64,000 nucleotides of DNA. It comes from a virus. Positions 1 through 64,000 of this stretch are shown here, piece after piece. The first letter of the stretch is position 1; every line of letters begins with the position of its first letter. The position numbers and the translations under genes were made by a program. The stretch covers positions 5,577-69,576 of IMG/VR virus record IMGVR_UViG_3300044714_000124. One strand, written 5' to 3'. The notes under the pieces were generated by a model, which was not told the DNA's origin, searched no databases, and saw nothing but the letters and a program-made list of their open reading frames with translations.

Positions 1-686
1 TGGCCGTCAAGTCGCGTCGATCGGTCCTTCTGGACGATGGCGCGGTGAATGATCTTGTTGGTGCGCAGATCTTCGACCTGTTCCATGTACACTAACAGCG
101 AGGGCTCAAACCCTGTTTCGCCTTCGGTCTTCATCTTGGTTCCGACTTTTTCGATGTGGCGTTTGCCCTGGTCGTCTTTGTAGTCGTCGAATTCGTAGCC
201 GGCCCTGCCGCACATGATGATGTGAAGCTTGGAGTTGATGAAGCGATCGGTGAACTTTGCCCATCCATGTTCGCCTTTGAGATAGCCCCAATCTTCCATC
301 TGCAAAAACGTGCGCTGTTTCTTGCGCATGTGAGCTTCGCACAACTCCCGCCACGGATGGGTGATCGAGTCAATGATGAGGATGGAGGCGCCGGCCTCGG
401 CCTCGTTGAGAACCGCGAGAAGATCGGCAAAGCTGCGTCGCTTGGCGGCGACGAACGGCACGTTCGCCTTGTGAAAGTCCTCGATCAGCCAGTCGCTCCC
501 GGTCTCGGTGTCAAAAAAAGCGACCGGTTTGTTGCGGCAGTCGAGGCCCTTGGATTGCATGTATTTGTAGAGGCCGATCGCGGTCTTGCCGGCGGTCTTG
601 GTTTTGCCGGACCCCTGGAAGCCCAGGAGCCCCATTTTGAGGTAGGCCGAGGTAAACTTCGCGGGTTGCAGAAGTGAAAGTGTCAT
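1..686 (-). CDS. AAA/Sak4-like ATPase (phage recombination protein), runs off the window start
   Basis: Manual translation from ATG at 686 (absent from the ORF track because there is no stop in the window): MTLSLLQPAKFTSAYLKMGLLGFQGSGKT (Walker A), FFDTETGS, ILIIDSITHPW (Walker B). Purine-rich RBS upstream. Confidence 0.75.
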   Translation of the reverse strand, partial: MTLSLLQPAKFTSAYLKMGLLGFQGSGKTKTAGKTAIGLYKYMQSKGLDCRNKPVAFFDTETGSDWLIEDFHKANVPFVAAKRRSFADLLAVLNEAEAGASILIIDSITHPWRELCEAHMRKKQRTFLQMEDWGYLKGEHGWAKFTDRFINSKLHIIMCGRAGYEFDDYKDDQGKRHIEKVGTKMKTEGETGFEPSLLVYMEQVEDLRTNKIIHRAIVQKDRSTRLDG

Positions 687-1129
687 GTAAAGCCCCTTTG
701 ATTTGGTTGGTTGACGTCAGATCGGCGGACAGGCGATGCAGTAGATCGCGAGCCACACCGCAACGGCGATGGTCGCCGTGATGATCTCGGCGATCGTCAT
801 ATCTGCACAAACGCCACGGCGTCGGCCGACAGACAGCGCGAATGCTTGGCGTGGGATAGCGCCACGAGATTGAGGTAGCTGGCAACGACAAGCCCGCCGA
901 TGACGATCATGACGGCGGCGGCCGAGTAGGTTTTGATGATCATGGTATGCCCCTTTGGCTGGTTGACGTTTCAACTATCCACCGAAACTCTTAATGCTTG
1001 GTTAATGCGATCAAAAGAAACTCCCCAGAAGCCCTGAGCTGGGAGGCCGGTAAGGCCCCTGGGGAGGCCGCGACCGCAGCGAGCCGGCGGGCGGGTACGT
1101 CGTTGGCTGGTTTGCCCGCCGGGGGCGAC

Positions 1130-1456
1130 TTATGACGGTCGTGGTTTTCGAAACAATGCTGTAGCACTGTCTTTAATCCTGTCGAGGAAGCCTTTGTGGC
1201 CATATCGCGGAAGATCGTGTATTTTGCAGCGGAACAGGCGCTCGACGCGGCGTTGTGTTGCATCGTCGTAGTAGCCGGCATAATAGCCGATGTTCTCTCG
1301 TTCGATTGCTTCGGCTGTGTCACGAGCGCGGCCGAAACTCATATTGTGTGTGACGCATTTTTCGAAATAAGCGTCAGCCTCCGATTGATCGGTGATTTTC
1401 ATCGCTGGGTCGTATTTTTGGCCTATGGTGATGTCCTTCGAAAAACTCTCGCTCAT
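1130..1456 (-). CDS. hypothetical phage protein
   Basis: 108-aa ORF with AAGGA RBS, part of the minus-strand early gene run. Confidence 0.6.
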   Translation of the reverse strand: MSESFSKDITIGQKYDPAMKITDQSEADAYFEKCVTHNMSFGRARDTAEAIERENIGYYAGYYDDATQRRVERLFRCKIHDLPRYGHKGFLDRIKDSATALFRKPRPS

Positions 1457-1479
1457 ATGGTATCCTTTCCTTTTCGGTT

Positions 1480-1647
1480 TCAGTCCTGAAGCGGTCTTTG
1501 ATCTTCAAAAGCGTCGATAGCGTTACGCAAGAGGCTGATTTGCGCAGTTCCAACTTCGTGACCGTCTTCCATCAATCGACACACGAAATCAGATATTTTG
1601 CGCAAGTGGTCTATCTTGTTGATTGTTTTGTTTTCATACGCTGTCAT
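1480..1647 (-). CDS. hypothetical protein
   Basis: MTAYENKTINKIDHL..., AGGAG RBS upstream of the ATG. Confidence 0.45.
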   Translation of the reverse strand: MTAYENKTINKIDHLRKISDFVCRLMEDGHEVGTAQISLLRNAIDAFEDQRPLQD

Positions 1648-1740
1648 GTCAGGCTCCTGCTTTCTTGTTTTGAATAGGCGCTCGCGCAGCTTTAACCGGT
1701 GGCACAATTCCGCCGCGCGAGCGCCCGATCGGCCACAACG

Positions 1741-2190
1741 CTAGACCGGCGCGGCCGCAAGCGTATAGTAATCATGTTCGGCATGCTCGGGATCGGCGAG
1801 TTCCTCGGCAATGCGCTGCTCGATATAGGCGGTGTAGCGCTTGTCGAAAGCGTCGAGGATCAAGAGATAAAGCCGCTCGTCGCGGTCGGCATCAAGGTTG
1901 GCGAGCGTGGCGCGGTTCAAGGTGCCGAATTTGTAGTTCTCGCACTGAATTCGCAGATTGGTCACGTGCCAGTCGCCGGAGTGGTCGTATTCGACTTCCG
2001 CCCATCCATCGACCAGGAGAGCGCAAAGCGTCTCGCCCTTGTGTTGATAGGAGAACAGCGGCAACTCTTCGATCGGCAGTGAAAACCCGTAGGGATAAAC
2101 GCCGGGCCAGCCATGTGCTGCCGAGGCCGGACTGATGGAGGTTGCGGGCGACGGTGAAACGAGTGTAAGGTGGGTGGTATCCTGAACCAT
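1741..2190 (-). CDS. hypothetical phage protein
   Basis: 149-aa ORF with protein-like composition, in the early gene run. Confidence 0.55.
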   Translation of the reverse strand: MVQDTTHLTLVSPSPATSISPASAAHGWPGVYPYGFSLPIEELPLFSYQHKGETLCALLVDGWAEVEYDHSGDWHVTNLRIQCENYKFGTLNRATLANLDADRDERLYLLILDAFDKRYTAYIEQRIAEELADPEHAEHDYYTLAAAPV

Positions 2191-2313
2191 GGTTAAGCCC
2201 CTAAGTGGTTTGGGTTGAGGCCGGATGGGAGTTGCTGTGGGAAGGGCTCCCGTCCGGCTTGATCGGCTGGTCGCCGTTGATGGCCTCTGGGGAGGCCATG
2301 GGCTGCGATCAGG

Positions 2314-2586
2314 TTAGTTGCACGCGAATTGTCGGCCGTGGTTTTTGCCGCCGCAAGAGCATTCGCAGTTCATGCTTTTGCCGGTTGCTCCCATGCAACG
2401 AGCGTCGCATTCATGCTTCGAGGGGAATGCTTTATATTGAATGCGGCGCGTGACCTTGATCCATTTCTTGCCATCAGGGTCCCATCCCCACGTACCGCCG
2501 TTCAGGCCGGCGCCGCCGCGATGATCGATGTTGGTCACTCGAATAACCCGATCTGCGACGTCGGCGAAGTATCGGATGTTTGCCAT
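2314..2586 (-). CDS. small Cys/His-rich (Zn-binding) phage protein
   Basis: Motif HECDARCMGATG...CECSCGGKNHG. Confidence 0.65.
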   Translation of the reverse strand: MANIRYFADVADRVIRVTNIDHRGGAGLNGGTWGWDPDGKKWIKVTRRIQYKAFPSKHECDARCMGATGKSMNCECSCGGKNHGRQFACN

Positions 2587-2621
2587 TTCCGTGTTCCCCG
2601 TTTCGATGACCAGACCATATC

Positions 2622-2708
2622 ACAAGTGTAACACACCGCAACACACTTTTCAGCATAGCTGATCCGCGTAAGGTGCAACACACTTATCGGAAAGTGTGTT
2701 GCACTTGT
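2622..2708. promoter_or_regulatory. divergent control region with repeated GCAACACAC operator-like boxes and a 13-bp perfect palindrome
   Basis: GTGCAACACACTT (2673-2685) and AAGTGTGTTGCAC (2692-2704) are inverted copies; further boxes at 2627-2636 and 2638-2648; lies directly upstream of an RHH gene. Confidence 0.6.
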
Positions 2709-2736
2709 CGGTGTGTATGTGCTAGGGACCCGCCCC

Positions 2737-3006
2737 ATGTCCGGCACGTCGACCCGCACCAAGTATTTTTCATTGCGTCTGCCCAATGCTTTGTGGAGCG
2801 AGCTTCAGCACAGAGCGAATGCGCGGGGAACCTCGATGTCATTCGAGATGCTGTCGGGATTGACGCTGTTGCCGGCGCGCGAGGAAGCACTGATTGACGC
2901 ATGGCGGGCGCTTGAACGCGACAAACCAAGCCGCAGCGAGGCCGTCAGGCGGCTGGTATTGAGGCAATTACGGGGACGGAAGCCACGGGAGGGATTGGAT
3001 GGCTAA
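2737..3006 (+). CDS. ribbon-helix-helix (Arc/CopG-like) DNA-binding protein
   Basis: KYFSLRLPNALWSELQHRANARGTSM and IDAWRA...PSRSEAVRRLV are two RHH-like segments; overlaps the start of the effector gene. Confidence 0.7.
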   Translation: MSGTSTRTKYFSLRLPNALWSELQHRANARGTSMSFEMLSGLTLLPAREEALIDAWRALERDKPSRSEAVRRLVLRQLRGRKPREGLDG

Positions 3007-4366
3007 GCGCACGAGACCGGTCGATGGCGTCAATCGCCGTTATACGTGGCGGCTCTATCCGCTGCGCGAGCAGGAGGAAATTCTCTGGCAGCAAGCGCGG
3101 ATGTGCGCCGATCTGTGGAATGCGCTGCTTGAGATGTGCGAGACGATCGAACAGCGCCTGCATCAGCGGCTGTCGTGGATCGACGGCGTTGGCGGCCGGC
3201 ATCGCGGCGTGGTCACTCATGATGAGTGTTGGTACATGACGGCTCAGGGTCCGAGTCGTCATCCGCCCGACGGTGACGCCGAGAAAGCGCGCCGTAGCGG
3301 CCTGCCGTCGGAATACGACATGGGTTATTGGATCACCGCGATGCTGCGCGAATTACCTGAGTGGCGGGCGCTCTCGACCTGGACGCCGCGCCGGGTGGCG
3401 ACCAGTTTGACGGCGGCTTGGAAAGCATTCTTTCGGCGCGTGCGCGAAGGGCAAACCGGTGCCGAGGCCGGCTATCCGCGCTATAAGTCGCGGCGCAAGG
3501 CCGCAAGCGTGCCGCACCGCTCGGTGAGCGGGTGCACCTTCGAGAAGTCGGCGACCCATCCGCGGGCCTGGGCGTTGCATCTCAAGGGCGTCGGCGGTCC
3601 TGGATGGAGCGGGATCGGTTGGGGCACTTACGGGCTCGATGCTGGAATTCCCGCTTTGGGCGTTGTGCGCCTTGCGGCAGCGCCGACCGAATGGCTCGAC
3701 GTCGATGTGGTACATCGCGGCGGCCATTGGGAGGCGTCGGCTGCGGTCGCGATCGCGGCGCCGCGGGTCGCGGGCAACCGGCCGGTCACTGTACGGCTGG
3801 ACCTGCTCGACGGGTTTTGTCTGGTCAACAACATGCCTGACACGCCGCCCGAACTTGTCGATGCCGCGATAGTGGCGGAAGATTGCGATCGGCTGCAAAC
3901 TGAGTTTGATCTGCGCTGGCCGCGCGGCAGGCGGTTGACGGATGATGAGCGCCGGAGCCGGGAAGCAGAATGGGGGGTCATCGCTCGCAAAATGAGACAT
4001 GTCGCCGACAAGCGCCGTAACGCGCTGCATGTCTGGTCGGCGCGCCTGGTGGCCCGCGCGAGCGTTATCACGGTGATCATGCCGGCGCCGAAATCGGCAA
4101 CGCGCAGTGCGCGCGGCGATGAAAAACAATGGGGTGCGGCCGTGGCTGACGTGGCGCGGGTGAACCGGGGCGCCTTGAATTTTGCACCGGCGATGGCGGC
4201 GCAGATGCTGCGATACAAGGCGGGCGAGGCGGGCATTGCCTGCACAATAGTCGAGGATAGCGAGCCTAAGCTGGCCGTGGCGCCTCGATTGGTGCAGGCG
4301 GTAAAAACCGTGAGGACCGCATCGCGCGGTGTGCGGCGGCCGGCGGTGTTACGTCATGCCGATTGA
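2999..4366 (+). CDS. TnpB-derived compact Cas12-like RNA-guided protein, predicted nuclease-dead (Cas12m/TldR-like)
   Basis: TnpB N-terminus RRYTWRLYP...EQ...LWNALL; AWKAFF...GYPRYKSR; degenerate RuvC-I (VTVRLDLL); RuvC-II ITVIMPAPKSATRSARG has Ile at the Glu position; LRYKA..AG motif; no CxxC Zn finger or RuvC-III; adjacent CRISPR array. Confidence 0.85.
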   Translation: MAKRTRPVDGVNRRYTWRLYPLREQEEILWQQARMCADLWNALLEMCETIEQRLHQRLSWIDGVGGRHRGVVTHDECWYMTAQGPSRHPPDGDAEKARRSGLPSEYDMGYWITAMLRELPEWRALSTWTPRRVATSLTAAWKAFFRRVREGQTGAEAGYPRYKSRRKAASVPHRSVSGCTFEKSATHPRAWALHLKGVGGPGWSGIGWGTYGLDAGIPALGVVRLAAAPTEWLDVDVVHRGGHWEASAAVAIAAPRVAGNRPVTVRLDLLDGFCLVNNMPDTPPELVDAAIVAEDCDRLQTEFDLRWPRGRRLTDDERRSREAEWGVIARKMRHVADKRRNALHVWSARLVARASVITVIMPAPKSATRSARGDEKQWGAAVADVARVNRGALNFAPAMAAQMLRYKAGEAGIACTIVEDSEPKLAVAPRLVQAVKTVRTASRGVRRPAVLRHAD

Positions 4367-4724
4367 TCCGGCAATCGCGACTGAAATTGCCGCGCTCGAC
4401 GAGTCGATGGCGATGGCGAGAGCGGCTTTCGATGGCGCCGAAAGCGTCTTCGATTCGACGGCGTCGATCGCCGGCAAGCGGAAAATCGAAATCGCACATA
4501 TCGAGCTTGGTGCCGCGCGAGCCATGATCAACGCGACGCGGCTGCGATTGCTCGGGCGTTTGATGGCGCCGCGATTGTTGCGGCACGAGGCATTAACGGT
4601 GGGAACCGCCGCCGTGGTTGCGAGCGCTGCGGCGCCGCGTTCTGTGCCGGGAGCGCTCGATGCGGAAAATATCAGTTCCAACAATAACTTGCGCGGTGGC
4701 CGAAAGGGAGTTGATGAATCATGA
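4356..4724 (+). CDS. small helical protein between the effector and the CRISPR array
   Basis: ATG at 4356 overlaps the effector end; 122 aa, Ala-rich amphipathic helices. Confidence 0.5.
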   Translation: MPIDPAIATEIAALDESMAMARAAFDGAESVFDSTASIAGKRKIEIAHIELGAARAMINATRLRLLGRLMAPRLLRHEALTVGTAAVVASAAAPRSVPGALDAENISSNNNLRGGRKGVDES

Positions 4725-4795
4725 CATGGGAAGAGAAAGAGCGCTCGCAAAGGTCACAAAAATGATAGGATGGACAAGAGGATATGGGTTACCGG

Positions 4796-5792
4796 GTGTT
4801 GCGGCCCGGCTCGCCGGGACGGAAGCGAGATGTGGTTACCGAATTACATTGGTCGCGGACGGCCATGGTGTTGCGGCCCGGCTCGCCGGGACGGAAGCGA
4901 GATAACCACTCCCTAGCACAGATCGCTGTGTTTGCAAACAGGTGTTGCGGCCCGGCTCGCCGGGGGGGAAGCGAGATGAGCAGATCGGCAACCGCGCGAC
5001 GCATTCTCTGCACGGGGGTGTTGCGGCCCGGCTCGCCGGGGAGGAAGCGAGATGTTCAGCGCCTCGACGCATTCGCCGACGAAGATGTGCAGGGTGTTGC
5101 GGCCCGGCTCGCCGGGGAGGAAGCGAGATGGGTTGCCGACGCGCCCAACTGGACGGGTGACCAAAGGTGTTGCGGCCCGGCTCGCCGGGACGGAAGCGAG
5201 ATGGGGGCGGAGTCCGAGGAGGGGCCGACGGCGGAGCCTTGTGTTGCGGCCCGGCTCGCCGGGACGGAAGCGAGATAGCGGAATGAAACCAATTCCGACG
5301 GCCTTTGCCGATTGTGTTGCGGCCCGGCTCGCCGGGAAAGAAGCGAGATGAACCTTGCGGCCCCAGCATTTCCGACCGCGCTATGTGCGAGTGTTGCGGC
5401 CCGGCTCGCCGGGGCGGAAGCGAGATAAAAAATAGAGCCGGGAAACATCCTGATTCCGTGGATGTGTTGCGGCCCGGCTCGCCGGGGCGGAAGCGAGATG
5501 TCTTAATTTGGTTGAGGGCGGTGGCTGTCGTCGCCCGGTGTTGCGGCCCGGCTCGCCGGGGAGGAAGCGAGATTGGCGCGCCGGCTGATAAACGGACGCA
5601 ACACCCTTTGTGTTGCGGCCCGGCTCGCCGGGGAGGAAGCGAGATCGGATCATGTGAACCCCCAACAACCGGGGCCGCGCGGAGGGTGTTGCGGCCCGGC
5701 TCGCCGGGACGGAAGCGAGATCAGCAGACAAGCCTGGCAAATTCGCGGCCGGGATTGTGTTGCGGCCCGGCTCGCCGGGGAGGAAGCGAGAT
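4796..5792 (+). CRISPR. CRISPR array 1: 14 repeats, 13 spacers (35-41 nt)
   Basis: 36-nt repeat GTGTTGCGGCCCGGCTCGCCGGG(ACG/GAG/GCG/GGG/AAA)GAAGCGAGAT starting at 4796, 4868, 4942, 5018, 5094, 5167, 5241, 5314, 5391, 5464, 5538, 5610, 5686, 5757. Strand inferred from the effector orientation. Confidence 0.98.
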
Positions 5793-5821
5793 AAGGTTTC
5801 CACATGGAAGGCAAATAAACA

Positions 5822-5983
5822 ATGTATGATCTGCTTTCACTACCCTATACCACGCTGTCCGTGATCGCCATGCAGACGGCGCGCGAAATCGACCGTGGCG
5901 CATGGCAGAAACGCGCGCGGCTTGAGGCAATTTTTCGCGAAATGCGATCACGGCTGGAATTGGCGTCTTTGGAGGACCAATGA
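5822..5983 (+). CDS. small hypothetical protein (53 aa)
   Basis: MYDLLSLPYTTLSVIAMQTAREIDRG...; the stop overlaps the next ATG (ATGA). Confidence 0.45.
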   Translation: MYDLLSLPYTTLSVIAMQTAREIDRGAWQKRARLEAIFREMRSRLELASLEDQ

Positions 5984-6702
5984 GCCGCGGTGATCGCAGG
6001 CATCATGATCTGAGCGGTCGTGAGATGGATCGGTTGCTGGACGATGTACTTGCGAATCCGGCAATCAAGGCTCGTCTGGCGCGGCGCTATCGACTGCTGA
6101 CGATCTACGATATCGCGCTGCTCGGTTCATCCTCGATCGGTGGCGCTCATGTCTATCTTGACCGGCATCTGCGGGAGAATGGTCAGCCCTATGGTGTTCT
6201 GAAAATCAAAGGGGGGCCTTTCGATGTCCGCCCGCATCTGGTGGGGCACGAGCGCCTTGAGCAGGCGATCGAGGATGTGTTGGGGTGGCCCTATTTCATG
6301 CTGGCGCACCCTCTGGCTACACACGCGGAGAATCGCAGCGTGATAATGAGAGGCGGCGACCCTACCGCCTATGAAGCTGCGCTGAAACCGTTTATCAAGG
6401 CTGACGAATCGGAGCGCATCACCAAGACGCCGTCCGATCTTGACATGCGCCCTCTGATGGCATGGGGTGACGACAAGGTGATTGCGCAGGTCAAGGCAGT
6501 AGCGCAGAAGGAAAAACGCGACCATGCAAGCGTCGGCTATGTAGGGCAATCGCAACGCTCCGGTCAGCAATGCAGCAAGTGCGCGATGTTCATCGCGGAA
6601 AAATACGGTGGTCCGGCCTGCACGGGGGTGCAGAGTCCCATAGCGCCGGATGGATGGTGCCGGCGGTTTAACGCCGGCAAGCTGGATGCTCCGGGAGATT
6701 GA
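5980..6702 (+). CDS. protein with C-terminal HiPIP-like [4Fe-4S] motif
   Basis: GYVGQS...QCSKCAMF...ACTGVQSPIAPDGWCRRF matches the HiPIP Cys pattern. Confidence 0.6.
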   Translation: MSRGDRRHHDLSGREMDRLLDDVLANPAIKARLARRYRLLTIYDIALLGSSSIGGAHVYLDRHLRENGQPYGVLKIKGGPFDVRPHLVGHERLEQAIEDVLGWPYFMLAHPLATHAENRSVIMRGGDPTAYEAALKPFIKADESERITKTPSDLDMRPLMAWGDDKVIAQVKAVAQKEKRDHASVGYVGQSQRSGQQCSKCAMFIAEKYGGPACTGVQSPIAPDGWCRRFNAGKLDAPGD

Positions 6703-6705
6703 TCG

Positions 6706-6933
6706 ATGCCCTATACGATGCCCTCCGGCGACCTTGCTCGCTGCATCACACACGAGGCCGACGAATCATGGCCGGTGATGATCGAGATCGTCGCCTATTT
6801 CGGGGAGGGGCGGCGCAAGCGGCGGTCGGTGGAAATACCGGCTGATCAGTTCTTCGGGCGGAATGGTTTCGGCGCGCCGATGTCCGGTGAGCAGATTGTG
6901 ATGATGATCGATAAGCTCCGGAGGCAAAAGTGA
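6706..6933 (+). CDS. hypothetical protein
   Basis: 75-aa ORF tightly packed in the operon. Confidence 0.55.
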   Translation: MPYTMPSGDLARCITHEADESWPVMIEIVAYFGEGRRKRRSVEIPADQFFGRNGFGAPMSGEQIVMMIDKLRRQK

Positions 6934-7115
6934 TTTCTGACGACGAACTGGTGAAAATCGCAAAAGTGTTGGCTACCGCTGACGGCGGGTGTCCCTCTTG
7001 CGTCCCTGCGATTTTCCGAGTATTCGTCGAGAGTTTTCCTGAGCACTCGGCGCGGATGAAAGAGTTATATCATCTAGTATATGACGATGAATATAATTTC
7101 TGGGAGGATGATTGA
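6930..7115 (+). CDS. hypothetical protein (CxxC)
   Basis: TADGGCPSCV; overlapping start/stop codons with both neighbours. Confidence 0.55.
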   Translation: MISDDELVKIAKVLATADGGCPSCVPAIFRVFVESFPEHSARMKELYHLVYDDEYNFWEDD

Positions 7116-7633
7116 TGAAAACCAGCGACGACGGCCGACGACTGATCGAGGCGTTTGAGGGACTGTTTTTGTCGGCCTACGACGATGCCGATGATCGGAT
7201 CATGAAGCTCGGTCAGGTCGTTCGCGGGACACTGACAATCGGTTACGGGCACACTTCTGCCGCAGGGCCGCCCAAAGTATATATCGGCATGACGATCACG
7301 CACGAGGAAGCGGATTCATTTCTTTCCTCCGACCTGACCAGCGTCGAGTTGGAAATCGCCCATCTGGTGAAGGTGAGCCTCGATCAACAGCAGTTTGATG
7401 CGCTGGTCTCGTTCCAGTACAACACCGGCTGGCTGGCGCATCGTCAATGCTCGCTGCTGGCAGCGCTTAATGCGGGAAATTACGATTTGGCTGACAAGGA
7501 TTTTGGGCTATACGACGAAGCCGCCGGCAAGGTCCTTGCCGGCTTGCAGCGGCGCCGGAGGGCCGAGGCTTTGATGTTCTCCGGCAAAGTGCAGCAGGCG
7601 TTTGCTGTGGCGGGGGTGCCGGTTGTATCATGA
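7115..7633 (+). CDS. endolysin, lysozyme (GH24-like)
   Basis: LIEAFEGLFLSAYDD...LTIGYGHT...QQQFDALVSFQYNTG...GLQRRRRAEALMF. Confidence 0.92.
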   Translation: MKTSDDGRRLIEAFEGLFLSAYDDADDRIMKLGQVVRGTLTIGYGHTSAAGPPKVYIGMTITHEEADSFLSSDLTSVELEIAHLVKVSLDQQQFDALVSFQYNTGWLAHRQCSLLAALNAGNYDLADKDFGLYDEAAGKVLAGLQRRRRAEALMFSGKVQQAFAVAGVPVVS

Positions 7634-8117
7634 CGGCCCGGCTCGCCGGGGCGGAAGCGAGATCGCAACGTCGCAACGTCGCAACGCCGCAACGCCGACA
7701 ACTGTTGACAGAGGTGTTGCGGCCCGGCTCGCCGGGGAGGAAGCGAGATATTAAAGTTAACGAAGACATCCTAAGTCATCGACAAGGTGTTGCGGCCCGG
7801 CTCGCCGGGACGGAAGCGAGATATATCCCAAAATAATGCTTGCTAGTTCGAATAGCAAGGTGTTGCGGCCCGGCTCGCCGGGGCGGAAGCGAGATAACCA
7901 CTCCCTAGCACAGATCGCTGTGTTTGCAAACAGGTGTTGCGGCCCGGCTCGCCGGGGGGGAAGCGAGATAAAAAATAGAGCCGGGAAACATCCTGATTCC
8001 GTGGATGTGTTGCGGCCCGGCTCGCCGGGACGGAAGCGAGATGATCCAAATCTTGTACGTCTTATCAATCGCCTCATTGATGTGTTGCGGCCCGGCTCGC
8101 CGGGGAGATAGCGAGAT
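7628..8117 (+). CRISPR. CRISPR array 2: 7 repeats, 6 spacers, same repeat as array 1
   Basis: Repeats at 7628 (5'-degenerate, overlaps the endolysin stop), 7714, 7787, 7860, 7934, 8007, 8082; two spacers are identical to array 1 spacers. Confidence 0.97.
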
Positions 8118-8296
8118 CAAGAAGTCGTGGATGCGTCCCACAACGCCAGCAAGGCGTTCATTCTTTCGTCCTGCCTGGCGAGTTCCAGCCACGATTGAGC
8201 GATCGACAAGCGCAACAAGCGTTCCCGCGGTGGGAATGCCAGTGCCGCGCTCAGGCATTCAGCGGCAATCAGGCGGTATCGTTGCCAGTTCTGCAT
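8117..8296 (-). CDS. small protein (59 aa) resembling short helical proteins common in rhizobial genomes
   Basis: Manual translation MQNWQRYRLIAAECLSAALAFPPRERLLRLSIAQSWLELARQDER; AAGGA RBS. Confidence 0.5.
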   Translation of the reverse strand: MQNWQRYRLIAAECLSAALAFPPRERLLRLSIAQSWLELARQDERMNALLALWDASTTS

Positions 8297-8435
8297 GGTC
8301 CATCCTTCCCCATGCGCATCTTAACCTGACGGCATGACGGGTCTGTGCAAAATTGATCGAGTGTCGATCTTTTTTTGCCATCAGTGCTTGATAAACGTAT
8401 AAGCTGACGCTCATGCGCTTGATGGAGTGACTCAA

Positions 8436-8618
8436 ATGACACGTGGCTTGATCTTCTGGGTGCTGATGCTCATTTGGTTCGTCTTTTCATTGGCTCTTTT
8501 TGGCGGTGTATTTCCGGGCAATGTTGCCCGCTTTGGCGAGATCGGGAATACGTTCCTGTTCTTCGTTTTGTTTGCCCTGCTTGGCTGGGAGGCCTATGGT
8601 CCGGCTGTGCATGGATAG
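8436..8618 (+). CDS. small two-TM membrane protein (possible lysis accessory)
   Basis: Two hydrophobic segments, close to the endolysin. Confidence 0.55.
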   Translation: MTRGLIFWVLMLIWFVFSLALFGGVFPGNVARFGEIGNTFLFFVLFALLGWEAYGPAVHG

Positions 8619-8627
8619 GGTGCAGTG

Positions 8628-8855
8628 ATGAAAGTCGATCCGAAAGTCACGATGATCCTTGGGATCATCACGACATTGTCGCTGGCGATCGGCCAGGGCA
8701 CGATTCATCTGACCGGAGCGGTGCCCGACACCTGGATTCCGGTCATCACCGGATGGGCGGCGATCATCAGCACGGTCAACAGCGCTGTATTGACGGCGCT
8801 CGCGGCAATATCCTCGAAACAATCCGGGCCGCTGTCGTCGGATGCGCCTAAATAG
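8628..8855 (+). CDS. small membrane protein, holin candidate
   Basis: Two hydrophobic segments and a polar C-terminal tail, in the lysis region. Confidence 0.5.
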   Translation: MKVDPKVTMILGIITTLSLAIGQGTIHLTGAVPDTWIPVITGWAAIISTVNSAVLTALAAISSKQSGPLSSDAPK

Positions 8856-8864
8856 GAGATCGGG

Positions 8865-9053
8865 ATGGCCTACAGCGTCGGCGAGATCAATGCGGTGTTC
8901 GCCCAGGTCAAGAGAGACCTGTTTGCTCTGATCGATGCCAAGGGCGGCATGTTCTCCGGCGAGATCGAGGACCAAATCTCCGATGCCGAGCTTCTGACTA
9001 TCGTCAGGGATGGCCTGACGGCCTTGTCGAACTATCAGACCCAGCAAAAATAG
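8865..9053 (+). CDS. hypothetical protein
   Basis: AGGAG RBS, 62 aa. Confidence 0.55.
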   Translation: MAYSVGEINAVFAQVKRDLFALIDAKGGMFSGEIEDQISDAELLTIVRDGLTALSNYQTQQK

Positions 9054-9065
9054 GAGAGCCTCTCT

Positions 9066-9395
9066 ATGGCGATTACCAGCCTGAATTCCGTCGTGTCGAT
9101 CCTCCAGAGTGCCGGCGTGACCGGCACGGCGCTTTCGACCGCCATTTCCGGGCTATTTGCGGCGAGTCCGACGACGGCTATCAATGCGACTTGCCAAGTG
9201 ATCCTTGCCAATTCCAACAATCCGACAGTGGTCAAGGACGAGGCGATGAAGCTCGGTGAGATTCCGAATCTGCCGCTTGCCGTGGCAAACCTGATTCCGA
9301 GCCTGACGGCAGCCAATAGCGCACCGGAGGTCGTGCAGGCGGTACAGAATATCGAGACGGCGATAGGACCGAATCACTCGATTTTCAACCTGTAG
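9066..9395 (+). CDS. hypothetical protein
   Basis: AGGAG RBS, 109 aa. Confidence 0.6.
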   Translation: MAITSLNSVVSILQSAGVTGTALSTAISGLFAASPTTAINATCQVILANSNNPTVVKDEAMKLGEIPNLPLAVANLIPSLTAANSAPEVVQAVQNIETAIGPNHSIFNL

Positions 9396-9407
9396 AGTGC
9401 CTCTGAC

Positions 9408-9644
9408 GTGAGTCCTTTCACGCTCGTTGACATAGCCGCTATTTTGAGCGCCGTGGCAGCGCTCGGCAGTTGCGTTGTAGGCTGGTCGAATATGCGCAGA
9501 ATCCAGGAAGTGCATTTGTCCGTCAACTCGCGCCTCGATCAATTGCTGGCGGTGACGAAGGCGAAAGCATATGAAAACGGCATGGCCGAACAAAGAGCGC
9601 GTCATCTGGAAGACAATCCGGGAATTGCCGAAAGGAAACTCTAG
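9408..9644 (+). CDS. membrane-anchored hypothetical protein
   Basis: N-terminal TM segment followed by VHLSVNSRLDQLL. Confidence 0.55.
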   Translation: MSPFTLVDIAAILSAVAALGSCVVGWSNMRRIQEVHLSVNSRLDQLLAVTKAKAYENGMAEQRARHLEDNPGIAERKL

Positions 9645-9930
9645 GCAATGTCCGTCATCGATCGCTTTGTGGTTCTGACCGGAGTGGTCGCATTTGCCGC
9701 TGCCGTCGTCATTATTTTGATCGCGGCGTTTTTCGTGCCATGGTAAATCGAATGATGGCTTGTGCGGCGAGTTTCTGGCTAGGCGGCATGTTCTCGGTGC
9801 CGGTTGGATATGCGGTTGCGCGCAACGCCGGCGCCGAGCCGCTGCCATGGCTCATCGTGGCTGTGGCGACGCTGTTTTGGCCGTTGACGCTCATGCTGGG
9901 GGTCGCTGGGGTGAAGGCGGACCGCAGATT

Positions 9931-10257
9931 GTGAGCGATATCCCGGGTAACGTCGATCTGGCATTCAAGGCCGCCGAGGTCCTGTCGATATTCGGCGGCG
10001 GGAGTTTCATGCTGGTCAAGCTCGGCCGCGCCGTCGAGCGCTTCGAGATCCTGGGCGCCCTGCAATCAAAGGAAATCGCCGAACTGAAAACCGAAGTCGT
10101 GACCATGCGCAACGTGATCACGCAAGTTGCACTGCAGAACGAGCGCCTGGACCAGATTTCCAAGCGCATCAATAATCAGGACGAGACGATTCTGCTGATG
10201 CGCAAGGGGGAAGGGTATATTTTCCCGCTGCGGGATCGTGTCATTGAGGCTAAGTGA
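9931..10257 (+). CDS. TM plus coiled-coil hypothetical protein
   Basis: GTG start inferred; heptad-like C-terminal half. Confidence 0.5.
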   Translation: MSDIPGNVDLAFKAAEVLSIFGGGSFMLVKLGRAVERFEILGALQSKEIAELKTEVVTMRNVITQVALQNERLDQISKRINNQDETILLMRKGEGYIFPLRDRVIEAK

Positions 10258-10579
10258 TGTTTCCGGCGCATCGGCGCTTCTTCTCCTGCCACGCGAGAAC
10301 CGCCCCGTAAACCCGTCCCTGGATGGTCGGATGAATCCGCACGACCCGGTCGGCCTTGCCGCACCTGACCACGACGATCAATCCATAGGCGACGAGCTCA
10401 TCGATGGTGTGCTGCGACAGGGTGAGGCCGCCATGGAAAAAACGTCCCCGTGAAGCATTGATCGGTCCGTGGCGGTGTATCCAGCGCAATGCCCCGCGCA
10501 AGCGTGGCGGCAATGCGTAGGCCATGGCGCGCAGATGGGCAAACGCGGCGGCCGGGTCGATGGTCTCGACGCTGCGCAT
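10250..10579 (-). CDS. hypothetical protein (possible winged helix)
   Basis: LSQHTIDELVAYGLIVVV pattern. Confidence 0.4.
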   Translation of the reverse strand: MRSVETIDPAAAFAHLRAMAYALPPRLRGALRWIHRHGPINASRGRFFHGGLTLSQHTIDELVAYGLIVVVRCGKADRVVRIHPTIQGRVYGAVLAWQEKKRRCAGNIT

Positions 10580-10589
10580 GGCGGTGCGC

Positions 10590-10937
10590 CTATCGCCGGA
10601 CCACGCTCCCGTCCATTTTCTTCTTCCACTTGCTCCGCCGGCCGCACGGCATCGGCCGCGACGACAGTCCCGGCCCGCTGATTCCCAGATGCCGCCGTCT
10701 CTGCCGCTTGACCTTGGCGACCATCGGGACCACGATTTCGCTGCCGTGACGGCGATTGCACGCGACATGCGCGACGCCGACCTCTTCGCCTCCCAAGGCC
10801 GCCGGGGCGCCGATGTGGGATATCTCCCAGGCAGCGCCGGCCTCGACGATGAAACCGCATATATTGCAACGCACCGCGCCGCTTACGTCGCGGGAAATCT
10901 GCCAGATATGCTCACGCCGACGCGGTGATGAGGTCAC
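10590..10937 (-). CDS. HNH-like endonuclease
   Basis: CNICG...WEISH...P.ALGG...AHVACNRRH. Confidence 0.7.
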   Translation of the reverse strand: MTSSPRRREHIWQISRDVSGAVRCNICGFIVEAGAAWEISHIGAPAALGGEEVGVAHVACNRRHGSEIVVPMVAKVKRQRRRHLGISGPGLSSRPMPCGRRSKWKKKMDGSVVRR

Positions 10938-10999
10938 GCAACAACTCCATTTAATCCTGTTGACAACCTCACGCTACCATTTGCAACCTGCCTGTCAAT

Positions 11000-11272
11000 A
11001 TGAAAAATGAATCGAAATCTAACGAGCAGGATCACCTCCTCATGCGCCATCCCCTGGAAGTGTTTCGCGAGCGCCAGCAACCGCCGTGGCGCCAAATCGA
11101 TCTGGCCCGGAAGCTCGGCGTCGGACGGGCGACGGTCTCCCATTGGGAGGGCGGCACCCGGCGCATCGGGATCGACAAGCTCGCGCGCGTGATGGCTGTG
11201 ACGGGCTTGGATATGATGGTGCTGCGCCAGGATATCGGCGAGTTGCTCGAACGGAATGGGGACAGGCAATGA
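11000..11272 (+). CDS. Cro/XRE-family HTH regulator
   Basis: QIDLARKLGVGRATVSHWEGGTRRI. Confidence 0.85.
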   Translation: MKNESKSNEQDHLLMRHPLEVFRERQQPPWRQIDLARKLGVGRATVSHWEGGTRRIGIDKLARVMAVTGLDMMVLRQDIGELLERNGDRQ

Positions 11273-12600
11273 CAGGCGCGGACCCGGCGATTGCGCAAGC
11301 CGTAAAGCTCCATCGCGGCGGTCTGGGCTACCGGGCCATCGCCCTCGAACTCGGCAAGCCCACGCGCTGGGTGCGGGAGCGGCTAACGGAGGCGGGCGTC
11401 ATGGGGCTTGGGGCGACGCGCCAAGCGCTGGCGCTGGCCTCTCGGGGCCGTGGCGGGCTATCCCTCTACGAGACTGCCCGGCAGGCGATCGCCATGGCGA
11501 AGAGCGCCGATGAGGTCCGGGAGATCGCCGACCGCCATGCCGCGCTGCAAGAATATGCACGGCGCGCCAAGGACCGCGGAATGGAGGTTGACTGCGCGGA
11601 AATCCGTATTCTGAGCGGCAAGCGGCTCGGAGAGATGCTGCGTGGTGTGAAGTTGAGCGCCGGAGGGCGGCCGAAAACCGGTCCTGCTGCGGAACCGTTT
11701 TCTGCTGGAAAGGGGCGGCCGAAAACCGGTCCTGCGTCAGGACCGGTTTCTGCGGAGATGGAGGTCACATTGAGGGATGTAGGAATCGACAAGAATATGT
11801 CGGCGCGGGCGCAGAAGCTCGCCAAATTGAGTGATGATGAATTCGAGCGGCGTTTGCGGGATTGGCGAAGTCACGCTGAATCGACCCGCGACCGGGTATC
11901 CGCCGACCTGCTGCGCGAGGGCCACGTCAACGGTTCGCGCGCCGTGATGGCGGCACGGCAGGCGAGCGAAGATGAGCTCGATTTCTATCCGACGCCCCCA
12001 TGGGCCACGCGCGCCCTGATGCAGTATGCGATGCCGGCGATAGGATGGACCGGCAAGCGCTTCGATTCGGTGTGGGAGCCGGCCTGCGGCGAAGGCCACA
12101 TGGCAGAAGTGCTCGCCGAATATTCCGACGACGTGCGCGCCAGTGACGTGCACGATTATGGTTATGGCAAGCTTTTCGATTTTCTCGACCCGCAGCCGAA
12201 TCGCGGCTTGGCAATGAAAGAATTGCCGTCCTGGATCATCACCAACCCCCCGTTCAAAGGCGACAAAGCAGAGCAATTCACGGCGCGCGCTATTCTCTTG
12301 GCACGTGTCGGCGTCGCCATGTTTGTCCGTGTCCAGTTCCTCGAAACCGTAGGCCGCTACGAGCGTCTGTTCGAGCGGCTGCCGCCCACACTGCTCGCAA
12401 TGTTTTCGGAACGCGTCAACCTGCGCCAGGGTTATTGGGACCCTGACGGCGGCACGGCAACGGCCTATTGCTGGCTCATCTGGGTCAAGGACATGGCGCC
12501 ATTGCCGCCGCTGTGGATTCCACCGTATTGCCGGGAAAATCTGACGCGCGCTGATGATCGTGCGCGGTTTACGGAGCATCCGGTTAAACGGAGAGTGTGA
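11269..12600 (+). CDS. DNA N6-adenine/N4-cytosine methyltransferase with an N-terminal HTH/linker
   Basis: DFYPTPPWAT, VWEPACGEGHMA (SAM binding), WIITNPPF (catalytic motif). Confidence 0.85.
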   Translation: MTGADPAIAQAVKLHRGGLGYRAIALELGKPTRWVRERLTEAGVMGLGATRQALALASRGRGGLSLYETARQAIAMAKSADEVREIADRHAALQEYARRAKDRGMEVDCAEIRILSGKRLGEMLRGVKLSAGGRPKTGPAAEPFSAGKGRPKTGPASGPVSAEMEVTLRDVGIDKNMSARAQKLAKLSDDEFERRLRDWRSHAESTRDRVSADLLREGHVNGSRAVMAARQASEDELDFYPTPPWATRALMQYAMPAIGWTGKRFDSVWEPACGEGHMAEVLAEYSDDVRASDVHDYGYGKLFDFLDPQPNRGLAMKELPSWIITNPPFKGDKAEQFTARAILLARVGVAMFVRVQFLETVGRYERLFERLPPTLLAMFSERVNLRQGYWDPDGGTATAYCWLIWVKDMAPLPPLWIPPYCRENLTRADDRARFTEHPVKRRV

Positions 12601-13403
12601 TGGGCGAAGAGACCGCAATCGAATGGGCGGATCATACCTGGAATCCATGGATCGGATGCACGAAAGTTTCGGCGGCCTGCGACGGGTGTTATGCCGAGGA
12701 TTTGATGTCTCATCGATATGGCCGCGTCAGATGGGGCGCCGGCCAGCATCGAGTGCGGACGTCTATGGCTAACTGGCGGGAACCCGCGCGATGGAACCGC
12801 AAAGCATGCGCTGCCGGCAGAATGGAGACGGTGTTCTGCTTGTCGCTCGGCGATATCTGGGACAATGAGGTCGATCCGGTTTGGCGCCATGAAGCGTTCG
12901 ATGTGATGAATAACACATCGAATTTGCTGTATTTGCTGCTCTCCAAGCGTGTCGGCAATGCGGTGAAAATGTGTGATCCTGCTGCCGGCAATCTAATGCT
13001 GCCGCGCAATTGCGCGCTGGGTGCGACTCTCGAAAACCAGGAGGTATGGAACCGGGATATTCAAAAACTGATCAGAGCCGCGAAAACGCTCGGTGCGCGC
13101 TTTTCGTTCGCGAGTGTCGAGCCGATGCTGGGGCCGATCGACGCTCGCGGGATGCTCCCGGATTGGGTGATTGTCGGGGGCGAAAGCGGCAACAGGGCGC
13201 GACCGATGGACCCTGATTGGGCACGCGGCCTCCGCGACCAATGCGCGGCGGCCGGGGTGCCTTACTTTTTCAAGCAATGGGGCGAGTATCATCCATTGAT
13301 GAGTCAGGATGGCGATACGCATAAATTCCATCGCGTCGGCAAGAGAGCGGCCGGTCGCGTGCTCGATGGTGTAGTACATGACGCCATGCCGCGGATGCCG
13401 TAG
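12600..13403 (+). CDS. phage Gp37/Gp68-like (DUF5131) protein
   Basis: TAIEWADHTWNPWIGCTKVSAACDGCYA...WVIVGGESG..ARPM. Confidence 0.88.
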   Translation: MGEETAIEWADHTWNPWIGCTKVSAACDGCYAEDLMSHRYGRVRWGAGQHRVRTSMANWREPARWNRKACAAGRMETVFCLSLGDIWDNEVDPVWRHEAFDVMNNTSNLLYLLLSKRVGNAVKMCDPAAGNLMLPRNCALGATLENQEVWNRDIQKLIRAAKTLGARFSFASVEPMLGPIDARGMLPDWVIVGGESGNRARPMDPDWARGLRDQCAAAGVPYFFKQWGEYHPLMSQDGDTHKFHRVGKRAAGRVLDGVVHDAMPRMP

Positions 13404-13601
13404 TGACCCGTCATCGCTGGCGCCTCGACACGCGCGTTGACGATCATCTGACCATCCGCACCTGCGTAAAATGCGGCTGCGTTGCTCATTCTCGCCACGA
13501 ATGGAACGGCCGCTACGAGGTCCACTGGAAGGAATACTATACGGCGGACAGGCCGGAAATAAGGCTCACGATCATGCCGGAATGTGGGGAGGGATAGTGA
13601 G

Positions 13602-14177
13602 ATGTCGATGAAAGCAATCATGTGGGCTTTCGGCTTGCGTGGTATGAGTCCCGGTGCAAAACTGGCGGCGATCGGAGTGGCCGAATGTGCATCCGGGGGC
13701 GTCGTTGATCATCGGAAAGTGGAATGGCTGGCTAGGTTCGTTGGCGTGGACGTTGATCGTCTGTTTGTATATCTGGATGAATTAACCGAAAATTGCGGGG
13801 TGGAATTACGGAAGCTGCCTGATGGCGGAATTGAAATATTAGCGCCGGCATTAATTCCCGATACGCTCGAAAGAAAGGCAACCGCTTCGGATGAATCACC
13901 TTCTTTTATTTACATAATTGCCGGCGTTGAAATAACCAAAATAGGCATTTCTTCAAGTCCGAGAGAGCGATTGTACAGCTTGCAACTTTCGTTCGAAAGT
14001 CCCCTGAAATTGATAGCTGCATACGCGGGGCCTGTCTGGTTGATCAGGCTGATCGAACGTGAATGCCATGCGATATTGCAGCCGAAGAAAGCTTTCGGTG
14101 AATGGTACAGGGTATCCCCCGACGAGGCGATTGAGATCGTCAGGGGTCGATTTGATGTGCACGGGAGACCGATATGA
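13602..14177 (+). CDS. GIY-YIG/T5orf172-domain protein with an N-terminal replication-protein-like HTH
   Basis: FIYII...TKIGISSSPRERLYSLQ...IERECH...GEWY. Confidence 0.7.
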   Translation: MSMKAIMWAFGLRGMSPGAKLAAIGVAECASGGVVDHRKVEWLARFVGVDVDRLFVYLDELTENCGVELRKLPDGGIEILAPALIPDTLERKATASDESPSFIYIIAGVEITKIGISSSPRERLYSLQLSFESPLKLIAAYAGPVWLIRLIERECHAILQPKKAFGEWYRVSPDEAIEIVRGRFDVHGRPI

Positions 14178-15478
14178 GCGAAAAGCATAGCAGTCCGAAA
14201 GCGCGGCGTTTCGGGTCGGATGAAGCACATTCCTGGGCTCGAAATTTGCGTTTAGGCAACAGCCACGCGAAGCATATCCTTAAAGCTCTGACGCTGTACG
14301 TGGATGGGGATGGATCATGTTTCGTGAGCGTGCCGCAATTAGCGCTCGATTGTGAGATTGCGCCCGAGACGGTGCGCCGGCGACTGGTGTGGTTGGAATC
14401 GATTGGCGCAATCGTGCGGCTGCCACAATGGATTCACGAAAATGGCAGGCGTAGCGGTAGTCCGCCAGGTAAGCGGACCAGTGATGAGATTCGGTTGCTG
14501 ATCATGGATGACGTCGAGGAAATCGAACGCCGGGCATGCGGCGAGGATGGTACGGGGGCAGGTCAGGAAGACAGTGAACTTAATCAATGTGATGAGCCGG
14601 ATAGTGGTATTGAGGTAGGCCACGTACCGCAGCCAGGGCTAAATGATGCGGTTAGCCACGTACCGCAGCCAGGGCTAAATAATGCCCAGGACTCTAGTAG
14701 GACTCTAGTAGGACTCTATCAGGACTCTAATACGGTAGAGTCCACAGAATCGCGCGCGCGCGATTCTAACCTTAACCTTAATAAGAAAGAAAACCCCCCT
14801 ACCCCCCTTAAAAGGGGGGGGGAACATGAAATTCAATTTGAGGATTTCAGCGCGGCCTATCCTGGGCCTGTAATCGACGTGCCGAAGGCGGAGGCATTCT
14901 GGCGCGCCCTCACCGATCCCGAACGCGCCGCCGCCCTCACGGGCGCCAAAGGCTACGCGGCCTACATCGACGCCGAACGCTCCGCCGGCCGCAACCGCGC
15001 CGTCAAGGACGCCCATCGCTGGCTGCGCGACAAATTGTGGATCGGATTTGCCAAGGAAGGCGCCAAGGCGGAAACCTCCGCCCAACAATTCACCTGTACG
15101 GAGAATTCGCCCGAATGGCTCAAATGGCAGGTCTACTACCGCTGCTGCGGCGAGGATGGCATTCCCGAATATCGGATCAGCCGCTTCGAGGGGCGCAATG
15201 CCAAACTCGCCACGGTGCCTCGGCGCTGGCCTCCCGAATGCGGCGGCTTCTCAGGCGAACCATGGCAGGAACATGCTCGAGGGTCGCGCGAGTGCGCCGC
15301 GTGGCTCGCCCGGCTGCGCGAATTGCCCGGCGCGCGGATCGTCTTTCGCCGGGTGCGCGTCGGCGGTGAGATGGCGGTTGGTTTGCGTGTTCCGTCGCAA
15401 TGGCCTCCCGCCAAGGGCTCGAGCGTGGCGCCGGAGACGCTGATGGATGCCGAGGATGCAGCGGCATTCGGCGCCTAG
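14174..15478 (+). CDS. phage replication initiator protein
   Basis: N-terminal wHTH (LALDCEIAPETVRRRLVWLESIGAI), internal iterons, NLNLN..PPTP linker, F..FS.AYP C-terminal domain. Confidence 0.75.
   Translation: MSEKHSSPKARRFGSDEAHSWARNLRLGNSHAKHILKALTLYVDGDGSCFVSVPQLALDCEIAPETVRRRLVWLESIGAIVRLPQWIHENGRRSGSPPGKRTSDEIRLLIMDDVEEIERRACGEDGTGAGQEDSELNQCDEPDSGIEVGHVPQPGLNDAVSHVPQPGLNNAQDSSRTLVGLYQDSNTVESTESRARDSNLNLNKKENPPTPLKRGGEHEIQFEDFSAAYPGPVIDVPKAEAFWRALTDPERAAALTGAKGYAAYIDAERSAGRNRAVKDAHRWLRDKLWIGFAKEGAKAETSAQQFTCTENSPEWLKWQVYYRCCGEDGIPEYRISRFEGRNAKLATVPRRWPPECGGFSGEPWQEHARGSRECAAWLARLRELPGARIVFRRVRVGGEMAVGLRVPSQWPPAKGSSVAPETLMDAEDAAAFGA
14619..14731 (+). repeat. iterons / likely replication origin inside the initiator gene
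   Basis: 26-bp GCCACGTACCGCAGCCAGGGCTAAAT x2 (14619, 14655) and 11-bp AGGACTCTA(GT/TC/AT) x4 (14688-14731), followed by an AT-rich stretch. Confidence 0.75.
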
Positions 15479-15553
15479 CGCGTCGGATTCGACTCGAAGC
15501 TAAAAATCTGATAAATCCGTTGCAATCGGTGTCGAATTGCGCGGAATCTCGAG

Positions 15554-16210
15554 ATGGAATCCCTCGAATCACTGCCGACCACGAACAGCGCCGCGATCCC
15601 CCTCAAGCGCGCCAAGTGGGAGCTCTACGCCCAGGAGCGCAGTTTAGGCCGCGGCGCCTGGGAGGCCTGCAAGCGCGCCGGCCTCGAGCCGAAGAACGGC
15701 GCTGCGACGAAAGTGGAACAGCATCCCGACGTCCAGGCCCGCATCGCCTATCTGGCCGCGCAGACCGCCGACATTCTCGCCGAAAAACGAGCCCGCATCG
15801 AAGCGCGCCAATGGCTCGTCCACGACGCGAACCTTGAATTATTCTATGAGGACGTGGAAGAACCGATCATACGCGACGGCAAGCTCGTGCTCGGTCCCGA
15901 CGGCCAGCCGCTGACGCGCAACGTGCATCGGCTGCGGCGTTTCAGCGACATCCCATCCGAATTGCTGATGGCCATTGAAACGCTGACGCATACCGACAAG
16001 GGGCGTCCGAACCTCAAACTCTACTCGAAGGAAAAAGCCTCGATCGAATTGCGCCGTCTCAACGGCCTCGATGCGCCTTCGCGTGATGCGCCCGCCGACG
16101 GCCCGCCGCAGAGCGCCGAACAGATGCTCTCCGAACTGCGCAAGCAGGCTGTCGATCTCGGCATCATCAAATATCTGGTCGGCGGCGACAGCGGCGATGG
16201 AGCGGCGTGA
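15554..16210 (+). CDS. terminase small subunit
   Basis: WELYAQ...AWEACKRAG...HPDVQARIAYL...LKLYSKEKA; lies upstream of the large terminase. Confidence 0.75.
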   Translation: MESLESLPTTNSAAIPLKRAKWELYAQERSLGRGAWEACKRAGLEPKNGAATKVEQHPDVQARIAYLAAQTADILAEKRARIEARQWLVHDANLELFYEDVEEPIIRDGKLVLGPDGQPLTRNVHRLRRFSDIPSELLMAIETLTHTDKGRPNLKLYSKEKASIELRRLNGLDAPSRDAPADGPPQSAEQMLSELRKQAVDLGIIKYLVGGDSGDGAA

Positions 16211-16473
16211 TGAGTGATTGGCTTCCGATTGAAAGCGCGCCGAAAGACGGCAGCGCAATTCTGGGCTTTGGTACGCATGTCGGAACTCCTCATGAGGAGC
16301 AACGTGGCGTGGTTGCCGGGGATTGGTGGTGGGCTATCATGCTGTGGGACGTGTGGCGTAATCCGCATCAGTGGGTGTTCAGCAAGGATGGATCGCCGAC
16401 ATGGTCGGCGCCGTCTCACTGGATGCCGCTGCCGCGAGCTCCATTGCGGGTTGAAGACGTGATCTCGGGTTGA
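16207..16473 (+). CDS. DUF551-like phage protein
   Basis: WLPIESAPKDG...PSHWMPLP. Confidence 0.75.
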   Translation: MMSDWLPIESAPKDGSAILGFGTHVGTPHEEQRGVVAGDWWWAIMLWDVWRNPHQWVFSKDGSPTWSAPSHWMPLPRAPLRVEDVISG

Positions 16474-16485
16474 AGAGGTGATCTG

Positions 16486-18207
16486 ATGTCGCTGCAATCA
16501 CCCGCTCTGCTCGGAGGTTTCAAGCGTGCGCTCGATCGTTACGCCGACCAGTTGCTTCGCAATGAGCATTCGACGCGTGGCTATCGCGACGCCGAAGGCG
16601 TGTGGTGCTGCGGGCTCTACAGTTTCGTCCAGCATTTCTGGCGCGTGATCGAGCCCGAGACGCCGATGGTGCCCGGCTGGCCGATGGAGGCGATCTGTCA
16701 GCATCTGGAAGCGGTCACATTCGGCGATATCACGCGGCTGCTGATGAACGTATCGCCCGGCAGTTGCAAGAGTTTGCTGGTCGATGTGTTCTGGCCCGCG
16801 TGGGAATGGGCGATCGGTTATTCGCACTACCGCTATGTGACGTTCTCCTACTCCGCATCGCTGACGGAGCGCGACAACGGCCGCTTTCGCGACCTGATCG
16901 CGAGCGCGGCCTATCAGCGGCTCTATGGCGATGTCGTAACTCTGCGAAACAAGACGACGCTGAAAGTGATCAACACCGCGACCGGCTGGAAGCTTGCGTC
17001 CTCAGTCGGCGGCGTGGGTACCGGCGAGCGCGGCGACCGGATCATCCTCGACGATCCGCACAACGTCAAGGACGCCGAGTCTCAGATTGTCCGGGACGAG
17101 ACGGTGCGCTGGTTTCGCGAGTCGATGAGCAATCGCCTTAACGATTTGGAGCATGGCGCGATCGTGATCATCATGCAGCGCGTTCACGAGGACGATGTGT
17201 CCGGGGCGATCATCTCGTTGCGGCTTGACTACTGCCATTTACTGATCCCGATGGAGCATGAATATGTGCGCAAACCGAACGAGATCGGATGGAGCGATCC
17301 GCGCGACGATGATGACGATGCGGAAATACTCTGCTGGCCGGAACGGTTTTCGGCGGCCGTGGTCGAGCGCACCAAGCGCGAAGTCGGGCCTTACGCCTGG
17401 GCCGGTCAGTATCAGCAGACACCCGCTCCTCGCGGCGGCGGCATATTCAAGCGCGAATGGTGGCAGGAATGGCGCGACGAGCGCGGTAAATTCCCCGTCT
17501 GCGATCTGGTGATCGCGTCGCTTGATGGGGCGTTCACTGAAAACGAAGAAAACAGCGCCTGCGCCCTCACGGTATGGGGAACCTTCACGCATCCCGAACA
17601 CAAGCGCCGGCGCATCATCCTGCTTCACGCTTGGCGCAAGCATCTGCAATTCTCCGGTGCGCGCATCGAGCGTCTGCCCCATGAAATCATTCTCCCGGAA
17701 ATGCACGAGGAAGTCCGCAAGGCCCGCAACCAGATGTATCGCCGCCGCTGCATGAGTTCGCAGACGTGGGGCCTGATCGAGTGGACGCGCGACACTTGCG
17801 TCCGCTTCAAGGTCGATCGCCTCTTGATCGAAGCGAAGGCAAGCGGCATGTCGGCAGCCCGCGAATTGCGCAGCCGTTACGGCAACGAGAATTACGCGGT
17901 GCATCTGTGCAAGGTGACCGCGGACAAATACGCGCGCGCACAAGCGGCGCAGCCGACCTTTTCGCAGGAGCTCGTCTACGCGCCGTGGAACCTTGCCATC
18001 GACAACTGGTATACCCACGCCGAAACCGTGATCGACGAGATGGCGGTATTCCCGAAAGGCAAGTACGACGACTTGACCGACTCGGCGACTCAGGCGATCA
18101 AACACCTGCGCGATCTGGGCTTTGCCAACACGGACGACGAGGCAAGCGCGATCGAGATCGACGCGGTCACTCACAGGCCGCAGCCCAAGCCGCTTTATCC
18201 GGTGTAA
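16486..18207 (+). CDS. terminase large subunit
   Basis: RLLMNVSPGSCKS, GTGERGDRIILDDPH, IMQRVHEDD, GQYQQTP, FPKGKYDDLTDS. Confidence 0.95.
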   Translation: MSLQSPALLGGFKRALDRYADQLLRNEHSTRGYRDAEGVWCCGLYSFVQHFWRVIEPETPMVPGWPMEAICQHLEAVTFGDITRLLMNVSPGSCKSLLVDVFWPAWEWAIGYSHYRYVTFSYSASLTERDNGRFRDLIASAAYQRLYGDVVTLRNKTTLKVINTATGWKLASSVGGVGTGERGDRIILDDPHNVKDAESQIVRDETVRWFRESMSNRLNDLEHGAIVIIMQRVHEDDVSGAIISLRLDYCHLLIPMEHEYVRKPNEIGWSDPRDDDDDAEILCWPERFSAAVVERTKREVGPYAWAGQYQQTPAPRGGGIFKREWWQEWRDERGKFPVCDLVIASLDGAFTENEENSACALTVWGTFTHPEHKRRRIILLHAWRKHLQFSGARIERLPHEIILPEMHEEVRKARNQMYRRRCMSSQTWGLIEWTRDTCVRFKVDRLLIEAKASGMSAARELRSRYGNENYAVHLCKVTADKYARAQAAQPTFSQELVYAPWNLAIDNWYTHAETVIDEMAVFPKGKYDDLTDSATQAIKHLRDLGFANTDDEASAIEIDAVTHRPQPKPLYPV

Positions 18208-18217
18208 TTGGGGAGGA

Positions 18218-18904
18218 ATGGAAATGATCGATTTTGAAAAATTGGCCGTGTTTCGTTTGTTGATCGGGTCGCACAGGACTGCCGAATCAGGGCTGTGCGC
18301 GATGGAAGCGGTGGCGTGGCTTGAAGGTCTGCCGCACAGTGATCGGCCAGTATGCACCTGTCCGATCATAGGCGCCTATGTGCGCGCTCTGAATGATGGG
18401 TTGCCTTATGAACAGCGGCAACTGCTGTTAGCTTATCTTCCACGGCTTGTAGGCACGGTAGCTCCCGGAAAGGAGTCGGAGCGGACGCAATTCCTGATCC
18501 AAGAATCGTTGAGCCGGGTATGGCCCGTGGTTTTGCGTGCTTGGAATCTGAATGAACTGGCACAAGAGTTCGAACAGATGGCGCGGGATTGGAAATGCGG
18601 TGCGCGCGTGGATTTTGATGCGCTGTACATTTACGCTTTACGTCTAAATTACAGGCGGCTTGCTACCTCCATCGTTTTTTTTGAAGCCGGCCTTTCCAGT
18701 TCGGTTCCCGTCGTCGCCGCTAACTTCGCCGCTCTCTCTTGTGGCCCCGCCCGTGTCTGGCTCACCGATCGCGCTGCCCTCAGGGCCATTTACGATATCC
18801 AATTCGAAATGCTGGATGGCGTCTTGAAGATCGGCGCACCATCTCCGGGTTTTACGAAATCGATAGAGCCTCGCATTCTGGCATATCTAGAATTGGTGTC
18901 GTAA
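18218..18904 (+). CDS. hypothetical protein
   Basis: GSH...LCAMEAVAWLEG.PHSDRPVC.CP; GGAGG RBS. Confidence 0.6.
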   Translation: MEMIDFEKLAVFRLLIGSHRTAESGLCAMEAVAWLEGLPHSDRPVCTCPIIGAYVRALNDGLPYEQRQLLLAYLPRLVGTVAPGKESERTQFLIQESLSRVWPVVLRAWNLNELAQEFEQMARDWKCGARVDFDALYIYALRLNYRRLATSIVFFEAGLSSSVPVVAANFAALSCGPARVWLTDRAALRAIYDIQFEMLDGVLKIGAPSPGFTKSIEPRILAYLELVS

Positions 18905-18990
18905 GCAAAGGGCGTCGTAAAAATGCCGATCGATAGATTGTGCCGGAAGCTGGATCACGAACGAAAGAAACGCTAGGGAAATCTCTTCGC

Positions 18991-19278
18991 ATGACCCTGC
19001 ATCTCCCACTCGACGAAGCCCAGATCGCTTGCGCCGATCTGCTCAAGGAAGCACTCGCCGAAGCGCTTGAAGGCCGCGTGACGTCGATCGGGATCATTGC
19101 CTGCATGAAGGACGGCTATGCCGCGGTGATGGCGGGCCATCAGGCGTCCGCTCTCAATCTGGGCTGCGACGAGCTCAAGCGGCGTATCCTCGATGCGATT
19201 TCCTCCGGGAATGTAAGGCCGGTGGCGGCGAAGCCGAAAATCGAGCTTGGGGTGTGGGAAAACGGGAGGCCGAAATGA
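18991..19278 (+). CDS. hypothetical protein
   Basis: ORF overlapping the next start codon. Confidence 0.5.
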   Translation: MTLHLPLDEAQIACADLLKEALAEALEGRVTSIGIIACMKDGYAAVMAGHQASALNLGCDELKRRILDAISSGNVRPVAAKPKIELGVWENGRPK

Positions 19279-19823
19279 GCGATTACGAGAAGCTGAAACG
19301 CAGAGTTCTTGAATTCGAGGAATGGTTGCGAGGAAACGATCGTGCGGGCGGCGGTCAATTCGATACGCTGGTTCATGATTTGTGGAACGAGATCGAGTGG
19401 CTGCGCTCCAGACTTGGCGCGATCTCCGATTCCGAATCCGGTAGGTCATGGGCGCCTGAGGAATTTTCCGATATGACGTTTCGGGATTTCAGCCGTGCAA
19501 ATCGTAAACGCTGCGAAGCCGGGAATGGGTTTAATCATCGGCTGGATGCTTGGACTTCATCCGATTGGATGACGGCAGTCATGGGCGAATTGGGTGAAGC
19601 AGCAAATATCGTGAAGAAACTTAACCGTGTTCGCGATTGTATTCCTGGAAATAAAGAAACGGAAAAAGAACTGAAAAATAAGCTCTATCAGGAGCTCGGA
19701 GATACTTTTGTCTATCTTGATCTGCTTTCTCAGTCGTTAGCATTTAATATCGGGGAAGCGGCTTGTGTGGTGTTTAAAAATAAATCAATCCAAATAGGGT
19801 ATCCCCTGGTGGATAAAATATGA
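19275..19823 (+). CDS. MazG-like nucleotide pyrophosphohydrolase
   Basis: GELGEAANIVKK...ELGDTFVYLDLL. Confidence 0.8.
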   Translation: MSDYEKLKRRVLEFEEWLRGNDRAGGGQFDTLVHDLWNEIEWLRSRLGAISDSESGRSWAPEEFSDMTFRDFSRANRKRCEAGNGFNHRLDAWTSSDWMTAVMGELGEAANIVKKLNRVRDCIPGNKETEKELKNKLYQELGDTFVYLDLLSQSLAFNIGEAACVVFKNKSIQIGYPLVDKI

Positions 19824-22078
19824 CCGACCTCTCCGTCGTCATCGATGACGATACGCAAACCGTCCACGTCGATCCGGTAACGGGCAGCGTGACGACGGAT
19901 CAGCCCGACGGCGGGGTGGTCGTGCAATTGCGTGATCGTCCAAAAACGGCGGATGCGAGCGCCGGTGACTTTGACGCCAATTTAGCCGAGACGATGGATT
20001 CGCAGAGCCTCGCGAGGATCGCCAACGATCTTTATGACGCCATCGGGGCCGACGATCAGTCGCGTCAGGAATATCTGCAAATCCGCGCCCGCGGCTTCGG
20101 CCTGCTCGGCACGAAACTCGAAGAGCCGAAATCGACAGTCGGCGATACCTCGTCGTCGATGGAGGGTATGGCGACCGTCACCAATCCGCTGCTGCTCGAA
20201 GCGGTCCTCAAAGGATGGGCCAACGCTCATGCCGAGATGCTGCCGGCCGATGGCCCGGTCAAGATCAAGGAGGACGGCGAGGAAACAACCGCCGACGATG
20301 ACGACGCCGAAGCGCTCGAGCGCGGCATGAACCATTACCTCACGGTCACGGCCTCCGATTATTACGCCGACACGTCGCACATGCTGTTGTGGGGGCCGTA
20401 TTTCGGCGGCAGCGGATTCAAGAAAGTCTATCGTTGTCCGTTGCGCGAGCGTCCGGTGTCGGAAGCAATCGACGTCAAGGATTTGATCGTTTCCGACGCC
20501 AAGAAAGACCTGCGCGCATGCGAGCGCATCACCTTCCAGACGGAGATGCGCTCGTCCGTCATGAAGCGTATGAAGCTCGCCGGCGCCTATCGCGACGTGA
20601 CGTTGACGCAACCTTCGCCCGAAACCAACGCGGTCGATTCGAAGATCGCGTCTATCCAAGGCGTGCAGCCGTCGCAGACGCGACCGGAAGACCAGCCGCA
20701 CAACATCTGGGAATCGCAATGCGAGCTCGATATCGAAGAAGGCTTCGACCATAAATCGATGCGCGGCAGCCGCTTCAAGGACCGTGGCATTCCGCTGCCC
20801 TATCTCGTCACGATGGACAAGGATTCCCGCGAAATCCTCGCCCTGCGCCGCGATTGGAGCGAGGGCGATCCGAACTGCACGCGAAAACGCCTCTATGTCC
20901 GCTTTCCCTATGTTCCCGGTCCCGGCTTCTACGGCACGGGCCTGCTCAACATCCTTGGCAATTCATCGGCCGCGATGACGGCTGCATGGCGGCTCGCTCT
21001 CGACAGCGGCATGCTGGCGAACTTCCCGTCAGGTATGATCGCCAAGATCGCCGGTCGCCAGAACTCAAGCGACATGCGCGCCGGCCCCGGCGAGTTCGTT
21101 CCGATCGACACCGGGGGGGTGCCGCTCAAAGACATGATCATGCCCAATCCGTTCCATGACATCACGTCGGGCTTCATGACGCTGATCGACAAGATCAGTT
21201 CGCAGGCCAAGGAAGTCGGCGGAACGGCCGATATCCCGGTCGGCGAGGGCCTCCAGAATGTCCCGGTCGGGACGATGCTTGCCAATATCGAGCAGGCAAC
21301 GAAGATCATGGCCGCCGCCCACAAGGGCCTCGTCAAGGCGATGGCGGAAGAGTTGCAGATGCTGCTCGACCTATTCCGCCGGCATCCCGAAGACTTCTGG
21401 CGCGAAAGCGAAATCCAGCCGGATTATTGGGACGAGCAGAAGCTTTTGCGCGCCCTCGACAATACCAAGCTGGTGCCGGTCGCCGACCCCAACACGCCGT
21501 CGCATCTCCATCGCGTCGCAAAAGCGCTCGCCCTCGTGCAATTGCTTGCCGTGCCGCAGTTCGCGCCGCTTCTCAATGCCAAGGAAGCGCTGCTGCGCTG
21601 CCTGCGGGTGATCCGCGAAGACCCGACCAACCTCGTTGTCGATCCCCCGCCCCAGGCTCAACAGCCCGACCCGAAGGCCATCGCCGCTCAGGCCGCGCTG
21701 ACCAAGGCTCAGGTCGCCGGCATGGAAGCGCAGGCCAAGGTCGCCTCGGCGCAACAGGATGCGCAGCTACAGCAAGCGAAGTTGGCGACCGAAAAGGATA
21801 TCGCGACCGTCGATCTGTCGAAGGAAATGGTCATCCACAATGCCGATCAGGATCGTCTTGCCCAGCAAAACGATCTTGAGGCAAGGCAGCACGCTCTCGA
21901 CGTCGTCAAGACAGCCCATCAGATTCGCGGCGATCAGCAAGACCGCGGCCTTGAAGCGGTCAAGACCGCGCACGACGCCGCGATGGATCATCACGAGGCC
22001 GGAATGGCGCAGCAGGAACATGCGTTGAATGTCGCTCAGGCGATGAAGCCGGAAACGCCGGCCGCGAAGAAGGATTGA
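19820..22078 (+). CDS. portal protein
   Basis: 752 aa downstream of the terminase; FDANLAE, GSGFKKVY, YVPGPGFYGTGL, PGEFVPID, PVGT; Gln/Ala coiled-coil C-terminus. Confidence 0.88.
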   Translation: MTDLSVVIDDDTQTVHVDPVTGSVTTDQPDGGVVVQLRDRPKTADASAGDFDANLAETMDSQSLARIANDLYDAIGADDQSRQEYLQIRARGFGLLGTKLEEPKSTVGDTSSSMEGMATVTNPLLLEAVLKGWANAHAEMLPADGPVKIKEDGEETTADDDDAEALERGMNHYLTVTASDYYADTSHMLLWGPYFGGSGFKKVYRCPLRERPVSEAIDVKDLIVSDAKKDLRACERITFQTEMRSSVMKRMKLAGAYRDVTLTQPSPETNAVDSKIASIQGVQPSQTRPEDQPHNIWESQCELDIEEGFDHKSMRGSRFKDRGIPLPYLVTMDKDSREILALRRDWSEGDPNCTRKRLYVRFPYVPGPGFYGTGLLNILGNSSAAMTAAWRLALDSGMLANFPSGMIAKIAGRQNSSDMRAGPGEFVPIDTGGVPLKDMIMPNPFHDITSGFMTLIDKISSQAKEVGGTADIPVGEGLQNVPVGTMLANIEQATKIMAAAHKGLVKAMAEELQMLLDLFRRHPEDFWRESEIQPDYWDEQKLLRALDNTKLVPVADPNTPSHLHRVAKALALVQLLAVPQFAPLLNAKEALLRCLRVIREDPTNLVVDPPPQAQQPDPKAIAAQAALTKAQVAGMEAQAKVASAQQDAQLQQAKLATEKDIATVDLSKEMVIHNADQDRLAQQNDLEARQHALDVVKTAHQIRGDQQDRGLEAVKTAHDAAMDHHEAGMAQQEHALNVAQAMKPETPAAKKD

Positions 22079-22084
22079 TCCCGG

Positions 22085-22543
22085 ATGTATGATTTGAGCC
22101 TTGAAGCCGCCCGGCGGCAGTTCGAGACACTGTTCTCCCACGTCTATGAATTCCGGTCGGAAACTCATCGGATTGGCAGGAATGAGTTGTTTCCGGCTCG
22201 AACGCCCAACGGCAAATCCTACATGATCGTTCGCAATGGCACCCTCGTGCTCGAAGCCGAAAACCGCGTCGCCCCCTTGCCTGAGCGCGACGCCATCGCG
22301 GCATGGTCTTCTGCGGTAATATCGCTTTGGCGGTTGATGGGCGCGCCATCCTACCTTTACTGGCGCACCGGTCCGGCATATGATTCCGGGTTCGTCTATT
22401 CACGATTCGCAATGTCCCACGATCCGCCGTTCGACAACTATGCGGGGCGGCCGATCAAGTCGCCCGAGCATGCGCCGCTCCTCCAGGAGGTCTCCGATGG
22501 CTCATCCCTATCATCAGCATCGCCAACACAAGGTCGAGCATAG
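22085..22543 (+). CDS. hypothetical protein
   Basis: 152-aa ORF directly after the portal gene. Confidence 0.45.
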   Translation: MYDLSLEAARRQFETLFSHVYEFRSETHRIGRNELFPARTPNGKSYMIVRNGTLVLEAENRVAPLPERDAIAAWSSAVISLWRLMGAPSYLYWRTGPAYDSGFVYSRFAMSHDPPFDNYAGRPIKSPEHAPLLQEVSDGSSLSSASPTQGRA

Positions 22544-23255
22544 GCGCGTCGGCCATATCGCGCACGGCTATGCCAGCGGCGGCGGCGTGCGGGTGGAGCA
22601 CACCGACGAGGGCGCCGACCGCAAGCTGTTCGCGAAGATGTTCCGCGAGCGCGATGCGCAGGCCGCGGAGGGCGAAGGTGCCGCCCAACGCCGCGATCGT
22701 CCGCACCGCGCGAGGGGCGGCAAGGTTTCCGGCAAGAAGCATCATGGCAAAACCAACGTCAATGTGATCGTAGCGCCGTCCGCCCCTCCTGCTGCGGGCG
22801 GCCTGCGTGGTCCGCAGGTCCTCCCTGGCGGACCGGTCGCGGCGGGCGCACCCGTGTCTCCCCAGACCCCCCCGCCGCGACCTCCCATGCCGCCGCAGGC
22901 CGGTGTCGGCCCCGTTCCGCCCGGAATCGGTGCTTCTGGGGCGCCGGTCATTCCCCCCGGCATGCGCCGCGCCGGAGGGCGTACCGGCTACGCCAAAGGC
23001 GGCGGGGTGAAAGACGGCCCGGCCTGGCGGGAAGGCATTCGCAACGCCACGCCCGTTCAACACAACGAGAGCGGCAAGCTGAATATGGGCGATGTAGGCC
23101 GCGGCAAGCCGATCACCTATCGGCAGGGCGGCGCGGTGCGCGGCGAATCCTCCGATGCAATCGCGCCCGCCACGAAGTTGCCGGGCGGCTCCGGCGGGGC
23201 ACGCGCGCGGCTGGCGAAGGAGAAGCGCGCGGCCAAGGATTATGCGAGGGCATGA
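22497..23255 (+). CDS. low-complexity protein with repeated xxGGxV motifs
   Basis: GGAGG RBS; YASGGGV, RARGGKV, YAKGGGV, YRQGGAV. Confidence 0.65.
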   Translation: MAHPYHQHRQHKVEHRRVGHIAHGYASGGGVRVEHTDEGADRKLFAKMFRERDAQAAEGEGAAQRRDRPHRARGGKVSGKKHHGKTNVNVIVAPSAPPAAGGLRGPQVLPGGPVAAGAPVSPQTPPPRPPMPPQAGVGPVPPGIGASGAPVIPPGMRRAGGRTGYAKGGGVKDGPAWREGIRNATPVQHNESGKLNMGDVGRGKPITYRQGGAVRGESSDAIAPATKLPGGSGGARARLAKEKRAAKDYARA

Positions 23256-23482
23256 TGGCCGGCGGCGAATCTCCGATCAAGTTTTTCGCCGCCGACTATC
23301 CTGGTGGCCCGCGCAATCTCAGGGAACGCCTCGATGAGGCCATGCGCCTTTGTGCGCGGGAAATCGTAACCCCCGGCGTGGTCAAGGATTGGCCGGATTT
23401 TGTGCGGCGGATGGGAATTGTCCAGGGGTTGCAATCCGCCATCGGGATCTGCGATCGGATCGACAAGGAAATGAGGTCGTAA
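23252..23482 (+). CDS. hypothetical protein
   Basis: DWPDFVRRMGIVQGL; lies before the GroES-like genes. Confidence 0.55.
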   Translation: MMAGGESPIKFFAADYPGGPRNLRERLDEAMRLCAREIVTPGVVKDWPDFVRRMGIVQGLQSAIGICDRIDKEMRS

Positions 23483-23914
23483 ATGCACGCTAATTTACGT
23501 GAAATAGCCGAAGCGGCGACAGTCGATCCAAAACAGGCGCTATTGGACGCTGTAGGGGAGTTGTCCTACTACGAGGTGTTTCATAATCTCGTGCTGATCG
23601 CGACTTACGTGGCCTCGGAAAAGGTTGGATCATTGTATATGCCCGATCAGACGTTGACGGCCGGACGATTTTATAACGAGGTCGGGTTGGTTCTCAAAAG
23701 TGGTCCGCTGGCATTCAGGGATGACGATGCCGTGAAGTTTGGCGGCATTACGATAGCAACTGGCGATTGGGTGCTTTATAAGCCGTCCGAAGCCTGGGAG
23801 CATTTCATCCGGGATCGGCGTGGTGCTCATAAGGGGGTGTCGGTGCGACTGGTGCATGATACCAGAGTGCTTGCGCGGGTTGTCGATCCGACGATGATCG
23901 GCCGCAGCAGATGA
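23483..23914 (+). CDS. GroES-like co-chaperonin, copy 1
   Basis: GSLYMPD...GLVLKSGPLAFRD...GDWVLY...RLVHDTRVLARV. Confidence 0.7.
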   Translation: MHANLREIAEAATVDPKQALLDAVGELSYYEVFHNLVLIATYVASEKVGSLYMPDQTLTAGRFYNEVGLVLKSGPLAFRDDDAVKFGGITIATGDWVLYKPSEAWEHFIRDRRGAHKGVSVRLVHDTRVLARVVDPTMIGRSR

Positions 23915-24309
23915 CTACTTTGCGGCAAGTCGCCAAAGCCTCGGCGGTGGAATCGCAAGATGCGTGGCGGGCGGCTCTTGGCGACATCTCCGGGATGGCA
24001 ATTGAAGGGAATTTTTTGTTGGTTGCTCCATATATAGGATCGGAGAAAATCGGATCGTTGTTCAAGACGGACGAACATCTCGAACAGGCGAGATATCAGG
24101 CAAAAACAGGATTTGTGTTGAAGTGCGGCCCGGTGGCATTTCGCGATGATGAGAGCGTGCGGTTTGGCGGCGTTGGTGTAAAAAACGGTGATTGGGTCAT
24201 ATTTCATCCTAGAAAAATCTTTGAAATTTTCGTAAATGGACTGCCTTTGCGTTTATTGGAAGACGTTGATGTGATGGCGCGGGTCACCGACCCCGAAATG
24301 ATTTATTGA
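23911..24309 (+). CDS. GroES-like co-chaperonin, copy 2
   Basis: GFVLKCGPVAFRD...GDWVIF...RLLEDVDVMARVTDP; paralog of the preceding gene. Confidence 0.72.
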   Translation: MTTLRQVAKASAVESQDAWRAALGDISGMAIEGNFLLVAPYIGSEKIGSLFKTDEHLEQARYQAKTGFVLKCGPVAFRDDESVRFGGVGVKNGDWVIFHPRKIFEIFVNGLPLRLLEDVDVMARVTDPEMIY

Positions 24310-24316
24310 GGGCGTC

Positions 24317-24610
24317 ATGCCACTGATAACCTCGCGCCGATCGCTGATTACCGGGCTGGTCTCGTTGATGGCCGCGCCGGCCATCGTGCGTCTGCAAAGC
24401 ATCATGCCGGTCAAGGCGATCGAGGCATTTGATCCGGTTAAAGACACCGAAGGTCTTGCTGCGTGTGTCGCGTCGGGTTACGCCATCACATGCAAGGCCA
24501 TCGTCGATAATCTCTTCGAACAGCAATTCAATGCGCCTAATCTGCTTTTTGTAAAGGCGCTGGAACATTTTTCCCAAGGATACAATGATCCGAGATCAAT
24601 CTATGGCTGA
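24317..24610 (+). CDS. hypothetical protein with a Tat-like N-terminus
   Basis: SRRSLITGLVSLMAAPAIVR. Confidence 0.5.
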   Translation: MPLITSRRSLITGLVSLMAAPAIVRLQSIMPVKAIEAFDPVKDTEGLAACVASGYAITCKAIVDNLFEQQFNAPNLLFVKALEHFSQGYNDPRSIYG

Positions 24611-25628
24611 CGAAGATATCGTGATCGCCCTCGAACCGGATGTCACCGGCACAACGGCCGGCAACCAATCTGTCGTCACGAAGACTGTCGATCCCGCCGA
24701 GGACCTCGCCGCACAATTCAAGGAAGCCCAGGCCGAACGGGACCGCGAACGCCAAGGCCGCGAAGCGGCGGAGCGCCAGGCGCAGGCCGAGCGGGAAAAC
24801 AGCCGGCGCGCCCATGAGGAACTCGCGACAGCCCGCCGGGAAACGAGCGACAGCCGCTACGATACGGTGTCGTCTGGCATAACCGCGGCGACTGCCGAGA
24901 TCGATGCTGCCAAGAAGGACATCCGTGCCGCCGCCGAAGCTGGCGATTTCGACCGTCAGGCCGACGCATACGACAAGCTCGCCCGAGCCAATGCGCGCAT
25001 GGTGCTGCTTACCGAGGCAAAGAGCGAGCTTGAAGCGCAGCGGTCGCGAAGTGCTGACGAAGGGGCTGCGGCCGATACACGGCGCCAGGGCGCCCAGACC
25101 GCCGCTGCGGCGCCGGCCGACCCGGTCGAGGCATTCATCTCATCGCGCACGGCGCCTAGCCAGCAATGGCTCCGCGCGCATCTCGATTACGTCAAGGACC
25201 CGAAAAAAAACGCCCGGATGACGGCCGCTCATTTCGATGCGAAGGCGGATGGCCTGATGGAAGATACGGCGGAATATTTCGCGCACATCAACAAATATCT
25301 CGGTCTGGATCGCGCGGCCAATGGCGCCGGCAATGACACCGGCAACGGTCATGCGCAGAATCAGCAAACCGCCATAAGGAGACCCGCCGTGCCCGTTGCT
25401 CCCGTCAATTCGAGCCGCGGCGGCGACGGCAGCAGTCCGACCGAAGTGCGTTTGAGCCGGTCGGAGGCCGAAGCCGCGACCGACGGAACGCATGTGTGGA
25501 ATTATGACGATCCTTCGCCGCAGAAGCGCTTCAAGAAAGGCGATCCGATCGGGACTCAGGAATTTGCGCGGCGCAAATACGAAATGACGAAGCAGGGGCG
25601 CTATGCGCGGTATAACACGGATCAGTAG
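24603..25628 (+). CDS. capsid scaffolding protein (putative)
   Basis: Acidic coiled-coil protein in the head module with a C-terminal VRLSRSE...EFARRK helix. Confidence 0.65.
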   Translation: MADEDIVIALEPDVTGTTAGNQSVVTKTVDPAEDLAAQFKEAQAERDRERQGREAAERQAQAERENSRRAHEELATARRETSDSRYDTVSSGITAATAEIDAAKKDIRAAAEAGDFDRQADAYDKLARANARMVLLTEAKSELEAQRSRSADEGAAADTRRQGAQTAAAAPADPVEAFISSRTAPSQQWLRAHLDYVKDPKKNARMTAAHFDAKADGLMEDTAEYFAHINKYLGLDRAANGAGNDTGNGHAQNQQTAIRRPAVPVAPVNSSRGGDGSSPTEVRLSRSEAEAATDGTHVWNYDDPSPQKRFKKGDPIGTQEFARRKYEMTKQGRYARYNTDQ

Positions 25629-25636
25629 GAGACTTG

Positions 25637-26296
25637 ATGTCGTTTTCGTCATGGGTGCGCCGTGCGGTGGCGTACGTGGAAAGCTTGGTCGCGCCGCGAC
25701 GCGACACCAAACCTTATTCAATCGATCCGTTTCACGTCGATCCCGCCATTGTGCCGGAGGGATGGGAGTATCAATGGAATGTTCTGACCGTTCTCGGGCA
25801 GGAACAGGTGCAGTTGGAAAAATTCATGGCAAATGGCGGCTGGCATCCGGTCCCGTTTCGCAAGCATGCGCGTTATTTTCCAGGCTATGAACGCGACGGG
25901 GAAATTCACTATGGTGGTCAACGGCTGGAACGCCGGCTCAAAGCAGAAAACGCCGGCAGGACAAGCGCCGGGGGCCTTGAGGAAATCCTGGGCTATCATG
26001 CTCAACGGTATCCGCAACTGCCGTCGATTGATAAGGTGCTGGAATCCCCCAAGGGGGTTTATGGGTTGTCATATAATGATCGAAATCCAATAAAGTCATC
26101 TCCGACAGAGCATGTTTCGATCGAAGATGTCGTATTGACGACAAGAGAAATCGAAGCAGCGACCGATGGAACAATCCCTTGGAACCATGACGATATCGCT
26201 GGGAGCTATAAAAAAGGCGATCCCATCGGAATTGACGAGTATAAACGCCGGAAGGCGATCATGACCAAAGAGGGCCGCTACGATGTCAAACACTGA
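25637..26296 (+). CDS. chimeric paralog: N-half like the downstream gene, C-terminus like the upstream scaffold
   Basis: HVDPAIVPEGWEYQWN shared with 26283-26930; EAATDGT...KKGDPIG..E..RRK..MTK.GRY shared with 24603-25628. Confidence 0.7.
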   Translation: MSFSSWVRRAVAYVESLVAPRRDTKPYSIDPFHVDPAIVPEGWEYQWNVLTVLGQEQVQLEKFMANGGWHPVPFRKHARYFPGYERDGEIHYGGQRLERRLKAENAGRTSAGGLEEILGYHAQRYPQLPSIDKVLESPKGVYGLSYNDRNPIKSSPTEHVSIEDVVLTTREIEAATDGTIPWNHDDIAGSYKKGDPIGIDEYKRRKAIMTKEGRYDVKH

Positions 26297-26930
26297 GGGA
26301 ATGCCGATGGACCTCGGCGAGGACGTTCATGCCGCCGCCATGCCGCGCCGCGGGCGCCCGCGCAAGGATGCGCGTTCCGAGTCTGCCCGCGAATTGCCGC
26401 GCGAGATGCGCGAAGGTCTCGTCGTGCAGGGCCGCAACGGCGAAATGCTGTCCCGGAAGAGGCGCGGCAACATCTCCGACCCGCTGCACGTCGATCCTTC
26501 CATGGTGCCCGAAGGTTGGGAATACCAGTGGAACACCGTCGATGTCTACGGCAATGCCGACGTGGTCCGCCGCCAATCGAATGAGATGTACGCGAACGGC
26601 TGGCGCCCTGTTCCGGCCGAGCGCCATCCGGGCATCTGGACGGCGATCGATTACAAGGGGCCTATCATCATGGCCGGATGCCGTCTTGACGAGCGGCCGA
26701 AATCCCTGTGCGACGATGCCCGCGAAGACATGCGGGCCGAAGCTCGCCGGCAGACTCAGGATCGTGACAATTCGATCATGGGCGGCAAGGCCGCGTTGCG
26801 GCAGAACATGCCGCCTGGATTCGAGATGGATCGGCGCTATCGCGGCACCGGCGGCGACCTGCGCATGTCGATCGATCCGGCAGTGGACGTGCCGGCGCCG
26901 CAGCATCGGCTTGCGGAACCAGGGGAATGA
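26283..26930 (+). CDS. conserved head-module protein
   Basis: PEGWEYQW...GWRPVPAERHP...GCRLDERP. Confidence 0.7.
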   Translation: MSNTEGMPMDLGEDVHAAAMPRRGRPRKDARSESARELPREMREGLVVQGRNGEMLSRKRRGNISDPLHVDPSMVPEGWEYQWNTVDVYGNADVVRRQSNEMYANGWRPVPAERHPGIWTAIDYKGPIIMAGCRLDERPKSLCDDAREDMRAEARRQTQDRDNSIMGGKAALRQNMPPGFEMDRRYRGTGGDLRMSIDPAVDVPAPQHRLAEPGE

Positions 26931-27069
26931 GGATTACCCATCCGGGACATCTTTCGGCTTGGGCAGCGCCGGGCTCGGGTATCGGAAATGTAGCCTGCGG
27001 GTTTCGGATGGGACAAAGCGTGATCACCGTTCAAGGCTACAGACCGGCGCACCAATCAAGGAGGATCGA

Positions 27070-28029
27070 TTGCCGAAACTGGTCATCTCTCTAGCGACCC
27101 GAGGCCGCCCGGCGCAGCTTCTTGACACCATCCTGAAGTCCCGCGCGAACTGGACGCACCCGGAAACCGTGCTGGTGGTCGCCTGCGACGATGACGACCA
27201 GCCATCCATCGCCGCGGTGCTCGGCCTCAATCCCGCGATCCGCCATCCGCAATTGCCGGTCCCCCAGACCGGTATCGTGCTTGATGTCAGGCCAAGAGAA
27301 GACACCATCGCCGGCAAATGGAACCGCGCAATCGAAGTCCCCGCCGATGTCTATCTGGTGGCCGCCGATGATGCTCCCGATGTCACGCCGGGTTACGACA
27401 GCGCCATTCTCGAAGCCGCTGGCCGTTTCAACGACGGAATCGGTGTCGTATATGGGCACCTCGCCAACGCTTCCTTTCCCGGCATCATGGCCCCAACCCG
27501 CAAGTTTGTCGAAAAGCTCGGCCATATCTTTCCTCCGTTGTTCTCCTACTGGTTCGTCGATCACTGGATCGACGATATCGCGCGATTGATCGACCGCATT
27601 TCGTTTGCCGATGTTCGCACCGACCAATCCCGCGCCGGGCAGACCCAGGAAATGCGCGAGCCTGCTTGGTGGGCGAATTTCTTCGATGCGGGCTATCTGC
27701 TGCGCCGGCGGATCGCTCATGCGATCGTCTCCGGCGAGGACTTCATCGAGACTCCGGGCCGGAAAGCGATACTGCTTGCCCACCATCCCCTGATCGAATT
27801 CCGTTCGCGCTGGATCAACGACAACGTCCGCGCCAATGCGGGCGCAATGACCAATTGGGCGGCCGAGCAGAACAAGGACGAGCGCTACATGCGCGTGCGC
27901 AATGCCGCGGTGGGGATGCTCGATGGCATTCTCGACGGAATGGATGCCGTCGAGGCGGCGCGGTTTCGTGGCTTGCTGGTGCCGCCCACCATCGTGCCGG
28001 CGCTGCCGCGGGCTGTGGGGTTCATGTGA
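27070..28029 (+). CDS. glycosyltransferase (GT-A/GT2-like)
   Basis: TTG start after GAGGA; ISLATRGRP, VACDDDD, VAADD, FVDHWIDD. Confidence 0.75.
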   Translation: MPKLVISLATRGRPAQLLDTILKSRANWTHPETVLVVACDDDDQPSIAAVLGLNPAIRHPQLPVPQTGIVLDVRPREDTIAGKWNRAIEVPADVYLVAADDAPDVTPGYDSAILEAAGRFNDGIGVVYGHLANASFPGIMAPTRKFVEKLGHIFPPLFSYWFVDHWIDDIARLIDRISFADVRTDQSRAGQTQEMREPAWWANFFDAGYLLRRRIAHAIVSGEDFIETPGRKAILLAHHPLIEFRSRWINDNVRANAGAMTNWAAEQNKDERYMRVRNAAVGMLDGILDGMDAVEAARFRGLLVPPTIVPALPRAVGFM

Positions 28030-29462
28030 TGGCCGTCCCGCGCAGTTATTTACCATTTCCGCCTGATCTATATATCGTAAATCCTCGTATTGTGTTAGCC
28101 CACGGCTGCTTCGACCTTCTCCATCTCGGCCACATTCGCCATCTTCAGGAAGCCCGCGCCATGGGCGATCGTCTGGTTGTGAGCGTGACCGGCGACCAGC
28201 ACGTCGAAAAGGGTTTGGGCCGCCCGCGCTTTACCGCCGCTGAGCGCGTGGAGGCGCTCAAGGCGTTGGCCTGCGTCGATGAAGTGTTCGTCAACGATGA
28301 TTCGGATGCGGTTGCAACAATCCAGCGAATTCGGCCGGCGGTGTATGTCAAGGGCGCCGATTACGTCTCGCACGGCAACGATGTTGTGGGAATGTCCGAT
28401 GCCATTTTGGCCGCCGAGGTCTCGGCGGTTCGATCCCATGGCGGCGAATTTGCTCTCACCAAGGCCGCCCTGTGGTCGTCCTCCCGTCTTCTGGCCGGCG
28501 AGGTCTATTCGCCCGACGTCTTCGATTATCTCTCCCACGCCCGCGCCAATGGCTTCGGCGAGGCTATCGCCGAAGCCATGGCAAAAGCCGATCGGCTTAA
28601 GATCATCTTCGTGGGCGAGCGCATCATCGACGAGTACCGCTACGTCGAGGCGCTTGCGCGTCCGTCGAAGGAAACCATCGTCGCGGTTGCCGAAGGTGAC
28701 CGTACCGAAGTGTTCGACGGTGGCGTTGCGATCGCTGCGCAGCATGGCGAATGGAAGCGCGCCAAAGTCGTCACGGCTGGCATTCCGTTGCGCAAGACAC
28801 GGTTCATCGACCGTGATTTTCACCGCAAGCTGTTCGAAAGCTATTCCGCCCCGCAGATGGAGTGGAAGCCCGAACAGCGCGAGCGGTTCCGCGAAATCGT
28901 GGCGAAGGAAGCCGGCGAGGCCGATGTGGTGATCGCCCTCGATTTCGGGCACGGATTGATCGATGCGCAAATGCGGCGCGCGATGGAAGCTGCATCGTTC
29001 TTCGCGGTGAACTCCCAGACCAACGCGGCGAACCGCGGCTTCAATCCGATCACGCTTTATCATCGCGCCGATCTGGTGTGTCTCGACGATCCGGAAGCGC
29101 GGCTTGCCGTGCATCTCCAATTCGAGCCGATCGCGATGGTGATTGATGCTCTGCGGGCAAAGATTGAAAGTCCTCGTTTCCTTGTCACACACGGTCGCTA
29201 TGGCGCGGTGGCTTGGCAGCAATGGTTTCAAGCCTCACTGTACCGCGAGCTTCCGGCCTTGGCGACCCGTGTCGTGGACACCATGGGCGCCGGCGACGCC
29301 TTCTTCGCGGTGGCCGCTCCGCTGGTGGCGGCGGGTTGCGGCCTCGAAGCCGCCGCCTTCGCCGGCAGTGTCGCTGCGGCCATCAAGACCTCGATCGTCG
29401 GGCATCGGCGCCCGGTCGGCCGCGGTGAGTTGGTGGCGACCATCAAGGCGTTGCTGAAATGA
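28029..29462 (+). CDS. bifunctional nucleotidyltransferase / PfkB sugar kinase (HldE/RfaE-like)
   Basis: HGCFDLLHLGHIRHL, YVKGADY, DFGHG, VVDTMGAGDAF. Confidence 0.9.
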   Translation: MAVPRSYLPFPPDLYIVNPRIVLAHGCFDLLHLGHIRHLQEARAMGDRLVVSVTGDQHVEKGLGRPRFTAAERVEALKALACVDEVFVNDDSDAVATIQRIRPAVYVKGADYVSHGNDVVGMSDAILAAEVSAVRSHGGEFALTKAALWSSSRLLAGEVYSPDVFDYLSHARANGFGEAIAEAMAKADRLKIIFVGERIIDEYRYVEALARPSKETIVAVAEGDRTEVFDGGVAIAAQHGEWKRAKVVTAGIPLRKTRFIDRDFHRKLFESYSAPQMEWKPEQRERFREIVAKEAGEADVVIALDFGHGLIDAQMRRAMEAASFFAVNSQTNAANRGFNPITLYHRADLVCLDDPEARLAVHLQFEPIAMVIDALRAKIESPRFLVTHGRYGAVAWQQWFQASLYRELPALATRVVDTMGAGDAFFAVAAPLVAAGCGLEAAAFAGSVAAAIKTSIVGHRRPVGRGELVATIKALLK

Positions 29463-29547
29463 TCGACTTCGTATTCAGCTTTGTGCACGACTTTTTGGTA
29501 GTGTTTGTGATGACGTTTCTTGGGCTTGGTATTGCCAGCTACGTGTT

Positions 29548-29840
29548 ATGGGGAAAGGCAGGATGGGATACGTTTGTGGACATGCTGAAATGAACGACTT
29601 CCCTAGGGATAACGTAGATGGATATGCTCCGGATCGTCGCCCAGTCCTGGCCACTCGCGGCGGTGGCGATCTCGTTCATTGCATTCGTCGGAGTCTACGC
29701 GCTGTTTAGTCGGGCCGCCCGTCGCGAGGACGAGCGCGTACGCATGTTCAGGATTGAAAACCGCAGCAGGGACAGTTGACGTGATTCGCAGGCATGGGGA
29801 AAGGCAGGATGGGATACGTTTGTGGACATGCTGAAATGAA
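29548..29840 (+). repeat. 47-bp perfect direct repeat (29548-29594, 29794-29840)
   Basis: ATGGGGAAAGGCAGGATGGGATACGTTTGTGGACATGCTGAAATGAA occurs twice. Confidence 0.9.
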
Positions 29841-30435
29841 TGAATCCATCAGCACCACACTGATCTGGCCCGGACGTCCGTTTGCCGACGGTCGAGGCTT
29901 CGGCTGGGATGTCCAGCAGGCATTCACTCACGTCGAGGCTGAGCCGGATGCCTTTGAGACGGCCTTGAAAATCATGACTTCGGCCCGCGACAGGCGCAGC
30001 AAGCTCTATTTCGTCGGCAACGGCGGCTCGGCGGCGATCGCGAGCCACATGGCGGCCGACTTCACGAAAGCGGGTGGCTTTTCGGCCTTTGCCCTCAATG
30101 ATGCCGCTGCATTGACGGCGTGGTCGAACGACTGCGGCTACGAAAAATCCTATGTGTCGCAACTCCACAATCACCTGGACAACGGCGATGTCGTGATAGC
30201 GATTTCAAGCTCGGGGGCCTCGCGCAATATCATCGATGCGGTCGATGTCGATCACCAGGGGCCGCATGAATTCGACCGCATCACGCTTTCCGGCTTCAAT
30301 CCTGGCAATCCGCTCCGCGCCAAAGGCGATCTTAACTTCTACGTTCCGTCGCACCGCTATGGCGTGGTCGAGGTCGTGCATTTGATGATCCTTCACGCGA
30401 TGCTTGACAGTATCGTGGCGCAGGAGGTCGCGTGA
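29836..30435 (+). CDS. SIS-domain sugar-phosphate isomerase (GmhA-like)
   Basis: FVGNGGSAAIASHMAAD, ALTAWSNDCGY, IAISSSGASRNI. Confidence 0.88.
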   Translation: MNESISTTLIWPGRPFADGRGFGWDVQQAFTHVEAEPDAFETALKIMTSARDRRSKLYFVGNGGSAAIASHMAADFTKAGGFSAFALNDAAALTAWSNDCGYEKSYVSQLHNHLDNGDVVIAISSSGASRNIIDAVDVDHQGPHEFDRITLSGFNPGNPLRAKGDLNFYVPSHRYGVVEVVHLMILHAMLDSIVAQEVA

Positions 30436-30834
30436 TGAAACCCATAGAACCGCTGCACGTGAATGTTCGTTTCGGTCCCGGCATTCCGGTCGAGGTTTAT
30501 GGAACAGCGCTGTTGCAGTTCGAAAAGTATCTGCGCGCCTTGGCGAATCTGCCGTGCGAAGTATTCCAGGATCGCGCCGGCGATGATTCCAAGCTCCGCG
30601 CCGCGATGACGCCGCAACAGAGGGCAAAGCTATGATCCATCCTTCCCGCATGAGGTTGCGTGTATGTGCCGTAGGAGGCGATTGCTGGGAGGGCATGGAC
30701 GACGCGCAGCATTGCAATGCTGCTTGCAAATTAAGCGGTGCCAATAAGCGTTATTGGGATGTGAGGCCGGGAGAATCCCTTGGGGAGATGATGCGGCGCG
30801 GTGGCCCCGGTATTGTGGAGGATAAAAATCAGAC

Positions 30835-31983
30835 ATGACCTCTCCCCTCCCCGAACTCGTCAGCCATGTGGTCGGCGGATCGCCGGTCTACGACCTCGAG
30901 CTCGACGGTACCAAGATCGGCTGGTATCGCGACCGCGTGCTGGCATGGCAGCGGGGCGAGCGCATCGCGCCTATTACGATGGATGTCGCATGGACGCGCA
31001 AATGCGAGGCAGCCTGCAATTTCTGCTACGCCGCTTTGCAGGCGAGCGAAGATACCGTCATCACAAAACAGAACGCTTTCGACTTCCTGGAAGACGCCGC
31101 TGCGATCGGCGTCAAGGGCGTCTCTCTGATCTCCGATGGCGAAAGCACCAACGTGCCCTGGTATGCCGAGTCGATCAAATACGGCGCCTCCCTCGGCTTG
31201 CAGCTTGGCATCAGTTCGAACGGCGTCAAACTCACGCCGGATGTGCTCGAACAAATCCTGCCGCATCTGTCTTACCTCCGCTTCAATTTCTCCGGCGGCG
31301 ACAAAAAACGCTGGGCGCAGATCATGGGGATGAAACAGGCGATGTTCGATCGCGTCGTCGCCAACATCAAGGCCGCCATGGAGATCAAGCGGCGCGATAT
31401 GTTAACGTGCAACGTCAACATGCAGTTCGTCGTCATGCCAAAGGACGGTGACCAGATAATACCGTTCACCAGACTGGCGAAGGAACTGCGGCCCGACTAC
31501 GCCATCATGAAGCATTGCGCGGATAGCGTCGATGGCGAGCTCGACGTCGATTACCGCCGCTATAGCGACCTGTTTCCGCTGTTCGAGGAAGCGGAGACCT
31601 ACAGCGATGCGACCTTCCGGGTGGCGGTGAAATGGTCGCGGATACAGAACGAGGGCAAACGGCTCTATCAAAGGTGCTACGGCCCGCCGTTCATTCTGCA
31701 AATGTCCGGCAATGGGCTGATCGCGCCGTGCGGGCAGAAGTTCAATTCGCGCTATGCGAAGTTTCATATCGGGAACATCACGCGTGACCGGTTCCGGGAT
31801 ATCTTTGCGAGTGACCGCTATTGGGAAGTGATGAGCTATCTGGCAAGCGATGCGTTTGATGCGCAGCAGAATTGCGGCGAAAATTGTCTTCAGACGAATA
31901 CCAATCTCTGGCTGGATCGCTTTGTGAAGGGAAACGCAGCGTTTCCGACTACACCGGCGCCGCCGCAACTGGGATTCTTGTGA
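30835..31983 (+). CDS. radical SAM/SPASM protein
   Basis: CEAACNFC (CxxxCxxC); C-terminal CYGP...APC...IGNI...C...C. Confidence 0.9.
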   Translation: MTSPLPELVSHVVGGSPVYDLELDGTKIGWYRDRVLAWQRGERIAPITMDVAWTRKCEAACNFCYAALQASEDTVITKQNAFDFLEDAAAIGVKGVSLISDGESTNVPWYAESIKYGASLGLQLGISSNGVKLTPDVLEQILPHLSYLRFNFSGGDKKRWAQIMGMKQAMFDRVVANIKAAMEIKRRDMLTCNVNMQFVVMPKDGDQIIPFTRLAKELRPDYAIMKHCADSVDGELDVDYRRYSDLFPLFEEAETYSDATFRVAVKWSRIQNEGKRLYQRCYGPPFILQMSGNGLIAPCGQKFNSRYAKFHIGNITRDRFRDIFASDRYWEVMSYLASDAFDAQQNCGENCLQTNTNLWLDRFVKGNAAFPTTPAPPQLGFL

Positions 31984-31984
31984 A

Positions 31985-32117
31985 CTAACATAGCCCGGCT
32001 CGCCGGGGAGGAAGCGAGATGGCGCGTTGATAAAGGAGTTAATCGAGAGCTGCGTGGAGTGAACGGCCATTGCGAGCATTTGTATTGCGGCTCGGCTCGC
32101 CGGGACGGAAGCGAGAT
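31985..32117 (+). CRISPR. CRISPR mini-array 3 (two repeats of the array 1 family, 61-nt spacer)
   Basis: GCCCGGCTCGCCGGGGAGGAAGCGAGAT ending at 32020 and GTATTGCGGCTCGGCTCGCCGGGACGGAAGCGAGAT at 32082-32117. Confidence 0.9.
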
Positions 32118-32159
32118 TGGCTCGCTCGCGGGAGGGCCAAGCAAGTCAGATGATTTGGA

Positions 32160-33947
32160 GTGCCGGACGTGAAACTCGCCCAATACGTCGCCGACTGGAT
32201 CGCCTCATTCTCTCCCCGCGTCTATGCGGTCTGTGGCGCCGGCGCCATGCACCTCAACGATGCGATCTGTCACCATGACTGGATCGACGTGATTGCCGTA
32301 CATCATGAACAGGCGGCCTGTTTCGCCGCCGAGGCGGAAGCGCGCATCACCAACGAACCGTCCGTCGTCCACGTTACCGCAGGTCCCGGCGGCACCAACA
32401 CCATGACAGGCATCGCCTGCGCATTCGTCGATTCCATTCCCATGATAGTCCTTGCCGGGCAGGTATCCTCGGAGACCATGCGCGCCGGACTGCGCTATCG
32501 CCAGTATGGAATGAACGAGCTCGACATGCTGACGATGGTCAAGTCGATCACCAAGTATTGCGCATCGGTGACAAGGCCCGATTCGATCCGCTACCATCTT
32601 GAACGTGCCTTGCATCTCGCCAACACGGGCCGCAAGGGGCCGGTGTGGCTCGAAATCCCGCTGGATATCCAGGCCGCCGAAATCGATCCGGCCAGCCTGC
32701 GGGCCTTCAACGTCGCGGAATATCCGGTGATCGAAAATCAGGCCTATCTCGCTCGCAATGCCGTCAAGGTAATGGATATGATCGCCGCCGCCAAGCGGCC
32801 CTTGATGATCATAGGCAACGGCGTGCGGCTCTCGGGTGCATGCGATGACCTGCTCCGGCTGGTCAATCTGCTCGAAATTCCAGTCGTCTCATCGTGGAAT
32901 GCGAGCGACATCGTGCCGAACGATTATTCGTGGTACATCGGCCGTTGCGGCATTTTTGGTGGGAGGGTGGCAAATCGGGCGGTGCAGGACGCCGATGTTA
33001 TTCTTGCGATCGGCACAAGGCTTTCCGTTGCGCAGATCGGGCATGATACAACTGCTTTCGCGCCGCACGCCGCAAAGATCGTGGTCGATATCGATCCCTT
33101 CGAGGCAGAGCGGCTCAACCCGCATCTTGCTGTCGTGGCCGATGCCGGCGAATTCATTCGTGCCTTATTTGATCGAATCGGTCCATGGCGGGGGCGGTTC
33201 CAGTCAACCGTATCATGGGTTCGGCCATGGGCATCAGGAACATTGGAGGACAGGCCCGCGCTTCTTGATCCCGATGCCGGCGTTGATGCCTATCGGTTCG
33301 TGCGCATGCTGCCGCGATTTCTCGACGATAATGCGATCGTCGTCACCGACGTGGGGTTTTCGTTCATTCCGGTCATGCAGGAATTGAGTTTGAGGCCCGG
33401 ACAGCGGCTGTTTCATTCCTCCGGCGTTTCTCCGATGGGTTGGGCGCTCGCCGCCGCCATTGGCGCCGCCAAGGCTGCGCCCGACTGTCAGGTCGTATGC
33501 CTGATCGGCGACGGCGGCTTGATGGTCAATATCCAGGAGTTTCACACCATCGCCCAGCTCGGATTGCGAATCACCGTGTTCGTGTTCTGCAACGACGGCT
33601 ACGCGACCATGCGGCTCACCCAGCAGCATCATTTTCAGCGCGAGTCGATATCAGGACCGAACAGCGGGCGCGCCATAGCGCCGGAAATGATCATCGATGT
33701 GGCCGAAAGATTCAATCTGCCGACGTATTTCTTGGAGTCTGACGATGAGCTGGATGAGTTTACCGACGGACTGTTCAATCCGCGCCGTCTCACGCCCTGC
33801 GTAGTCGCCTTGAGCATGGCGCCCGATCAGGTTATCTCGCCGCGGGTGATGTCCTATATGAAGGATGGGCAGATGATCCCCGGCCGGCTCGATGCGATGT
33901 GGCCGCCGCTGGCGCAGCAAGAGCGAATCATGGAGACTGCAACGTGA
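32160..33947 (+). CDS. thiamine-pyrophosphate-dependent enzyme (acetolactate synthase-like)
   Basis: HHEQAACFAAEA, VTAGPGGTN, GRKGPVWLEIPLD, IGDGGLMVNIQE...NDGY. Confidence 0.9.
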   Translation: MPDVKLAQYVADWIASFSPRVYAVCGAGAMHLNDAICHHDWIDVIAVHHEQAACFAAEAEARITNEPSVVHVTAGPGGTNTMTGIACAFVDSIPMIVLAGQVSSETMRAGLRYRQYGMNELDMLTMVKSITKYCASVTRPDSIRYHLERALHLANTGRKGPVWLEIPLDIQAAEIDPASLRAFNVAEYPVIENQAYLARNAVKVMDMIAAAKRPLMIIGNGVRLSGACDDLLRLVNLLEIPVVSSWNASDIVPNDYSWYIGRCGIFGGRVANRAVQDADVILAIGTRLSVAQIGHDTTAFAPHAAKIVVDIDPFEAERLNPHLAVVADAGEFIRALFDRIGPWRGRFQSTVSWVRPWASGTLEDRPALLDPDAGVDAYRFVRMLPRFLDDNAIVVTDVGFSFIPVMQELSLRPGQRLFHSSGVSPMGWALAAAIGAAKAAPDCQVVCLIGDGGLMVNIQEFHTIAQLGLRITVFVFCNDGYATMRLTQQHHFQRESISGPNSGRAIAPEMIIDVAERFNLPTYFLESDDELDEFTDGLFNPRRLTPCVVALSMAPDQVISPRVMSYMKDGQMIPGRLDAMWPPLAQQERIMETAT

Positions 33948-34169
33948 CGTTCAAGCTGTATGTCATCGTCGGCGAACTGCTTTGGGCTCTTATTATCGGC
34001 ACGGTCGATCCCGTCAAGGTGCATCGGGAGTGGCATAGGGCGGGGCTCGTGCCGCGACTTGACTGTGCGGTGCTGGGAAGCGTCGTATCGGTTTTGGCTT
34101 GGCCGCTCGTACTGGCTTATGTGCTATGTCTGGCAGTGCGTGAGAGTGAATGAAAACAAGGAGAGAGAT

Positions 34170-34589
34170 ATGGCAACATCGACGACACCCAAGCCGACCA
34201 ATCCGCCTGCGGGGCAGCCCGTGAAACGGTTGGAGCCACCGGCCGGTCTGGGTCAGGGCGTTCTTTACACGCCGGACGGACAGAAATGGTGGGTCGGGTT
34301 TACGACGAGCGCCCGGACTGCGGCTCCCGCCACTCCCGCGGCACCTGCGCTACCAAATCCATCATCCGGCGGAACGAGCCCCAAGGTTCCGGTAGCACCG
34401 ACGCCGGCGCCCCGCGCAACGGCCGATATCCTGGTCTGGGACGTGGATGCGGCCAACTGGACTTTGCTCATCGGAGTGGCGGAAGGCGGCGATGAAACGC
34501 CGTACTTCTTGGCAAATACCGGTACCGGATCGGGTGCCGGGCAATACAAGGCGCCGCCGCCCGTCCCGCCGAGGCCGCCGGCCGCCTGA
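34170..34589 (+). CDS. Pro-rich hypothetical protein
   Basis: AAGGAG RBS; MATSTTPKP... Confidence 0.5.
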   Translation: MATSTTPKPTNPPAGQPVKRLEPPAGLGQGVLYTPDGQKWWVGFTTSARTAAPATPAAPALPNPSSGGTSPKVPVAPTPAPRATADILVWDVDAANWTLLIGVAEGGDETPYFLANTGTGSGAGQYKAPPPVPPRPPAA

Positions 34590-34635
34590 TATTGATTGAT
34601 ATTGTCGACTAAACGTAGAGGAAGAAAAGCGCCCG

Positions 34636-35334
34636 ATGCTCACCGATCGCGATACCAAGCATTGGGCGCCGCTCCAGGCGGTAACGGATCATCTGTGCCG
34701 GATCATTCCGGCGGGCGCCAAGGTGCTCGATGTCGGTCCGGGTCATGCGCCGTTTGCGCGCGCCGATGCTTCCGTCGATTTCCAGGACGCGCCGGGAGCG
34801 AAGAATCTGACGAAATGCGACTTTGCCGTCGAGGCGCTGCCGTTTTCCGACAAGAGCTTCGATTTCGTGTACTGTCGCCACGTCCTCGAAGACCTCCATG
34901 ATCCATTCCATCTGATTGCCGAAATGTCTCGCGTCGGGAAAGCGGGCTATATCGAGACGCCGTCGCCGTTCGCCGAATTGACGCGCGGAGTTGACGGGGG
35001 CTCGCCGCCGTGGCGGGGCTATCACCATCACCGCTGGATCATCTGGTCGCGTCAACTCAGCGAGGCTTTGCGTGCCGATGAATTGTGTTTCGTCTCCAAG
35101 TTCCCGATGATCGAACACGATTCGCGGCTCGACGACCTCGAACCGCTGTTGCGTGCTTCTGCCCGGCGGTGGAATACTTATCACCTGTGGAGCGATCAGA
35201 TCTTCGTCAAACATCATCAGAATCCGCTCGATTTCCGCATGCCGGAAGGCTATCAGGGCCTGTTGTTCGCGGCAGCGGCCGGTTCGCAGAATGCGACGGA
35301 TCGGTTTTTCGGGGAGAATAACATTGGCTCATAA
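34636..35334 (+). CDS. class I SAM-dependent methyltransferase
   Basis: KVLDVGPG, LPFSDKSFDFVYCRHVLED, GYIETP. Confidence 0.88.
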   Translation: MLTDRDTKHWAPLQAVTDHLCRIIPAGAKVLDVGPGHAPFARADASVDFQDAPGAKNLTKCDFAVEALPFSDKSFDFVYCRHVLEDLHDPFHLIAEMSRVGKAGYIETPSPFAELTRGVDGGSPPWRGYHHHRWIIWSRQLSEALRADELCFVSKFPMIEHDSRLDDLEPLLRASARRWNTYHLWSDQIFVKHHQNPLDFRMPEGYQGLLFAAAAGSQNATDRFFGENNIGS

Positions 35335-36328
35335 GCTTTTCATCTTCGTCCCCGCCTTCGGGCATCTGGTGACGACCACGACATTCCTCACCACCCATGC
35401 GCTTCAACAGGGCCTGGGCGCTCGCGGCATCCAGGCCGGCATATCGTCCCTGTCGTTCCCCGATATCGCCGAACTCCGCGCCATGGCCTTGACCGTGTTC
35501 TACGACACGTCGGATTTCTCGCATCTGCTGTTCGTCGATTCGGACATGGGCTTCGCTCCCGATCTCGTATTCGACATGCTGCTTCTCGACGAGCCGATCG
35601 TGGGCACGCTCTACCGCCAGCGCCGCGAGCCCGTATCGTGGGCCGGCTCCGGCAACGGCGCCCCGACCACGGAGCGCCGTGCCGGCTTCATGAAGGTCGA
35701 AGGCGTCGGCATGGGCTGTACGCTGATCCGCCGCGACGCCGTCAAGGCGATCATCGAAAAATTCCCCGAGATCGTTGACGTGCGCCTCGAACTCCACCCG
35801 GCTCGCGATATCCTGTTCGGGTCGGGTGCCCGGCGCCTCATTCGCGCTTTCGAGAAGATCGATATTCCCGGCCGCGGCATCGTCAGCGAGGACCTGTCGT
35901 TCTGCATGCGCTGGAACCAGTGCGGCGGCAGCGTATGGGCGGCGATCAATCATCGTATTTCCCACGTCGGGCAATACGACTATAATGGGCGGTTTCTGGA
36001 CGACGTCGAGCGCCAGGCGGCGATGGAGGCGGCGAAAGCGGGTCAGGGACAGGTCGTAAAACCGACGACGGTGGCTGAGTTGGAAAAAATATTAAACGAT
36101 CCAAATCCTCCTGAAGTGAACGTTATGCCCGATGGCAGATGTGAACCAGCGTCCACGGTCGTCACAGCACCGGATTCCGATAGGAATTTGGGAAGCGATG
36201 CCGACCAAATCGTCCGGGAGGCGAGGCCGAATCCTCAATATCAGCCGTCGAACGGCGATTGGGAAAAATGGGCAGCGGACACAGGAACGAATTACCCCAA
36301 AGCAGAGGCGCCGCGCGACGCGATCTAG
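35324..36328 (+). CDS. glycosyltransferase-like protein
   Basis: SHLLFVDSDMGF, VGMGCTLIRR, SEDLSFCMRW, ISHVG. Confidence 0.75.
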   Translation: MAHKLFIFVPAFGHLVTTTTFLTTHALQQGLGARGIQAGISSLSFPDIAELRAMALTVFYDTSDFSHLLFVDSDMGFAPDLVFDMLLLDEPIVGTLYRQRREPVSWAGSGNGAPTTERRAGFMKVEGVGMGCTLIRRDAVKAIIEKFPEIVDVRLELHPARDILFGSGARRLIRAFEKIDIPGRGIVSEDLSFCMRWNQCGGSVWAAINHRISHVGQYDYNGRFLDDVERQAAMEAAKAGQGQVVKPTTVAELEKILNDPNPPEVNVMPDGRCEPASTVVTAPDSDRNLGSDADQIVREARPNPQYQPSNGDWEKWAADTGTNYPKAEAPRDAI

Positions 36329-36956
36329 GCTGGCTCTGCGACCTCAAATTCGCCCCTCGCTGCTGCTGGGGCTGTACGAGGCCGTTCATTCCGCGTCATA
36401 GCGCCCATCGGTTCTGTTCCTCTCTCTGTGCGGCCAGAAAGCATTCTTTGATTGTCTGGATCAAGAAGCGTCACGGCAGCTATCGAGCTTCGGCGCCGAT
36501 GCCTGTGGTTTATATGAAGTGGTGAACAGATGATCATGGATATTTTGCTTGCAGCTACAATGAGTTGCAATCCTAATCCGTGTAACGAATACGGGGTCTC
36601 GCGGGATTGGAAAGACACTGCGCCAAGTGGAATGCATACCGAAAATCGCGACGGCAAAATGCTGTGGTGCGATCAGATGGAGTGTGCGCCGGCAGGAAGC
36701 TTTATTTATTCTCCGTCTCCGGGAGTAAGGGAATATTGCGCGGGGTATCCGTTAACTTGCGTTAGAGCTGGGTCGAACACTCAATGACCCTCGATCCCTA
36801 TGCCGAACTCGGCGTCAAGCGCGCATCAAGAACGATCTGGCCGTGCGCGATGAAGCACTGTCGATCATGAAGGATTGTGGATTCAGCTAAACTCCCTGTT
36901 GACAGTCTCTTCGATTTGATTCTACCCTGATCGTCAACGTTTCTCCGTTGAACCTC

Positions 36957-37123
36957 TCCCTTGCGCGCCGCGAGGGATCGAAGATCAAGCCATCACCGTC
37001 AGGGCGACGCTCGCCGGGTCGATGGCTTTACTGCCGCAGCGCGCCGCAGCGGCTCCCCCCGCGTCCGCCGTATTCCCTTGATGACGCCCATCGGGAATGG
37101 ACCGCAGCCCGGAGGCGTCCGGC
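36957..37123 (+). ncRNA. structured 5' leader of the capsid operon with four RCGCY-pentaloop hairpins
   Basis: Loops GCGCC (36965), ACGCT (37007), GCGCC (37041), ACGCC (37084), each closed by a stem; TTGACA at 36899; RBS inside the CCGGAGGCGTCCGG hairpin. Confidence 0.6.
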
Positions 37124-37729
37124 GTGGCCAATATCCAAGCGCAGTTCGGCTTCAAGCACATCGGCTTCCTGTCGGGTTTTGCCCCCGATTACCAGATGAC
37201 CACGCGGGCGATTCAATCGACCTATGCGACGGCCATCGGGCTCGGTGATCCGGTCGCCAAGGTCAACGCGACGTCCGCATACATCGGGCAGGCGGGCAAT
37301 ACGATCTCGACGACAAGCATTCTCGAAGGGATATTCGCCGGCTGCACCTACGTGCCCTCGGGGGGTGGGCCGCCCACATGGTCGCCATATTGGCCCGGCG
37401 CGCAGAATTCCAACGGTACCGCCTATCTGATCGATTCGCCCGGCGCTCTTTTTCTGGTGGCCGCGCTTCAGACCGCGATCACGAGCGCCAATATCGGTCA
37501 GGCCATCAATTTCACGACCGGCGCTCCGACCACGACGGGCGGCGGGTTTGCCATCGCCACGGTCGATCAATCGACCGCAACCTCGGCCAACGCCACGTCG
37601 GCCGCCCTGCCGTTCAAGGTGCAGGGCCTCTATCCCGGCATCGGCAACGGCTCCGACCCGACCACCAATTACAATTGGGTTGTCGTCACCTTCAACAATC
37701 AGCGCTGGAAAGCGCTGACGGCGCTGTGA
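37124..37729 (+). CDS. capsid-associated (decoration/cement-like) protein
   Basis: MANIQAQFGF..., GTG start after GGAGG, directly upstream of the major capsid gene. Confidence 0.65.
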   Translation: MANIQAQFGFKHIGFLSGFAPDYQMTTRAIQSTYATAIGLGDPVAKVNATSAYIGQAGNTISTTSILEGIFAGCTYVPSGGGPPTWSPYWPGAQNSNGTAYLIDSPGALFLVAALQTAITSANIGQAINFTTGAPTTTGGGFAIATVDQSTATSANATSAALPFKVQGLYPGIGNGSDPTTNYNWVVVTFNNQRWKALTAL

Positions 37730-37744
37730 TTGGAGGATTGACGG

Positions 37745-38659
37745 ATGCCCGTAGCTCTCGCCAATATTCGCTCAGAACTTCTGCCCGGCCTCTTCGATGT
37801 CCGCGGCTCCTACGACATGATCCCGCGCCAGTGGGACAAGGTCTTCCGCACTCATAAATCCAACATGGCGGTCGAACGCTCGACGCAGATGGCGTTCGTG
37901 GCGCTGCCGTATCTCAAGGACGAGGGGGCAGCCACTCAGTTCGACAACAACGCCGGCGAACGTTTCACCTGGGCGTTTACCCATATCGAGGTCGCCCTAG
38001 GCTACGCCATAACTCGTAAAGCGATAGATGACAATTTGTACAAGCAACAGTTTAATCCGACCAACCTGAAGCTCCAGGAAGCATTCGCGCAGTTCAAGGA
38101 AATTCAGGCCGCGAATATCCTGAACAACGGCACGACCTACAACAACGCCATCATCGGCGATCAAGTAGCGCTGTTCTCGACCGCACATCCCTATGACGGG
38201 GGCACCTGGGCCAATACGTCTTCGACGCCGAAGAGCCTCAACGAATCGACGCTGCTTGCCGACATGAGCAATGTCCGTGCGCAGTTCGTCAACGAGCGCG
38301 GCCTGCGCATCTTCTCGCGGGCGCGCCGGCTCGTGGTGCCGATCAATCTTGAGGCCATCGCGATCCGGTTGATGAAGACCGAATTGCGGCCCGGCACGGC
38401 CGACAACGACGTCAACGCGATCCTCACCTTGAGCGGCGGGCTGCCGGAAGGGCATATCGTGCTGGACTTCCTGACCAGCAACTTCGCGTGGTTCCTCACG
38501 ACGAATATCGAGGGGCTCATACACATGCTGAGGATTCCGTATGAGAGCGACTTGTGGGTCGATAATGTTACGGATAATTTACTGACAAAGGCGTACGAGC
38601 GGTACTCGTTCGGGTACAACGACCCGCGAGCCGCGTGGGGAGAGTTCCCGACCAGTTAA
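37745..38659 (+). CDS. major capsid protein
   Basis: ELLPGL, KDEGAA..FD, ALGYAITRKAIDDNLY, ALFSTAHP, RYSFGYNDPR. Confidence 0.9.
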   Translation: MPVALANIRSELLPGLFDVRGSYDMIPRQWDKVFRTHKSNMAVERSTQMAFVALPYLKDEGAATQFDNNAGERFTWAFTHIEVALGYAITRKAIDDNLYKQQFNPTNLKLQEAFAQFKEIQAANILNNGTTYNNAIIGDQVALFSTAHPYDGGTWANTSSTPKSLNESTLLADMSNVRAQFVNERGLRIFSRARRLVVPINLEAIAIRLMKTELRPGTADNDVNAILTLSGGLPEGHIVLDFLTSNFAWFLTTNIEGLIHMLRIPYESDLWVDNVTDNLLTKAYERYSFGYNDPRAAWGEFPTS

Positions 38660-38809
38660 GGTTGTATCGGTTCATGAGACATACATGGCGGCCGCGCGCA
38701 AGTATCAAGGTGCCTTTGCTCACGCCGGTCAGGCGCCGCAGAACGTTCCCCTCTCGCCCCATCGTGATTGGTTGATAGTGGCCAGTCCGAACTTTGGAGC
38801 CTAACCCCG

Positions 38810-40111
38810 ATGGGTGAAACCAACTGGCGCGGCCCGCTCAATGCGATGGGCTCTCTCGAAGTCGATGCGGGGACGACCGCGTCGATACAGCCGTTCGACG
38901 GGCCGAGCGGGTTCTATCAGGGTATCGTCTACCCCGACATTCGCGGCGCACCGTTTCCGGCCGAGGGCACGGCACCGGGGCGCGCATCCGGGTTTCTCGA
39001 CATTGCGTCGCAGTTCACGATCGATAACAAGCCGCAGGCCAATGCGACGAATGTGATCGCAACGTCGCAGGTTGCGACGACCTCGCTTGCCATTGCGCTC
39101 GTCACGGCCGCGCCGGCCGGGGCCAATGCGGGCTCGCCGCAATTGACGGTCGCCGTGCCGATCATCCCCAGCGGGACGACCGTTGCAACGACTGCGGCGA
39201 TCGCGATCGATTTCGGGTTCACTACGGGCACGACCACGGCCGCGAGTTCGACCGTCGTGGTCTACGACAATACCCAATTCACGTTGGGACAATGGGTGTT
39301 CATCGGCGGTGCGGGTGCCTCGGGAAACACCGCGGGCCTGTTCACCCAGGTGACGGCGATCGCGACCGCGAATTTCACCGGGATCAATGTGTTTCCGCTT
39401 CCGACCGGTTCGCTTGCCAATGCGCCGATCGGACAGGCTGCGCTTTACGGGTCGGGCCTGTTGCCGGCTCAGACGCAATTCGGTCCGGGAGCCGTCACGC
39501 CGGCTGCGATCAATCCGAATGTGCTTGCCGGCCTTTACAAGGTGCATAATCCGAGGGAAGCGATCGCGCGTAATCTATCGGTTACGCTGGTCACCGGGGG
39601 CACCGCGACTTCGGTTGGGTTCCTGGCGCTCGGATGGGATCTGTGGCGCCAGCCGATGAGCGAGCTGATTACCGTTCCGGCGACCACGTCGGCCACGACC
39701 GCATATGGCAAGAAGGCGTTCAAGTTCGTCAGTTCGATCACGCCTCAATCGAATCCGGCCGGCAATTCGTATGCGGTCGGTGTCGGCGACGTGTTCGGTT
39801 TGCCGATTCGTGCCGATGAATGGGAACAGACGCAAATCTATTGGAACGGCTGTCAGGTTCCGACCTCGCTTGGGTTTACCGGTGCGGTCAGCACCACGGG
39901 CTCGCCGGCCACCAACACGACGGGCGACGTGCGAGGGACGATCCAGGTTTCTACGGTCGGGGGCGGTTCGGCCGCCGCTGTTGCGACCGCGCAGGTATCG
40001 AACGGAACGGCCCGGCTGTGCGTTATTCAGAACGCCGGTGTGTGGAATCAGGTATTCGGGACGCCGATCAATACGGTGCCGATGTTCGGGGTGCAGAATT
40101 CTACGAACTAG
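38810..40111 (+). CDS. virion structural protein
   Basis: Thr/Gly-rich; GKKAFK, VGVGDVFGLP, ATNTTGDVRGT. Confidence 0.7.
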   Translation: MGETNWRGPLNAMGSLEVDAGTTASIQPFDGPSGFYQGIVYPDIRGAPFPAEGTAPGRASGFLDIASQFTIDNKPQANATNVIATSQVATTSLAIALVTAAPAGANAGSPQLTVAVPIIPSGTTVATTAAIAIDFGFTTGTTTAASSTVVVYDNTQFTLGQWVFIGGAGASGNTAGLFTQVTAIATANFTGINVFPLPTGSLANAPIGQAALYGSGLLPAQTQFGPGAVTPAAINPNVLAGLYKVHNPREAIARNLSVTLVTGGTATSVGFLALGWDLWRQPMSELITVPATTSATTAYGKKAFKFVSSITPQSNPAGNSYAVGVGDVFGLPIRADEWEQTQIYWNGCQVPTSLGFTGAVSTTGSPATNTTGDVRGTIQVSTVGGGSAAAVATAQVSNGTARLCVIQNAGVWNQVFGTPINTVPMFGVQNSTN

Positions 40112-40137
40112 AGTTGAAAGTTGAGCGAACGAAATGA

Positions 40138-40259
40138 AATCAAATCACGGTTACGTCGATGGATTACACCTATCAACACGGTGCCGATGTTCGGTGTCGT
40201 GCTTCAATGAGGCCGTGACACTTGAGATGTCACGGAAATCGAGTTCCCGTGATTTGATT
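40138..40259 (-). CRISPR. single-spacer unit A with a type I-G-like repeat
   Basis: Minus-strand repeat GATTTCCGTGACATCTCAAGTGTCACGGCCTCATTGAAGC (40240-40201), spacer 40200-40166, flanking inverted repeat AATCAAATCACGG/CCGTGATTTGATT. Confidence 0.8.
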
Positions 40260-40307
40260 ACTGGTGATATAACGTAAGTGTGCTAATGACGCAATAGGAG
40301 GACCGCC

Positions 40308-40679
40308 ATGAAGGGTGGCCATAAAGCGCATCACCACGGGCATAAGAAGGCTGAGGGCGGCCGCACTGAGATGAAGGTTTCGGGGAATCCTGACGTTTTC
40401 AAAGAGACCAAAGGCCCGGAATTCAAGCACGGCGGCCGGGCGAAGAAGCATCGCGCCAATGGCGGCAAGGTCGCAGGGGTGGCCGGTGAGGGCGGCGGCA
40501 AGGTCCTCGGGCTGATGACCGGAGGGGCCGTCAGGCCGCGTTTAGACCGTCCTGGACGCAAGATGGGGGGCCGGGTGGGCGCCGACAAGTCGCCGCTGTC
40601 TACGGCTCACCACGGGCATCCTGACGGGCATGAGACGCCATCGAGCAAGGACAGTTACGGCGGGACGCCTTCGGACTGA
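40308..40679 (+). CDS. basic low-complexity protein with xxGGxV motifs
   Basis: GGAGG RBS; FKHGGRA, RANGGKV, MTGGAV, KMGGRV. Confidence 0.65.
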   Translation: MKGGHKAHHHGHKKAEGGRTEMKVSGNPDVFKETKGPEFKHGGRAKKHRANGGKVAGVAGEGGGKVLGLMTGGAVRPRLDRPGRKMGGRVGADKSPLSTAHHGHPDGHETPSSKDSYGGTPSD

Positions 40680-40685
40680 GCCGTC

Positions 40686-40934
40686 GTGAGCAAGCTTACG
40701 GCAAAGCGGCGGAATGCGTTGCCGGCGAACACCTTCGCTGGTCCCGATAGAAGCTATCCGATTCCAGATGCAAGCCACGCCAGGAACGCGCTTGCCAGGG
40801 CTTCACAGCATGCGGGGGCTGATCTGAAGGCAAAAATACGCGCCAAGGTTCACAAGAAATTTCCGCAAATCCAGATGGCGATGGAGGGCGGGGCGGTCAG
40901 GGCGCGGATGGATCGCCAGAGATGCAAGACATGA
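40686..40934 (+). CDS. small conserved phage protein
   Basis: KLTAKRRNALPANTFAGPDRSYPIPDASHARNALARA. Confidence 0.7.
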   Translation: MSKLTAKRRNALPANTFAGPDRSYPIPDASHARNALARASQHAGADLKAKIRAKVHKKFPQIQMAMEGGAVRARMDRQRCKT

Positions 40935-40938
40935 TTGG

Positions 40939-41040
40939 TGGAGGATTAAACTTGATGCTGCCGCCAGCGAATAGGTTATCACGTTCGGGCTTCAATGAGG
41001 CCGAGGCGTGGATAGCCCCGGAAATCTGTTTAATCCTCCA
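40939..41040 (-). CRISPR. single-spacer unit B with a type I-G-like repeat
   Basis: Minus-strand repeat GATTTCCGGGGCTATCCACGCCTCGGCCTCATTGAAGC (41026-40989), spacer 40988-40954, perfect 13-bp flanking inverted repeat TGGAGGATTAAAC/GTTTAATCCTCCA. Confidence 0.8.
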
Positions 41041-41095
41041 AGCAGGATTGATACACCGACGTTTTCCGTTTGTCTACTGTTGACGCGGAGCGTTC

Positions 41096-41770
41096 ATGCT
41101 GCCGAATGTTATCACTTACTCTTTGATTGCGGCGTCCGCGACAGGTGTGGTCAATGCGGCGCCCATCCAGGGGCCGGGACCTCTCCCGCTTAATTCTCCG
41201 CAGACGCTTGCTCCGACGGGCTCCCTGGTCAATTCGACCACGAATCCGGTCGTACTCGATAATCAGCGGCGGCTGCTGATTACGACCTCGGGCAACGAAA
41301 GCAGCAATAAATTCACCATCGTCGGGCTCAATCAGAACGGCTTCACGACCACGGAAATAATCGTCGGGCCGAGCAGTTCGACGGCGCAATCGCTGCTCGA
41401 TTACAAGACCGTGATTTCCATCACGCCCCTTGCCACCACGGCGGCGACGGTCTCGGTCGGCACTAACGGGGTCGGCGATACGCCTTGGAACATCATCAAT
41501 ACCCACGACACGCCGGTCAATATCGAGGTCTCGACGATCCTGGTCACCGGGGCGGCGACGTGGTCGGTGCAATATACCGATGACGATCCGAACAACCTGC
41601 CTGCCGGCGTGACGGCGCCGCAGGCGTTCAATCATGCGACCATCGTCAATGCGACGGCGACGGTTGACGGGTCGATCACTTCGCCGATCTTCGCGAACCG
41701 GTTGCAGATAACCGGAGGAACGGGAACGATCAGGTTCATATCGCTGCAAGCCGGGATCAGCGGGCCATGA
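41096..41770 (+). CDS. virion structural protein
   Basis: Thr-rich beta-type composition; WSVQYTDDDP. Confidence 0.65.
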   Translation: MLPNVITYSLIAASATGVVNAAPIQGPGPLPLNSPQTLAPTGSLVNSTTNPVVLDNQRRLLITTSGNESSNKFTIVGLNQNGFTTTEIIVGPSSSTAQSLLDYKTVISITPLATTAATVSVGTNGVGDTPWNIINTHDTPVNIEVSTILVTGAATWSVQYTDDDPNNLPAGVTAPQAFNHATIVNATATVDGSITSPIFANRLQITGGTGTIRFISLQAGISGP

Positions 41771-42381
41771 GCGATCCGATGGGCAGTGTGGGGGGTTCCG
41801 CGCGGAAAGCGCCGGGCGATGTGGATATCGCCTTCGAGGGCGGCCCGCCGTTTGCGGCCCGGATCGCCCAATTGAGCACGCTCAAGGAAGCAAACAGCGA
41901 AGCGCTGGCGGAATTGAAGCTCGGGCGCAGCGCGCGAGCGGCTTATGACGAGGCAGCCCGGCTTCATGATCTTGCGGTGTCGGACAGGAATGATGCGGCC
42001 GGGGTTCTCGCCAAGGCAAAAGCGGACGCGGAAAAGCTGCTTGCCGATGCGCGCGATGAGGCGGCGAGCGTTCGGACTGAAGCCGCGAAAGCGGCTGATG
42101 AGATGCGCGCAGAAGCCGCCCGTCAGACAGCCGGCATTGTAGCCGAAATGGGGCGGCAGAAACAGCTTGCCGATGATGACCGCGCGGCGGCAGCGAAGCT
42201 CAAGGGTGATGCGCGGGATGTCTTGCGTGAGGCCGAAGCGAAAGCCGTCGAGGCCGGGAAAGCGAGGGACGAGCAGGAACGGCAGAGTGCCGCCGCGGTG
42301 GCATTGCAGGACGATCTGAAGGGGAAACACGCGAAGCTGCAAGCTGTCCTGCGGGATGTGATCGGCCCCGCGCCGGGGTAA
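41767..42381 (+). CDS. Ala-rich coiled-coil protein
   Basis: Heptad-like A/E/K/R composition. Confidence 0.6.
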   Translation: MSDPMGSVGGSARKAPGDVDIAFEGGPPFAARIAQLSTLKEANSEALAELKLGRSARAAYDEAARLHDLAVSDRNDAAGVLAKAKADAEKLLADARDEAASVRTEAAKAADEMRAEAARQTAGIVAEMGRQKQLADDDRAAAAKLKGDARDVLREAEAKAVEAGKARDEQERQSAAAVALQDDLKGKHAKLQAVLRDVIGPAPG

Positions 42382-42385
42382 TCGC

Positions 42386-42565
42386 GTGGACGCGCAAGGC
42401 AGCAAATCGACACTCGGCGGTGTCCTGTGGACGCTGCCGGCGCCGGCTGCTTATAATTCTCCAGGGATTGCCGGCCAGATTTCCTACGATTCCAACGGAA
42501 ATTTCTATCTGTGCTATGCGTCGAACATGTGGGCATTGTTTGTTGGCCTCTTGGTGTTTCCTTGA
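42386..42565 (+). CDS. short paralog of the following gene (59 aa)
   Basis: MDAQGSKSTLGGVLWTLPAPAAYNSPGIAGQISYDSNGNFYL versus MADAQGSKSTPGGVLWTLPAPAADDSPGRAGQISYDSSGNFYL. Confidence 0.6.
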   Translation: MDAQGSKSTLGGVLWTLPAPAAYNSPGIAGQISYDSNGNFYLCYASNMWALFVGLLVFP

Positions 42566-42580
42566 CTCGGGAGATTTGGC

Positions 42581-42838
42581 GTGGCTGACGCGCAAGGCAG
42601 CAAATCGACACCGGGCGGCGTCCTGTGGACGCTGCCGGCGCCCGCGGCGGACGATTCGCCGGGGCGCGCCGGGCAGATTTCCTATGATTCAAGTGGAAAT
42701 TTCTACCTGGATTATGGGCCGAATATGTGGGCCAAATTTACCGGAACGCTGATATGGCCGGTGCAGCCTTACGTCTTCGACTTTTCTCAGGTTGCGAACA
42801 GTCAATACATTCCGATACTTCTTGGCGGGTTTGCGTGA
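42581..42838 (+). CDS. small structural/fibre-associated protein
   Basis: GGAG RBS; P..PG.AGQI.YD..YL motif. Confidence 0.6.
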   Translation: MADAQGSKSTPGGVLWTLPAPAADDSPGRAGQISYDSSGNFYLDYGPNMWAKFTGTLIWPVQPYVFDFSQVANSQYIPILLGGFA

Positions 42839-42841
42839 TGA

Positions 42842-45217
42842 ATGGCTAGTTATACCTTCTTTACGGTACTCAACTCGGCCGGAGCGACAACCTATTTCGG
42901 CGCCGTCGAGAACGGTACCGGATTATTCAATCAATCGATTCCGACAAATCTATCCGGCACGGCGCTGATCGGTTCGTCTGTAATGGCGAACGCGATACCG
43001 TTTACGCTTGCGACGGATCAGCCGGCTATGCCGGTCAATCTGGCTTCGGTGGGTGGCGTTAGTTTTGGGTTGGGCCAGGCCGTCATGGCGACCTCGCTGC
43101 CGGTCGCCATAGCGTCAAATCAATCCGCAATTCCTGTTACCATTGGTTCGGGGACTTCGCCGATCGGCACGGCGACGGTGCTTCAAGGGACCAATCCCTG
43201 GGTCGTCAATCTCTCGCAAATCAACGGCACGGCGATCAGTATCGGCCAGGGAGTGATGACGGCTTCCGTGCCCGTCGTGATCGCTTCCAATCAAAGCAAT
43301 TTGACGACGGTGCTCGGCGCTGCTCTGCCGGCCGGCACGAACGCTATTGGTACAGTGTCGATCACGGGCGCGTTGCCGGCTGGGACGAATGCGTTAGGAA
43401 CCGTCTCCATAACCGGCGCGCTGCCCGCGGGTACCAACGCCATCGGCACGGCGACGGTCTTGCAGGGCACCGCGCAATGGGCCGTCAATCTCGAACAGGT
43501 TGGCGGTTCGACCTTGGCCTTCGGTCAGGCCGTGATGGCCTCGTCGATTCCGGTTGCGATCGCATCGAACCAATCTGCGATTCCAGTTACCGGCTCGCTC
43601 AGCGCGTCGATCTCCGGTTTTCAGCCTGGCAACAGCTACACGTCGCAAACCTTTAGTACCGCTGCCGGCACCATAGGGTTGCCGACGGGAACGACGGTCA
43701 TCGTCTATAACGTCGGCAGCAATTCGGTCAGTGTGGCGCTCGGGACGACCACGATCTCGGCCGCCACGACCAATGACCAGATTCAGGCCGGTGGGTGGCT
43801 CGCCTATGCGGTTGGTACCGCGACGACGCTGGGCGGCATTACGGCCAACAGCACGACCAAACTCGTGTTGTCCGGCGGTCAGGGCTTGCCTACCGGTGTT
43901 GGTGGGCTCTCCAGCGGCGGGAGCGGCGGTTCCGTTACCCAAGGAACGGTACCGTGGTTGGATAACATCTCGCAGTTCGGCGGCTCTACGGTCGCTCTTG
44001 GTCAGGGGGTGATGGCCTCGTCGATGCCGGTGGTGATCGCGTCGAACCAGAGCAACCTCACGACCGTCCTCGGTGCGGCAATTCCGGCCGGCACGAACGC
44101 CATCGGCACGGTTTCTGTGACCGGCGCGCTTCCTGCGGGCACCAACGCCATCGGTACTGCCACGGTGCTTCAGGGCACTGCGCAATGGGCCGTAAATCTC
44201 GATCAGGTTGGCGGCTCGACTTTGGCCTTCGGCCAGGCCGTCATGGCGACCAGCATTCCGGTCGCGATAGCGTCGAATCAAAGCGCGATTCCCGTCACCA
44301 TCGGTGCCGGCACCAACGTTATCGGCACGGCGACGGTGCTTCAAGGGACCAATCCGTGGGTCGTCAATCTCTCGCAAATTAACGGGACGGCGATCAGTAT
44401 CGGCCAGGCCGTGATGGCGACCTCGCTGCCGGTCGCCATCGCGTCGAATCAAAGCGCGATTCCCGTCACCATCGGGGCCGGCGCGAACGCTATCGGCACG
44501 GTCTCCGTGACCGGGGCGCTGCCGGCCGGCACCAACGCCATCGGAACGGCGACGGTCTTGCAGGGTACCGCGGAATGGGCCAGCAACGTCAATCAGATCG
44601 GCGGCGTGGCGCTCGCCTTCGGCCAGGCCGTCATGGCGACCTCGATCCCGGTCGCCATCGCATCGAATCAGTCCACGCTGCCGATCAACCTCGGGACCGT
44701 GGCCGGCGTCGCCATAGCGACTTCCGGCTTCTCAGGTGGGCTTGCGGTCGGCGGGTTGACGGCCGCCGGCGGGGCTCCCGTCGGCTATCCGCTGTGGCTG
44801 GGAGCGCAGGCACAGACCGGGGAAATCGCGACCTCGGCAACCGGCAAACTCATTCCCCTGGTCGCCGACAAGGTCGGGAAGCAGATCATTCTGCCGCATG
44901 CCAATCCTGAGAATTATACCTCCGGCAAGGCGGCTATCAACACGACGGTGGCGCAGCAAATCATCACCGCTGCCAACGCCACCAACCGGTTCTATATGAC
45001 ATCGATGCAGCTTGGTAACAGTTCGACCGCTGCCACTACGATCCTCGTTAGTTTGAACGATCCTGCGCAATCGCAGTTCATTGTTCCTGGGGGCGGCGGC
45101 AGCAACCTGACTTTTCCTGTTCCGCTGGTGTTCGGGCTGGGCAGCGCTGTCCTGGCGACCTGCGCTGCGGCGGCAGCGACCGTGTATGTCAATGCGCAGG
45201 GCTATGTAGGGACGTGA
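42842..45217 (+). CDS. repetitive fibre-like virion protein
   Basis: Multiple GQAVMATSLPVAIASNQSAIPV and ALPAGTNAIGTV repeats. Confidence 0.75.
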   Translation: MASYTFFTVLNSAGATTYFGAVENGTGLFNQSIPTNLSGTALIGSSVMANAIPFTLATDQPAMPVNLASVGGVSFGLGQAVMATSLPVAIASNQSAIPVTIGSGTSPIGTATVLQGTNPWVVNLSQINGTAISIGQGVMTASVPVVIASNQSNLTTVLGAALPAGTNAIGTVSITGALPAGTNALGTVSITGALPAGTNAIGTATVLQGTAQWAVNLEQVGGSTLAFGQAVMASSIPVAIASNQSAIPVTGSLSASISGFQPGNSYTSQTFSTAAGTIGLPTGTTVIVYNVGSNSVSVALGTTTISAATTNDQIQAGGWLAYAVGTATTLGGITANSTTKLVLSGGQGLPTGVGGLSSGGSGGSVTQGTVPWLDNISQFGGSTVALGQGVMASSMPVVIASNQSNLTTVLGAAIPAGTNAIGTVSVTGALPAGTNAIGTATVLQGTAQWAVNLDQVGGSTLAFGQAVMATSIPVAIASNQSAIPVTIGAGTNVIGTATVLQGTNPWVVNLSQINGTAISIGQAVMATSLPVAIASNQSAIPVTIGAGANAIGTVSVTGALPAGTNAIGTATVLQGTAEWASNVNQIGGVALAFGQAVMATSIPVAIASNQSTLPINLGTVAGVAIATSGFSGGLAVGGLTAAGGAPVGYPLWLGAQAQTGEIATSATGKLIPLVADKVGKQIILPHANPENYTSGKAAINTTVAQQIITAANATNRFYMTSMQLGNSSTAATTILVSLNDPAQSQFIVPGGGGSNLTFPVPLVFGLGSAVLATCAAAAATVYVNAQGYVGT

Positions 45218-45221
45218 AGCG

Positions 45222-45599
45222 ATGCGCTTCACCGGTCATCGGTTTGGTGGCGTGATGGCTTCGATCTATTATTTGGCATCCGGCGAACGGATCGACTGGC
45301 ATCAGCACCCGGTCGCGCATTCTACCGGCGTTAGCGCCGGCCGCTCGCTGGTCGATGTCGGCGATGACGTTTCGCTTGAGATGCGCCCCGGCGATCCTGA
45401 CTACGAGTTACCGCCCAACATCAGGCACCGCGTCACCGCGCTGGAAGACGGCACCATCGTCGTGCACATGATCGAGCGCATTCAATCGGACGACCCGCCG
45501 CCGGTCGGTCCCGACGGCAAGCCGCGCACCCACGGCGGCGTGCTGCTCGATACCGGCGAGATCATCTACGATAATGATAACACAGGAGAACTAATATGA
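45222..45599 (+). CDS. cupin-like protein
   Basis: WHQHPVAH...PPNIRHRVTALEDGT. Confidence 0.6.
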   Translation: MRFTGHRFGGVMASIYYLASGERIDWHQHPVAHSTGVSAGRSLVDVGDDVSLEMRPGDPDYELPPNIRHRVTALEDGTIVVHMIERIQSDDPPPVGPDGKPRTHGGVLLDTGEIIYDNDNTGELI

Positions 45600-45818
45600 G
45601 GATGATTCAGTTTACTCCATACAATATCGCCACTGGAGCGTTGCAGGCTCCAACCGCGCGCTCTGATATCAGAATCGCTCAGATCGGCGAGTTTGGTTAT
45701 CAAGGTCCTAATAATTTTATTCGCGTTCCAGCGACACAACTGATCTTCAGTGACGGATCGACAGCATATTGCCAGGAAGCCATCGCGACTCTAGTGGCGA
45801 ACAGCTAAACAAGTTGCC

Positions 45819-46865
45819 GTGATGGCTGACGATTGCGAGATCATCCCAACGTTGCGCTCCCTCAAGGAGCGCGAGCGATTCAAGCCGGTGAAAATCCAGT
45901 TCGTGCTTGGCAGGCCGCGTAATCGGCGCCTCTATCACACTGTCGTCATCGGCAGCATCGCGGCGCTGAGCCTGTTGCTGTCGTGGGGCGTGATCCCGCG
46001 GATCAATCCAATCAGCAGGGACTTGCTCATCGGACATCATCAGCTCACGTCCGATCAATGGAAGCAGCTACTTGATCGCCACGATGTAATCTTGGGATTG
46101 TCATGGGCGTTTGCCACTAGCGGCTCTACCCTCACACTCGATCCGACATTCAATACGGCCTCGAACAACATCTACTGCATCGGGGCCGGCCGAGGCGGTG
46201 CTAATGGCGCTGGCGCCACCGGCGGCGGTGGCGGCGGCGGCGGCGCTTTCGCGACCTTGGCAAACTACAATTTGAACGGTCCCAATGCGTCGGTCGGCAT
46301 CCAGGTTGCCGGCGCCAATACGATTTTCGACACGACAAATAATGCTGTCATTGCAGTTCAAGGTGCTGCCGGAAGCGGTGCTACCGGTGGCACGGGGGGG
46401 GCCGCTGCGTCGTGCACGCCATCCACGGGGGCGTTCTCGGGTGGCACTGGCGGGGCCAGCGGTTCGGGATTGGACGGCGGAGGGGGCGGCGGTGCCGCCG
46501 GCCCGAACGGAAACGGTAATAATGGAAGCGCCGGGATCACCACGAATGGCGGCAACGGCGGCAGTGGTGATGGCGGCGTAGGGGGAAGCGGAGGGGCTGC
46601 CGGCTCGTGTAGCCCTAGCGGGGGGGGCGGGACTGAGTGGTCTGCGTCTCCAAACCGCGGGTCCGGCGGCGGGGGCGGCGGCGGCGCAACAGGCATTGCT
46701 GCCGCCGGGGCCGGGGGCGCGTATGGTGCCGGTGGGGGCGGCGGCTCGAAAACATCGTTGCAAACCGGTGCCGCGGGCACTGGTGGCCTGATCGCGGTCA
46801 GTTGGACGCCGGCCAGCGGCGGCGCCGCAACGCAGTTTCTGTCGCTGCTGGGGGTTGGCACATGA
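45819..46865 (+). CDS. glycine-rich virion/fibre protein
   Basis: Extensive GGGG/GAGG tracts. Confidence 0.65.
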   Translation: MMADDCEIIPTLRSLKERERFKPVKIQFVLGRPRNRRLYHTVVIGSIAALSLLLSWGVIPRINPISRDLLIGHHQLTSDQWKQLLDRHDVILGLSWAFATSGSTLTLDPTFNTASNNIYCIGAGRGGANGAGATGGGGGGGGAFATLANYNLNGPNASVGIQVAGANTIFDTTNNAVIAVQGAAGSGATGGTGGAAASCTPSTGAFSGGTGGASGSGLDGGGGGGAAGPNGNGNNGSAGITTNGGNGGSGDGGVGGSGGAAGSCSPSGGGGTEWSASPNRGSGGGGGGGATGIAAAGAGGAYGAGGGGGSKTSLQTGAAGTGGLIAVSWTPASGGAATQFLSLLGVGT

Positions 46866-47575
46866 CCAGTTCCGGCACGTATAATTGGGGTCTATCCAAC
46901 GCCGAAGCGGTCTTCGCCGCTTTCGAGCGCGTGCAAATCCGCATGCCGGAACTTCGCCAGGAGCACATGGCGACGGCGCGGCGCGAGTTGAATGACCTTT
47001 TCGTCGAGCTATCGAACCGCCAGGTCAATCTCTGGAAAGTCCAACTCAACACAGTCTCGCTCACCGCAGGCATCGGCACCTACACGCTCCCCTCCAACGT
47101 GGTGATGGTCCTCGACGCCTACCGCTCCCTTAATTACGGCGCCACGAATCAGACCGACATCTACACCACGCCGATCAGCCGCACCGAATATGCGACCTAT
47201 GCGGCAAAGACGACGCCGGGGCCGCCGATCGTCTATTGGTTCGACCGCACGATTACGCCGACCGTGACCTTCTACCCCTATCCCGACTCCGGGGGACCGT
47301 ACACATGGGCCTATTATGCGGCGGTCCAGATTCAGGATGCGAATCTGCCCGGAGGGGAAACGCCGGATTTGCCCTATCGCTGGCTGGGGGTGCTGGTCGC
47401 GGGCCTCGCATTGCGGCTCGCAAGGTGCTACCCTCCATCGGGAATCGACCCGATCGCGTTCAAGGCGGACCGGCAGGCCGATTACGACAAGGCGTGGATG
47501 TATGCGGCGGGGCAGGATACTGAGAACGTGAATTTCAGCCTCGGGGTGGCGCTGGATTCCTATTATAGGCGGTGA
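46862..47575 (+). CDS. head-tail adaptor / tail tubular protein A-like
   Basis: MTSSGTYNW...ARRELN.LF.ELSNRQVNLW...PISRTEY...PYRWL..LVAGLA. Confidence 0.7.
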   Translation: MTSSGTYNWGLSNAEAVFAAFERVQIRMPELRQEHMATARRELNDLFVELSNRQVNLWKVQLNTVSLTAGIGTYTLPSNVVMVLDAYRSLNYGATNQTDIYTTPISRTEYATYAAKTTPGPPIVYWFDRTITPTVTFYPYPDSGGPYTWAYYAAVQIQDANLPGGETPDLPYRWLGVLVAGLALRLARCYPPSGIDPIAFKADRQADYDKAWMYAAGQDTENVNFSLGVALDSYYRR

Positions 47576-47863
47576 ATGATGCCTCCGGGACTTCTGTATT
47601 GCGGCCCGCCGCACTCATTGATGGTGGCTGTTCTGGGAGTTGTCATTCCGGTGCTGTTCGCTGCCGGCGTCCTTGCTTGGGTGATCATCAGGGATGATTC
47701 GAGGATCGTTTGATGAGTCCGCTGTTCCCTGTAGTTCTGCATCATTGCGGCCAGCCGCATTCATTGATGGTGGCTATTCTGGGATTTGTCATTCCGGCGC
47801 TGTTTGAGGCCGGCGTCTATGCTTGGGTGTTGACTAGGAAAGATTAGAGGATCGTTTGATGAG
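47576..47863 (+). repeat. tandem duplicated small single-TM ORFs
   Basis: Two similar copies encoding CGPPHSLMVAVLGVVIPVLF and CGQPHSLMVAILGFVIPALF, each followed by GAGGATCGTTTGATGAG. Confidence 0.7.
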
Positions 47864-48074
47864 CCCGCATGCGATAGGGTGAGGTGACGTCATGCTTTTG
47901 ATTTTGGGGTTACTGGTCGCTGTCGGGACGGTTATTTTTGGTATCATGGCTGTGGCAGCCAACATGGCGACTGATGCGCCGAGTGTACAAAGTACCTCCG
48001 TCACACCGATTTTTGTAATCGGATTTGGCGTGGCTGCGGTGCTGATATTGGTTCATTTTGTAGGGGTGTGAGCC

Positions 48075-48530
48075 ATGCGCCCGCATCCGCGACGAACGAT
48101 AACCGATCCGACGAGGCCGGAAGCCTGGGGCACGGACGATCGTTCGGGGTTTATCGGCAATCATAAGAATTTGCGCTGGCAGATGGAATGGGCCGGCACG
48201 AAGCTCATCAACAAGCGCGTGCTGGTGTTCGACGATCAATACGATACCCCTCAACGCCAACTCGGCACGCTCATCCTTCCTCCCGACCCGGTGCCGATCG
48301 CGAATGCCCGGCCCGAACAATATCCGCTTGATGAAATCTGGCCTGTATTGACAGAAATCGGCACCGAACACGGCGCCATCCCGCTTTATCTGGAAACCTC
48401 GACATTATTGAACAACCCCGAAGAGATCATTGCCGTTTCGCTCGAATTGTCTACGATCCCCGCAACGCCGACGGCGCAGCCGTTCGTGGTGGGACAGAGT
48501 CAAATCGGGGGGCCGAATGTCATTGCCTAG
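48075..48530 (+). CDS. conserved phage protein
   Basis: AWGTDDRSGF...QMEWAG...DTPQRQL...DPVPIANARPE. Confidence 0.65.
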   Translation: MRPHPRRTITDPTRPEAWGTDDRSGFIGNHKNLRWQMEWAGTKLINKRVLVFDDQYDTPQRQLGTLILPPDPVPIANARPEQYPLDEIWPVLTEIGTEHGAIPLYLETSTLLNNPEEIIAVSLELSTIPATPTAQPFVVGQSQIGGPNVIA

Positions 48531-50277
48531 GCTGTTCGCCGCGGTTCTGCTTTTCGTGATCGGCTGCGCGGCGCCGAGCTTCGGGCAGACGAATCCGGGG
48601 TTTGTCAATGGGCAGGTGCTCACCGCGGATCAGTTGAATCAGGCATTTGCGCGCAAACAGGACCTCCTTTCGATTTCCATCGGAGGGACGCCGGCGGCCG
48701 GTTATGTTCCGGTTGCCTCGTCCGCGACGGCCGCCGCGTGGGCTCAGTTGAACTTCTCCGGCTTGAGCGGCGTTATTGCGACCAATCAACTCGGCGGGAC
48801 CGTCGGGGGTGATCTCGTCGGGACATTACCGAATCCGGGCGTGGCGAAGATCAATGGGGTTGCCGTAACGGGGACGCCGGCGGCCGGGTATGTGCCTGCC
48901 GCGACATCTTCGACGGCGGCCGCATGGGCTCAATTGAATTTCTCCGGGTTGAGCGGCGTGATCGCGACCGGCCAACTCGGCGGGACCGTCGGGGGCGATC
49001 TTTCCGGGACGCTTCCTGATCCGAGCGTGGCGAAACTCAATGGCGTCGCGGTGAGCGGTACGCCAGTGGCGGGCGCCGTGCCGATTGCCACCAATGCCTT
49101 TGCGGCGGGGTGGGCATTGCTCTCGATCGTACCGGCCTTCGATGTGGCAAATTATGTCAACGGCGCTGCCGGGGCTGTCGCGGCGTGTACTGCCGCCGGG
49201 GGCGGCTGGATTTATTTCGGGGCAGGCACATTCATCGAAACGGCCCTGACGATTCCAAACGGCTGTAACGTGCTGTGCGCCGGCATCGAGGCCACTACCA
49301 TCGAGGCCGGATCGGCGACGGGAGACATATTCGACGTTGTCGGATATTCGAGCATTCTGCATTGCGGATTTCTGTCGTCCGGGACACCGGGAACCTCGCA
49401 GACGGCCGGATCGTTTGTCAATCTGACGGGCGCGTGGGCGGAAGTGGGCGACGTGTGGTGCAACGGCGCCTATAACTGCCTGACGTTGAACAATGGCATC
49501 GCCCGGATTCATGACGTCGTCGTCAATCATCTGACCCGGCGAACCGTTGCGGCGGGCGCGTCGGCCATTCTGTGCTTGCAGGGCGGCAGCGTCCAGGTTT
49601 CCCGTCTGACGGTCGGCACGACCTCGGACCCGTCATCGGAATGGGCGAGTTATGGCGTGCTGGCGACCGGGGCAAACGGTACATGCCCGCTGCAAATATC
49701 GGACTCGGCGATCCTCGAAGTACAGACTGGGCTCGCGGCGCTCCCCGCCGCCGGCAAGGCGGTCTGCATCAAATCGAGCAACAATTATTATGACAACAAT
49801 CTCCAACCTGTCATTCTTCAGCCGCAGGCCAATACAGGCTTGATCTGCAATGCGTCCTTCGTCGGCGACAGTTTCAACATGATCAATACGGGTCAGACGC
49901 CGGCCGGCCTGCTCGCGGATACCAACACCAACGGCGGCACCATCGATCAGTTGACGATTACCGGAACCAATAACATCTCCTACACGACCGGAAACGGAAG
50001 CTGCATCACGCTCTCCGGGAGCGGTTTGGTCTCGGCACAGATTACCGGAAACAATTGCGGCAGCACCAATCAGGTCTGGTACAACGGCGTCACCGTCATC
50101 AACGGCGCCGGCAATTTCGACATATCGCACAACTCGCTGATGAACTCCGGCGGCACCACGATCTTCTGCAATTCGACCGGCAACAATCTGGTCATCGAAT
50201 TCAACCGGTTGAACGGCGGCAACACCAACACGTCGGCGTGTAACAACTCGCCCTATCTGATCGGCAACAATCAGTAA
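48517..50277 (+). CDS. tail fibre/spike with a beta-helix-like C-terminus
   Basis: Repeated GGDLxGTLPxPxVAKxNG segments, GGGWIYFGAGTF, Asn-rich beta-helix-like tail. Confidence 0.7.
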   Translation: MSLPRLFAAVLLFVIGCAAPSFGQTNPGFVNGQVLTADQLNQAFARKQDLLSISIGGTPAAGYVPVASSATAAAWAQLNFSGLSGVIATNQLGGTVGGDLVGTLPNPGVAKINGVAVTGTPAAGYVPAATSSTAAAWAQLNFSGLSGVIATGQLGGTVGGDLSGTLPDPSVAKLNGVAVSGTPVAGAVPIATNAFAAGWALLSIVPAFDVANYVNGAAGAVAACTAAGGGWIYFGAGTFIETALTIPNGCNVLCAGIEATTIEAGSATGDIFDVVGYSSILHCGFLSSGTPGTSQTAGSFVNLTGAWAEVGDVWCNGAYNCLTLNNGIARIHDVVVNHLTRRTVAAGASAILCLQGGSVQVSRLTVGTTSDPSSEWASYGVLATGANGTCPLQISDSAILEVQTGLAALPAAGKAVCIKSSNNYYDNNLQPVILQPQANTGLICNASFVGDSFNMINTGQTPAGLLADTNTNGGTIDQLTITGTNNISYTTGNGSCITLSGSGLVSAQITGNNCGSTNQVWYNGVTVINGAGNFDISHNSLMNSGGTTIFCNSTGNNLVIEFNRLNGGNTNTSACNNSPYLIGNNQ

Positions 50278-50281
50278 GCCA

Positions 50282-52594
50282 ATGGCAAGCAGCGGATATC
50301 CGACTGACGGACGGATTACCAGCTTGGCGACCTTCACAGGCGCGCTGGTCGGCAGCGAATTGATTCCGATCGTGTCTCCTGGCAACGCGGCGTCCGGCGT
50401 CAATTACAACATGACGACGCTGAATTTCGCCAACTCGCTGCTGTCGTCGCTGATAAATGCGACGTCGTTTGCCTCGATACAGGTACTCGGTACCGCGACT
50501 TTCAGCGCCGGACCGGTAATCATCAACGGCACGACGCAAAGTTTTCCGTCGAGCGGGGATATCGTTGGCGCGGTCGAAACCGCGACGCTTACCAACAAGA
50601 CGCTCAATTCCGCGATCCTGAACAATCCGGCGTTGAATACCGCGACGTTCAACAATGCTACGATCAACACTGCGATCATCAACAATGCCACGCTCAACAC
50701 GGCAGTTCTCAACAATCCAGTTCTCAACACCGCAATCCTCGGCACCGCGACGCTGAATTCTCCGACCATCGCCTCCGCGACCTTCACCGGCACTCAGACT
50801 TTGCCGGATGGCACTCTTTGGGGCGTGAACGGCATCAGTGCCGCCAACGGCGCGGCGGTGGCGCTTGGAGCGCTGACCTTTGCCGCGGCGGCCTACAATC
50901 TGACCTTGGCGGCAACGGCAACCGCTGGCGCGCTCACGGTCACTGCCAATGCGATAAGTCAAATGGGCGCCACTACTGGCGTCACGCCGAGCGCGGCAAA
51001 TCCCGTGCTCATTGGTTTCCGCTCGAATACCATCTCCTACGGATATCCGACGTTCGAAAGCGTCACCAGTGCGCTGTCGATCACGATCGCGTCCGGCAAC
51101 ACGCTGGGCATGACCAACGGCTCGACGTCGAGGCTGTACGTTGTCGGCATGAACAATGCCGGCAGCGTGGCGCTGGCGCTGTACAATGGGGCGGGGTCGA
51201 GCATCAACGAGGACCTGTTGCAGACGAGCGCCGTGGGCACGGCGGGCGGCAACAGCACCAGCATCTTCTATGCGTCGCAAAGCGGTCTGAGCAATGTAGC
51301 GGTTCGCATCATCGGCTACATGGATATCGCCGAGACAACGGCCGGCGTCTGGGCGAACGGTCCTACCATGCTCAAGCTGTTCGGCGGCAACGAATTGAGC
51401 GCTTCGACAAGTTCGATTTCCACTTCGACCTTCACGACATTGACGGTCCTTGGTACCGCGACTTTCAGTGCGGGGCCGACCACTTTCAACGGTACGACGA
51501 CGCTTAACACGCCGACCATCGCCTCCGCAACTTTCACCGGCACCCAGACTTTGCCGGATGGCAACACCTGGGGTGTAGGCGGCCTTTCCGGCAGCCTGCA
51601 ATCGGGCAGCATCAATGCCGGTTCTCTCAACATCAGCGCTTTGCCCTACGCGCCCGTTAACCTGACATTGGAGGCAACCGTCGCCAACAGCGCGTTGACG
51701 GTCGCGGTGCAGGCGGCTACGTCGAGCGGCACGACAGGCGTGGTTCCGACCGCGGCGAATCCGGTCATCATACCGTTCCGCTCGAACAACATTGGTTTTG
51801 GCTATCCGGCCGTTGAGACGGTTACTGCGGCGCTGTCGATCACGATTGCCTCCGGCCACACCTTGGGCACCATAAGCGGGCAGATGGCGCGACTGTGGAT
51901 CGTCGGCATGAACAACGCCGGGAGCGTCGCCGTGGCGCTCTACAATGCGCTGCAAAGCGCTGCGGTGGGTGGATGGACCATCCAGGGCATCAACGAGGAC
52001 GTTCTCCAATCGAGCGCCAGTGGCACGACGGGCGGCAGCAGTGTGCAGACCTATTACGCCTCGCAAAGCTCGCTGAGCAACGTCGCCGTCCGCATCCTCG
52101 GCTACCTGGAAATCCAGCAGCAGACTGCGGGGACCTGGGCGACTGCGCCGAATATCGTAAGGCTGTTCGGCCCCGGCACGCTCAAGCCCGGCGAGACGGT
52201 GCAGATCGCGTGGACTAATTCAAGCGCCATCACCACGACGGCGCTTACGGCGACCTTCGCCACGGTCGGACCGATCGCGGTCATCAACCCGTTCTCGGCG
52301 GCCAATCTCATCAAGGTCAACACGTTCGGTTCTCTCCAGAACGCCAGCACGCTCGGTGCCGGGACCGACATGATCATCGGCAAGAACGGCACGACGCAGG
52401 TAGGTTATGTCTATCAGACGAATTCCGCCGGCACCGCTTATGCGTCGCCGATAGCGATGGAGGTCTATGATGCGCCGAACTCAACGGCGCTCTTGAGTTA
52501 TGGGGCTTGCGCCAAGATCACGACGGGAATTTTGAGTTATCCCTATAGCAACGTCGGGGCTGCGACGGTTTCCGCAACCGAAATTCAGGTGTAA
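50282..52594 (+). CDS. tail fibre-like protein with an internal duplication
   Basis: TLTNKTL and 5-residue LNTAI repeats; duplicated ANPV.I.FRS...GYP domain. Confidence 0.7.
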   Translation: MASSGYPTDGRITSLATFTGALVGSELIPIVSPGNAASGVNYNMTTLNFANSLLSSLINATSFASIQVLGTATFSAGPVIINGTTQSFPSSGDIVGAVETATLTNKTLNSAILNNPALNTATFNNATINTAIINNATLNTAVLNNPVLNTAILGTATLNSPTIASATFTGTQTLPDGTLWGVNGISAANGAAVALGALTFAAAAYNLTLAATATAGALTVTANAISQMGATTGVTPSAANPVLIGFRSNTISYGYPTFESVTSALSITIASGNTLGMTNGSTSRLYVVGMNNAGSVALALYNGAGSSINEDLLQTSAVGTAGGNSTSIFYASQSGLSNVAVRIIGYMDIAETTAGVWANGPTMLKLFGGNELSASTSSISTSTFTTLTVLGTATFSAGPTTFNGTTTLNTPTIASATFTGTQTLPDGNTWGVGGLSGSLQSGSINAGSLNISALPYAPVNLTLEATVANSALTVAVQAATSSGTTGVVPTAANPVIIPFRSNNIGFGYPAVETVTAALSITIASGHTLGTISGQMARLWIVGMNNAGSVAVALYNALQSAAVGGWTIQGINEDVLQSSASGTTGGSSVQTYYASQSSLSNVAVRILGYLEIQQQTAGTWATAPNIVRLFGPGTLKPGETVQIAWTNSSAITTTALTATFATVGPIAVINPFSAANLIKVNTFGSLQNASTLGAGTDMIIGKNGTTQVGYVYQTNSAGTAYASPIAMEVYDAPNSTALLSYGACAKITTGILSYPYSNVGAATVSATEIQV

Positions 52595-52597
52595 CGC

Positions 52598-53323
52598 ATG
52601 CTCAGTTACGCCACCTTCGTCACGTCGCTCGCGAACCTGCTGGTGGTGCCGGCGGGTGACGCAGGCTTCCAGACGGTTCTGCCGAACATCATCGACGACG
52701 CCGAGCAGCGCATCTATCGCGATTTGGATTTTCTCACCACTTTGGCTCAGACCACGACAGCCCTGACGGCGATGAACAGGGAATTTTCAGCGCCGCAGGT
52801 CAACTCCAACGGGCTCAACGTTCCCTATGTGGTGATCGAAGAGGTCAACGTCATCACGCCCGCATCCGTGACGAATCCCAATCTGGGCTCGCGCAATCAG
52901 TTGGTGCCGACCAGCAAGGAAGTCCTCAACTTGACGTGGCCCAGTTCGAGCGGAGCGACGGTCCCCGAATATTATGCCATGGTGGGGCAGACCAGCATTC
53001 TGCTCGGGCCGTGGCCTGATCAAGCCTATACGGTCGAAGTCGTCGGCACCTACCGGCCGGCGCCCATGTCGCCGAGCAATCAGTTTACCTTCATCAGTCT
53101 GAATCTGCCTGATCTGCTGCTTGCCGCGGCGATGGTGTTCGGTAATGGGTACCTGAAAAACTTCGGCTCCGTGGTTGACGATCCGAAAGCGGCAGTTACG
53201 TGGGAAAGTCATTATCAGACTCTCAAGCAGAGCGCCGAGGTCGAGGAAGCCCGCAAGAAGTTCACCGCGGCCGGATGGTCTACCAAACAGCCATCGCCGA
53301 TCGTGACGCCGCCGAGGATGTGA
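52598..53323 (+). CDS. phage adaptor/tail protein
   Basis: IIDDAEQRIYRDL...PEYYA...GPWPDQAYTVE...PDLLLAAAM. Confidence 0.7.
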   Translation: MLSYATFVTSLANLLVVPAGDAGFQTVLPNIIDDAEQRIYRDLDFLTTLAQTTTALTAMNREFSAPQVNSNGLNVPYVVIEEVNVITPASVTNPNLGSRNQLVPTSKEVLNLTWPSSSGATVPEYYAMVGQTSILLGPWPDQAYTVEVVGTYRPAPMSPSNQFTFISLNLPDLLLAAAMVFGNGYLKNFGSVVDDPKAAVTWESHYQTLKQSAEVEEARKKFTAAGWSTKQPSPIVTPPRM

Positions 53324-53324
53324 T

Positions 53325-54299
53325 ATGGCCGAACCGACGACCAATAATAAGGGTCTGATCGTTCCTAATACCGGCGACCTGGTCGGCGCATGGGGCACGA
53401 CCGCCGTCAACGCCGATTTCAACGCCATCGACGGCATGCTCGGCGGTGTTCTCAATCTTTCGCTTTCCGCTGCGACCAGTTTCAATCTGACAGCGCCGTC
53501 CGCCACCATCACGCCGAGTTCCGGCCCGACGCAATCGCAGAACATGGCGATTCACCTGTCGGGAACGCTTACCGGAAATGTGCAGATAGGCTTCACGCTT
53601 CCCGGCATCTATCTCGTGGACAATTCCTGCATCACGGGAGCCTATTACGTCCAGTTGATGAATTCCGGGGGCCTTGGCGCGGGCTCCTATGTCGGGTGCC
53701 CTCCCGGCTTCCCGATCTTCGTCTATTACGACGGGACGAATGTGAGGCTCGTCAACGCGCCCCCTGTCGGGAGTTATCTCGACCTCGCAGTGACGACGTC
53801 GCCGCTGTGGATGACGGCTTCTTCGTTCGTGCCATATCTGCCTTGTAATGGCTCGACCTATAATACCAGCGCCTATCCGCAGCTCGGCAACCTGCTGGGT
53901 TCGACCTTCGGCGGCAACGGCATCACGACGTTCGCGGTGCCCGACCTCTCGAACCGCTTCCGCATTCCTCTCGATCTGACGGGGAGCAACCGCGTTACGG
54001 CGGGCGGTGCCGGAATCAGCGGGACGACGCTTGGCGCTGCGGGGGGCGATCAGAGTCTCCAGGCACACACCCATGCCGCCGTGGCGACGGTGACCGATCC
54101 GGGGCACTCGCACACCGATATCGCTATCCTGGCGGGCACCGTGCTCGGCGCTCAAAATGGCTTTCAGGTTACGCCCAGCACGACCGGCGTGTCTGTGACC
54201 AACATCAGCGTCGCGGTCGCCAACGCCACGACCGGCGTGGGGGGCGGGCAGAACATGCCGCCCTCGATGGTGGCGGGGATATGTTTCATCAAGACGTGA
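53325..54299 (+). CDS. tail collar domain protein
   Basis: YLPCNG...YPQL..LLG.TFGGNG.TTFAVPDL. Confidence 0.85.
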   Translation: MAEPTTNNKGLIVPNTGDLVGAWGTTAVNADFNAIDGMLGGVLNLSLSAATSFNLTAPSATITPSSGPTQSQNMAIHLSGTLTGNVQIGFTLPGIYLVDNSCITGAYYVQLMNSGGLGAGSYVGCPPGFPIFVYYDGTNVRLVNAPPVGSYLDLAVTTSPLWMTASSFVPYLPCNGSTYNTSAYPQLGNLLGSTFGGNGITTFAVPDLSNRFRIPLDLTGSNRVTAGGAGISGTTLGAAGGDQSLQAHTHAAVATVTDPGHSHTDIAILAGTVLGAQNGFQVTPSTTGVSVTNISVAVANATTGVGGGQNMPPSMVAGICFIKT

Positions 54300-54305
54300 G
54301 AGGCG

Positions 54306-54827
54306 ATGGTGTGGTGCGTTTCCCATCGTGCCGATCCTGCTGCGGCTAGATTAGCTGATAGGCACTACAACCGGCAGAAGATTGGGACGCCTCAATTTGC
54401 GCCCACAGGTTCATGTTGCGTGTTCGTTACCGATTGCGGCCGGGCTTTCTGGATTACGTCATATCCGCTTGCAGAATGGGTAAAACATGCGTGGGGCGGC
54501 GCGTGGATATGCAGCGCCTTTCGTTCAGAAGGCGCTGGGTGCGCGTCTGAATTGATCCGTCAGGCGGTTGGTGCAACCCGTGCGCATTACGGCGAACCGC
54601 CGGCTATGGGAATGGTGACGTTCATCGATCGGCGCAAGGTGAGACCCATAAAAGTGCGATCGCGCGATGTTTGGGGGTGGACATGGCGCAAGGCTGGATT
54701 TGTGGAGGACGGCGAAACCAAGGGTGGCCTTCTGGTGATGCGATTGCATGTGTGCGACATGCCAAACGCTTTGCCGGCCGCGCCTCGCACGATGCGCGGC
54801 TCTCCGCTGTTTGATTGGATTGCGTGA
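54306..54827 (+). CDS. hypothetical protein, possibly Mom-like/GNAT DNA-modification fold
   Basis: LADRHYNRQ...CSAFRSEG..ASELIRQA...AGFVEDGETKGG; weak resemblance only. Confidence 0.35.
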   Translation: MVWCVSHRADPAAARLADRHYNRQKIGTPQFAPTGSCCVFVTDCGRAFWITSYPLAEWVKHAWGGAWICSAFRSEGAGCASELIRQAVGATRAHYGEPPAMGMVTFIDRRKVRPIKVRSRDVWGWTWRKAGFVEDGETKGGLLVMRLHVCDMPNALPAAPRTMRGSPLFDWIA

Positions 54828-56878
54828 TGCCATTCGGAGAAATTAAGCTCGTCCCCGGCGTCAATGTCGAGCGCACTCCGACATTGCTGCAAGCCTCGAT
54901 CTCGTCCGGCAACCTCATCCGCTTCAAAGACGGTCTCGTCCAGAAGCTCGGCGGCTGGCAGTCTTATTACCCTTTCAGCGTGCCGGGCATGCCGCGCGAT
55001 CTGCACGCCTGGGAAGACCTCGATCAGGTCACTCATCTCGGCGTCGGCACCACGACCGCGCTTGGCGTCATCACGAACAACAATTACCAGGACATCACGC
55101 CGCAGACCCTGACGACGAACTTTCCGCCGAATTTCACCACTACCAGCGGCTCGCCGATCGTCACCGTGACTGATACGAACATCAATAACGTCACGATCTA
55201 CGACGCGGTTTATTTCAACACGCCGGTGAGCGTTGACGGGATCATCCTCTCCGGCCTGTATGCGATCAGCGAAGTGACCGGGGCGGATTCCTACGATATC
55301 GTCGCCGCGACCAATGGCGTGAGCGGCGTGACCTCGCAAGGCACCGTTCCGGCGTTCACCACGACGTCGGGGAGTGCGCTCGTCGCGGTCGAGCTTGCCT
55401 CCCATGGGCTTGTGGCGGGCAGCACGATCAATTTCCCGATCGGCACGACTGGAAACGGGGTGACGGTGCTTGGCACCTATCCCGTGGTCACGCTTATCGA
55501 TGCCAACAATTTCAAGATCGGAGCGAGCAATCAGGCGAGCGCGTCCGGCTCCTTCAACGTGAACGCGGCGAACACGCAGCTTGTCTATTACATCTCGCTG
55601 GGGCCGCCGGCGCTGGGGGCCGGCTACGGGCTCGGCGGTTACGGCGCAGGCGGCTACGGCACCGGGACGACGTCGGGCAACACTCAGACCGGGACGGAGA
55701 TCACGGCAACCGACTGGACGTCGGACAATTGGGGCGAAATCCTTCTTGCCGTGCCGGCCGGCGGCGGTGTCTATGCCTTCGACCCGACTTCGGGCTTCGT
55801 CAATGCGCAGCTCGTCGCGACTGCGCCGATCTTCAACGGCGGCGGATTCGTCTCGGCCAGCCTGCAAATCCTGGTGCTGTGGGGCTCGACGGTTGCGGAG
55901 GATATCGGCGTCACGCAGGACCCGTTGTTCATTCAATGGTCGAATGAAGGGGACTACACGGACTTCGTGGACCTGACGACGAACCTTGCCGGCAACGACC
56001 GGCTGTCGTCAGGCTCGAAGATCATGGGAGGGCTCGCGGTCCAGCAACAGAACCTGATCTGGACCGATATCGACCTGTGGGCGATGAATTACATCGGCGC
56101 CCCTCTGGTGTTTTCCTTCAACATCATCGGTGCCGGTGCGGGACTGATTTCATCACATGCGGCTCAGGCGGTCCGTGGGAACGTCTACTGGATGGGGCCT
56201 TCCAATTTCTACGCCTATACCAGCAACGGCGTGGCGGTGCTGCCTTGTCCGGTGTGGGATGCCGTGTTCCAGAATCTCAATACGGCCTATCAGCAGAACG
56301 TCCGGGCGATGCCGAATACGCCCTTCAACGAGGTAGGGTGGCTCTATCCCTCGGCGGCGAGCGTCTCGGGGGAATGCGATTCGTACGTCAAGTTCAACAT
56401 CACCGAATCCGGCGCGCCTTGGGATAACGGCGTGTGGCCGCTCGCGGGGCGCTCGGCCTGGATCGACCAGACCATCCTGGGGCCGCCGATCGGCGCCACT
56501 CCGGGCGGGGTGATCTACCAGCACGAAAGGACGCCCGACGCCGCCGGGGCGGCGATGGTCTCGACATTCACCACGGGATATTTCTACATCGGCGAGGGCG
56601 AGGATTTCTGCTTCGTCGATCAGATTTATCCCGATTTCATTTGGGAAACATATGCCGGGACGTACATTGCTCAAGGGTCGATGAGCTTCAATGTGACGAA
56701 CTATCCAGGCGACACGCCGACTGTGTACGGGCCTTACACGGTGACCAAATCGACGGAATATTTATCGGTGCGGTTGCGTGGGCGGCAAATGTCCATTACC
56801 GTGACGTTCCAGGATGTGGGGAGCTTCTATAGGCTGGGCAAGGTGCGGTACCGGTATAACCCGGACGGGAGGCGGTGA
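54827..56878 (+). CDS. tail nozzle / DNA stabilization protein (tail tubular B-like)
   Basis: LVPGVN.E.T...IRF.DGLVQKLGGW, IQWS, VYWMG..NFY.Y, LPCPVWD.VF, RLRGRQ...RLG..R....DGRR. Confidence 0.75.
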   Translation: MPFGEIKLVPGVNVERTPTLLQASISSGNLIRFKDGLVQKLGGWQSYYPFSVPGMPRDLHAWEDLDQVTHLGVGTTTALGVITNNNYQDITPQTLTTNFPPNFTTTSGSPIVTVTDTNINNVTIYDAVYFNTPVSVDGIILSGLYAISEVTGADSYDIVAATNGVSGVTSQGTVPAFTTTSGSALVAVELASHGLVAGSTINFPIGTTGNGVTVLGTYPVVTLIDANNFKIGASNQASASGSFNVNAANTQLVYYISLGPPALGAGYGLGGYGAGGYGTGTTSGNTQTGTEITATDWTSDNWGEILLAVPAGGGVYAFDPTSGFVNAQLVATAPIFNGGGFVSASLQILVLWGSTVAEDIGVTQDPLFIQWSNEGDYTDFVDLTTNLAGNDRLSSGSKIMGGLAVQQQNLIWTDIDLWAMNYIGAPLVFSFNIIGAGAGLISSHAAQAVRGNVYWMGPSNFYAYTSNGVAVLPCPVWDAVFQNLNTAYQQNVRAMPNTPFNEVGWLYPSAASVSGECDSYVKFNITESGAPWDNGVWPLAGRSAWIDQTILGPPIGATPGGVIYQHERTPDAAGAAMVSTFTTGYFYIGEGEDFCFVDQIYPDFIWETYAGTYIAQGSMSFNVTNYPGDTPTVYGPYTVTKSTEYLSVRLRGRQMSITVTFQDVGSFYRLGKVRYRYNPDGRR

Positions 56879-57322
56879 TGGATCAGGCTGAAAAAATCGA
56901 TCGCATCATGGGGCAGCTTCGGCAGATGAAGGCGATGCTGTGTAAGACAGTATTTAGTGGTCAGTCGTACGATACGAGCGATCACGAATACGAAGAATTT
57001 CATGAGGCATGGAATGATATTTACGACGCCGTCAGCGGACTGCTGCCATCGGAGAGCCTTGGATTGGCGAAGGAGCGGCGGTGATGAATGATCATGGTAT
57101 GCAGGAACAATCGGCGCCGCTGAAACAGCTTGCGGCAAAACCTCTATTGGATCGCTTGAAGGAATACAGTAAATCTGATGTTGAGGGTGTGCTTCGCGGC
57201 CTTGTGGTAACCGGTGAAATGGCAGATTACGATGATGAAATGGTTAATCGAGTGAGGGATGCCGCTGATCTGTGTGTCGCCGTGCGCGAGTTGCTGAGGC
57301 AATGGCCGTGATTGAAAATTGA

Positions 57323-57646
57323 ATGGCCTCCGCCGACGATATCAACTCGACCCTGCAGGGCATCAGCCGCAACATCGCCAATTGGGTGACGGCGTTCAAC
57401 GGAAGGCTGATCGCGGGCTCCGTGACCCTCGGCAACGCTACCGTGACCGTGGTAGCTCAACCGGGGGTGACGGGGGATTCCGTCATTTTCACGATGGCAA
57501 CCAACGCGGCGGCGGCGTTGACGCAACGCACGAATGGGCTGTATGTTTCCGCGTTGACGGCGGGCTCCGGTTTTTCGCTGGCGACGCAATCCGGGTCGGC
57601 CAGCGGCAGCGAAACCTTCGATTATATCTTGTTCAATCCGAGTTGA
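57323..57646 (+). CDS. hypothetical virion protein
   Basis: 107-aa ORF with structural-type composition. Confidence 0.55.
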   Translation: MASADDINSTLQGISRNIANWVTAFNGRLIAGSVTLGNATVTVVAQPGVTGDSVIFTMATNAAAALTQRTNGLYVSALTAGSGFSLATQSGSASGSETFDYILFNPS

Positions 57647-57649
57647 AAA

Positions 57650-57760
57650 CCGCTGATAGGACTGCCGTTCATGTCGGCCTCATTGAAGCGTGCGAAACGA
57701 GGCCCGTGGGATGATGCGTGGGCCGATATTTTCCGACGTGAACGGCAGCCTTATCAGCGG
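57650..57760 (+). CRISPR. single-spacer unit C with a split type I-G-like repeat
   Basis: CGGCCTCATTGAAGC ends at 57689; spacer about 57690-57725; then ATATTTTCCG; arms 57650-57677 and 57733-57760 form a 28-bp stem. Confidence 0.75.
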
Positions 57761-57780
57761 CTCGACAATATGGGTGAATG

Positions 57781-58467
57781 ATGCCTCTTTTGCATTCCTC
57801 TTCTCCGGGTGCCTTCCGGGCCAACGTCAAGACGTTGATGAGCGAGGTTGGCAAAAGTCCTCACGTGGGATCACGGGATCAAGCATTAGCTATCGCATAC
57901 GAGCTTAAGCGCCGCTCCAAACATGCCTTCGGCGGAGCGCCCGCGCCGTGGTTTGTCAGGCAAGAATCCCGCGGGATGATGCGCGGCCCTATTCTCTCCG
58001 CGGTTGCCGGGCGAACCGATCATCATCCGATGTCCGTCGCCAGCGGATCGTATGTGTTGCCGGCGGACCATATGAGCCACCTCGGCCAGGGCAATTCGCT
58101 TTCGGGCGCCAACGTCGTCAACCGCATGTTCCGCATGGGGCCTTATGGCGGCGCAGCGCCCTCGATCAAGCACGGCATGGGCGCGCCGAAACCTCCGAAG
58201 ATGCAGGGCGTCATGGGGGCCTCGGGGGGCGCCATGGATGCCGGCGGGGCGCGTGGCAGTCATGGCGCGCCGGGTGCGCCGGTCCCCATCATGGCGGCGG
58301 GCGGCGAGTTCGTCGTACCGCCGGAAAAGCTCTTGGAATTCCTCCATCGCAACGGCCTGCCAGCGAACCTCAAATACGGTCACGCCATGATGGATGAATG
58401 GGTGAAATCGACGCGGCAGAAGCACATCAAGACGCTGAAAAAATTACCGGGGCCTGCGAAATCATGA
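57781..58467 (+). CDS. conserved phage protein (GRTD...GEFVV family)
   Basis: QALAIAY, GPI.S.VAGRTDH.PM.V.SGSYVLPAD, AAGGEFVVPPE. Confidence 0.7.
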   Translation: MPLLHSSSPGAFRANVKTLMSEVGKSPHVGSRDQALAIAYELKRRSKHAFGGAPAPWFVRQESRGMMRGPILSAVAGRTDHHPMSVASGSYVLPADHMSHLGQGNSLSGANVVNRMFRMGPYGGAAPSIKHGMGAPKPPKMQGVMGASGGAMDAGGARGSHGAPGAPVPIMAAGGEFVVPPEKLLEFLHRNGLPANLKYGHAMMDEWVKSTRQKHIKTLKKLPGPAKS

Positions 58468-58727
58468 ACCTCGATACGCCGACATACACCAAGGCGTCGC
58501 GATTTGTGACAAGGGAAGTGCCGTTTGTAACGTTTGGCAATCATCGGGGCCTGACCGATTTTCAATTGGCGAGCGACCCTGGATTGATGGAGTTTTTTCT
58601 ACACTTCAAACATTGCTTTAAAAGAAATGAATATCTCATGAGTTGGGTTTATGATCCTTATGATGAGTTGCAGGATGGGTCTCAAGCGACCCATCCGATG
58701 AAACTGCTGGGGCCTGCAAAATCATGA
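58464..58727 (+). CDS. AT-rich hypothetical protein ending with the same GPAKS as the upstream gene
   Basis: GGGGCCTGC(G/A)AAATCATGAAC occurs at both ends. Confidence 0.5.
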   Translation: MNLDTPTYTKASRFVTREVPFVTFGNHRGLTDFQLASDPGLMEFFLHFKHCFKRNEYLMSWVYDPYDELQDGSQATHPMKLLGPAKS

Positions 58728-59968
58728 ACAGCGAAGCGGCGGATTTTGCGTTATGCCGGACACATGCCGAACAGGCATGGTCGTTTCCAGCGCCTCCCGA
58801 ATGTGCCGCGAGCGATTGGTGGTCGCGGTTGCAGCAACAAAATCGCGGTGCGATCCGTCAGCTTCCGAACGCCGTGGAAGCTACCAGATTTGCTCAGACC
58901 AGCGCTGCGAGCGGCTTCGATCATCGGCTCGTCGACAAGGGCGATGCCCGGCGGGTGGTGAACTTCAAGCTTGAAGAGCTTGGAACGCGGTTTCTTGGGC
59001 TGAATTGGCCGCGAAACCTGATGGAGTCGCCGCTTTCGCTGCGCGAATCCATCGTGGACGTCGGCGGTTGCCAGTTGAGCAGCATTTTCCTGACGCATCT
59101 GTATTTTTATTTGCGGTCGTCGCAAATGGTCGGACGCGATCCCAGGAGCGTGCTCGAAATCGGGTCCGGTTACGGCGGTCTTGCCCGCATCTACAAGATG
59201 GGCCAGCCGCAGATGAGATATTATCTGGTCGATCTGCCGGAGTCGCTCTATTTCGCGGAAGTATTTTTGCGAGCCAATTTTCCGACCGCGCGTTTTCACT
59301 ACGTTGCGTACGGGGCGCCAATCCCCGACGACAATGTGGATTTCGTGTTCGTCCCGGTGCAGCAACTTGGCGCATTGAACGGACTGCATGTCGATCTGGT
59401 CATCAATACCGGCAGCTTGCAGGAAATGACGGACGCGGCGGTCGCATTCTGGATGAATTTCGTACAGAAGCGCATTGCTGCCGACTATTTCTACAGTTGG
59501 AACTATTTCCTCAACAACAAGAAGCATTTTGCCGAAGTTGGGGTGCAGGCTAATGCGATCTGCCCGGTGCTCGATCCTTATTGGGAAGTGCAGCGCTTCC
59601 GCATCAATGATCCGTTGACGTCGGTGGATTGCCAGCAGCGCAATTGGCTGGAGGTCGGGCTAAGAAGGATCAACGATAAAGCCTTCGATCCAGGCCAGTC
59701 GGTCACTCGATTGCTTGCGGAGGCTGACGTGCTGGTGGCGGCAAGCAATGGCTGGTTTGCCAAGGTGTGGATGTCGATCTGGCAGGAACCGAGGGCGATC
59801 GCGCTGAAGGCGATGCTGGAGGGCCTGGAAATTTTCAGGTCGGGAAGAAGCTTCGGCGTCACCAATCATCTATTGCTGGCGCTTCCGATCTTCAACGCTT
59901 ACGATGAGGCGGCTTACTATCTCAACCGGTTGAGTGCGCTGGCCGAGACGGCGGGACCAAACAAATGA
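58724..59968 (+). CDS. putative sugar O-methyltransferase
   Basis: SVLEIGSGYGGLAR, YYLVDLPESL, DLVINTGSLQEM. Confidence 0.8.
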   Translation: MNSEAADFALCRTHAEQAWSFPAPPECAASDWWSRLQQQNRGAIRQLPNAVEATRFAQTSAASGFDHRLVDKGDARRVVNFKLEELGTRFLGLNWPRNLMESPLSLRESIVDVGGCQLSSIFLTHLYFYLRSSQMVGRDPRSVLEIGSGYGGLARIYKMGQPQMRYYLVDLPESLYFAEVFLRANFPTARFHYVAYGAPIPDDNVDFVFVPVQQLGALNGLHVDLVINTGSLQEMTDAAVAFWMNFVQKRIAADYFYSWNYFLNNKKHFAEVGVQANAICPVLDPYWEVQRFRINDPLTSVDCQQRNWLEVGLRRINDKAFDPGQSVTRLLAEADVLVAASNGWFAKVWMSIWQEPRAIALKAMLEGLEIFRSGRSFGVTNHLLLALPIFNAYDEAAYYLNRLSALAETAGPNK

Positions 59969-60282
59969 CCGAATCCACCAGACCGGCCCTTCCGATCTCC
60001 GACCCTCATCACGTCGCGCCGACGTTCGTCAATGACCTCGTCGCCCGCGGCATCTTCAACGGCAACGTCAACCTCACATTCGCTGCGGCGCTCTTCACGC
60101 CACGTGCCGACGGGACGGTCGATCCCGACCTTACCATCGTGGCGCGGCTTCGGATGGATATGCGCTGTGCGGCCGGTCTTTATCTGGCCCTTGGCGATCT
60201 TCTCAAGCAGGCGAATCCTTCGGTCGGACAGAACTCTACAGAGAGCGTCGATGCGGCGGCGGCGCCCGGCGCGCTGAATTGA
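59965..60282 (+). CDS. hypothetical protein
   Basis: DPHHVAPTFVND...IVARLRM. Confidence 0.55.
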   Translation: MTESTRPALPISDPHHVAPTFVNDLVARGIFNGNVNLTFAAALFTPRADGTVDPDLTIVARLRMDMRCAAGLYLALGDLLKQANPSVGQNSTESVDAAAAPGALN

Positions 60283-60286
60283 AGCT

Positions 60287-60871
60287 GTGGCCGCGATCTC
60301 GCCAGTGCGCCTTGCCACGCCGGCCGATGAACCGGAACTGATCGCGCTGTTGCGGATGATGCACCGCGAAGGCGGCATGCGCGGGCTCGATATCGATTGC
60401 GTCAAGGCGACATTCGCCAAGGCGTTCACGCGCAGGGGCGGCATTCTCGCGGTGATCGGGGATCCTGGACAGATCAAGGGAGCGCTCTTTCTCTTGATCT
60501 CCCGCATGTGGTACACGTCTGAAAATCATCTCGAAGATTTGTTCCTGTTTGTTCACCCGGATCATCGGCGCTCCGACTGCGCGCGGCAACTCGTCGAATA
60601 TGCGAAGAAATGCTCTGACGACATCTCGCGCGAGATGGGCGCCAAGGTTCCGCTGCTGATGGGGGTATTCAGCGCCAAGCGCACAGCGGCCAAGGTGCAT
60701 CTCTATCGCCGCTGGTTGGGGTTTCCGGTTGGTGCGGTGTTCGTGCATAATGCGACCTGGATCGACGCCGCGCAGTCATGTGACGAGGATTACTGGCGCT
60801 CGCCCAAAGTGGCGCTTAAGATCATCAACCAGCAGCGGCGGGTGGCGAGGCGGCGAATCGCGGCAAGGTGA
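60287..60871 (+). CDS. GNAT-fold protein of the virion module
   Basis: VRLATPADE, MWYT...LEDLFLFVHPDHRRS..A..L. Confidence 0.75.
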   Translation: MAAISPVRLATPADEPELIALLRMMHREGGMRGLDIDCVKATFAKAFTRRGGILAVIGDPGQIKGALFLLISRMWYTSENHLEDLFLFVHPDHRRSDCARQLVEYAKKCSDDISREMGAKVPLLMGVFSAKRTAAKVHLYRRWLGFPVGAVFVHNATWIDAAQSCDEDYWRSPKVALKIINQQRRVARRRIAAR

Positions 60872-60892
60872 GGTCGGGAGAGGGCGCAATCG

Positions 60893-63800
60893 ATGTGTAA
60901 GGGCTCGAATACGACCACCACACAGACGTCGCCCAATCCCCAGGCGATGGGGGCCTACACCAACGTCCTCAATCAGGCCCAAGGCGTCGCCCAGACGCCG
61001 TTCACGCCTTACGGGGGCCAATTCACGGCGCCGGTAAACGCCCAGCAATATGCCGGGATCAGCAACATCAACCAGAATGCCGGATTTGCCTCTCCCTACA
61101 TCAATGAGGCCGCCGGCTATGCGACGGAGGCGGCGCAGCCGATCGGATTTCAGCCGCTCACCACACCGCAGATCGATCAGTATATGTCGCCCTACACGCA
61201 GGACGTGGTGCAGGCGACGCAGGCGCAGTTCAACAATCAGAATGCGCAGCAGCAGGCTCAATTGACCGGCAATGCCGCGGCCCAGGGGGCGCTCGGCGGC
61301 GACCGCGTCGGCATCGCGGCGGCAAATCTTGCGGGGCAGCAGCAGCTTGCCGAAGCGCCGGTGATTGCCGGCCTTGAAAACACCGGCTATCAGACCGGAT
61401 TGCAGACTGCCCAACAGCAACAGCAGATGGGGTTGCAGACGCAGCTTGCCGAACAGGCAAACCTCGGCCAGGCGGCCTATTCGCTCGGCAATCTCGGCGT
61501 TGCCGGCGAGAATGCGGCGTTGACGGGAGCCAACGCGCAGGTCGGCGCCGGCAGTCTGGAGCAACAGACGCAACAGGCGAATCTCTCGGCGCTCTATAAC
61601 CAGTTCGAACAGCAGCAGGCGTTTCCGTTCCAGGAAACGCAATGGCTGGCCGGGGTTGATACCGGCGTCGGGTCGCAGATGGGCGGGACCTCGTCCACGA
61701 CGGGGCCGCCGCCGAGCTTGATCTCCCAATTGGCCGGCTTGGGAACTGCCGGTATCGGCGCCGGACAGAGCATGACCGGACTCTCCAATCTTCTGCCGCT
61801 TCTGGCGGCCGCGGGCGGCGGGGGCGTTGCCGGTTTCGCCGATGGCGGCAGTCCCGGCGGTGCGATGCCGGGGATCCCCTATGGCGGCGTTGCCGGATAT
61901 ATTCCCGGATTGAATCTCACGCCGGGCCACGGGCCTCCCTCGCCTCCCTCGGCATCGAACAGTTCGCAGCAGATGATGCAGCAGGCGGCGCAGCTCGCCG
62001 CCATGTTCAAGAATCAGGGCAATGCGAATTCAACCGGCATAAGCGGCGTCAACGGCAGTTCGCTATCGAATCCGAATCTCTCCGCGAACAATGAATATGC
62101 ACAGTTTCCCGCATGGACCGGGACGGGGGCCGATTCGGTTGCCGGCGATGCGAATGGAGGGGCCATAGCGGGCTTCGCTCCCGGCGGCTTCGTCGGTCGC
62201 CTGCCGATGAACAATCGCATCATGGTCCCGCCTCGGGTCATGTCCGGTCCGATGGGCGGGAATCGAGCGCCGATGGCGCCGATGCGGCCGGGCGGGTTGC
62301 GGGCCGGATTTGCGCCGGGTGGGCATGTGCTTTATCGGGATGACGGGGGGGCGACTGACGACGGTCCGGCGAATCCCCTGCCGGGGTTCAATCCCGTGCG
62401 CGACAGCGGTCTGGTGGCTTATCCTGACGACACCAATGTGCAGCCCGTCATTGGAGAAGGTGGTCAGGTTATGGGCTTCGCGCCGGCTGGCCCGATTTCA
62501 TACGACATGGCGGATATTCCGCAGCCTCGATCACGGCCGAATCCATGGCAGGACCTCGGGCCGAGTGCCGGGGAGAGTTCCGGGTTTTCTGTTGATATGC
62601 CGGTTCCCGCTTCGACCCCGAACGATTGGGGTAGTCTCAACAACGTAGCGGTCGGCCTGACGCCCTCGGGAGCCCCAAGGGGCAGTTCCGGGCAGGTCGC
62701 CGGCTTAGGCCCCTCACCGGCCGCCTCCGGGGCGCCACAGGCCGCCCCAGAAGCGGGTGGGGTCGCGGGGTTCGTCAACCGGCTGATCAATCCGATGGGG
62801 TTGAAAGTCAATCCGAACTTCGGCGATGTGCATTTCAATCCATCTCCGGCCGGCCTCGGCCTCATGGCCGCCGGTTTCGGAATGATGGCGTCGCGCAGTC
62901 CATTCCCCGGTGTAGCCATCGGGGAAGGGGCGCTTACCGGCATGCAGACTTATGCGGCGGCGACGAAACAGGAAGAAAGCGCCAAGGACGCGGCAAGGAA
63001 GCTCGATATCGAGGCGGACAAGGCGAAGCAAGAACAACAGAGAGAGACGGCGGCGGAAGCAAACAGGAATTTGATGGCGCAGCAGGGGCGGGAACGGATC
63101 GATATTGCGAGGCAGGCGCAGGACCCGGCCAGAAAGCTCGAATATGAAAAGCAACTCCTGGCGTTGAAGAATGATCCGGCAATGCTCAAAGCCGCGGCTG
63201 ACGCGAAGCGAACCGGCGCCGAACCTCCTGAAGCGATCGATTTCAGGGCTGAGATGGCGTTAGCTGGCAATCCGAGGGCGACACAGGGGCTGCGGGCAGG
63301 GACTCAGGCCGCATCGGACTTTGCGACGGCATTTGCGAGAAAAGCGGCCGAACAGGGGTTATCGCCGAAGGCGATCAATGATCGTCAGGCGCTCTATGCC
63401 GGGCAGATTTCGGGGCAAAAAGTACTTTCGAATCGCGAAGCAAATCTCCTGACCATAGGTAACGAGGCTCGTGATGCTATTCCGTTAGCAATTCAAAATT
63501 CGCAGGCGGCGGATCGTCACGGCAGTGCGACGTGGAATGCGCTGCAACAGAGATGGGAGACAGAATTCGGCGACCAGAAATGGGCAGATCACGTTACCTC
63601 TACCAACGCCCTTGTACATTTGTATGCGCGGGCGCGCAGCGGAGGCCAGGAAACGGTGAGTGGTGTCGAGGAGGGTCATCAACTGCTCAATCCAGCGATG
63701 CCGCCTGCGGCTTATAACGCGACAGTCAAGACTATGGCACGGGAGATCAATCGCTTCCTTCAAGCGCCTGGGGAAACTCGCGAACAGATGTTGAGCGGAA

Positions 63801-63961
63801 AGGTCACGCCGATCGATGTTGAGAACATCGGGAAGCCGCCGCCGAGCGCTGCTGTTTCACCGGGAGGCGGCGGCGCCCCGGCGCCCCCGCCTCCCGGCAA
63901 GTATATATTCAACCCGAAAACCAATCGCCTTGAACCGGTAACGGTGGCGGCTGGGCCATGA
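60893..63961 (+). CDS. internal virion / DNA ejection protein
   Basis: MCKGSNTTTT N-terminus, YMSPYTQDVV, GALGGDR, Q-rich helices. Confidence 0.7.
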   Translation: MCKGSNTTTTQTSPNPQAMGAYTNVLNQAQGVAQTPFTPYGGQFTAPVNAQQYAGISNINQNAGFASPYINEAAGYATEAAQPIGFQPLTTPQIDQYMSPYTQDVVQATQAQFNNQNAQQQAQLTGNAAAQGALGGDRVGIAAANLAGQQQLAEAPVIAGLENTGYQTGLQTAQQQQQMGLQTQLAEQANLGQAAYSLGNLGVAGENAALTGANAQVGAGSLEQQTQQANLSALYNQFEQQQAFPFQETQWLAGVDTGVGSQMGGTSSTTGPPPSLISQLAGLGTAGIGAGQSMTGLSNLLPLLAAAGGGGVAGFADGGSPGGAMPGIPYGGVAGYIPGLNLTPGHGPPSPPSASNSSQQMMQQAAQLAAMFKNQGNANSTGISGVNGSSLSNPNLSANNEYAQFPAWTGTGADSVAGDANGGAIAGFAPGGFVGRLPMNNRIMVPPRVMSGPMGGNRAPMAPMRPGGLRAGFAPGGHVLYRDDGGATDDGPANPLPGFNPVRDSGLVAYPDDTNVQPVIGEGGQVMGFAPAGPISYDMADIPQPRSRPNPWQDLGPSAGESSGFSVDMPVPASTPNDWGSLNNVAVGLTPSGAPRGSSGQVAGLGPSPAASGAPQAAPEAGGVAGFVNRLINPMGLKVNPNFGDVHFNPSPAGLGLMAAGFGMMASRSPFPGVAIGEGALTGMQTYAAATKQEESAKDAARKLDIEADKAKQEQQRETAAEANRNLMAQQGRERIDIARQAQDPARKLEYEKQLLALKNDPAMLKAAADAKRTGAEPPEAIDFRAEMALAGNPRATQGLRAGTQAASDFATAFARKAAEQGLSPKAINDRQALYAGQISGQKVLSNREANLLTIGNEARDAIPLAIQNSQAADRHGSATWNALQQRWETEFGDQKWADHVTSTNALVHLYARARSGGQETVSGVEEGHQLLNPAMPPAAYNATVKTMAREINRFLQAPGETREQMLSGKVTPIDVENIGKPPPSAAVSPGGGGAPAPPPPGKYIFNPKTNRLEPVTVAAGP

Positions 63962-63997
63962 GGGTGAATACCCGGCTCGCCGGGAAGGCAGCGAGAT
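63962..63997 (+). CRISPR. repeat of the array 1 family at the window end (possibly the start of a fourth array)
   Basis: CCCGGCTCGCCGGGAAGGCAGCGAGAT with a degenerate 5' end, immediately after the TGA at 63959-63961. Confidence 0.8.
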
Positions 63998-64000
63998 GGT

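Follow-up and report, generated by a model that had tools for sequence, protein, structure and literature searches.

A complete phage genome carries three small intergenic units, designated A, B, and C, in which a single type I-G CRISPR repeat, whole in A and B and permuted in C, is combined with a 36-nt spacer and enclosed by a closing stem, and in which each spacer corresponds, in diverged form, to a site located 105-265 nt away. At this site, the peptides encoded by spacers B and C agree with those of a related phage at every residue, rather than with those of the carrier itself. We propose that the units probably act as guides that employ a host type I-G Cascade-Cas3 system against related phages and spare the allele of the carrier itself. 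The genome comprises 69,576 bp and derives from a virus record with direct terminal repeats that is rated 100% complete. The window referred to below is the whole stretch of 64,000 nucleotides that was analysed (positions 5,577 to 69,576 of IMG/VR record IMGVR_UViG_3300044714_000124), and all coordinates are those of the window.

Anatomy of the units and subtype of the repeat

Unit B occupies an intergenic position on the minus strand (40939-41040) and consists, in order, of a stem arm, a full repeat, the spacer, and the complementary arm. In a minus-strand RNA, the 5′ arm of the closing stem (41028-41040) forms a 13-nt perfect inverted repeat with the 3′ arm (40939-40951), and these arms enclose the repeat with its hairpin (40989-41026), the 3′ end of which is the 8-nt handle ATTGAAGC, followed by the spacer (40953-40988). 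The predicted fold is closed by the 13-nt stem and is more stable than those of shuffled sequences (z score -4.98, compared to -5.45 for unit A and -7.11 for unit C). Around the handle, the sequence reads stem base CGG, then the four bases CCTC, then ATTGAAGC, and then the spacer. The repeat matches the Rfam family RF01330 (CRISPR-DR16) with 37.5 bits against a gathering score of 35, over the full-length model positions 1-37, and because this match lies on the minus strand it bears out the preliminary description, in which a CRISPR-type repeat and spacer had been read on that strand. The argument used there for the orientation also holds, in that the G-U pair of the repeat hairpin GGGGC/GCCUC exists only in the minus-strand RNA. 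Seven nucleotides upstream of the stem, weak promoter-like hexamers on the minus strand (TAGACA-17 nt-TATCAA, 41048-41076) were recognized by eye; they are absent from the consensus promoter scan, which listed no minus-strand promoter adjoining unit A or B.

Unit A (40138-40259, minus strand) is built in the same order as unit B, with its closing stem at 40138-40150 and 40247-40259, the repeat at 40201-40240, and the spacer at 40165-40200. Unit C (57650-57760, plus strand) is permuted, so that between its stem arms (57650-57677 and 57733-57760) the handle part of the repeat (57675-57689) precedes the 36-nt spacer (57690-57725) and the 5′ repeat part (57726-57735) follows it. There is accordingly one full repeat in each of A and B, while in C the 3′ and 5′ parts of the repeat flank the spacer, and the repeat's own stem thereby closes round the spacer. 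The closing stems of the three units range from 13 to 28 bp, and the spacer length of 36 nt is shared by all three and is that of type I-G. Within the spacer of unit C, an 8-bp G+C-rich hairpin followed by a T-run (57701-57724) was flagged as terminator-like.

All three units are intergenic, and neither A nor B has a second repeat within 100 bp. The 15-mer that lies beside the spacer has exactly three occurrences in the window, and these are also the only ones in the full genome of 69,576 bp. Units A and B have been inserted into two short intergenic gaps of the gene order geneA-orf123-orf82-geneB, which is kept in 35 related loci. A cargo cassette bounded by A and B was considered and rejected, since those 35 loci also conserve the two small intervening ORFs, as was a miniature inverted-repeat transposable element with shared terminal repeats, since the arms of the three units are unrelated.

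To assign the repeat to a CRISPR subtype, we relied on its occurrence in bacteria, where the repeat motif forms 28 arrays with a period of about 70-76 in 27 of 120 bacterial loci. In the three annotated loci among those 27 (L007, L119, and L061), the arrays adjoin genes for Cas4g/Cas1g, Csb2, Cas7g, Cas3g, and Cas2, with Cas4g/Cas1g scores of 837, 723, and 833 bits (cut-off 560). This association with I-G cas genes identifies the repeat as one of subtype I-G. Units A and C score 30.7 and 22.2 bits against RF01330, both below the gathering score, and the repeat hairpins of A and B are not alike, so that one host Csb2 may not accept both. Type I-G, formerly I-U, is described as having a TTN PAM, 36-bp spacers, and a repeat ending in AGC (PMC6547450). 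According to the published account of I-G Csb2 (PMC9638904), the enzyme cuts 4 nt past the hairpin to leave an 8-nt handle, remains on the 3′ hairpin, and is required for assembly of the complex. The units agree with this geometry, as four bases (CCTC) separate their stem base from the 8-nt handle.

No Cas family was detected in the window, where 58 ORFs were scanned and 42 ORFs were compared with PHROGs, the protein scan covering the genome beyond its first 5.6 kb. The window does contain a 455-aa ORF (2999-4366, plus strand) with a TnpB-like N-terminus, which scores 60.5 bits for NCBIfam guided_TnpB (below the cut-off of 100), matches Pfam HTH_OrfB_IS605 and a PHROG transposase, shows no detected nuclease domain, and is preceded by a small ribbon-helix-helix ORF (2713-3006). 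The idea that the units are guides for this ORF was rejected because they match I-G repeats and not a TnpB scaffold. Other features of the window include two tandem paralogous small ORFs (42386-42565 and 42581-42838), both starting M(A)DAQGSKST... and lying directly 5′ of a repeat-rich, fibre-like gene of 791 aa (42842-45217). A block of sugar and cofactor genes (27666-33947) encodes an HldE-like heptose kinase/adenylyltransferase, a GmhA-like isomerase, a radical SAM protein, and an acetolactate-synthase-like thiamine-diphosphate enzyme, and a sugar O-methyltransferase gene is present at 58724-59968.

Relation of the spacers to neighbouring genes and to a related phage

The best matches of spacers A, B, and C are phage genes adjoining the units. 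Read on the minus strand from 40988 to 40953, spacer B has the codons CCG AAC GTG ATA ACC TAT TCG CTG GCG GCA GCA TCA and encodes the peptide PNVITYSLAAAS. The plus-strand gene at 41096-41770, whose protein begins MLPNVITYSLIAAS, opens with ATG CTG, followed by CCG AAT GTT ATC ACT TAC TCT TTG ATT GCG GCG TCC, and this start encodes PNVITYSLIAAS. The self site of spacer B (41099-41137, plus strand) comprises the PAM position (41099-41101) and codons 3-14 of this gene. Spacer and gene agree at 23 of 37 bases and 11 of 12 residues, with mismatches at positions 6, 9, 12, 15, 18, 21, 22, 25-27, 30, 33, 36, and 37, while seed positions 1-5 and 7-8 are matched, and the similarity begins precisely after the last repeat base. 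The nine synonymous codon differences and the single non-synonymous one (GCG versus ATT) that had been noted earlier were confirmed by direct reading and by a script, as were the inverted orientation of the spacer relative to codons 3-14 and the presence of CTG at the PAM position, where TTN is the experimentally shown I-G PAM (PMC6547450).

Taken by itself, the nucleotide match of spacer B is weak, because a match as good (at most 13 mismatches over 36) was found within 1.5 kb for 62 of 736 random 36-mers from comparable loci. At the protein level, the peptides of units A, B, and C show 11, 11, and 10 identities, respectively, with their nearby sites, and at least 10 identical residues nearby were found for 14 of 400 random 36-mers of the window, which came chiefly from the repeat-rich fibre gene.

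The closest known relative, a 68,606-bp contig that was compared at the protein level, clarifies the source of these differences. It encodes P0002, an orthologue of gene 41096-41770 (81% identical), which reads MLPNVITYSLAAAS. After Met-Leu, the N-terminus of P0002 equals the peptide of spacer B at 12 of 12 residues, compared to 11 of 12 for the carrier's own protein. The preliminary description had taken the spacer to be a recoded copy of the phage's own gene and had proposed looking among orthologues for its codon pattern; at the protein level, the orthologue does carry the spacer's sequence, and it is this relative's protein, and not the carrier's, that the spacer encodes. The third-position changes therefore reflect the ordinary divergence of related phages. 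A diversity-generating retroelement was rejected as their source, as the changes do not lie at adenines and no reverse transcriptase was seen. The same contig encodes P0073, an orthologue of gene 57778-58467 (93% identical), which reads VRNEARGMMRGP. This is the peptide of spacer C at 12 of 12 residues, whereas the phage's own gene reads VRQESRGMMRGP and agrees at 10 of 12.

The counterpart of spacer A is formed by the final codons of gene 38768-40111 (self site 40060-40098, minus strand), and that of spacer C by an internal stretch of gene 57778-58467 (self site 57952-57990, plus strand). Both spacers are same-sense copies of their sites, while B is inverted. For A as for B, similarity to the self site starts at the first base past the handle and spans about 35-36 nt. 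The peptide of spacer A reads ..PMFGVV, and 3 of the 47 listed orthologues end ..PMFGVVNS.., while the carrier's C-terminus is ..PMFGVQNSTN. Not one of these 47 C-termini has the Q of the carrier (40094-40096), the codon of which falls on seed positions 1-3 of the self site. This Q could be an escape substitution.

The distribution of differences over the three self sites, which have 7-13 mismatches to the spacers, follows a pattern. Site A is flanked by TTC (40096-40098) and site C by TTT, and in both the TTN PAM is kept but the seed is mismatched, with differences at positions 1, 2, 3, 6, 24, 30, and 33 of 35 in A and seed mismatches at positions 3, 4, and 7 in C. At site B, on the other hand, the seed is kept but CTG takes the place of TTN. 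The chance of at least two TTN among three sites is 0.007. Such a pattern would be expected if type I-G adaptation took the spacers from a relative and the carrier must stay uncut.

We also observed a 9-nt direct repeat, ATGCTGCCG, at 40955-40963 and 41096-41104. The copy at 40955 lies just past the orf82 stop, 10 nt after a GGAGG within the outer arm of unit B, and together they resemble the gene's native ribosome site and start as these occur in relatives. The same 9 nt are also the reverse complement of the last codons of spacer B. This repeat may be due to chance (roughly estimated at 0.006) or may be a trace of the assembly of unit B.

Searches for targets, relatives, and a host were carried out in several collections. 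In IMG/VR, no exact match was found to the 22-25 nt nearest the PAM in spacers A, B, and C, and the spacers of viral contigs L316/L339 and L314, which carry units of the same kind, matched only the units themselves. Among 108 related loci (730 kb), the best match to spacer A had 5 mismatches and none within 9 was found for B or C; the I-G repeat unit was present in none of these loci. An IMG/VR search with the protein of gene 41096-41770 found no relative, a search there with an alignment of its homologues returned 58 loci with 29-55% identity, and a search of metagenomes with P0002 returned 50 loci, the best at 59% identity. A comparison of 22 units with one another and with all loci revealed no cross-targeting, and none of 635 spacers from I-G arrays in the compared loci matched the window beyond 19 nt. 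A host search in GTDB genomes gave one match, which was irrelevant.

Closed units in other viruses and alternative explanations

An exact scan of IMG/VR for the 15-mer identified at least 116 loci. For the closing-stem test, we used the 162 matches situated away from locus ends (159 among the loci listed and the three of the window), and found a perfect stem of at least 9 bp between the sequence preceding the handle and that following the spacer at 23 of these 162 listed matches, compared to 0 of 161 displaced controls. One of the 23 stem-bearing matches sits in an ordinary array. Among the matches listed, several viral contigs carry more than one unit (three in L314, two in L316/L339, and two in L273), and further unit-bearing IMG/VR loci include L274, L234, L237, L288, L319, L329, and others. 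By-eye reading recognized TTGnnn-17-TAnnnT-like hexamers a few bases upstream of the stem in most units listed.

The units of other viral contigs likewise have spacers that match nearby sites, 68-620 nt off, with 6-13 mismatches. Among the viral matches listed, 12 of 20 closed solitary units have a site with at most 13 mismatches within 1.5 kb (62 of 736 controls), and 6 of the 20 have one with at most 8 mismatches (6 of 736 controls). These figures bear on whether the units could be RNA anti-CRISPR (Racr) decoys, i.e., transcribed solitary repeats that soak up host I-G Csb2 and Cas7, the spacer-like part being irrelevant. Viral intergenic solitary repeat units are known to act in this way (PMC10651486), and the three copies, the lack of cas genes among the ORFs of the window, and the lack of an exact target in the searches above would all fit. 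However, a decoy needs no handle-adjacent segment of 36 nt that encodes a relative's protein at 12 of 12 residues beside a TTN-flanked homologue, nor does it account for the TTN found at 7 of the 12 nearby self sites among the matches listed (P about 4e-7), and it leaves unexplained why a stem should link the hairpin with the spacer's 3′ end. We consider it unlikely that the units serve solely as decoys, although a decoy role is compatible with a guide role.

The permuted form is represented by at least 19 non-redundant viral units (18 from IMG/VR among the matches listed, plus unit C), in which the spacer and the 5′ repeat part together measure 43-46 nt, while 0 of 90 solitary matches in the 120 bacterial loci have the permuted closed form. 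In an alignment of the stems of these 19 units, 92.6% of stem cells are paired and 106 double-sided changes occur, compared to 34.7 in shuffles; the units had been pre-selected for 8 of 9 pairs, so the alignment demonstrates sequence covariation and not that the stem exists. It is conceivable that the units have no function and persist by chance, as degraded array fragments or scars of recombination that were acquired from hosts or relatives. The scores of A and C under the Rfam threshold and the target searches without an exact match could be read in this sense, and the direct repeat of 9 nt (40955 and 41096) may point to a rearrangement. Nevertheless, the recurrence of one architecture with wholly different, highly paired stem sequences across the permuted units listed, the outcome of the closing-stem test, for which no units had been selected, and the presence of two or three units on several contigs make such an origin improbable.

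Self-regulation was also considered, with partial matches allowing Cascade to bind, but not cut, the phage's own neighbouring gene, in the manner of promoter silencing by CreA and Cracr. CRISPR RNA-like RNAs are reported to act by partial complementarity (bioRxiv 10.1101/2024.10.29.618823), and the seed of unit B fits the start of the carrier's own gene at positions 1-5 and 7-8. Yet site B lacks TTN, the seed mismatches of A (1-3) and C (3, 4, and 7) should prevent binding, and the sites lie within or at the ends of coding regions and not in promoters, which together render this reading highly improbable. Least credible of all is a structure in the plus-strand mRNA, in which the spacer complement in a late transcript would pair with the gene start and control translation: on the plus strand, the spacer complement could pair imperfectly with codons 3-14, with five of the mismatches being potential G-U pairs, but when 40930-41145 is folded as plus-strand RNA, the unit closes on itself and does not pair with 41102-41137, and neither the period-3 mismatches, the Rfam match on the other strand, nor the same-sense copies in A and C fit such a structure.

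Proposed mechanism and relation to known systems

If the units do act as guides against related phages, as we consider probable, each would be a small RNA gene composed of a stem arm, one repeat or its two halves, a 36-nt spacer, and the complementary arm, the spacer presumably being the sequence that a related phage has at the nearby site. We infer that such units are transcribed, processed, and loaded, and that killing follows. Host Csb2 would bind the hairpin and cut 4 nt past its base, yielding the 8-nt handle. The closing stem would keep the Csb2-bound helix paired to the 3′ end of the same guide, replacing a downstream repeat, and in this way a single repeat could putatively serve as two. 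Cascade-Cas3 would then destroy co-infecting relatives that have the matching allele and a TTN PAM, and the carrier itself would escape, since its allele deviates in either the PAM (B) or the seed (A and C). With the guide and the immune allele linked, recombination would neither separate them nor yield suicidal combinations, and spread through the repair of cut genomes is possible.

Several features of the units have precedents in the virus-borne mini-CRISPR arrays of SPV1 and SPV2 (Medvedeva et al. 2019, PMC6858448), which are reported to be similarly intergenic and devoid of cas genes, with host-type repeats and one spacer, and in which the spacer is aimed at a close relative, the orthologous site of the carrier is mutated, and the target lies near the array. 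The same report notes this proximity of target and array, terming its origin and consequences unclear, and states that phage mini-arrays (Faure et al. 2019) target the adjacent genes of relatives. Viral mini-arrays directed against relatives, with mutated self sites and targets near the array, are already known (PMC6858448, PMC7099407, PMC11656645), and as guides the units would belong to this known kind of phage-against-phage weapon. Mini-CRISPR arrays, however, have a repeat-spacer-repeat structure, whereas each unit here contains a single repeat, intact (A and B) or permuted (C), within a closing stem of 13-28 bp. The units also differ in having no leader, in being of subtype I-G, in being dispersed as three per genome, and in that the target could be identified at the protein level.

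The solitary repeat units, or Racrs (Camara-Wilpert et al. 2023, PMC10651486), are alike in being single intergenic repeats of viruses without cas genes and possibly with their own promoter; the available text of that report does not contain the term I-G. Unlike Racrs, the units described here continue beyond the repeat with a stretch of spacer length, which is akin to a nearby gene and is joined back by a stem. A further parallel is found in the CRISPR RNA-like regulators CreA and CreR and the viral Cracr, which are described as compact and one-guide, with degenerate repeats, carried by phages, and dependent on host Cas proteins (bioRxiv 10.1101/2024.10.29.618823). According to that account, CreA and Cracr match promoters of host cas or toxin genes over at least 9 PAM-proximal bases and belong to subtypes V-A, I-F, I-E, I-C, and I-B, whereas the units described here match phage structural genes, differ from the copy of the carrier itself in the seed or the PAM, and are of subtype I-G. 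Our search of article texts did not turn up any account of a viral unit in the closed one-repeat or the permuted form, a result that is not proof of its being unpublished. The new part may be the architecture, namely the closed one-repeat or permuted unit.

Free-standing homing endonucleases of T-even phages offer another point of comparison. The gene for such an enzyme adjoins the site that it cuts in relatives, and the phage's own site is immune through sequence differences, resulting in marker exclusion. By analogy, the linkage of weapon and immune site could favour their joint spread, although homing endonucleases are protein nucleases, while an RNA guide and a host nuclease would be involved here, and the comparison is an analogy only. 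A more ambitious joint reading, which we put forward as possible though doubtful, is that closed one-repeat crRNA genes are a virus-specific invention in which a single Csb2 cut makes both ends of the guide, and that the linked guide and immune allele constitute a poison-antidote pair that kills rival alleles or, via recombinational repair, converts them, as an RNA-guided counterpart of homing-endonuclease marker exclusion.

On the guide reading, these observations would extend the range of phages known to direct host CRISPR systems at their relatives to subtype I-G and to soil phages. They also put numbers on the unexplained pattern of targets beside arrays, in that nearby self sites are enriched over the 20 listed units and the I-G PAM is present at 7 of 12. 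Closed units would evade array finders that depend on pairs of repeats and may consequently be undercounted in viromes. If it works as we infer, the closed one-repeat design would be a naturally occurring, minimal way of expressing one type I guide.

Follow-up and report, generated by a model that had tools for sequence, protein, structure and literature searches.

Unit C, an intergenic stretch of a phage genome, keeps both conserved ends of a type I-G CRISPR repeat, paired but permuted: the 3' half of the repeat precedes a spacer and the 5' half follows it. It lies at positions 57650-57760 of the window, the whole stretch of 64,000 nt analysed from IMG/VR record IMGVR_UViG_3300044714_000124. 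Its anatomy, its type I-G origin, its recurrence with covariation, and a spacer-bounded, PAM-linked similarity to the adjacent gene are shown. With moderate confidence, we propose that unit C is a minimal, leaderless, single-cut crRNA gene, derived from a type I-G array, which uses the host type I-G system against relatives that carry a sensitive allele of the adjacent gene.

Results

Anatomy of unit C

The elements that an initial annotation had listed for unit C are all present where it placed them, and its observation is confirmed base for base. The unit and the gene adjoining it are composed as follows.

57650..57677 (+), upstream arm, equivalent of the 3' strand of the repeat hairpin, with the conserved CGG at its end (57675-57677)
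57678..57681 (+), CCTC linker; predicted Csb2 cut after 57681, placed by the published Csb2 geometry
57682..57689 (+), ATTGAAGC, the putative 8-nt crRNA 5' handle, same as the end of type I-G array repeats
57690..57725 (+), 36-nt spacer, of a length consistent with arrays of this repeat (71-75 nt period)
57726..57735 (+), ATATTTT and CCG, the 5' end of the repeat; CCG pairs with CGG at 57675-57677
57733..57760 (+), downstream arm, equivalent of the 5' strand of the repeat hairpin, found by inverted-repeat search and RNA fold
57778..58467 (+), gene adjoining unit C, 229 aa; a guide would presumably target homologues of it in other phages

The arms form an inverted repeat of 28 nt, 89% complementary, with 55 nt separating them. 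Of the 28 positions of the helix, 25 are Watson-Crick pairs; positions 10 and 23 are G-U pairs, and position 12 is an A-C mismatch. The helix encloses CCTC, ATTGAAGC, the 36-nt spacer and ATATTTT. Inverted-repeat search, base-by-base pairing and RNA fold thus agree on the 28-bp stem, with one mismatch and two G-U pairs, that had been claimed from the sequence. RNA folding, proposed there as a check, returns the helix as both the minimum free energy and the centroid structure of 57640-57775, with an energy of -68.6 kcal/mol versus -42.6 +/- 4.0 in 200 shuffles (z = -6.5; none of the 200 as good).

No second copy of the repeat lies within 110 nt of unit C, only complementary halves, and the unit lacks the two full direct repeats that characterise a CRISPR array or a virus-borne mini-array. 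Host repeats start with (G/A/C)TTTCCG. The positions conserved among them, xTTTCCG and CGGCCTCATTGAAGC, are all kept in unit C, one on each side of the helix; only the variable distal stem and loop of the host repeat are replaced. After the spacer, unit C reads ATATTTTCCG, and units A and B of the same phage (see below) start with GATTTCCG.

The promoter score of unit C is 7, and the nearest candidate promoter, TTGACG-18-TATGTT about 100 nt upstream, is unconvincing. No terminator was found after the downstream arm, where the outer helix is followed by CTCGACAATATGG, without a T-run. The 3' end of a guide would therefore be undefined, and the guide would come from a late polycistronic mRNA.

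Type I-G identity of the repeat and other copies in the phage

There are exactly three copies of CCTCATTGAAGC in the window, at 57678-57689 (+), 40201-40212 (-) and 40989-41000 (-), and the whole 69,576-bp record has exactly three of the longer GGCCTCATTGAAGC (reversed control: none). The two minus-strand copies belong to further units.

40939..41040 (-), unit A: outer arms 41040-41028 and 40951-40939, full repeat 41026-40989, 37-nt spacer 40988-40952
40138..40259 (-), unit B: outer arm 40259-40247 (CGG end), full repeat 40240-40201, outer arm 40150-40138 (CCG start)

The spacer of unit B begins at 40200; fold z is -3.0 for unit A and -5.0 for unit B. The copy at 40989-41026 (-) corresponds to Rfam CRISPR-DR16 (RF01330) with 37.5 bits, above the gathering cut-off of 35. 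Unit C aligns to the same model as GACTGCCG-7nt-CGGCCTCATTGAAGC with 22.2 bits (E 0.015), below the gathering value of 35. The expectation that array finders would miss unit C was examined with this Rfam repeat model, which does miss the unit at its gathering score.

Arrays with repeats ending in CGGCCTCATTGAAGC adjoin Cas4g/Cas1g, Csb2, Csb1/Cas7g or Cas3g at 10 of 25 array loci (L123, L127, L140, L146, L147, L155, L161, L162, L183 and L194). The scan for cas genes covered 9 + 46 chosen ORFs of the array loci (the 46 out of 133 listed), and no other type I subtype was found among these. Judged by these neighbours, the repeat end of unit C is that of type I-G CRISPR arrays. For cleavage, the initial annotation had suggested a Csb2/Cas6 homolog, and it was correct to name Csb2. 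Csb2 of type I-G is described to cleave 4 nt beyond the 3' side of its 7-bp stem, leaving an 8-nt handle (PMC9638904), a geometry that places the cut between CCTC and ATTGAAGC. As a separate observation, array locus L181 adjoins Cmr6.

The virus record is complete (69.6 kb with terminal repeats). Searches of the phage for the type I-G genes of Csb2, Cas7g, Cas3g and Cas4g/Cas1g gave no match for any of them; the same Csb2 search does detect Csb2 in two bacterial genomes. It gave no Csb2 in L222, one of two bacterial genomes with a solitary unit. When 729 spacers from the collected array loci were compared with the window, no match exceeded 17 nt.

Recurrence and covariation of split units

The permuted layout is present in 29 of 183 distinct solitary matches to the repeat 15-mer, 26 of them viral (the window included) and three bacterial. 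It was defined by at least 7 of 8 pairs just outside the CGG:CCG base and by a CCG located 27-54 nt after the handle. Pairing among the 183 matches is distributed bimodally, and the 29 units have 28 distinct arm sequences. The distance from handle to CCG has its mode at 40-43 nt, a range that accommodates 22 of the 29 units. Around a control 15-mer with one base changed, CGGCCTCATTGAAAC (variant handle ATTGAAAC), none of 45 viral matches reaches 7 of 8 pairs or has the layout.

Covarying arms, expected by the initial annotation in related units, were found in alignment A1, which comprises 23 of the 29 units. Paired cells make up 90.4% versus 55.9% in shuffles (0/500 as high), a figure that is partly due to selection, because pairing at 8 of the 15 positions of the helix was itself a criterion for inclusion. 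Both sides have changed in a compensatory way in 12 of the 15 helix pairs, with 122 compensatory cells versus 40.7 in shuffles (0/500), and the covariation score is 0.843 versus 0.09-0.21 with the partners slid. This covariation is drawn from analogous, not orthologous, units, as none of 10 relatives of gene 57778-58467 (33-50% identity) has the unit or the RGMMRG motif. The CGG of the upstream arm is invariant (23/23 aligned units), as is CCG, and the two T preceding CCG are conserved to at least 90%. The comparative evidence supports the claim, made from unit C only, of a split, permuted repeat that pairs around its spacer and that one cut would turn into a complete crRNA.

These data bear on two other explanations. 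The first is an ordinary phage RNA structure whose likeness to CRISPR is accidental: it could be an RNase III site or a terminator, stabilise the mRNA, or bridge a ribosome site as a hairpin. RNase III could plausibly act on a 28-bp intergenic duplex in a late operon, and the only fit in the terminator scan of unit C is an inner hairpin inside the loop (57701-57724), which is accompanied by GATATTTTCC. The stems of most units are, however, 10-16 bp, too short for RNase III; the outer helix lacks the T-run of an intrinsic terminator; and the helix does not lie between Shine-Dalgarno sequence and ATG, as GGGTG stands after it (57772-57776). The exact 15-mer and TTTCCG stand in register in 29 units, and in none around the control 15-mer. 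By recurrence, covariation and the control 15-mer, this explanation is close to refuted, and we assign it hardly any probability.

The second is an inert relic, a host repeat-spacer-repeat fragment that was gained by recombination, trimmed by deletion and is now without function. A truncated repeat-spacer-repeat has complementary arms automatically, and there are intermediates (L027, L047/L049, L222) whose arms equal the host repeat stem. Host stems, however, comprise 7 bp, versus 8-24 uninterrupted pairs in the solitary units and 28 with one mismatch in unit C, and pairing is kept in all of the 28 different arms. The conserved repeat positions are all exact, while the dispensable halves are lost. 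Promoter-like hexamers stand directly upstream of many units (mean best score 7.14 versus 5.56 at random sites; a score of at least 9 in 4 of 28 units versus 0.2% of controls). An inert relic is an improbable explanation.

Spacers, neighbouring copies and presumed targets

Translation from 57690 gives (V)RNEARGMMRGP, and FVRQESRGMMRGP is present in gene 57778-58467, which in PHROGs corresponds only to phrog_2423 (unknown function), over residues 2-50. The coding similarity of the spacer, and the TTT in front of the similar site, were pointed out by the initial annotation, and both are present (TTT = 57952-57954). The PAM of type I-G is given as TTN (Shangguan et al. 2022, PMC9638904). Units C and B each have a diverged copy in the phage itself.

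57952..57990 (+), candidate diverged target copy for unit C: TTT and a 36-nt protospacer-like stretch in gene 57778-58467
40060..40098 (-), candidate diverged target copy for unit B: TTC (40098-40096) and a protospacer-like stretch at the 3' end of gene 38768-40111

In unit C, 24 of the first 34 nt of the spacer match 57955-57988, starting at spacer position 1; 7 of the 10 mismatches fall on positions divisible by 3, and those in the seed on positions 3, 4, 6 and 7. The spacer of unit B and its copy are identical at 27 of 34 positions, with 5 of 7 mismatches on positions divisible by 3. We read 57952-57990 as a putative immune allele carried by the phage.

The comparison was extended to 31 units (the 29 and units A and B of the window), using the first 34 nt after the handle. 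A nearby diverged copy, 79-404 nt away and matching at 23-29 of 34 positions, is present in 12 of the 31 units and absent in 19. In all 12 pairs the similarity begins at spacer position 1 and ends at the spacer ends, with random flanks. TTN precedes the copy in 9 of the 12, and in 10 of the 12 its PAM side faces the unit. Positions divisible by 3 (11 of the 34) carry 66 of the 104 mismatches by hand count. Spacers of such units also match other phages: that of L101 agrees with L009 at 31 of 37 positions (PAM TTG; all six mismatches at positions divisible by 3), and that of L076 with L101 at 29 of 36. Wobble-degenerate patterns for an exact or near-exact protospacer of unit B or C had no match in viral_contigs and none in metagenome_contigs, both scanned outside the window's own record.

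Two other sources of the similarity were considered and rejected. Duplication of a gene fragment was suspected as VRNEARGMMRGPIFSDVNG resembles VRQESRGMMRGPILSAVAG past the spacer. The 12 pairs, however, start at position 1 and have flanks at chance level (0-4 of 9 on the 5' side, 0-5 of 8 on the 3' side; the highest 3' value, 5/8, is that of unit C and is taken as chance). Spacer capture through recombination of spacer and protospacer, as a cause of their proximity, was rejected by reasoning alone, because it would leave the repeat abutting the protospacer and not an intact diverged gene 79-404 nt away.

The spacers also bear on the possibility that unit C is an RNA decoy similar to the solitary repeat units known as Racr. 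The helix would then be a high-affinity, single-turnover trap for Csb2, perhaps also for Cas7g, that depletes host type I-G, and the spacer a passenger that came along with a fragment of a host array, the spacers of such arrays being phage-derived by nature. Solitary phage repeat units are reported to inhibit CRISPR through aberrant Cas subcomplexes (PMC10651486), and Csb2 to remain on its product hairpin (PMC9638904). Consistent with such a role, the phage has three such units, and the exact target is absent from the viral_contigs and metagenome_contigs scans. A decoy requires no spacer, yet the loop measures 40-43 nt in 22 of the 29 units and 12 of the 31 have a spacer that matches a site at a distance of 79-404 nt (9 with TTN); for passengers from host arrays, matches would be expected all over phage genomes rather than close by. 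We regard a decoy as unlikely to be what unit C is. The decoy and guide roles are not mutually exclusive.

A regulatory crRNA-like RNA, comparable to CreA/CreR or viral Cracr, would be a partial guide that lets Cascade bind without cutting, either at the phage's own adjacent gene or at a host cas or toxin promoter. Viral crRNA-like regulators are described for types V-A, I-B, I-C, I-E and I-F (bioRxiv 10.1101/2024.10.29.618823), and the spacer of unit C partly matches a TTT-flanked site 265 nt away. The regulators described in the same preprint need at least 9 PAM-proximal matches, a number not reached at the one candidate site of the phage, where unit C is mismatched at positions 3, 4, 6 and 7. 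The spacers, moreover, copy coding sequence of phage structural genes with wobble-position differences, not promoters. A regulator of this kind is thus very improbable.

Discussion

Proposed function

The phage guide probably borrows the CRISPR machinery of the host against rival phages. As a crRNA gene, unit C would retain only those parts of two repeats that are needed to make, or are present in, one mature crRNA: the 3' strand of the stem with CGG-CCTC-ATTGAAGC, the 36-nt spacer, and ATATTTTCCG with the 5' strand of the stem. As the normal hairpin loop is absent, the two stem strands pair across the spacer, and the lengthened 28-bp helix would rebuild the conserved CCG:CGG stem base.

We infer processing, loading and targeting as follows. 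Host Csb2, the Cas5-Cas6 fusion of type I-G, would bind the helix and cleave once, 4 nt beyond its base on the 3' side: after CGG-CCTC and before ATTGAAGC, at 57681/57682. The downstream product, composed of the 8-nt handle, the spacer and the 3' strand, would still be paired to the severed upstream arm, so that one repeat-like helix would serve both ends of the guide. The guide would join host Cascade-Cas3 and direct it to TTN-flanked homologues of gene 57778-58467 in related phages, co-infecting or resident. The phage's own copy, 265 nt downstream, would be spared by its divergence of about 30%, which includes the PAM-proximal seed.

A further, rather doubtful possibility is a selfish allele drive, guided by CRISPR, that consists of the unit and the adjacent resistant allele. 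During mixed infection, the guide would turn host Cascade-Cas3 on the sensitive allele of a rival phage. Cas3 would resect away from the PAM, across the rival's site corresponding to the carrier's unit, and repair from the carrier genome would transfer both unit and resistant allele to the rival. The mechanism would be comparable to that of free-standing homing endonucleases in T-even phages, except that the nuclease is borrowed and RNA-programmed. Such a drive would account for three observations: spacers match only 79-404 nt away, the PAM side faces the unit in 10 of 12 cases, and the two T of the PAM fall on codon positions that are unable to change silently.

Comparison with known systems

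Unit C shares with the canonical type I-G crRNA (PMC9638904) the handle ATTGAAGC, the 4-nt gap between stem base and cut (predicted for unit C), the CCG:CGG base, a spacer of about 36 nt and the TTN PAM. The canonical crRNA, as described there, is released by cleavage at two sites, in two hairpins that each consist of a 7-bp stem and its loop. In unit C, by contrast, two strands distant from each other make up an open-ended helix of 28 bp, and the mature guide would therefore be a two-piece RNA.

Virus-borne mini-arrays (Medvedeva et al. 2019, PMC6858448; Faure et al. 2019 cited there; review PMC11656645) are, like unit C, described without cas genes and with a host-like repeat. Their one spacer resembles a gene of a related virus, of which the carrier has a mutated copy, and the target is near the array; the phage examples are leaderless, as is unit C (PMC6858448, PMC11656645). 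Mini-arrays in these accounts have at least two full repeats, whereas unit C has half of each, paired across the spacer, and a single cut would be enough. The I-G subtype and the lengthened helix also set unit C apart from the published virus-borne mini-arrays described in these sources.

Racr (Camara-Wilpert et al. 2023, PMC10651486) are likewise repeat-derived, located in phage intergenic regions and often just downstream of a promoter. They are described as a single full repeat with no required spacer; unit C is not a full repeat and has a spacer of conserved length. The Racr finder is described to require at least 50% repeat coverage (PMC10651486), a threshold of which the halves of unit C (15 and about 8 of about 37 nt) would fall short.

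CreA/CreR mini-arrays, with their degenerate distal repeat (PMC10120712), and viral Cracr (bioRxiv 10.1101/2024.10.29.618823) resemble unit C in being degenerate single-spacer units with a partial repeat, carried by viruses. Their spacers, according to these two sources, are short, with matches to promoters of cas or toxin genes beside a PAM, while that of unit C is of full length and copies phage coding sequence. In the literature searched on mini-arrays, solitary repeats and crRNA-like regulators, as far as its accessible text goes, neither type I-G nor pairing of repeat halves across a spacer is described; an earlier listing in supplementary tables or in Faure et al. 2019 is possible.

Significance

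The close linkage between a guide and a resistant copy of the targeted sequence was described in 2019 as lacking an explanation (PMC6858448); the present set offers a dozen independent cases in which to study it. The orientation of the PAM and the codon phase provide clues, which suggest drive-like spread or selection for escape-proof targeting. The split design would also be a natural solution to an engineering problem, a complete type I guide from one transcript by one cut without direct repeats, and hence without repeat-mediated spacer loss. Known phage mini-arrays and solitary repeats were found by searches for whole repeats. As only about 15 + 8 nt of the repeat are kept, such searches would miss the split design, and phages may therefore employ CRISPR guides more often than has been counted, at least in the case of type I-G.

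Anatomy and neighbourhood of unit C

The phage record, of which the window covers bases 5577-69576, comprises 69,576 bp, carries direct terminal repeats and is rated 100% complete, with all large ORFs on the + strand. Unit C is surrounded by structural genes and occupies most of a 131-nt gap between a 107-aa ORF and a 229-aa gene.

Unit C and the genes around it (window coordinates)
53325-54299, tail protein
54815-56878, virion structural protein
57323-57646, 107-aa ORF, one border of the gap
57650-57760, + strand, unit C, split type I-G repeat around one 36-nt spacer (57690-57725)
57778-58467, 229-aa gene, function not known, other border of the gap
60893-63961, DNA ejection protein

The initial annotation had described unit C as a permuted CRISPR repeat whose halves pair around the spacer, and this description is borne out in every detail by inverted-repeat search, folding and reading of the sequence. 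The two arms (57650-57677 and 57733-57760), each of 28 nt, are separated by 55 nt and show 89% complementarity; counted by hand, their helix has 25 Watson-Crick and two G-U pairs plus a single A-C mismatch. The fold reaches -68.6 kcal/mol, compared with -42.6 +/- 4.0 in shuffled sequences (z = -6.5), none of 200 shuffles being as good. Within the helix follow, in this order, CCTC, ATTGAAGC, 36 nt and ATATTTT. The phage contains exactly three copies of GGCCTCATTGAAGC. The two others, on the minus strand, are the ends of full repeats starting with GATTTCCG, one of which matches CRISPR-DR16 above the Rfam gathering score; unit C itself scores only 22.2 bits.

An 8-bp terminator-like hairpin followed by GATATTTTCC is present inside the spacer (57701-57724). 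It originates from the palindromic codons of RGMMRG and might terminate some transcripts directly after the spacer. The structural module also contains, just upstream of unit C, two short ORFs with acidic products of 69 and 76 aa (56875-57311), neither of which has a PHROG match; small proteins encoded beside repeat-derived RNAs sometimes turn out to be anti-CRISPRs, according to the available sections of PMC10651486. Further downstream, the junctions after the gene 57778-58467 (~58447-58470) and after the ORF 58398-58727 (~58707-58730) carry, as noticed by eye, an almost identical sequence of about 21 nt, GGGGCCTGC(G/A)AAATCATGAAC. It encodes ...GPAKS and a stop codon, is overlapped by the ATG of the next gene, and may be a module-boundary repeat.

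The repeat is of type I-G

The 15-mer forming the conserved 3' end of the repeat was used to scan bacterial genomes, which gave long arrays across many phyla. Type I-G proteins (Cas4g/Cas1g, Csb2, Csb1/Cas7g, Cas3g or a Cas3 extension) are encoded in the flanks of 10 of the 25 loci with at least three repeats, and Cmr6 adjoins one array locus. No other type I subtype was found among the ORFs scanned from these flanks (9 + 46, the 46 being longer ORFs hand-picked out of 133). In the virus record, family searches gave no match to Csb2, Cas7g, Cas3g or Cas4g/Cas1g; the Csb2 search, as a positive control, recovers Csb2 in two bacterial genomes.

Host repeats start with (G/A/C)TTTCCG and finish with CGGCCTCATTGAAGC; in between come, in this order, 4 nt that extend the stem, a loop and the second stem strand. 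Constancy is confined to the two ends and the CCG:CGG base. Unit C retains every nucleotide conserved in type I-G repeats. As stated in the accessible text of PMC9638904, the type I-G hairpin has 7 bp, Csb2 cleaves 4 nt 3' of its base and remains bound to it, the resulting 5' handle is 8 nt long, and the PAM is TTN. By this geometry, the predicted cut in unit C falls between CCTC and ATTGAAGC. The variable distal stem and loop alone are swapped, for a longer, open-ended helix, its added length being what pairing over ~55 nt would require for stability. A single Csb2 cut would then release handle, spacer and 3' strand, still paired to the severed 5' arm, and one repeat-like helix would provide both ends of the guide.

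Recurrence and covariation of split units

The 15-mer was found in at least 116 stretches of viral contigs, and 183 distinct solitary occurrences are present among the matches listed (viral, bacterial and window ones pooled). Layout was scored as pairing at the 8 positions just beyond the CGG:CCG base, CCG being sought 25-60 nt past the handle. Among the matches listed the scores are bimodal, with 1-6 pairs in 101, no CCG in 53, and 7 or 8 pairs in 29; these 29 split units have 28 different arms. Their loop is mostly 40-43 nt long and CCG is preceded by T-rich bases. Uninterrupted stems of solitary units span 8-24 bp, as against 7 bp in host repeats. With a control 15-mer differing by one base (...GAAAC), the split layout occurred in 0 of 45 viral matches.

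Twenty-three of the 29 units were aligned; loci L026, L071, L073, L113, L209 and L239 were omitted for atypical loop lengths. In the 15-pair helix of the aligned units, 90.4% of cells are paired (55.9% in shuffles), 12 of 15 pairs change on both sides, compensatory cells number 122 (40.7 in shuffles, 0 of 500 as high) and the covariation score is 0.843, compared with 0.09-0.21 when partners are slid; these figures are partly built in, since 8 of the 15 positions served to select the units. The four outermost positions, unused in selection, are still paired in 14-18 of the 23 units. Promoter-like hexamers lie directly upstream of many units; for unit C they are not convincing.

Like this phage, L086 and a 41-kb contig (L071 and L088) carry three separate units apiece, every one of them next to a different gene. 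A solitary split unit resides in a 9.1-Mb bacterial genome assembly (L222), and its arms are identical to the stem strands in a host repeat of the Bryobacteraceae type; Csb2 was not found in this assembly.

The same phage carries two further units, located in gaps between + strand genes.

Full-repeat units of the phage (window coordinates)
40939-41040, - strand, unit A, full type I-G repeat and spacer within a 13-bp outer helix
40138-40259, - strand, unit B, full type I-G repeat and spacer within a 13-bp outer helix with a CGG:CCG base

Besides the full repeat hairpin, both possess an outer helix in which sequence upstream of the repeat pairs with sequence past the spacer, and they attain the topology of unit C by another route. 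This form is also present in L046 and L119. Promoter-like hexamers were seen by eye just upstream (TAGACA-17-TATCAA for unit A, TTGCGT-17-TATATC for unit B); they are absent from the promoter-scan list. In two-spacer arrays of viral contigs (L027, L047/L049, L043), the first repeat is reduced to arm and handle right after a promoter-like region and is followed by a full repeat and sometimes a last 5' half. In structure they look intermediate between arrays and the split unit with its single spacer.

Spacers and their own copies

Own copies, the diverged protospacer-like sites of the carrier phage, were searched for 31 units (the 29 plus units A and B) as the best ungapped match to the first 34 nt past the handle within 600 nt. 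Twelve of the 31 have an own copy 79-404 nt away, identical at 23-29 of 34 nt. In a wider search (+/-4 kb), shuffled spacers attained 17-23, and 15-mer matches without the layout had no nearby spacer match. Similarity sets in at the first spacer position and has faded out by around position 36, with flanks at chance level, which excludes plain duplication of a gene fragment. TTN precedes 9 of the 12 own copies (TTC in five, TTT in three, TTA in one; the others have AGC, TGA and TGC).

Targets are found on coding and non-coding strands, and 66 of the 104 mismatches in the 12 pairs (hand count) fall at spacer positions divisible by 3. Two of the pairs lie in the window (57690-57723 and 57955-57988; 40200-40167 and 40095-40062). 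The unit C spacer and its own copy differ largely synonymously (VRNEARGMMRGP versus VRQESRGMMRGP); in unit B, five of seven mismatches are at positions divisible by 3, and those five are synonymous by hand translation. Mismatches at every third position place the two T of TTN on the first and second positions of a codon (or, for the opposite strand, AA on these positions), where no silent change would allow PAM escape. In Cascade every sixth spacer position is unpaired, and with this codon phase it would coincide with a wobble site.

In PAM, spacer-bounded similarity and wobble-type mismatches, the spacers thus resemble ordinary PAM-selected ones. Judged by sequence, their apparent source is other phages with homologues of the adjacent gene, of which the carrier retains a diverged copy. 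The L101 spacer matches L009 at 31/37 positions (PAM TTG) and the L076 spacer matches L101 at 29/36; no exact target of units B and C was found by wobble-degenerate pattern scans of viral and metagenome contigs.

In 10 of the 12 pairs the own copy has its PAM side toward the unit: eight of these copies are located downstream on the unit's strand and two upstream on the opposite one. The remaining two copies point their PAM side away from the unit. Cas3 moves 3'-to-5' along the non-target strand (PMC9638904, accessible text). Proximity, the PAM side in 10/12 and this direction allow a drive-like candidate reading, in our view an unlikely one, in which guide and linked resistant allele would spread together by repair after attack.

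Relation to known viral CRISPR units

Among described systems, virus-borne mini-arrays aimed at related viruses come closest, and unit C fits this pattern. In the available portions of PMC6858448, spacers of such mini-arrays target regions near the arrays, with origin and consequences that 'remain unclear', and Faure 2019 is cited for leaderless phage mini-arrays against adjacent genes of relatives. Neither pairing of repeat halves round a spacer nor any type I-G viral unit is described in the portions available of PMC10651486, PMC10120712, PMC11656645, PMC6858448, PMC7099407 and bioRxiv 10.1101/2024.10.29.618823. A full-text literature search gave no paper on 'split repeat' with CRISPR; Faure 2019 and supplementary tables were outside the comparison. 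Virus-borne CRISPR units are already known, and, relative to these portions, the new feature is the pairing of repeat halves round a spacer, in type I-G. The main rival to a guide is a decoy role, like that of RNA anti-CRISPRs (Racrs; PMC10651486), solitary repeat units acting as decoys, and both could coexist. We give about an even chance to unit C being a mini-array-like guide against related phages.
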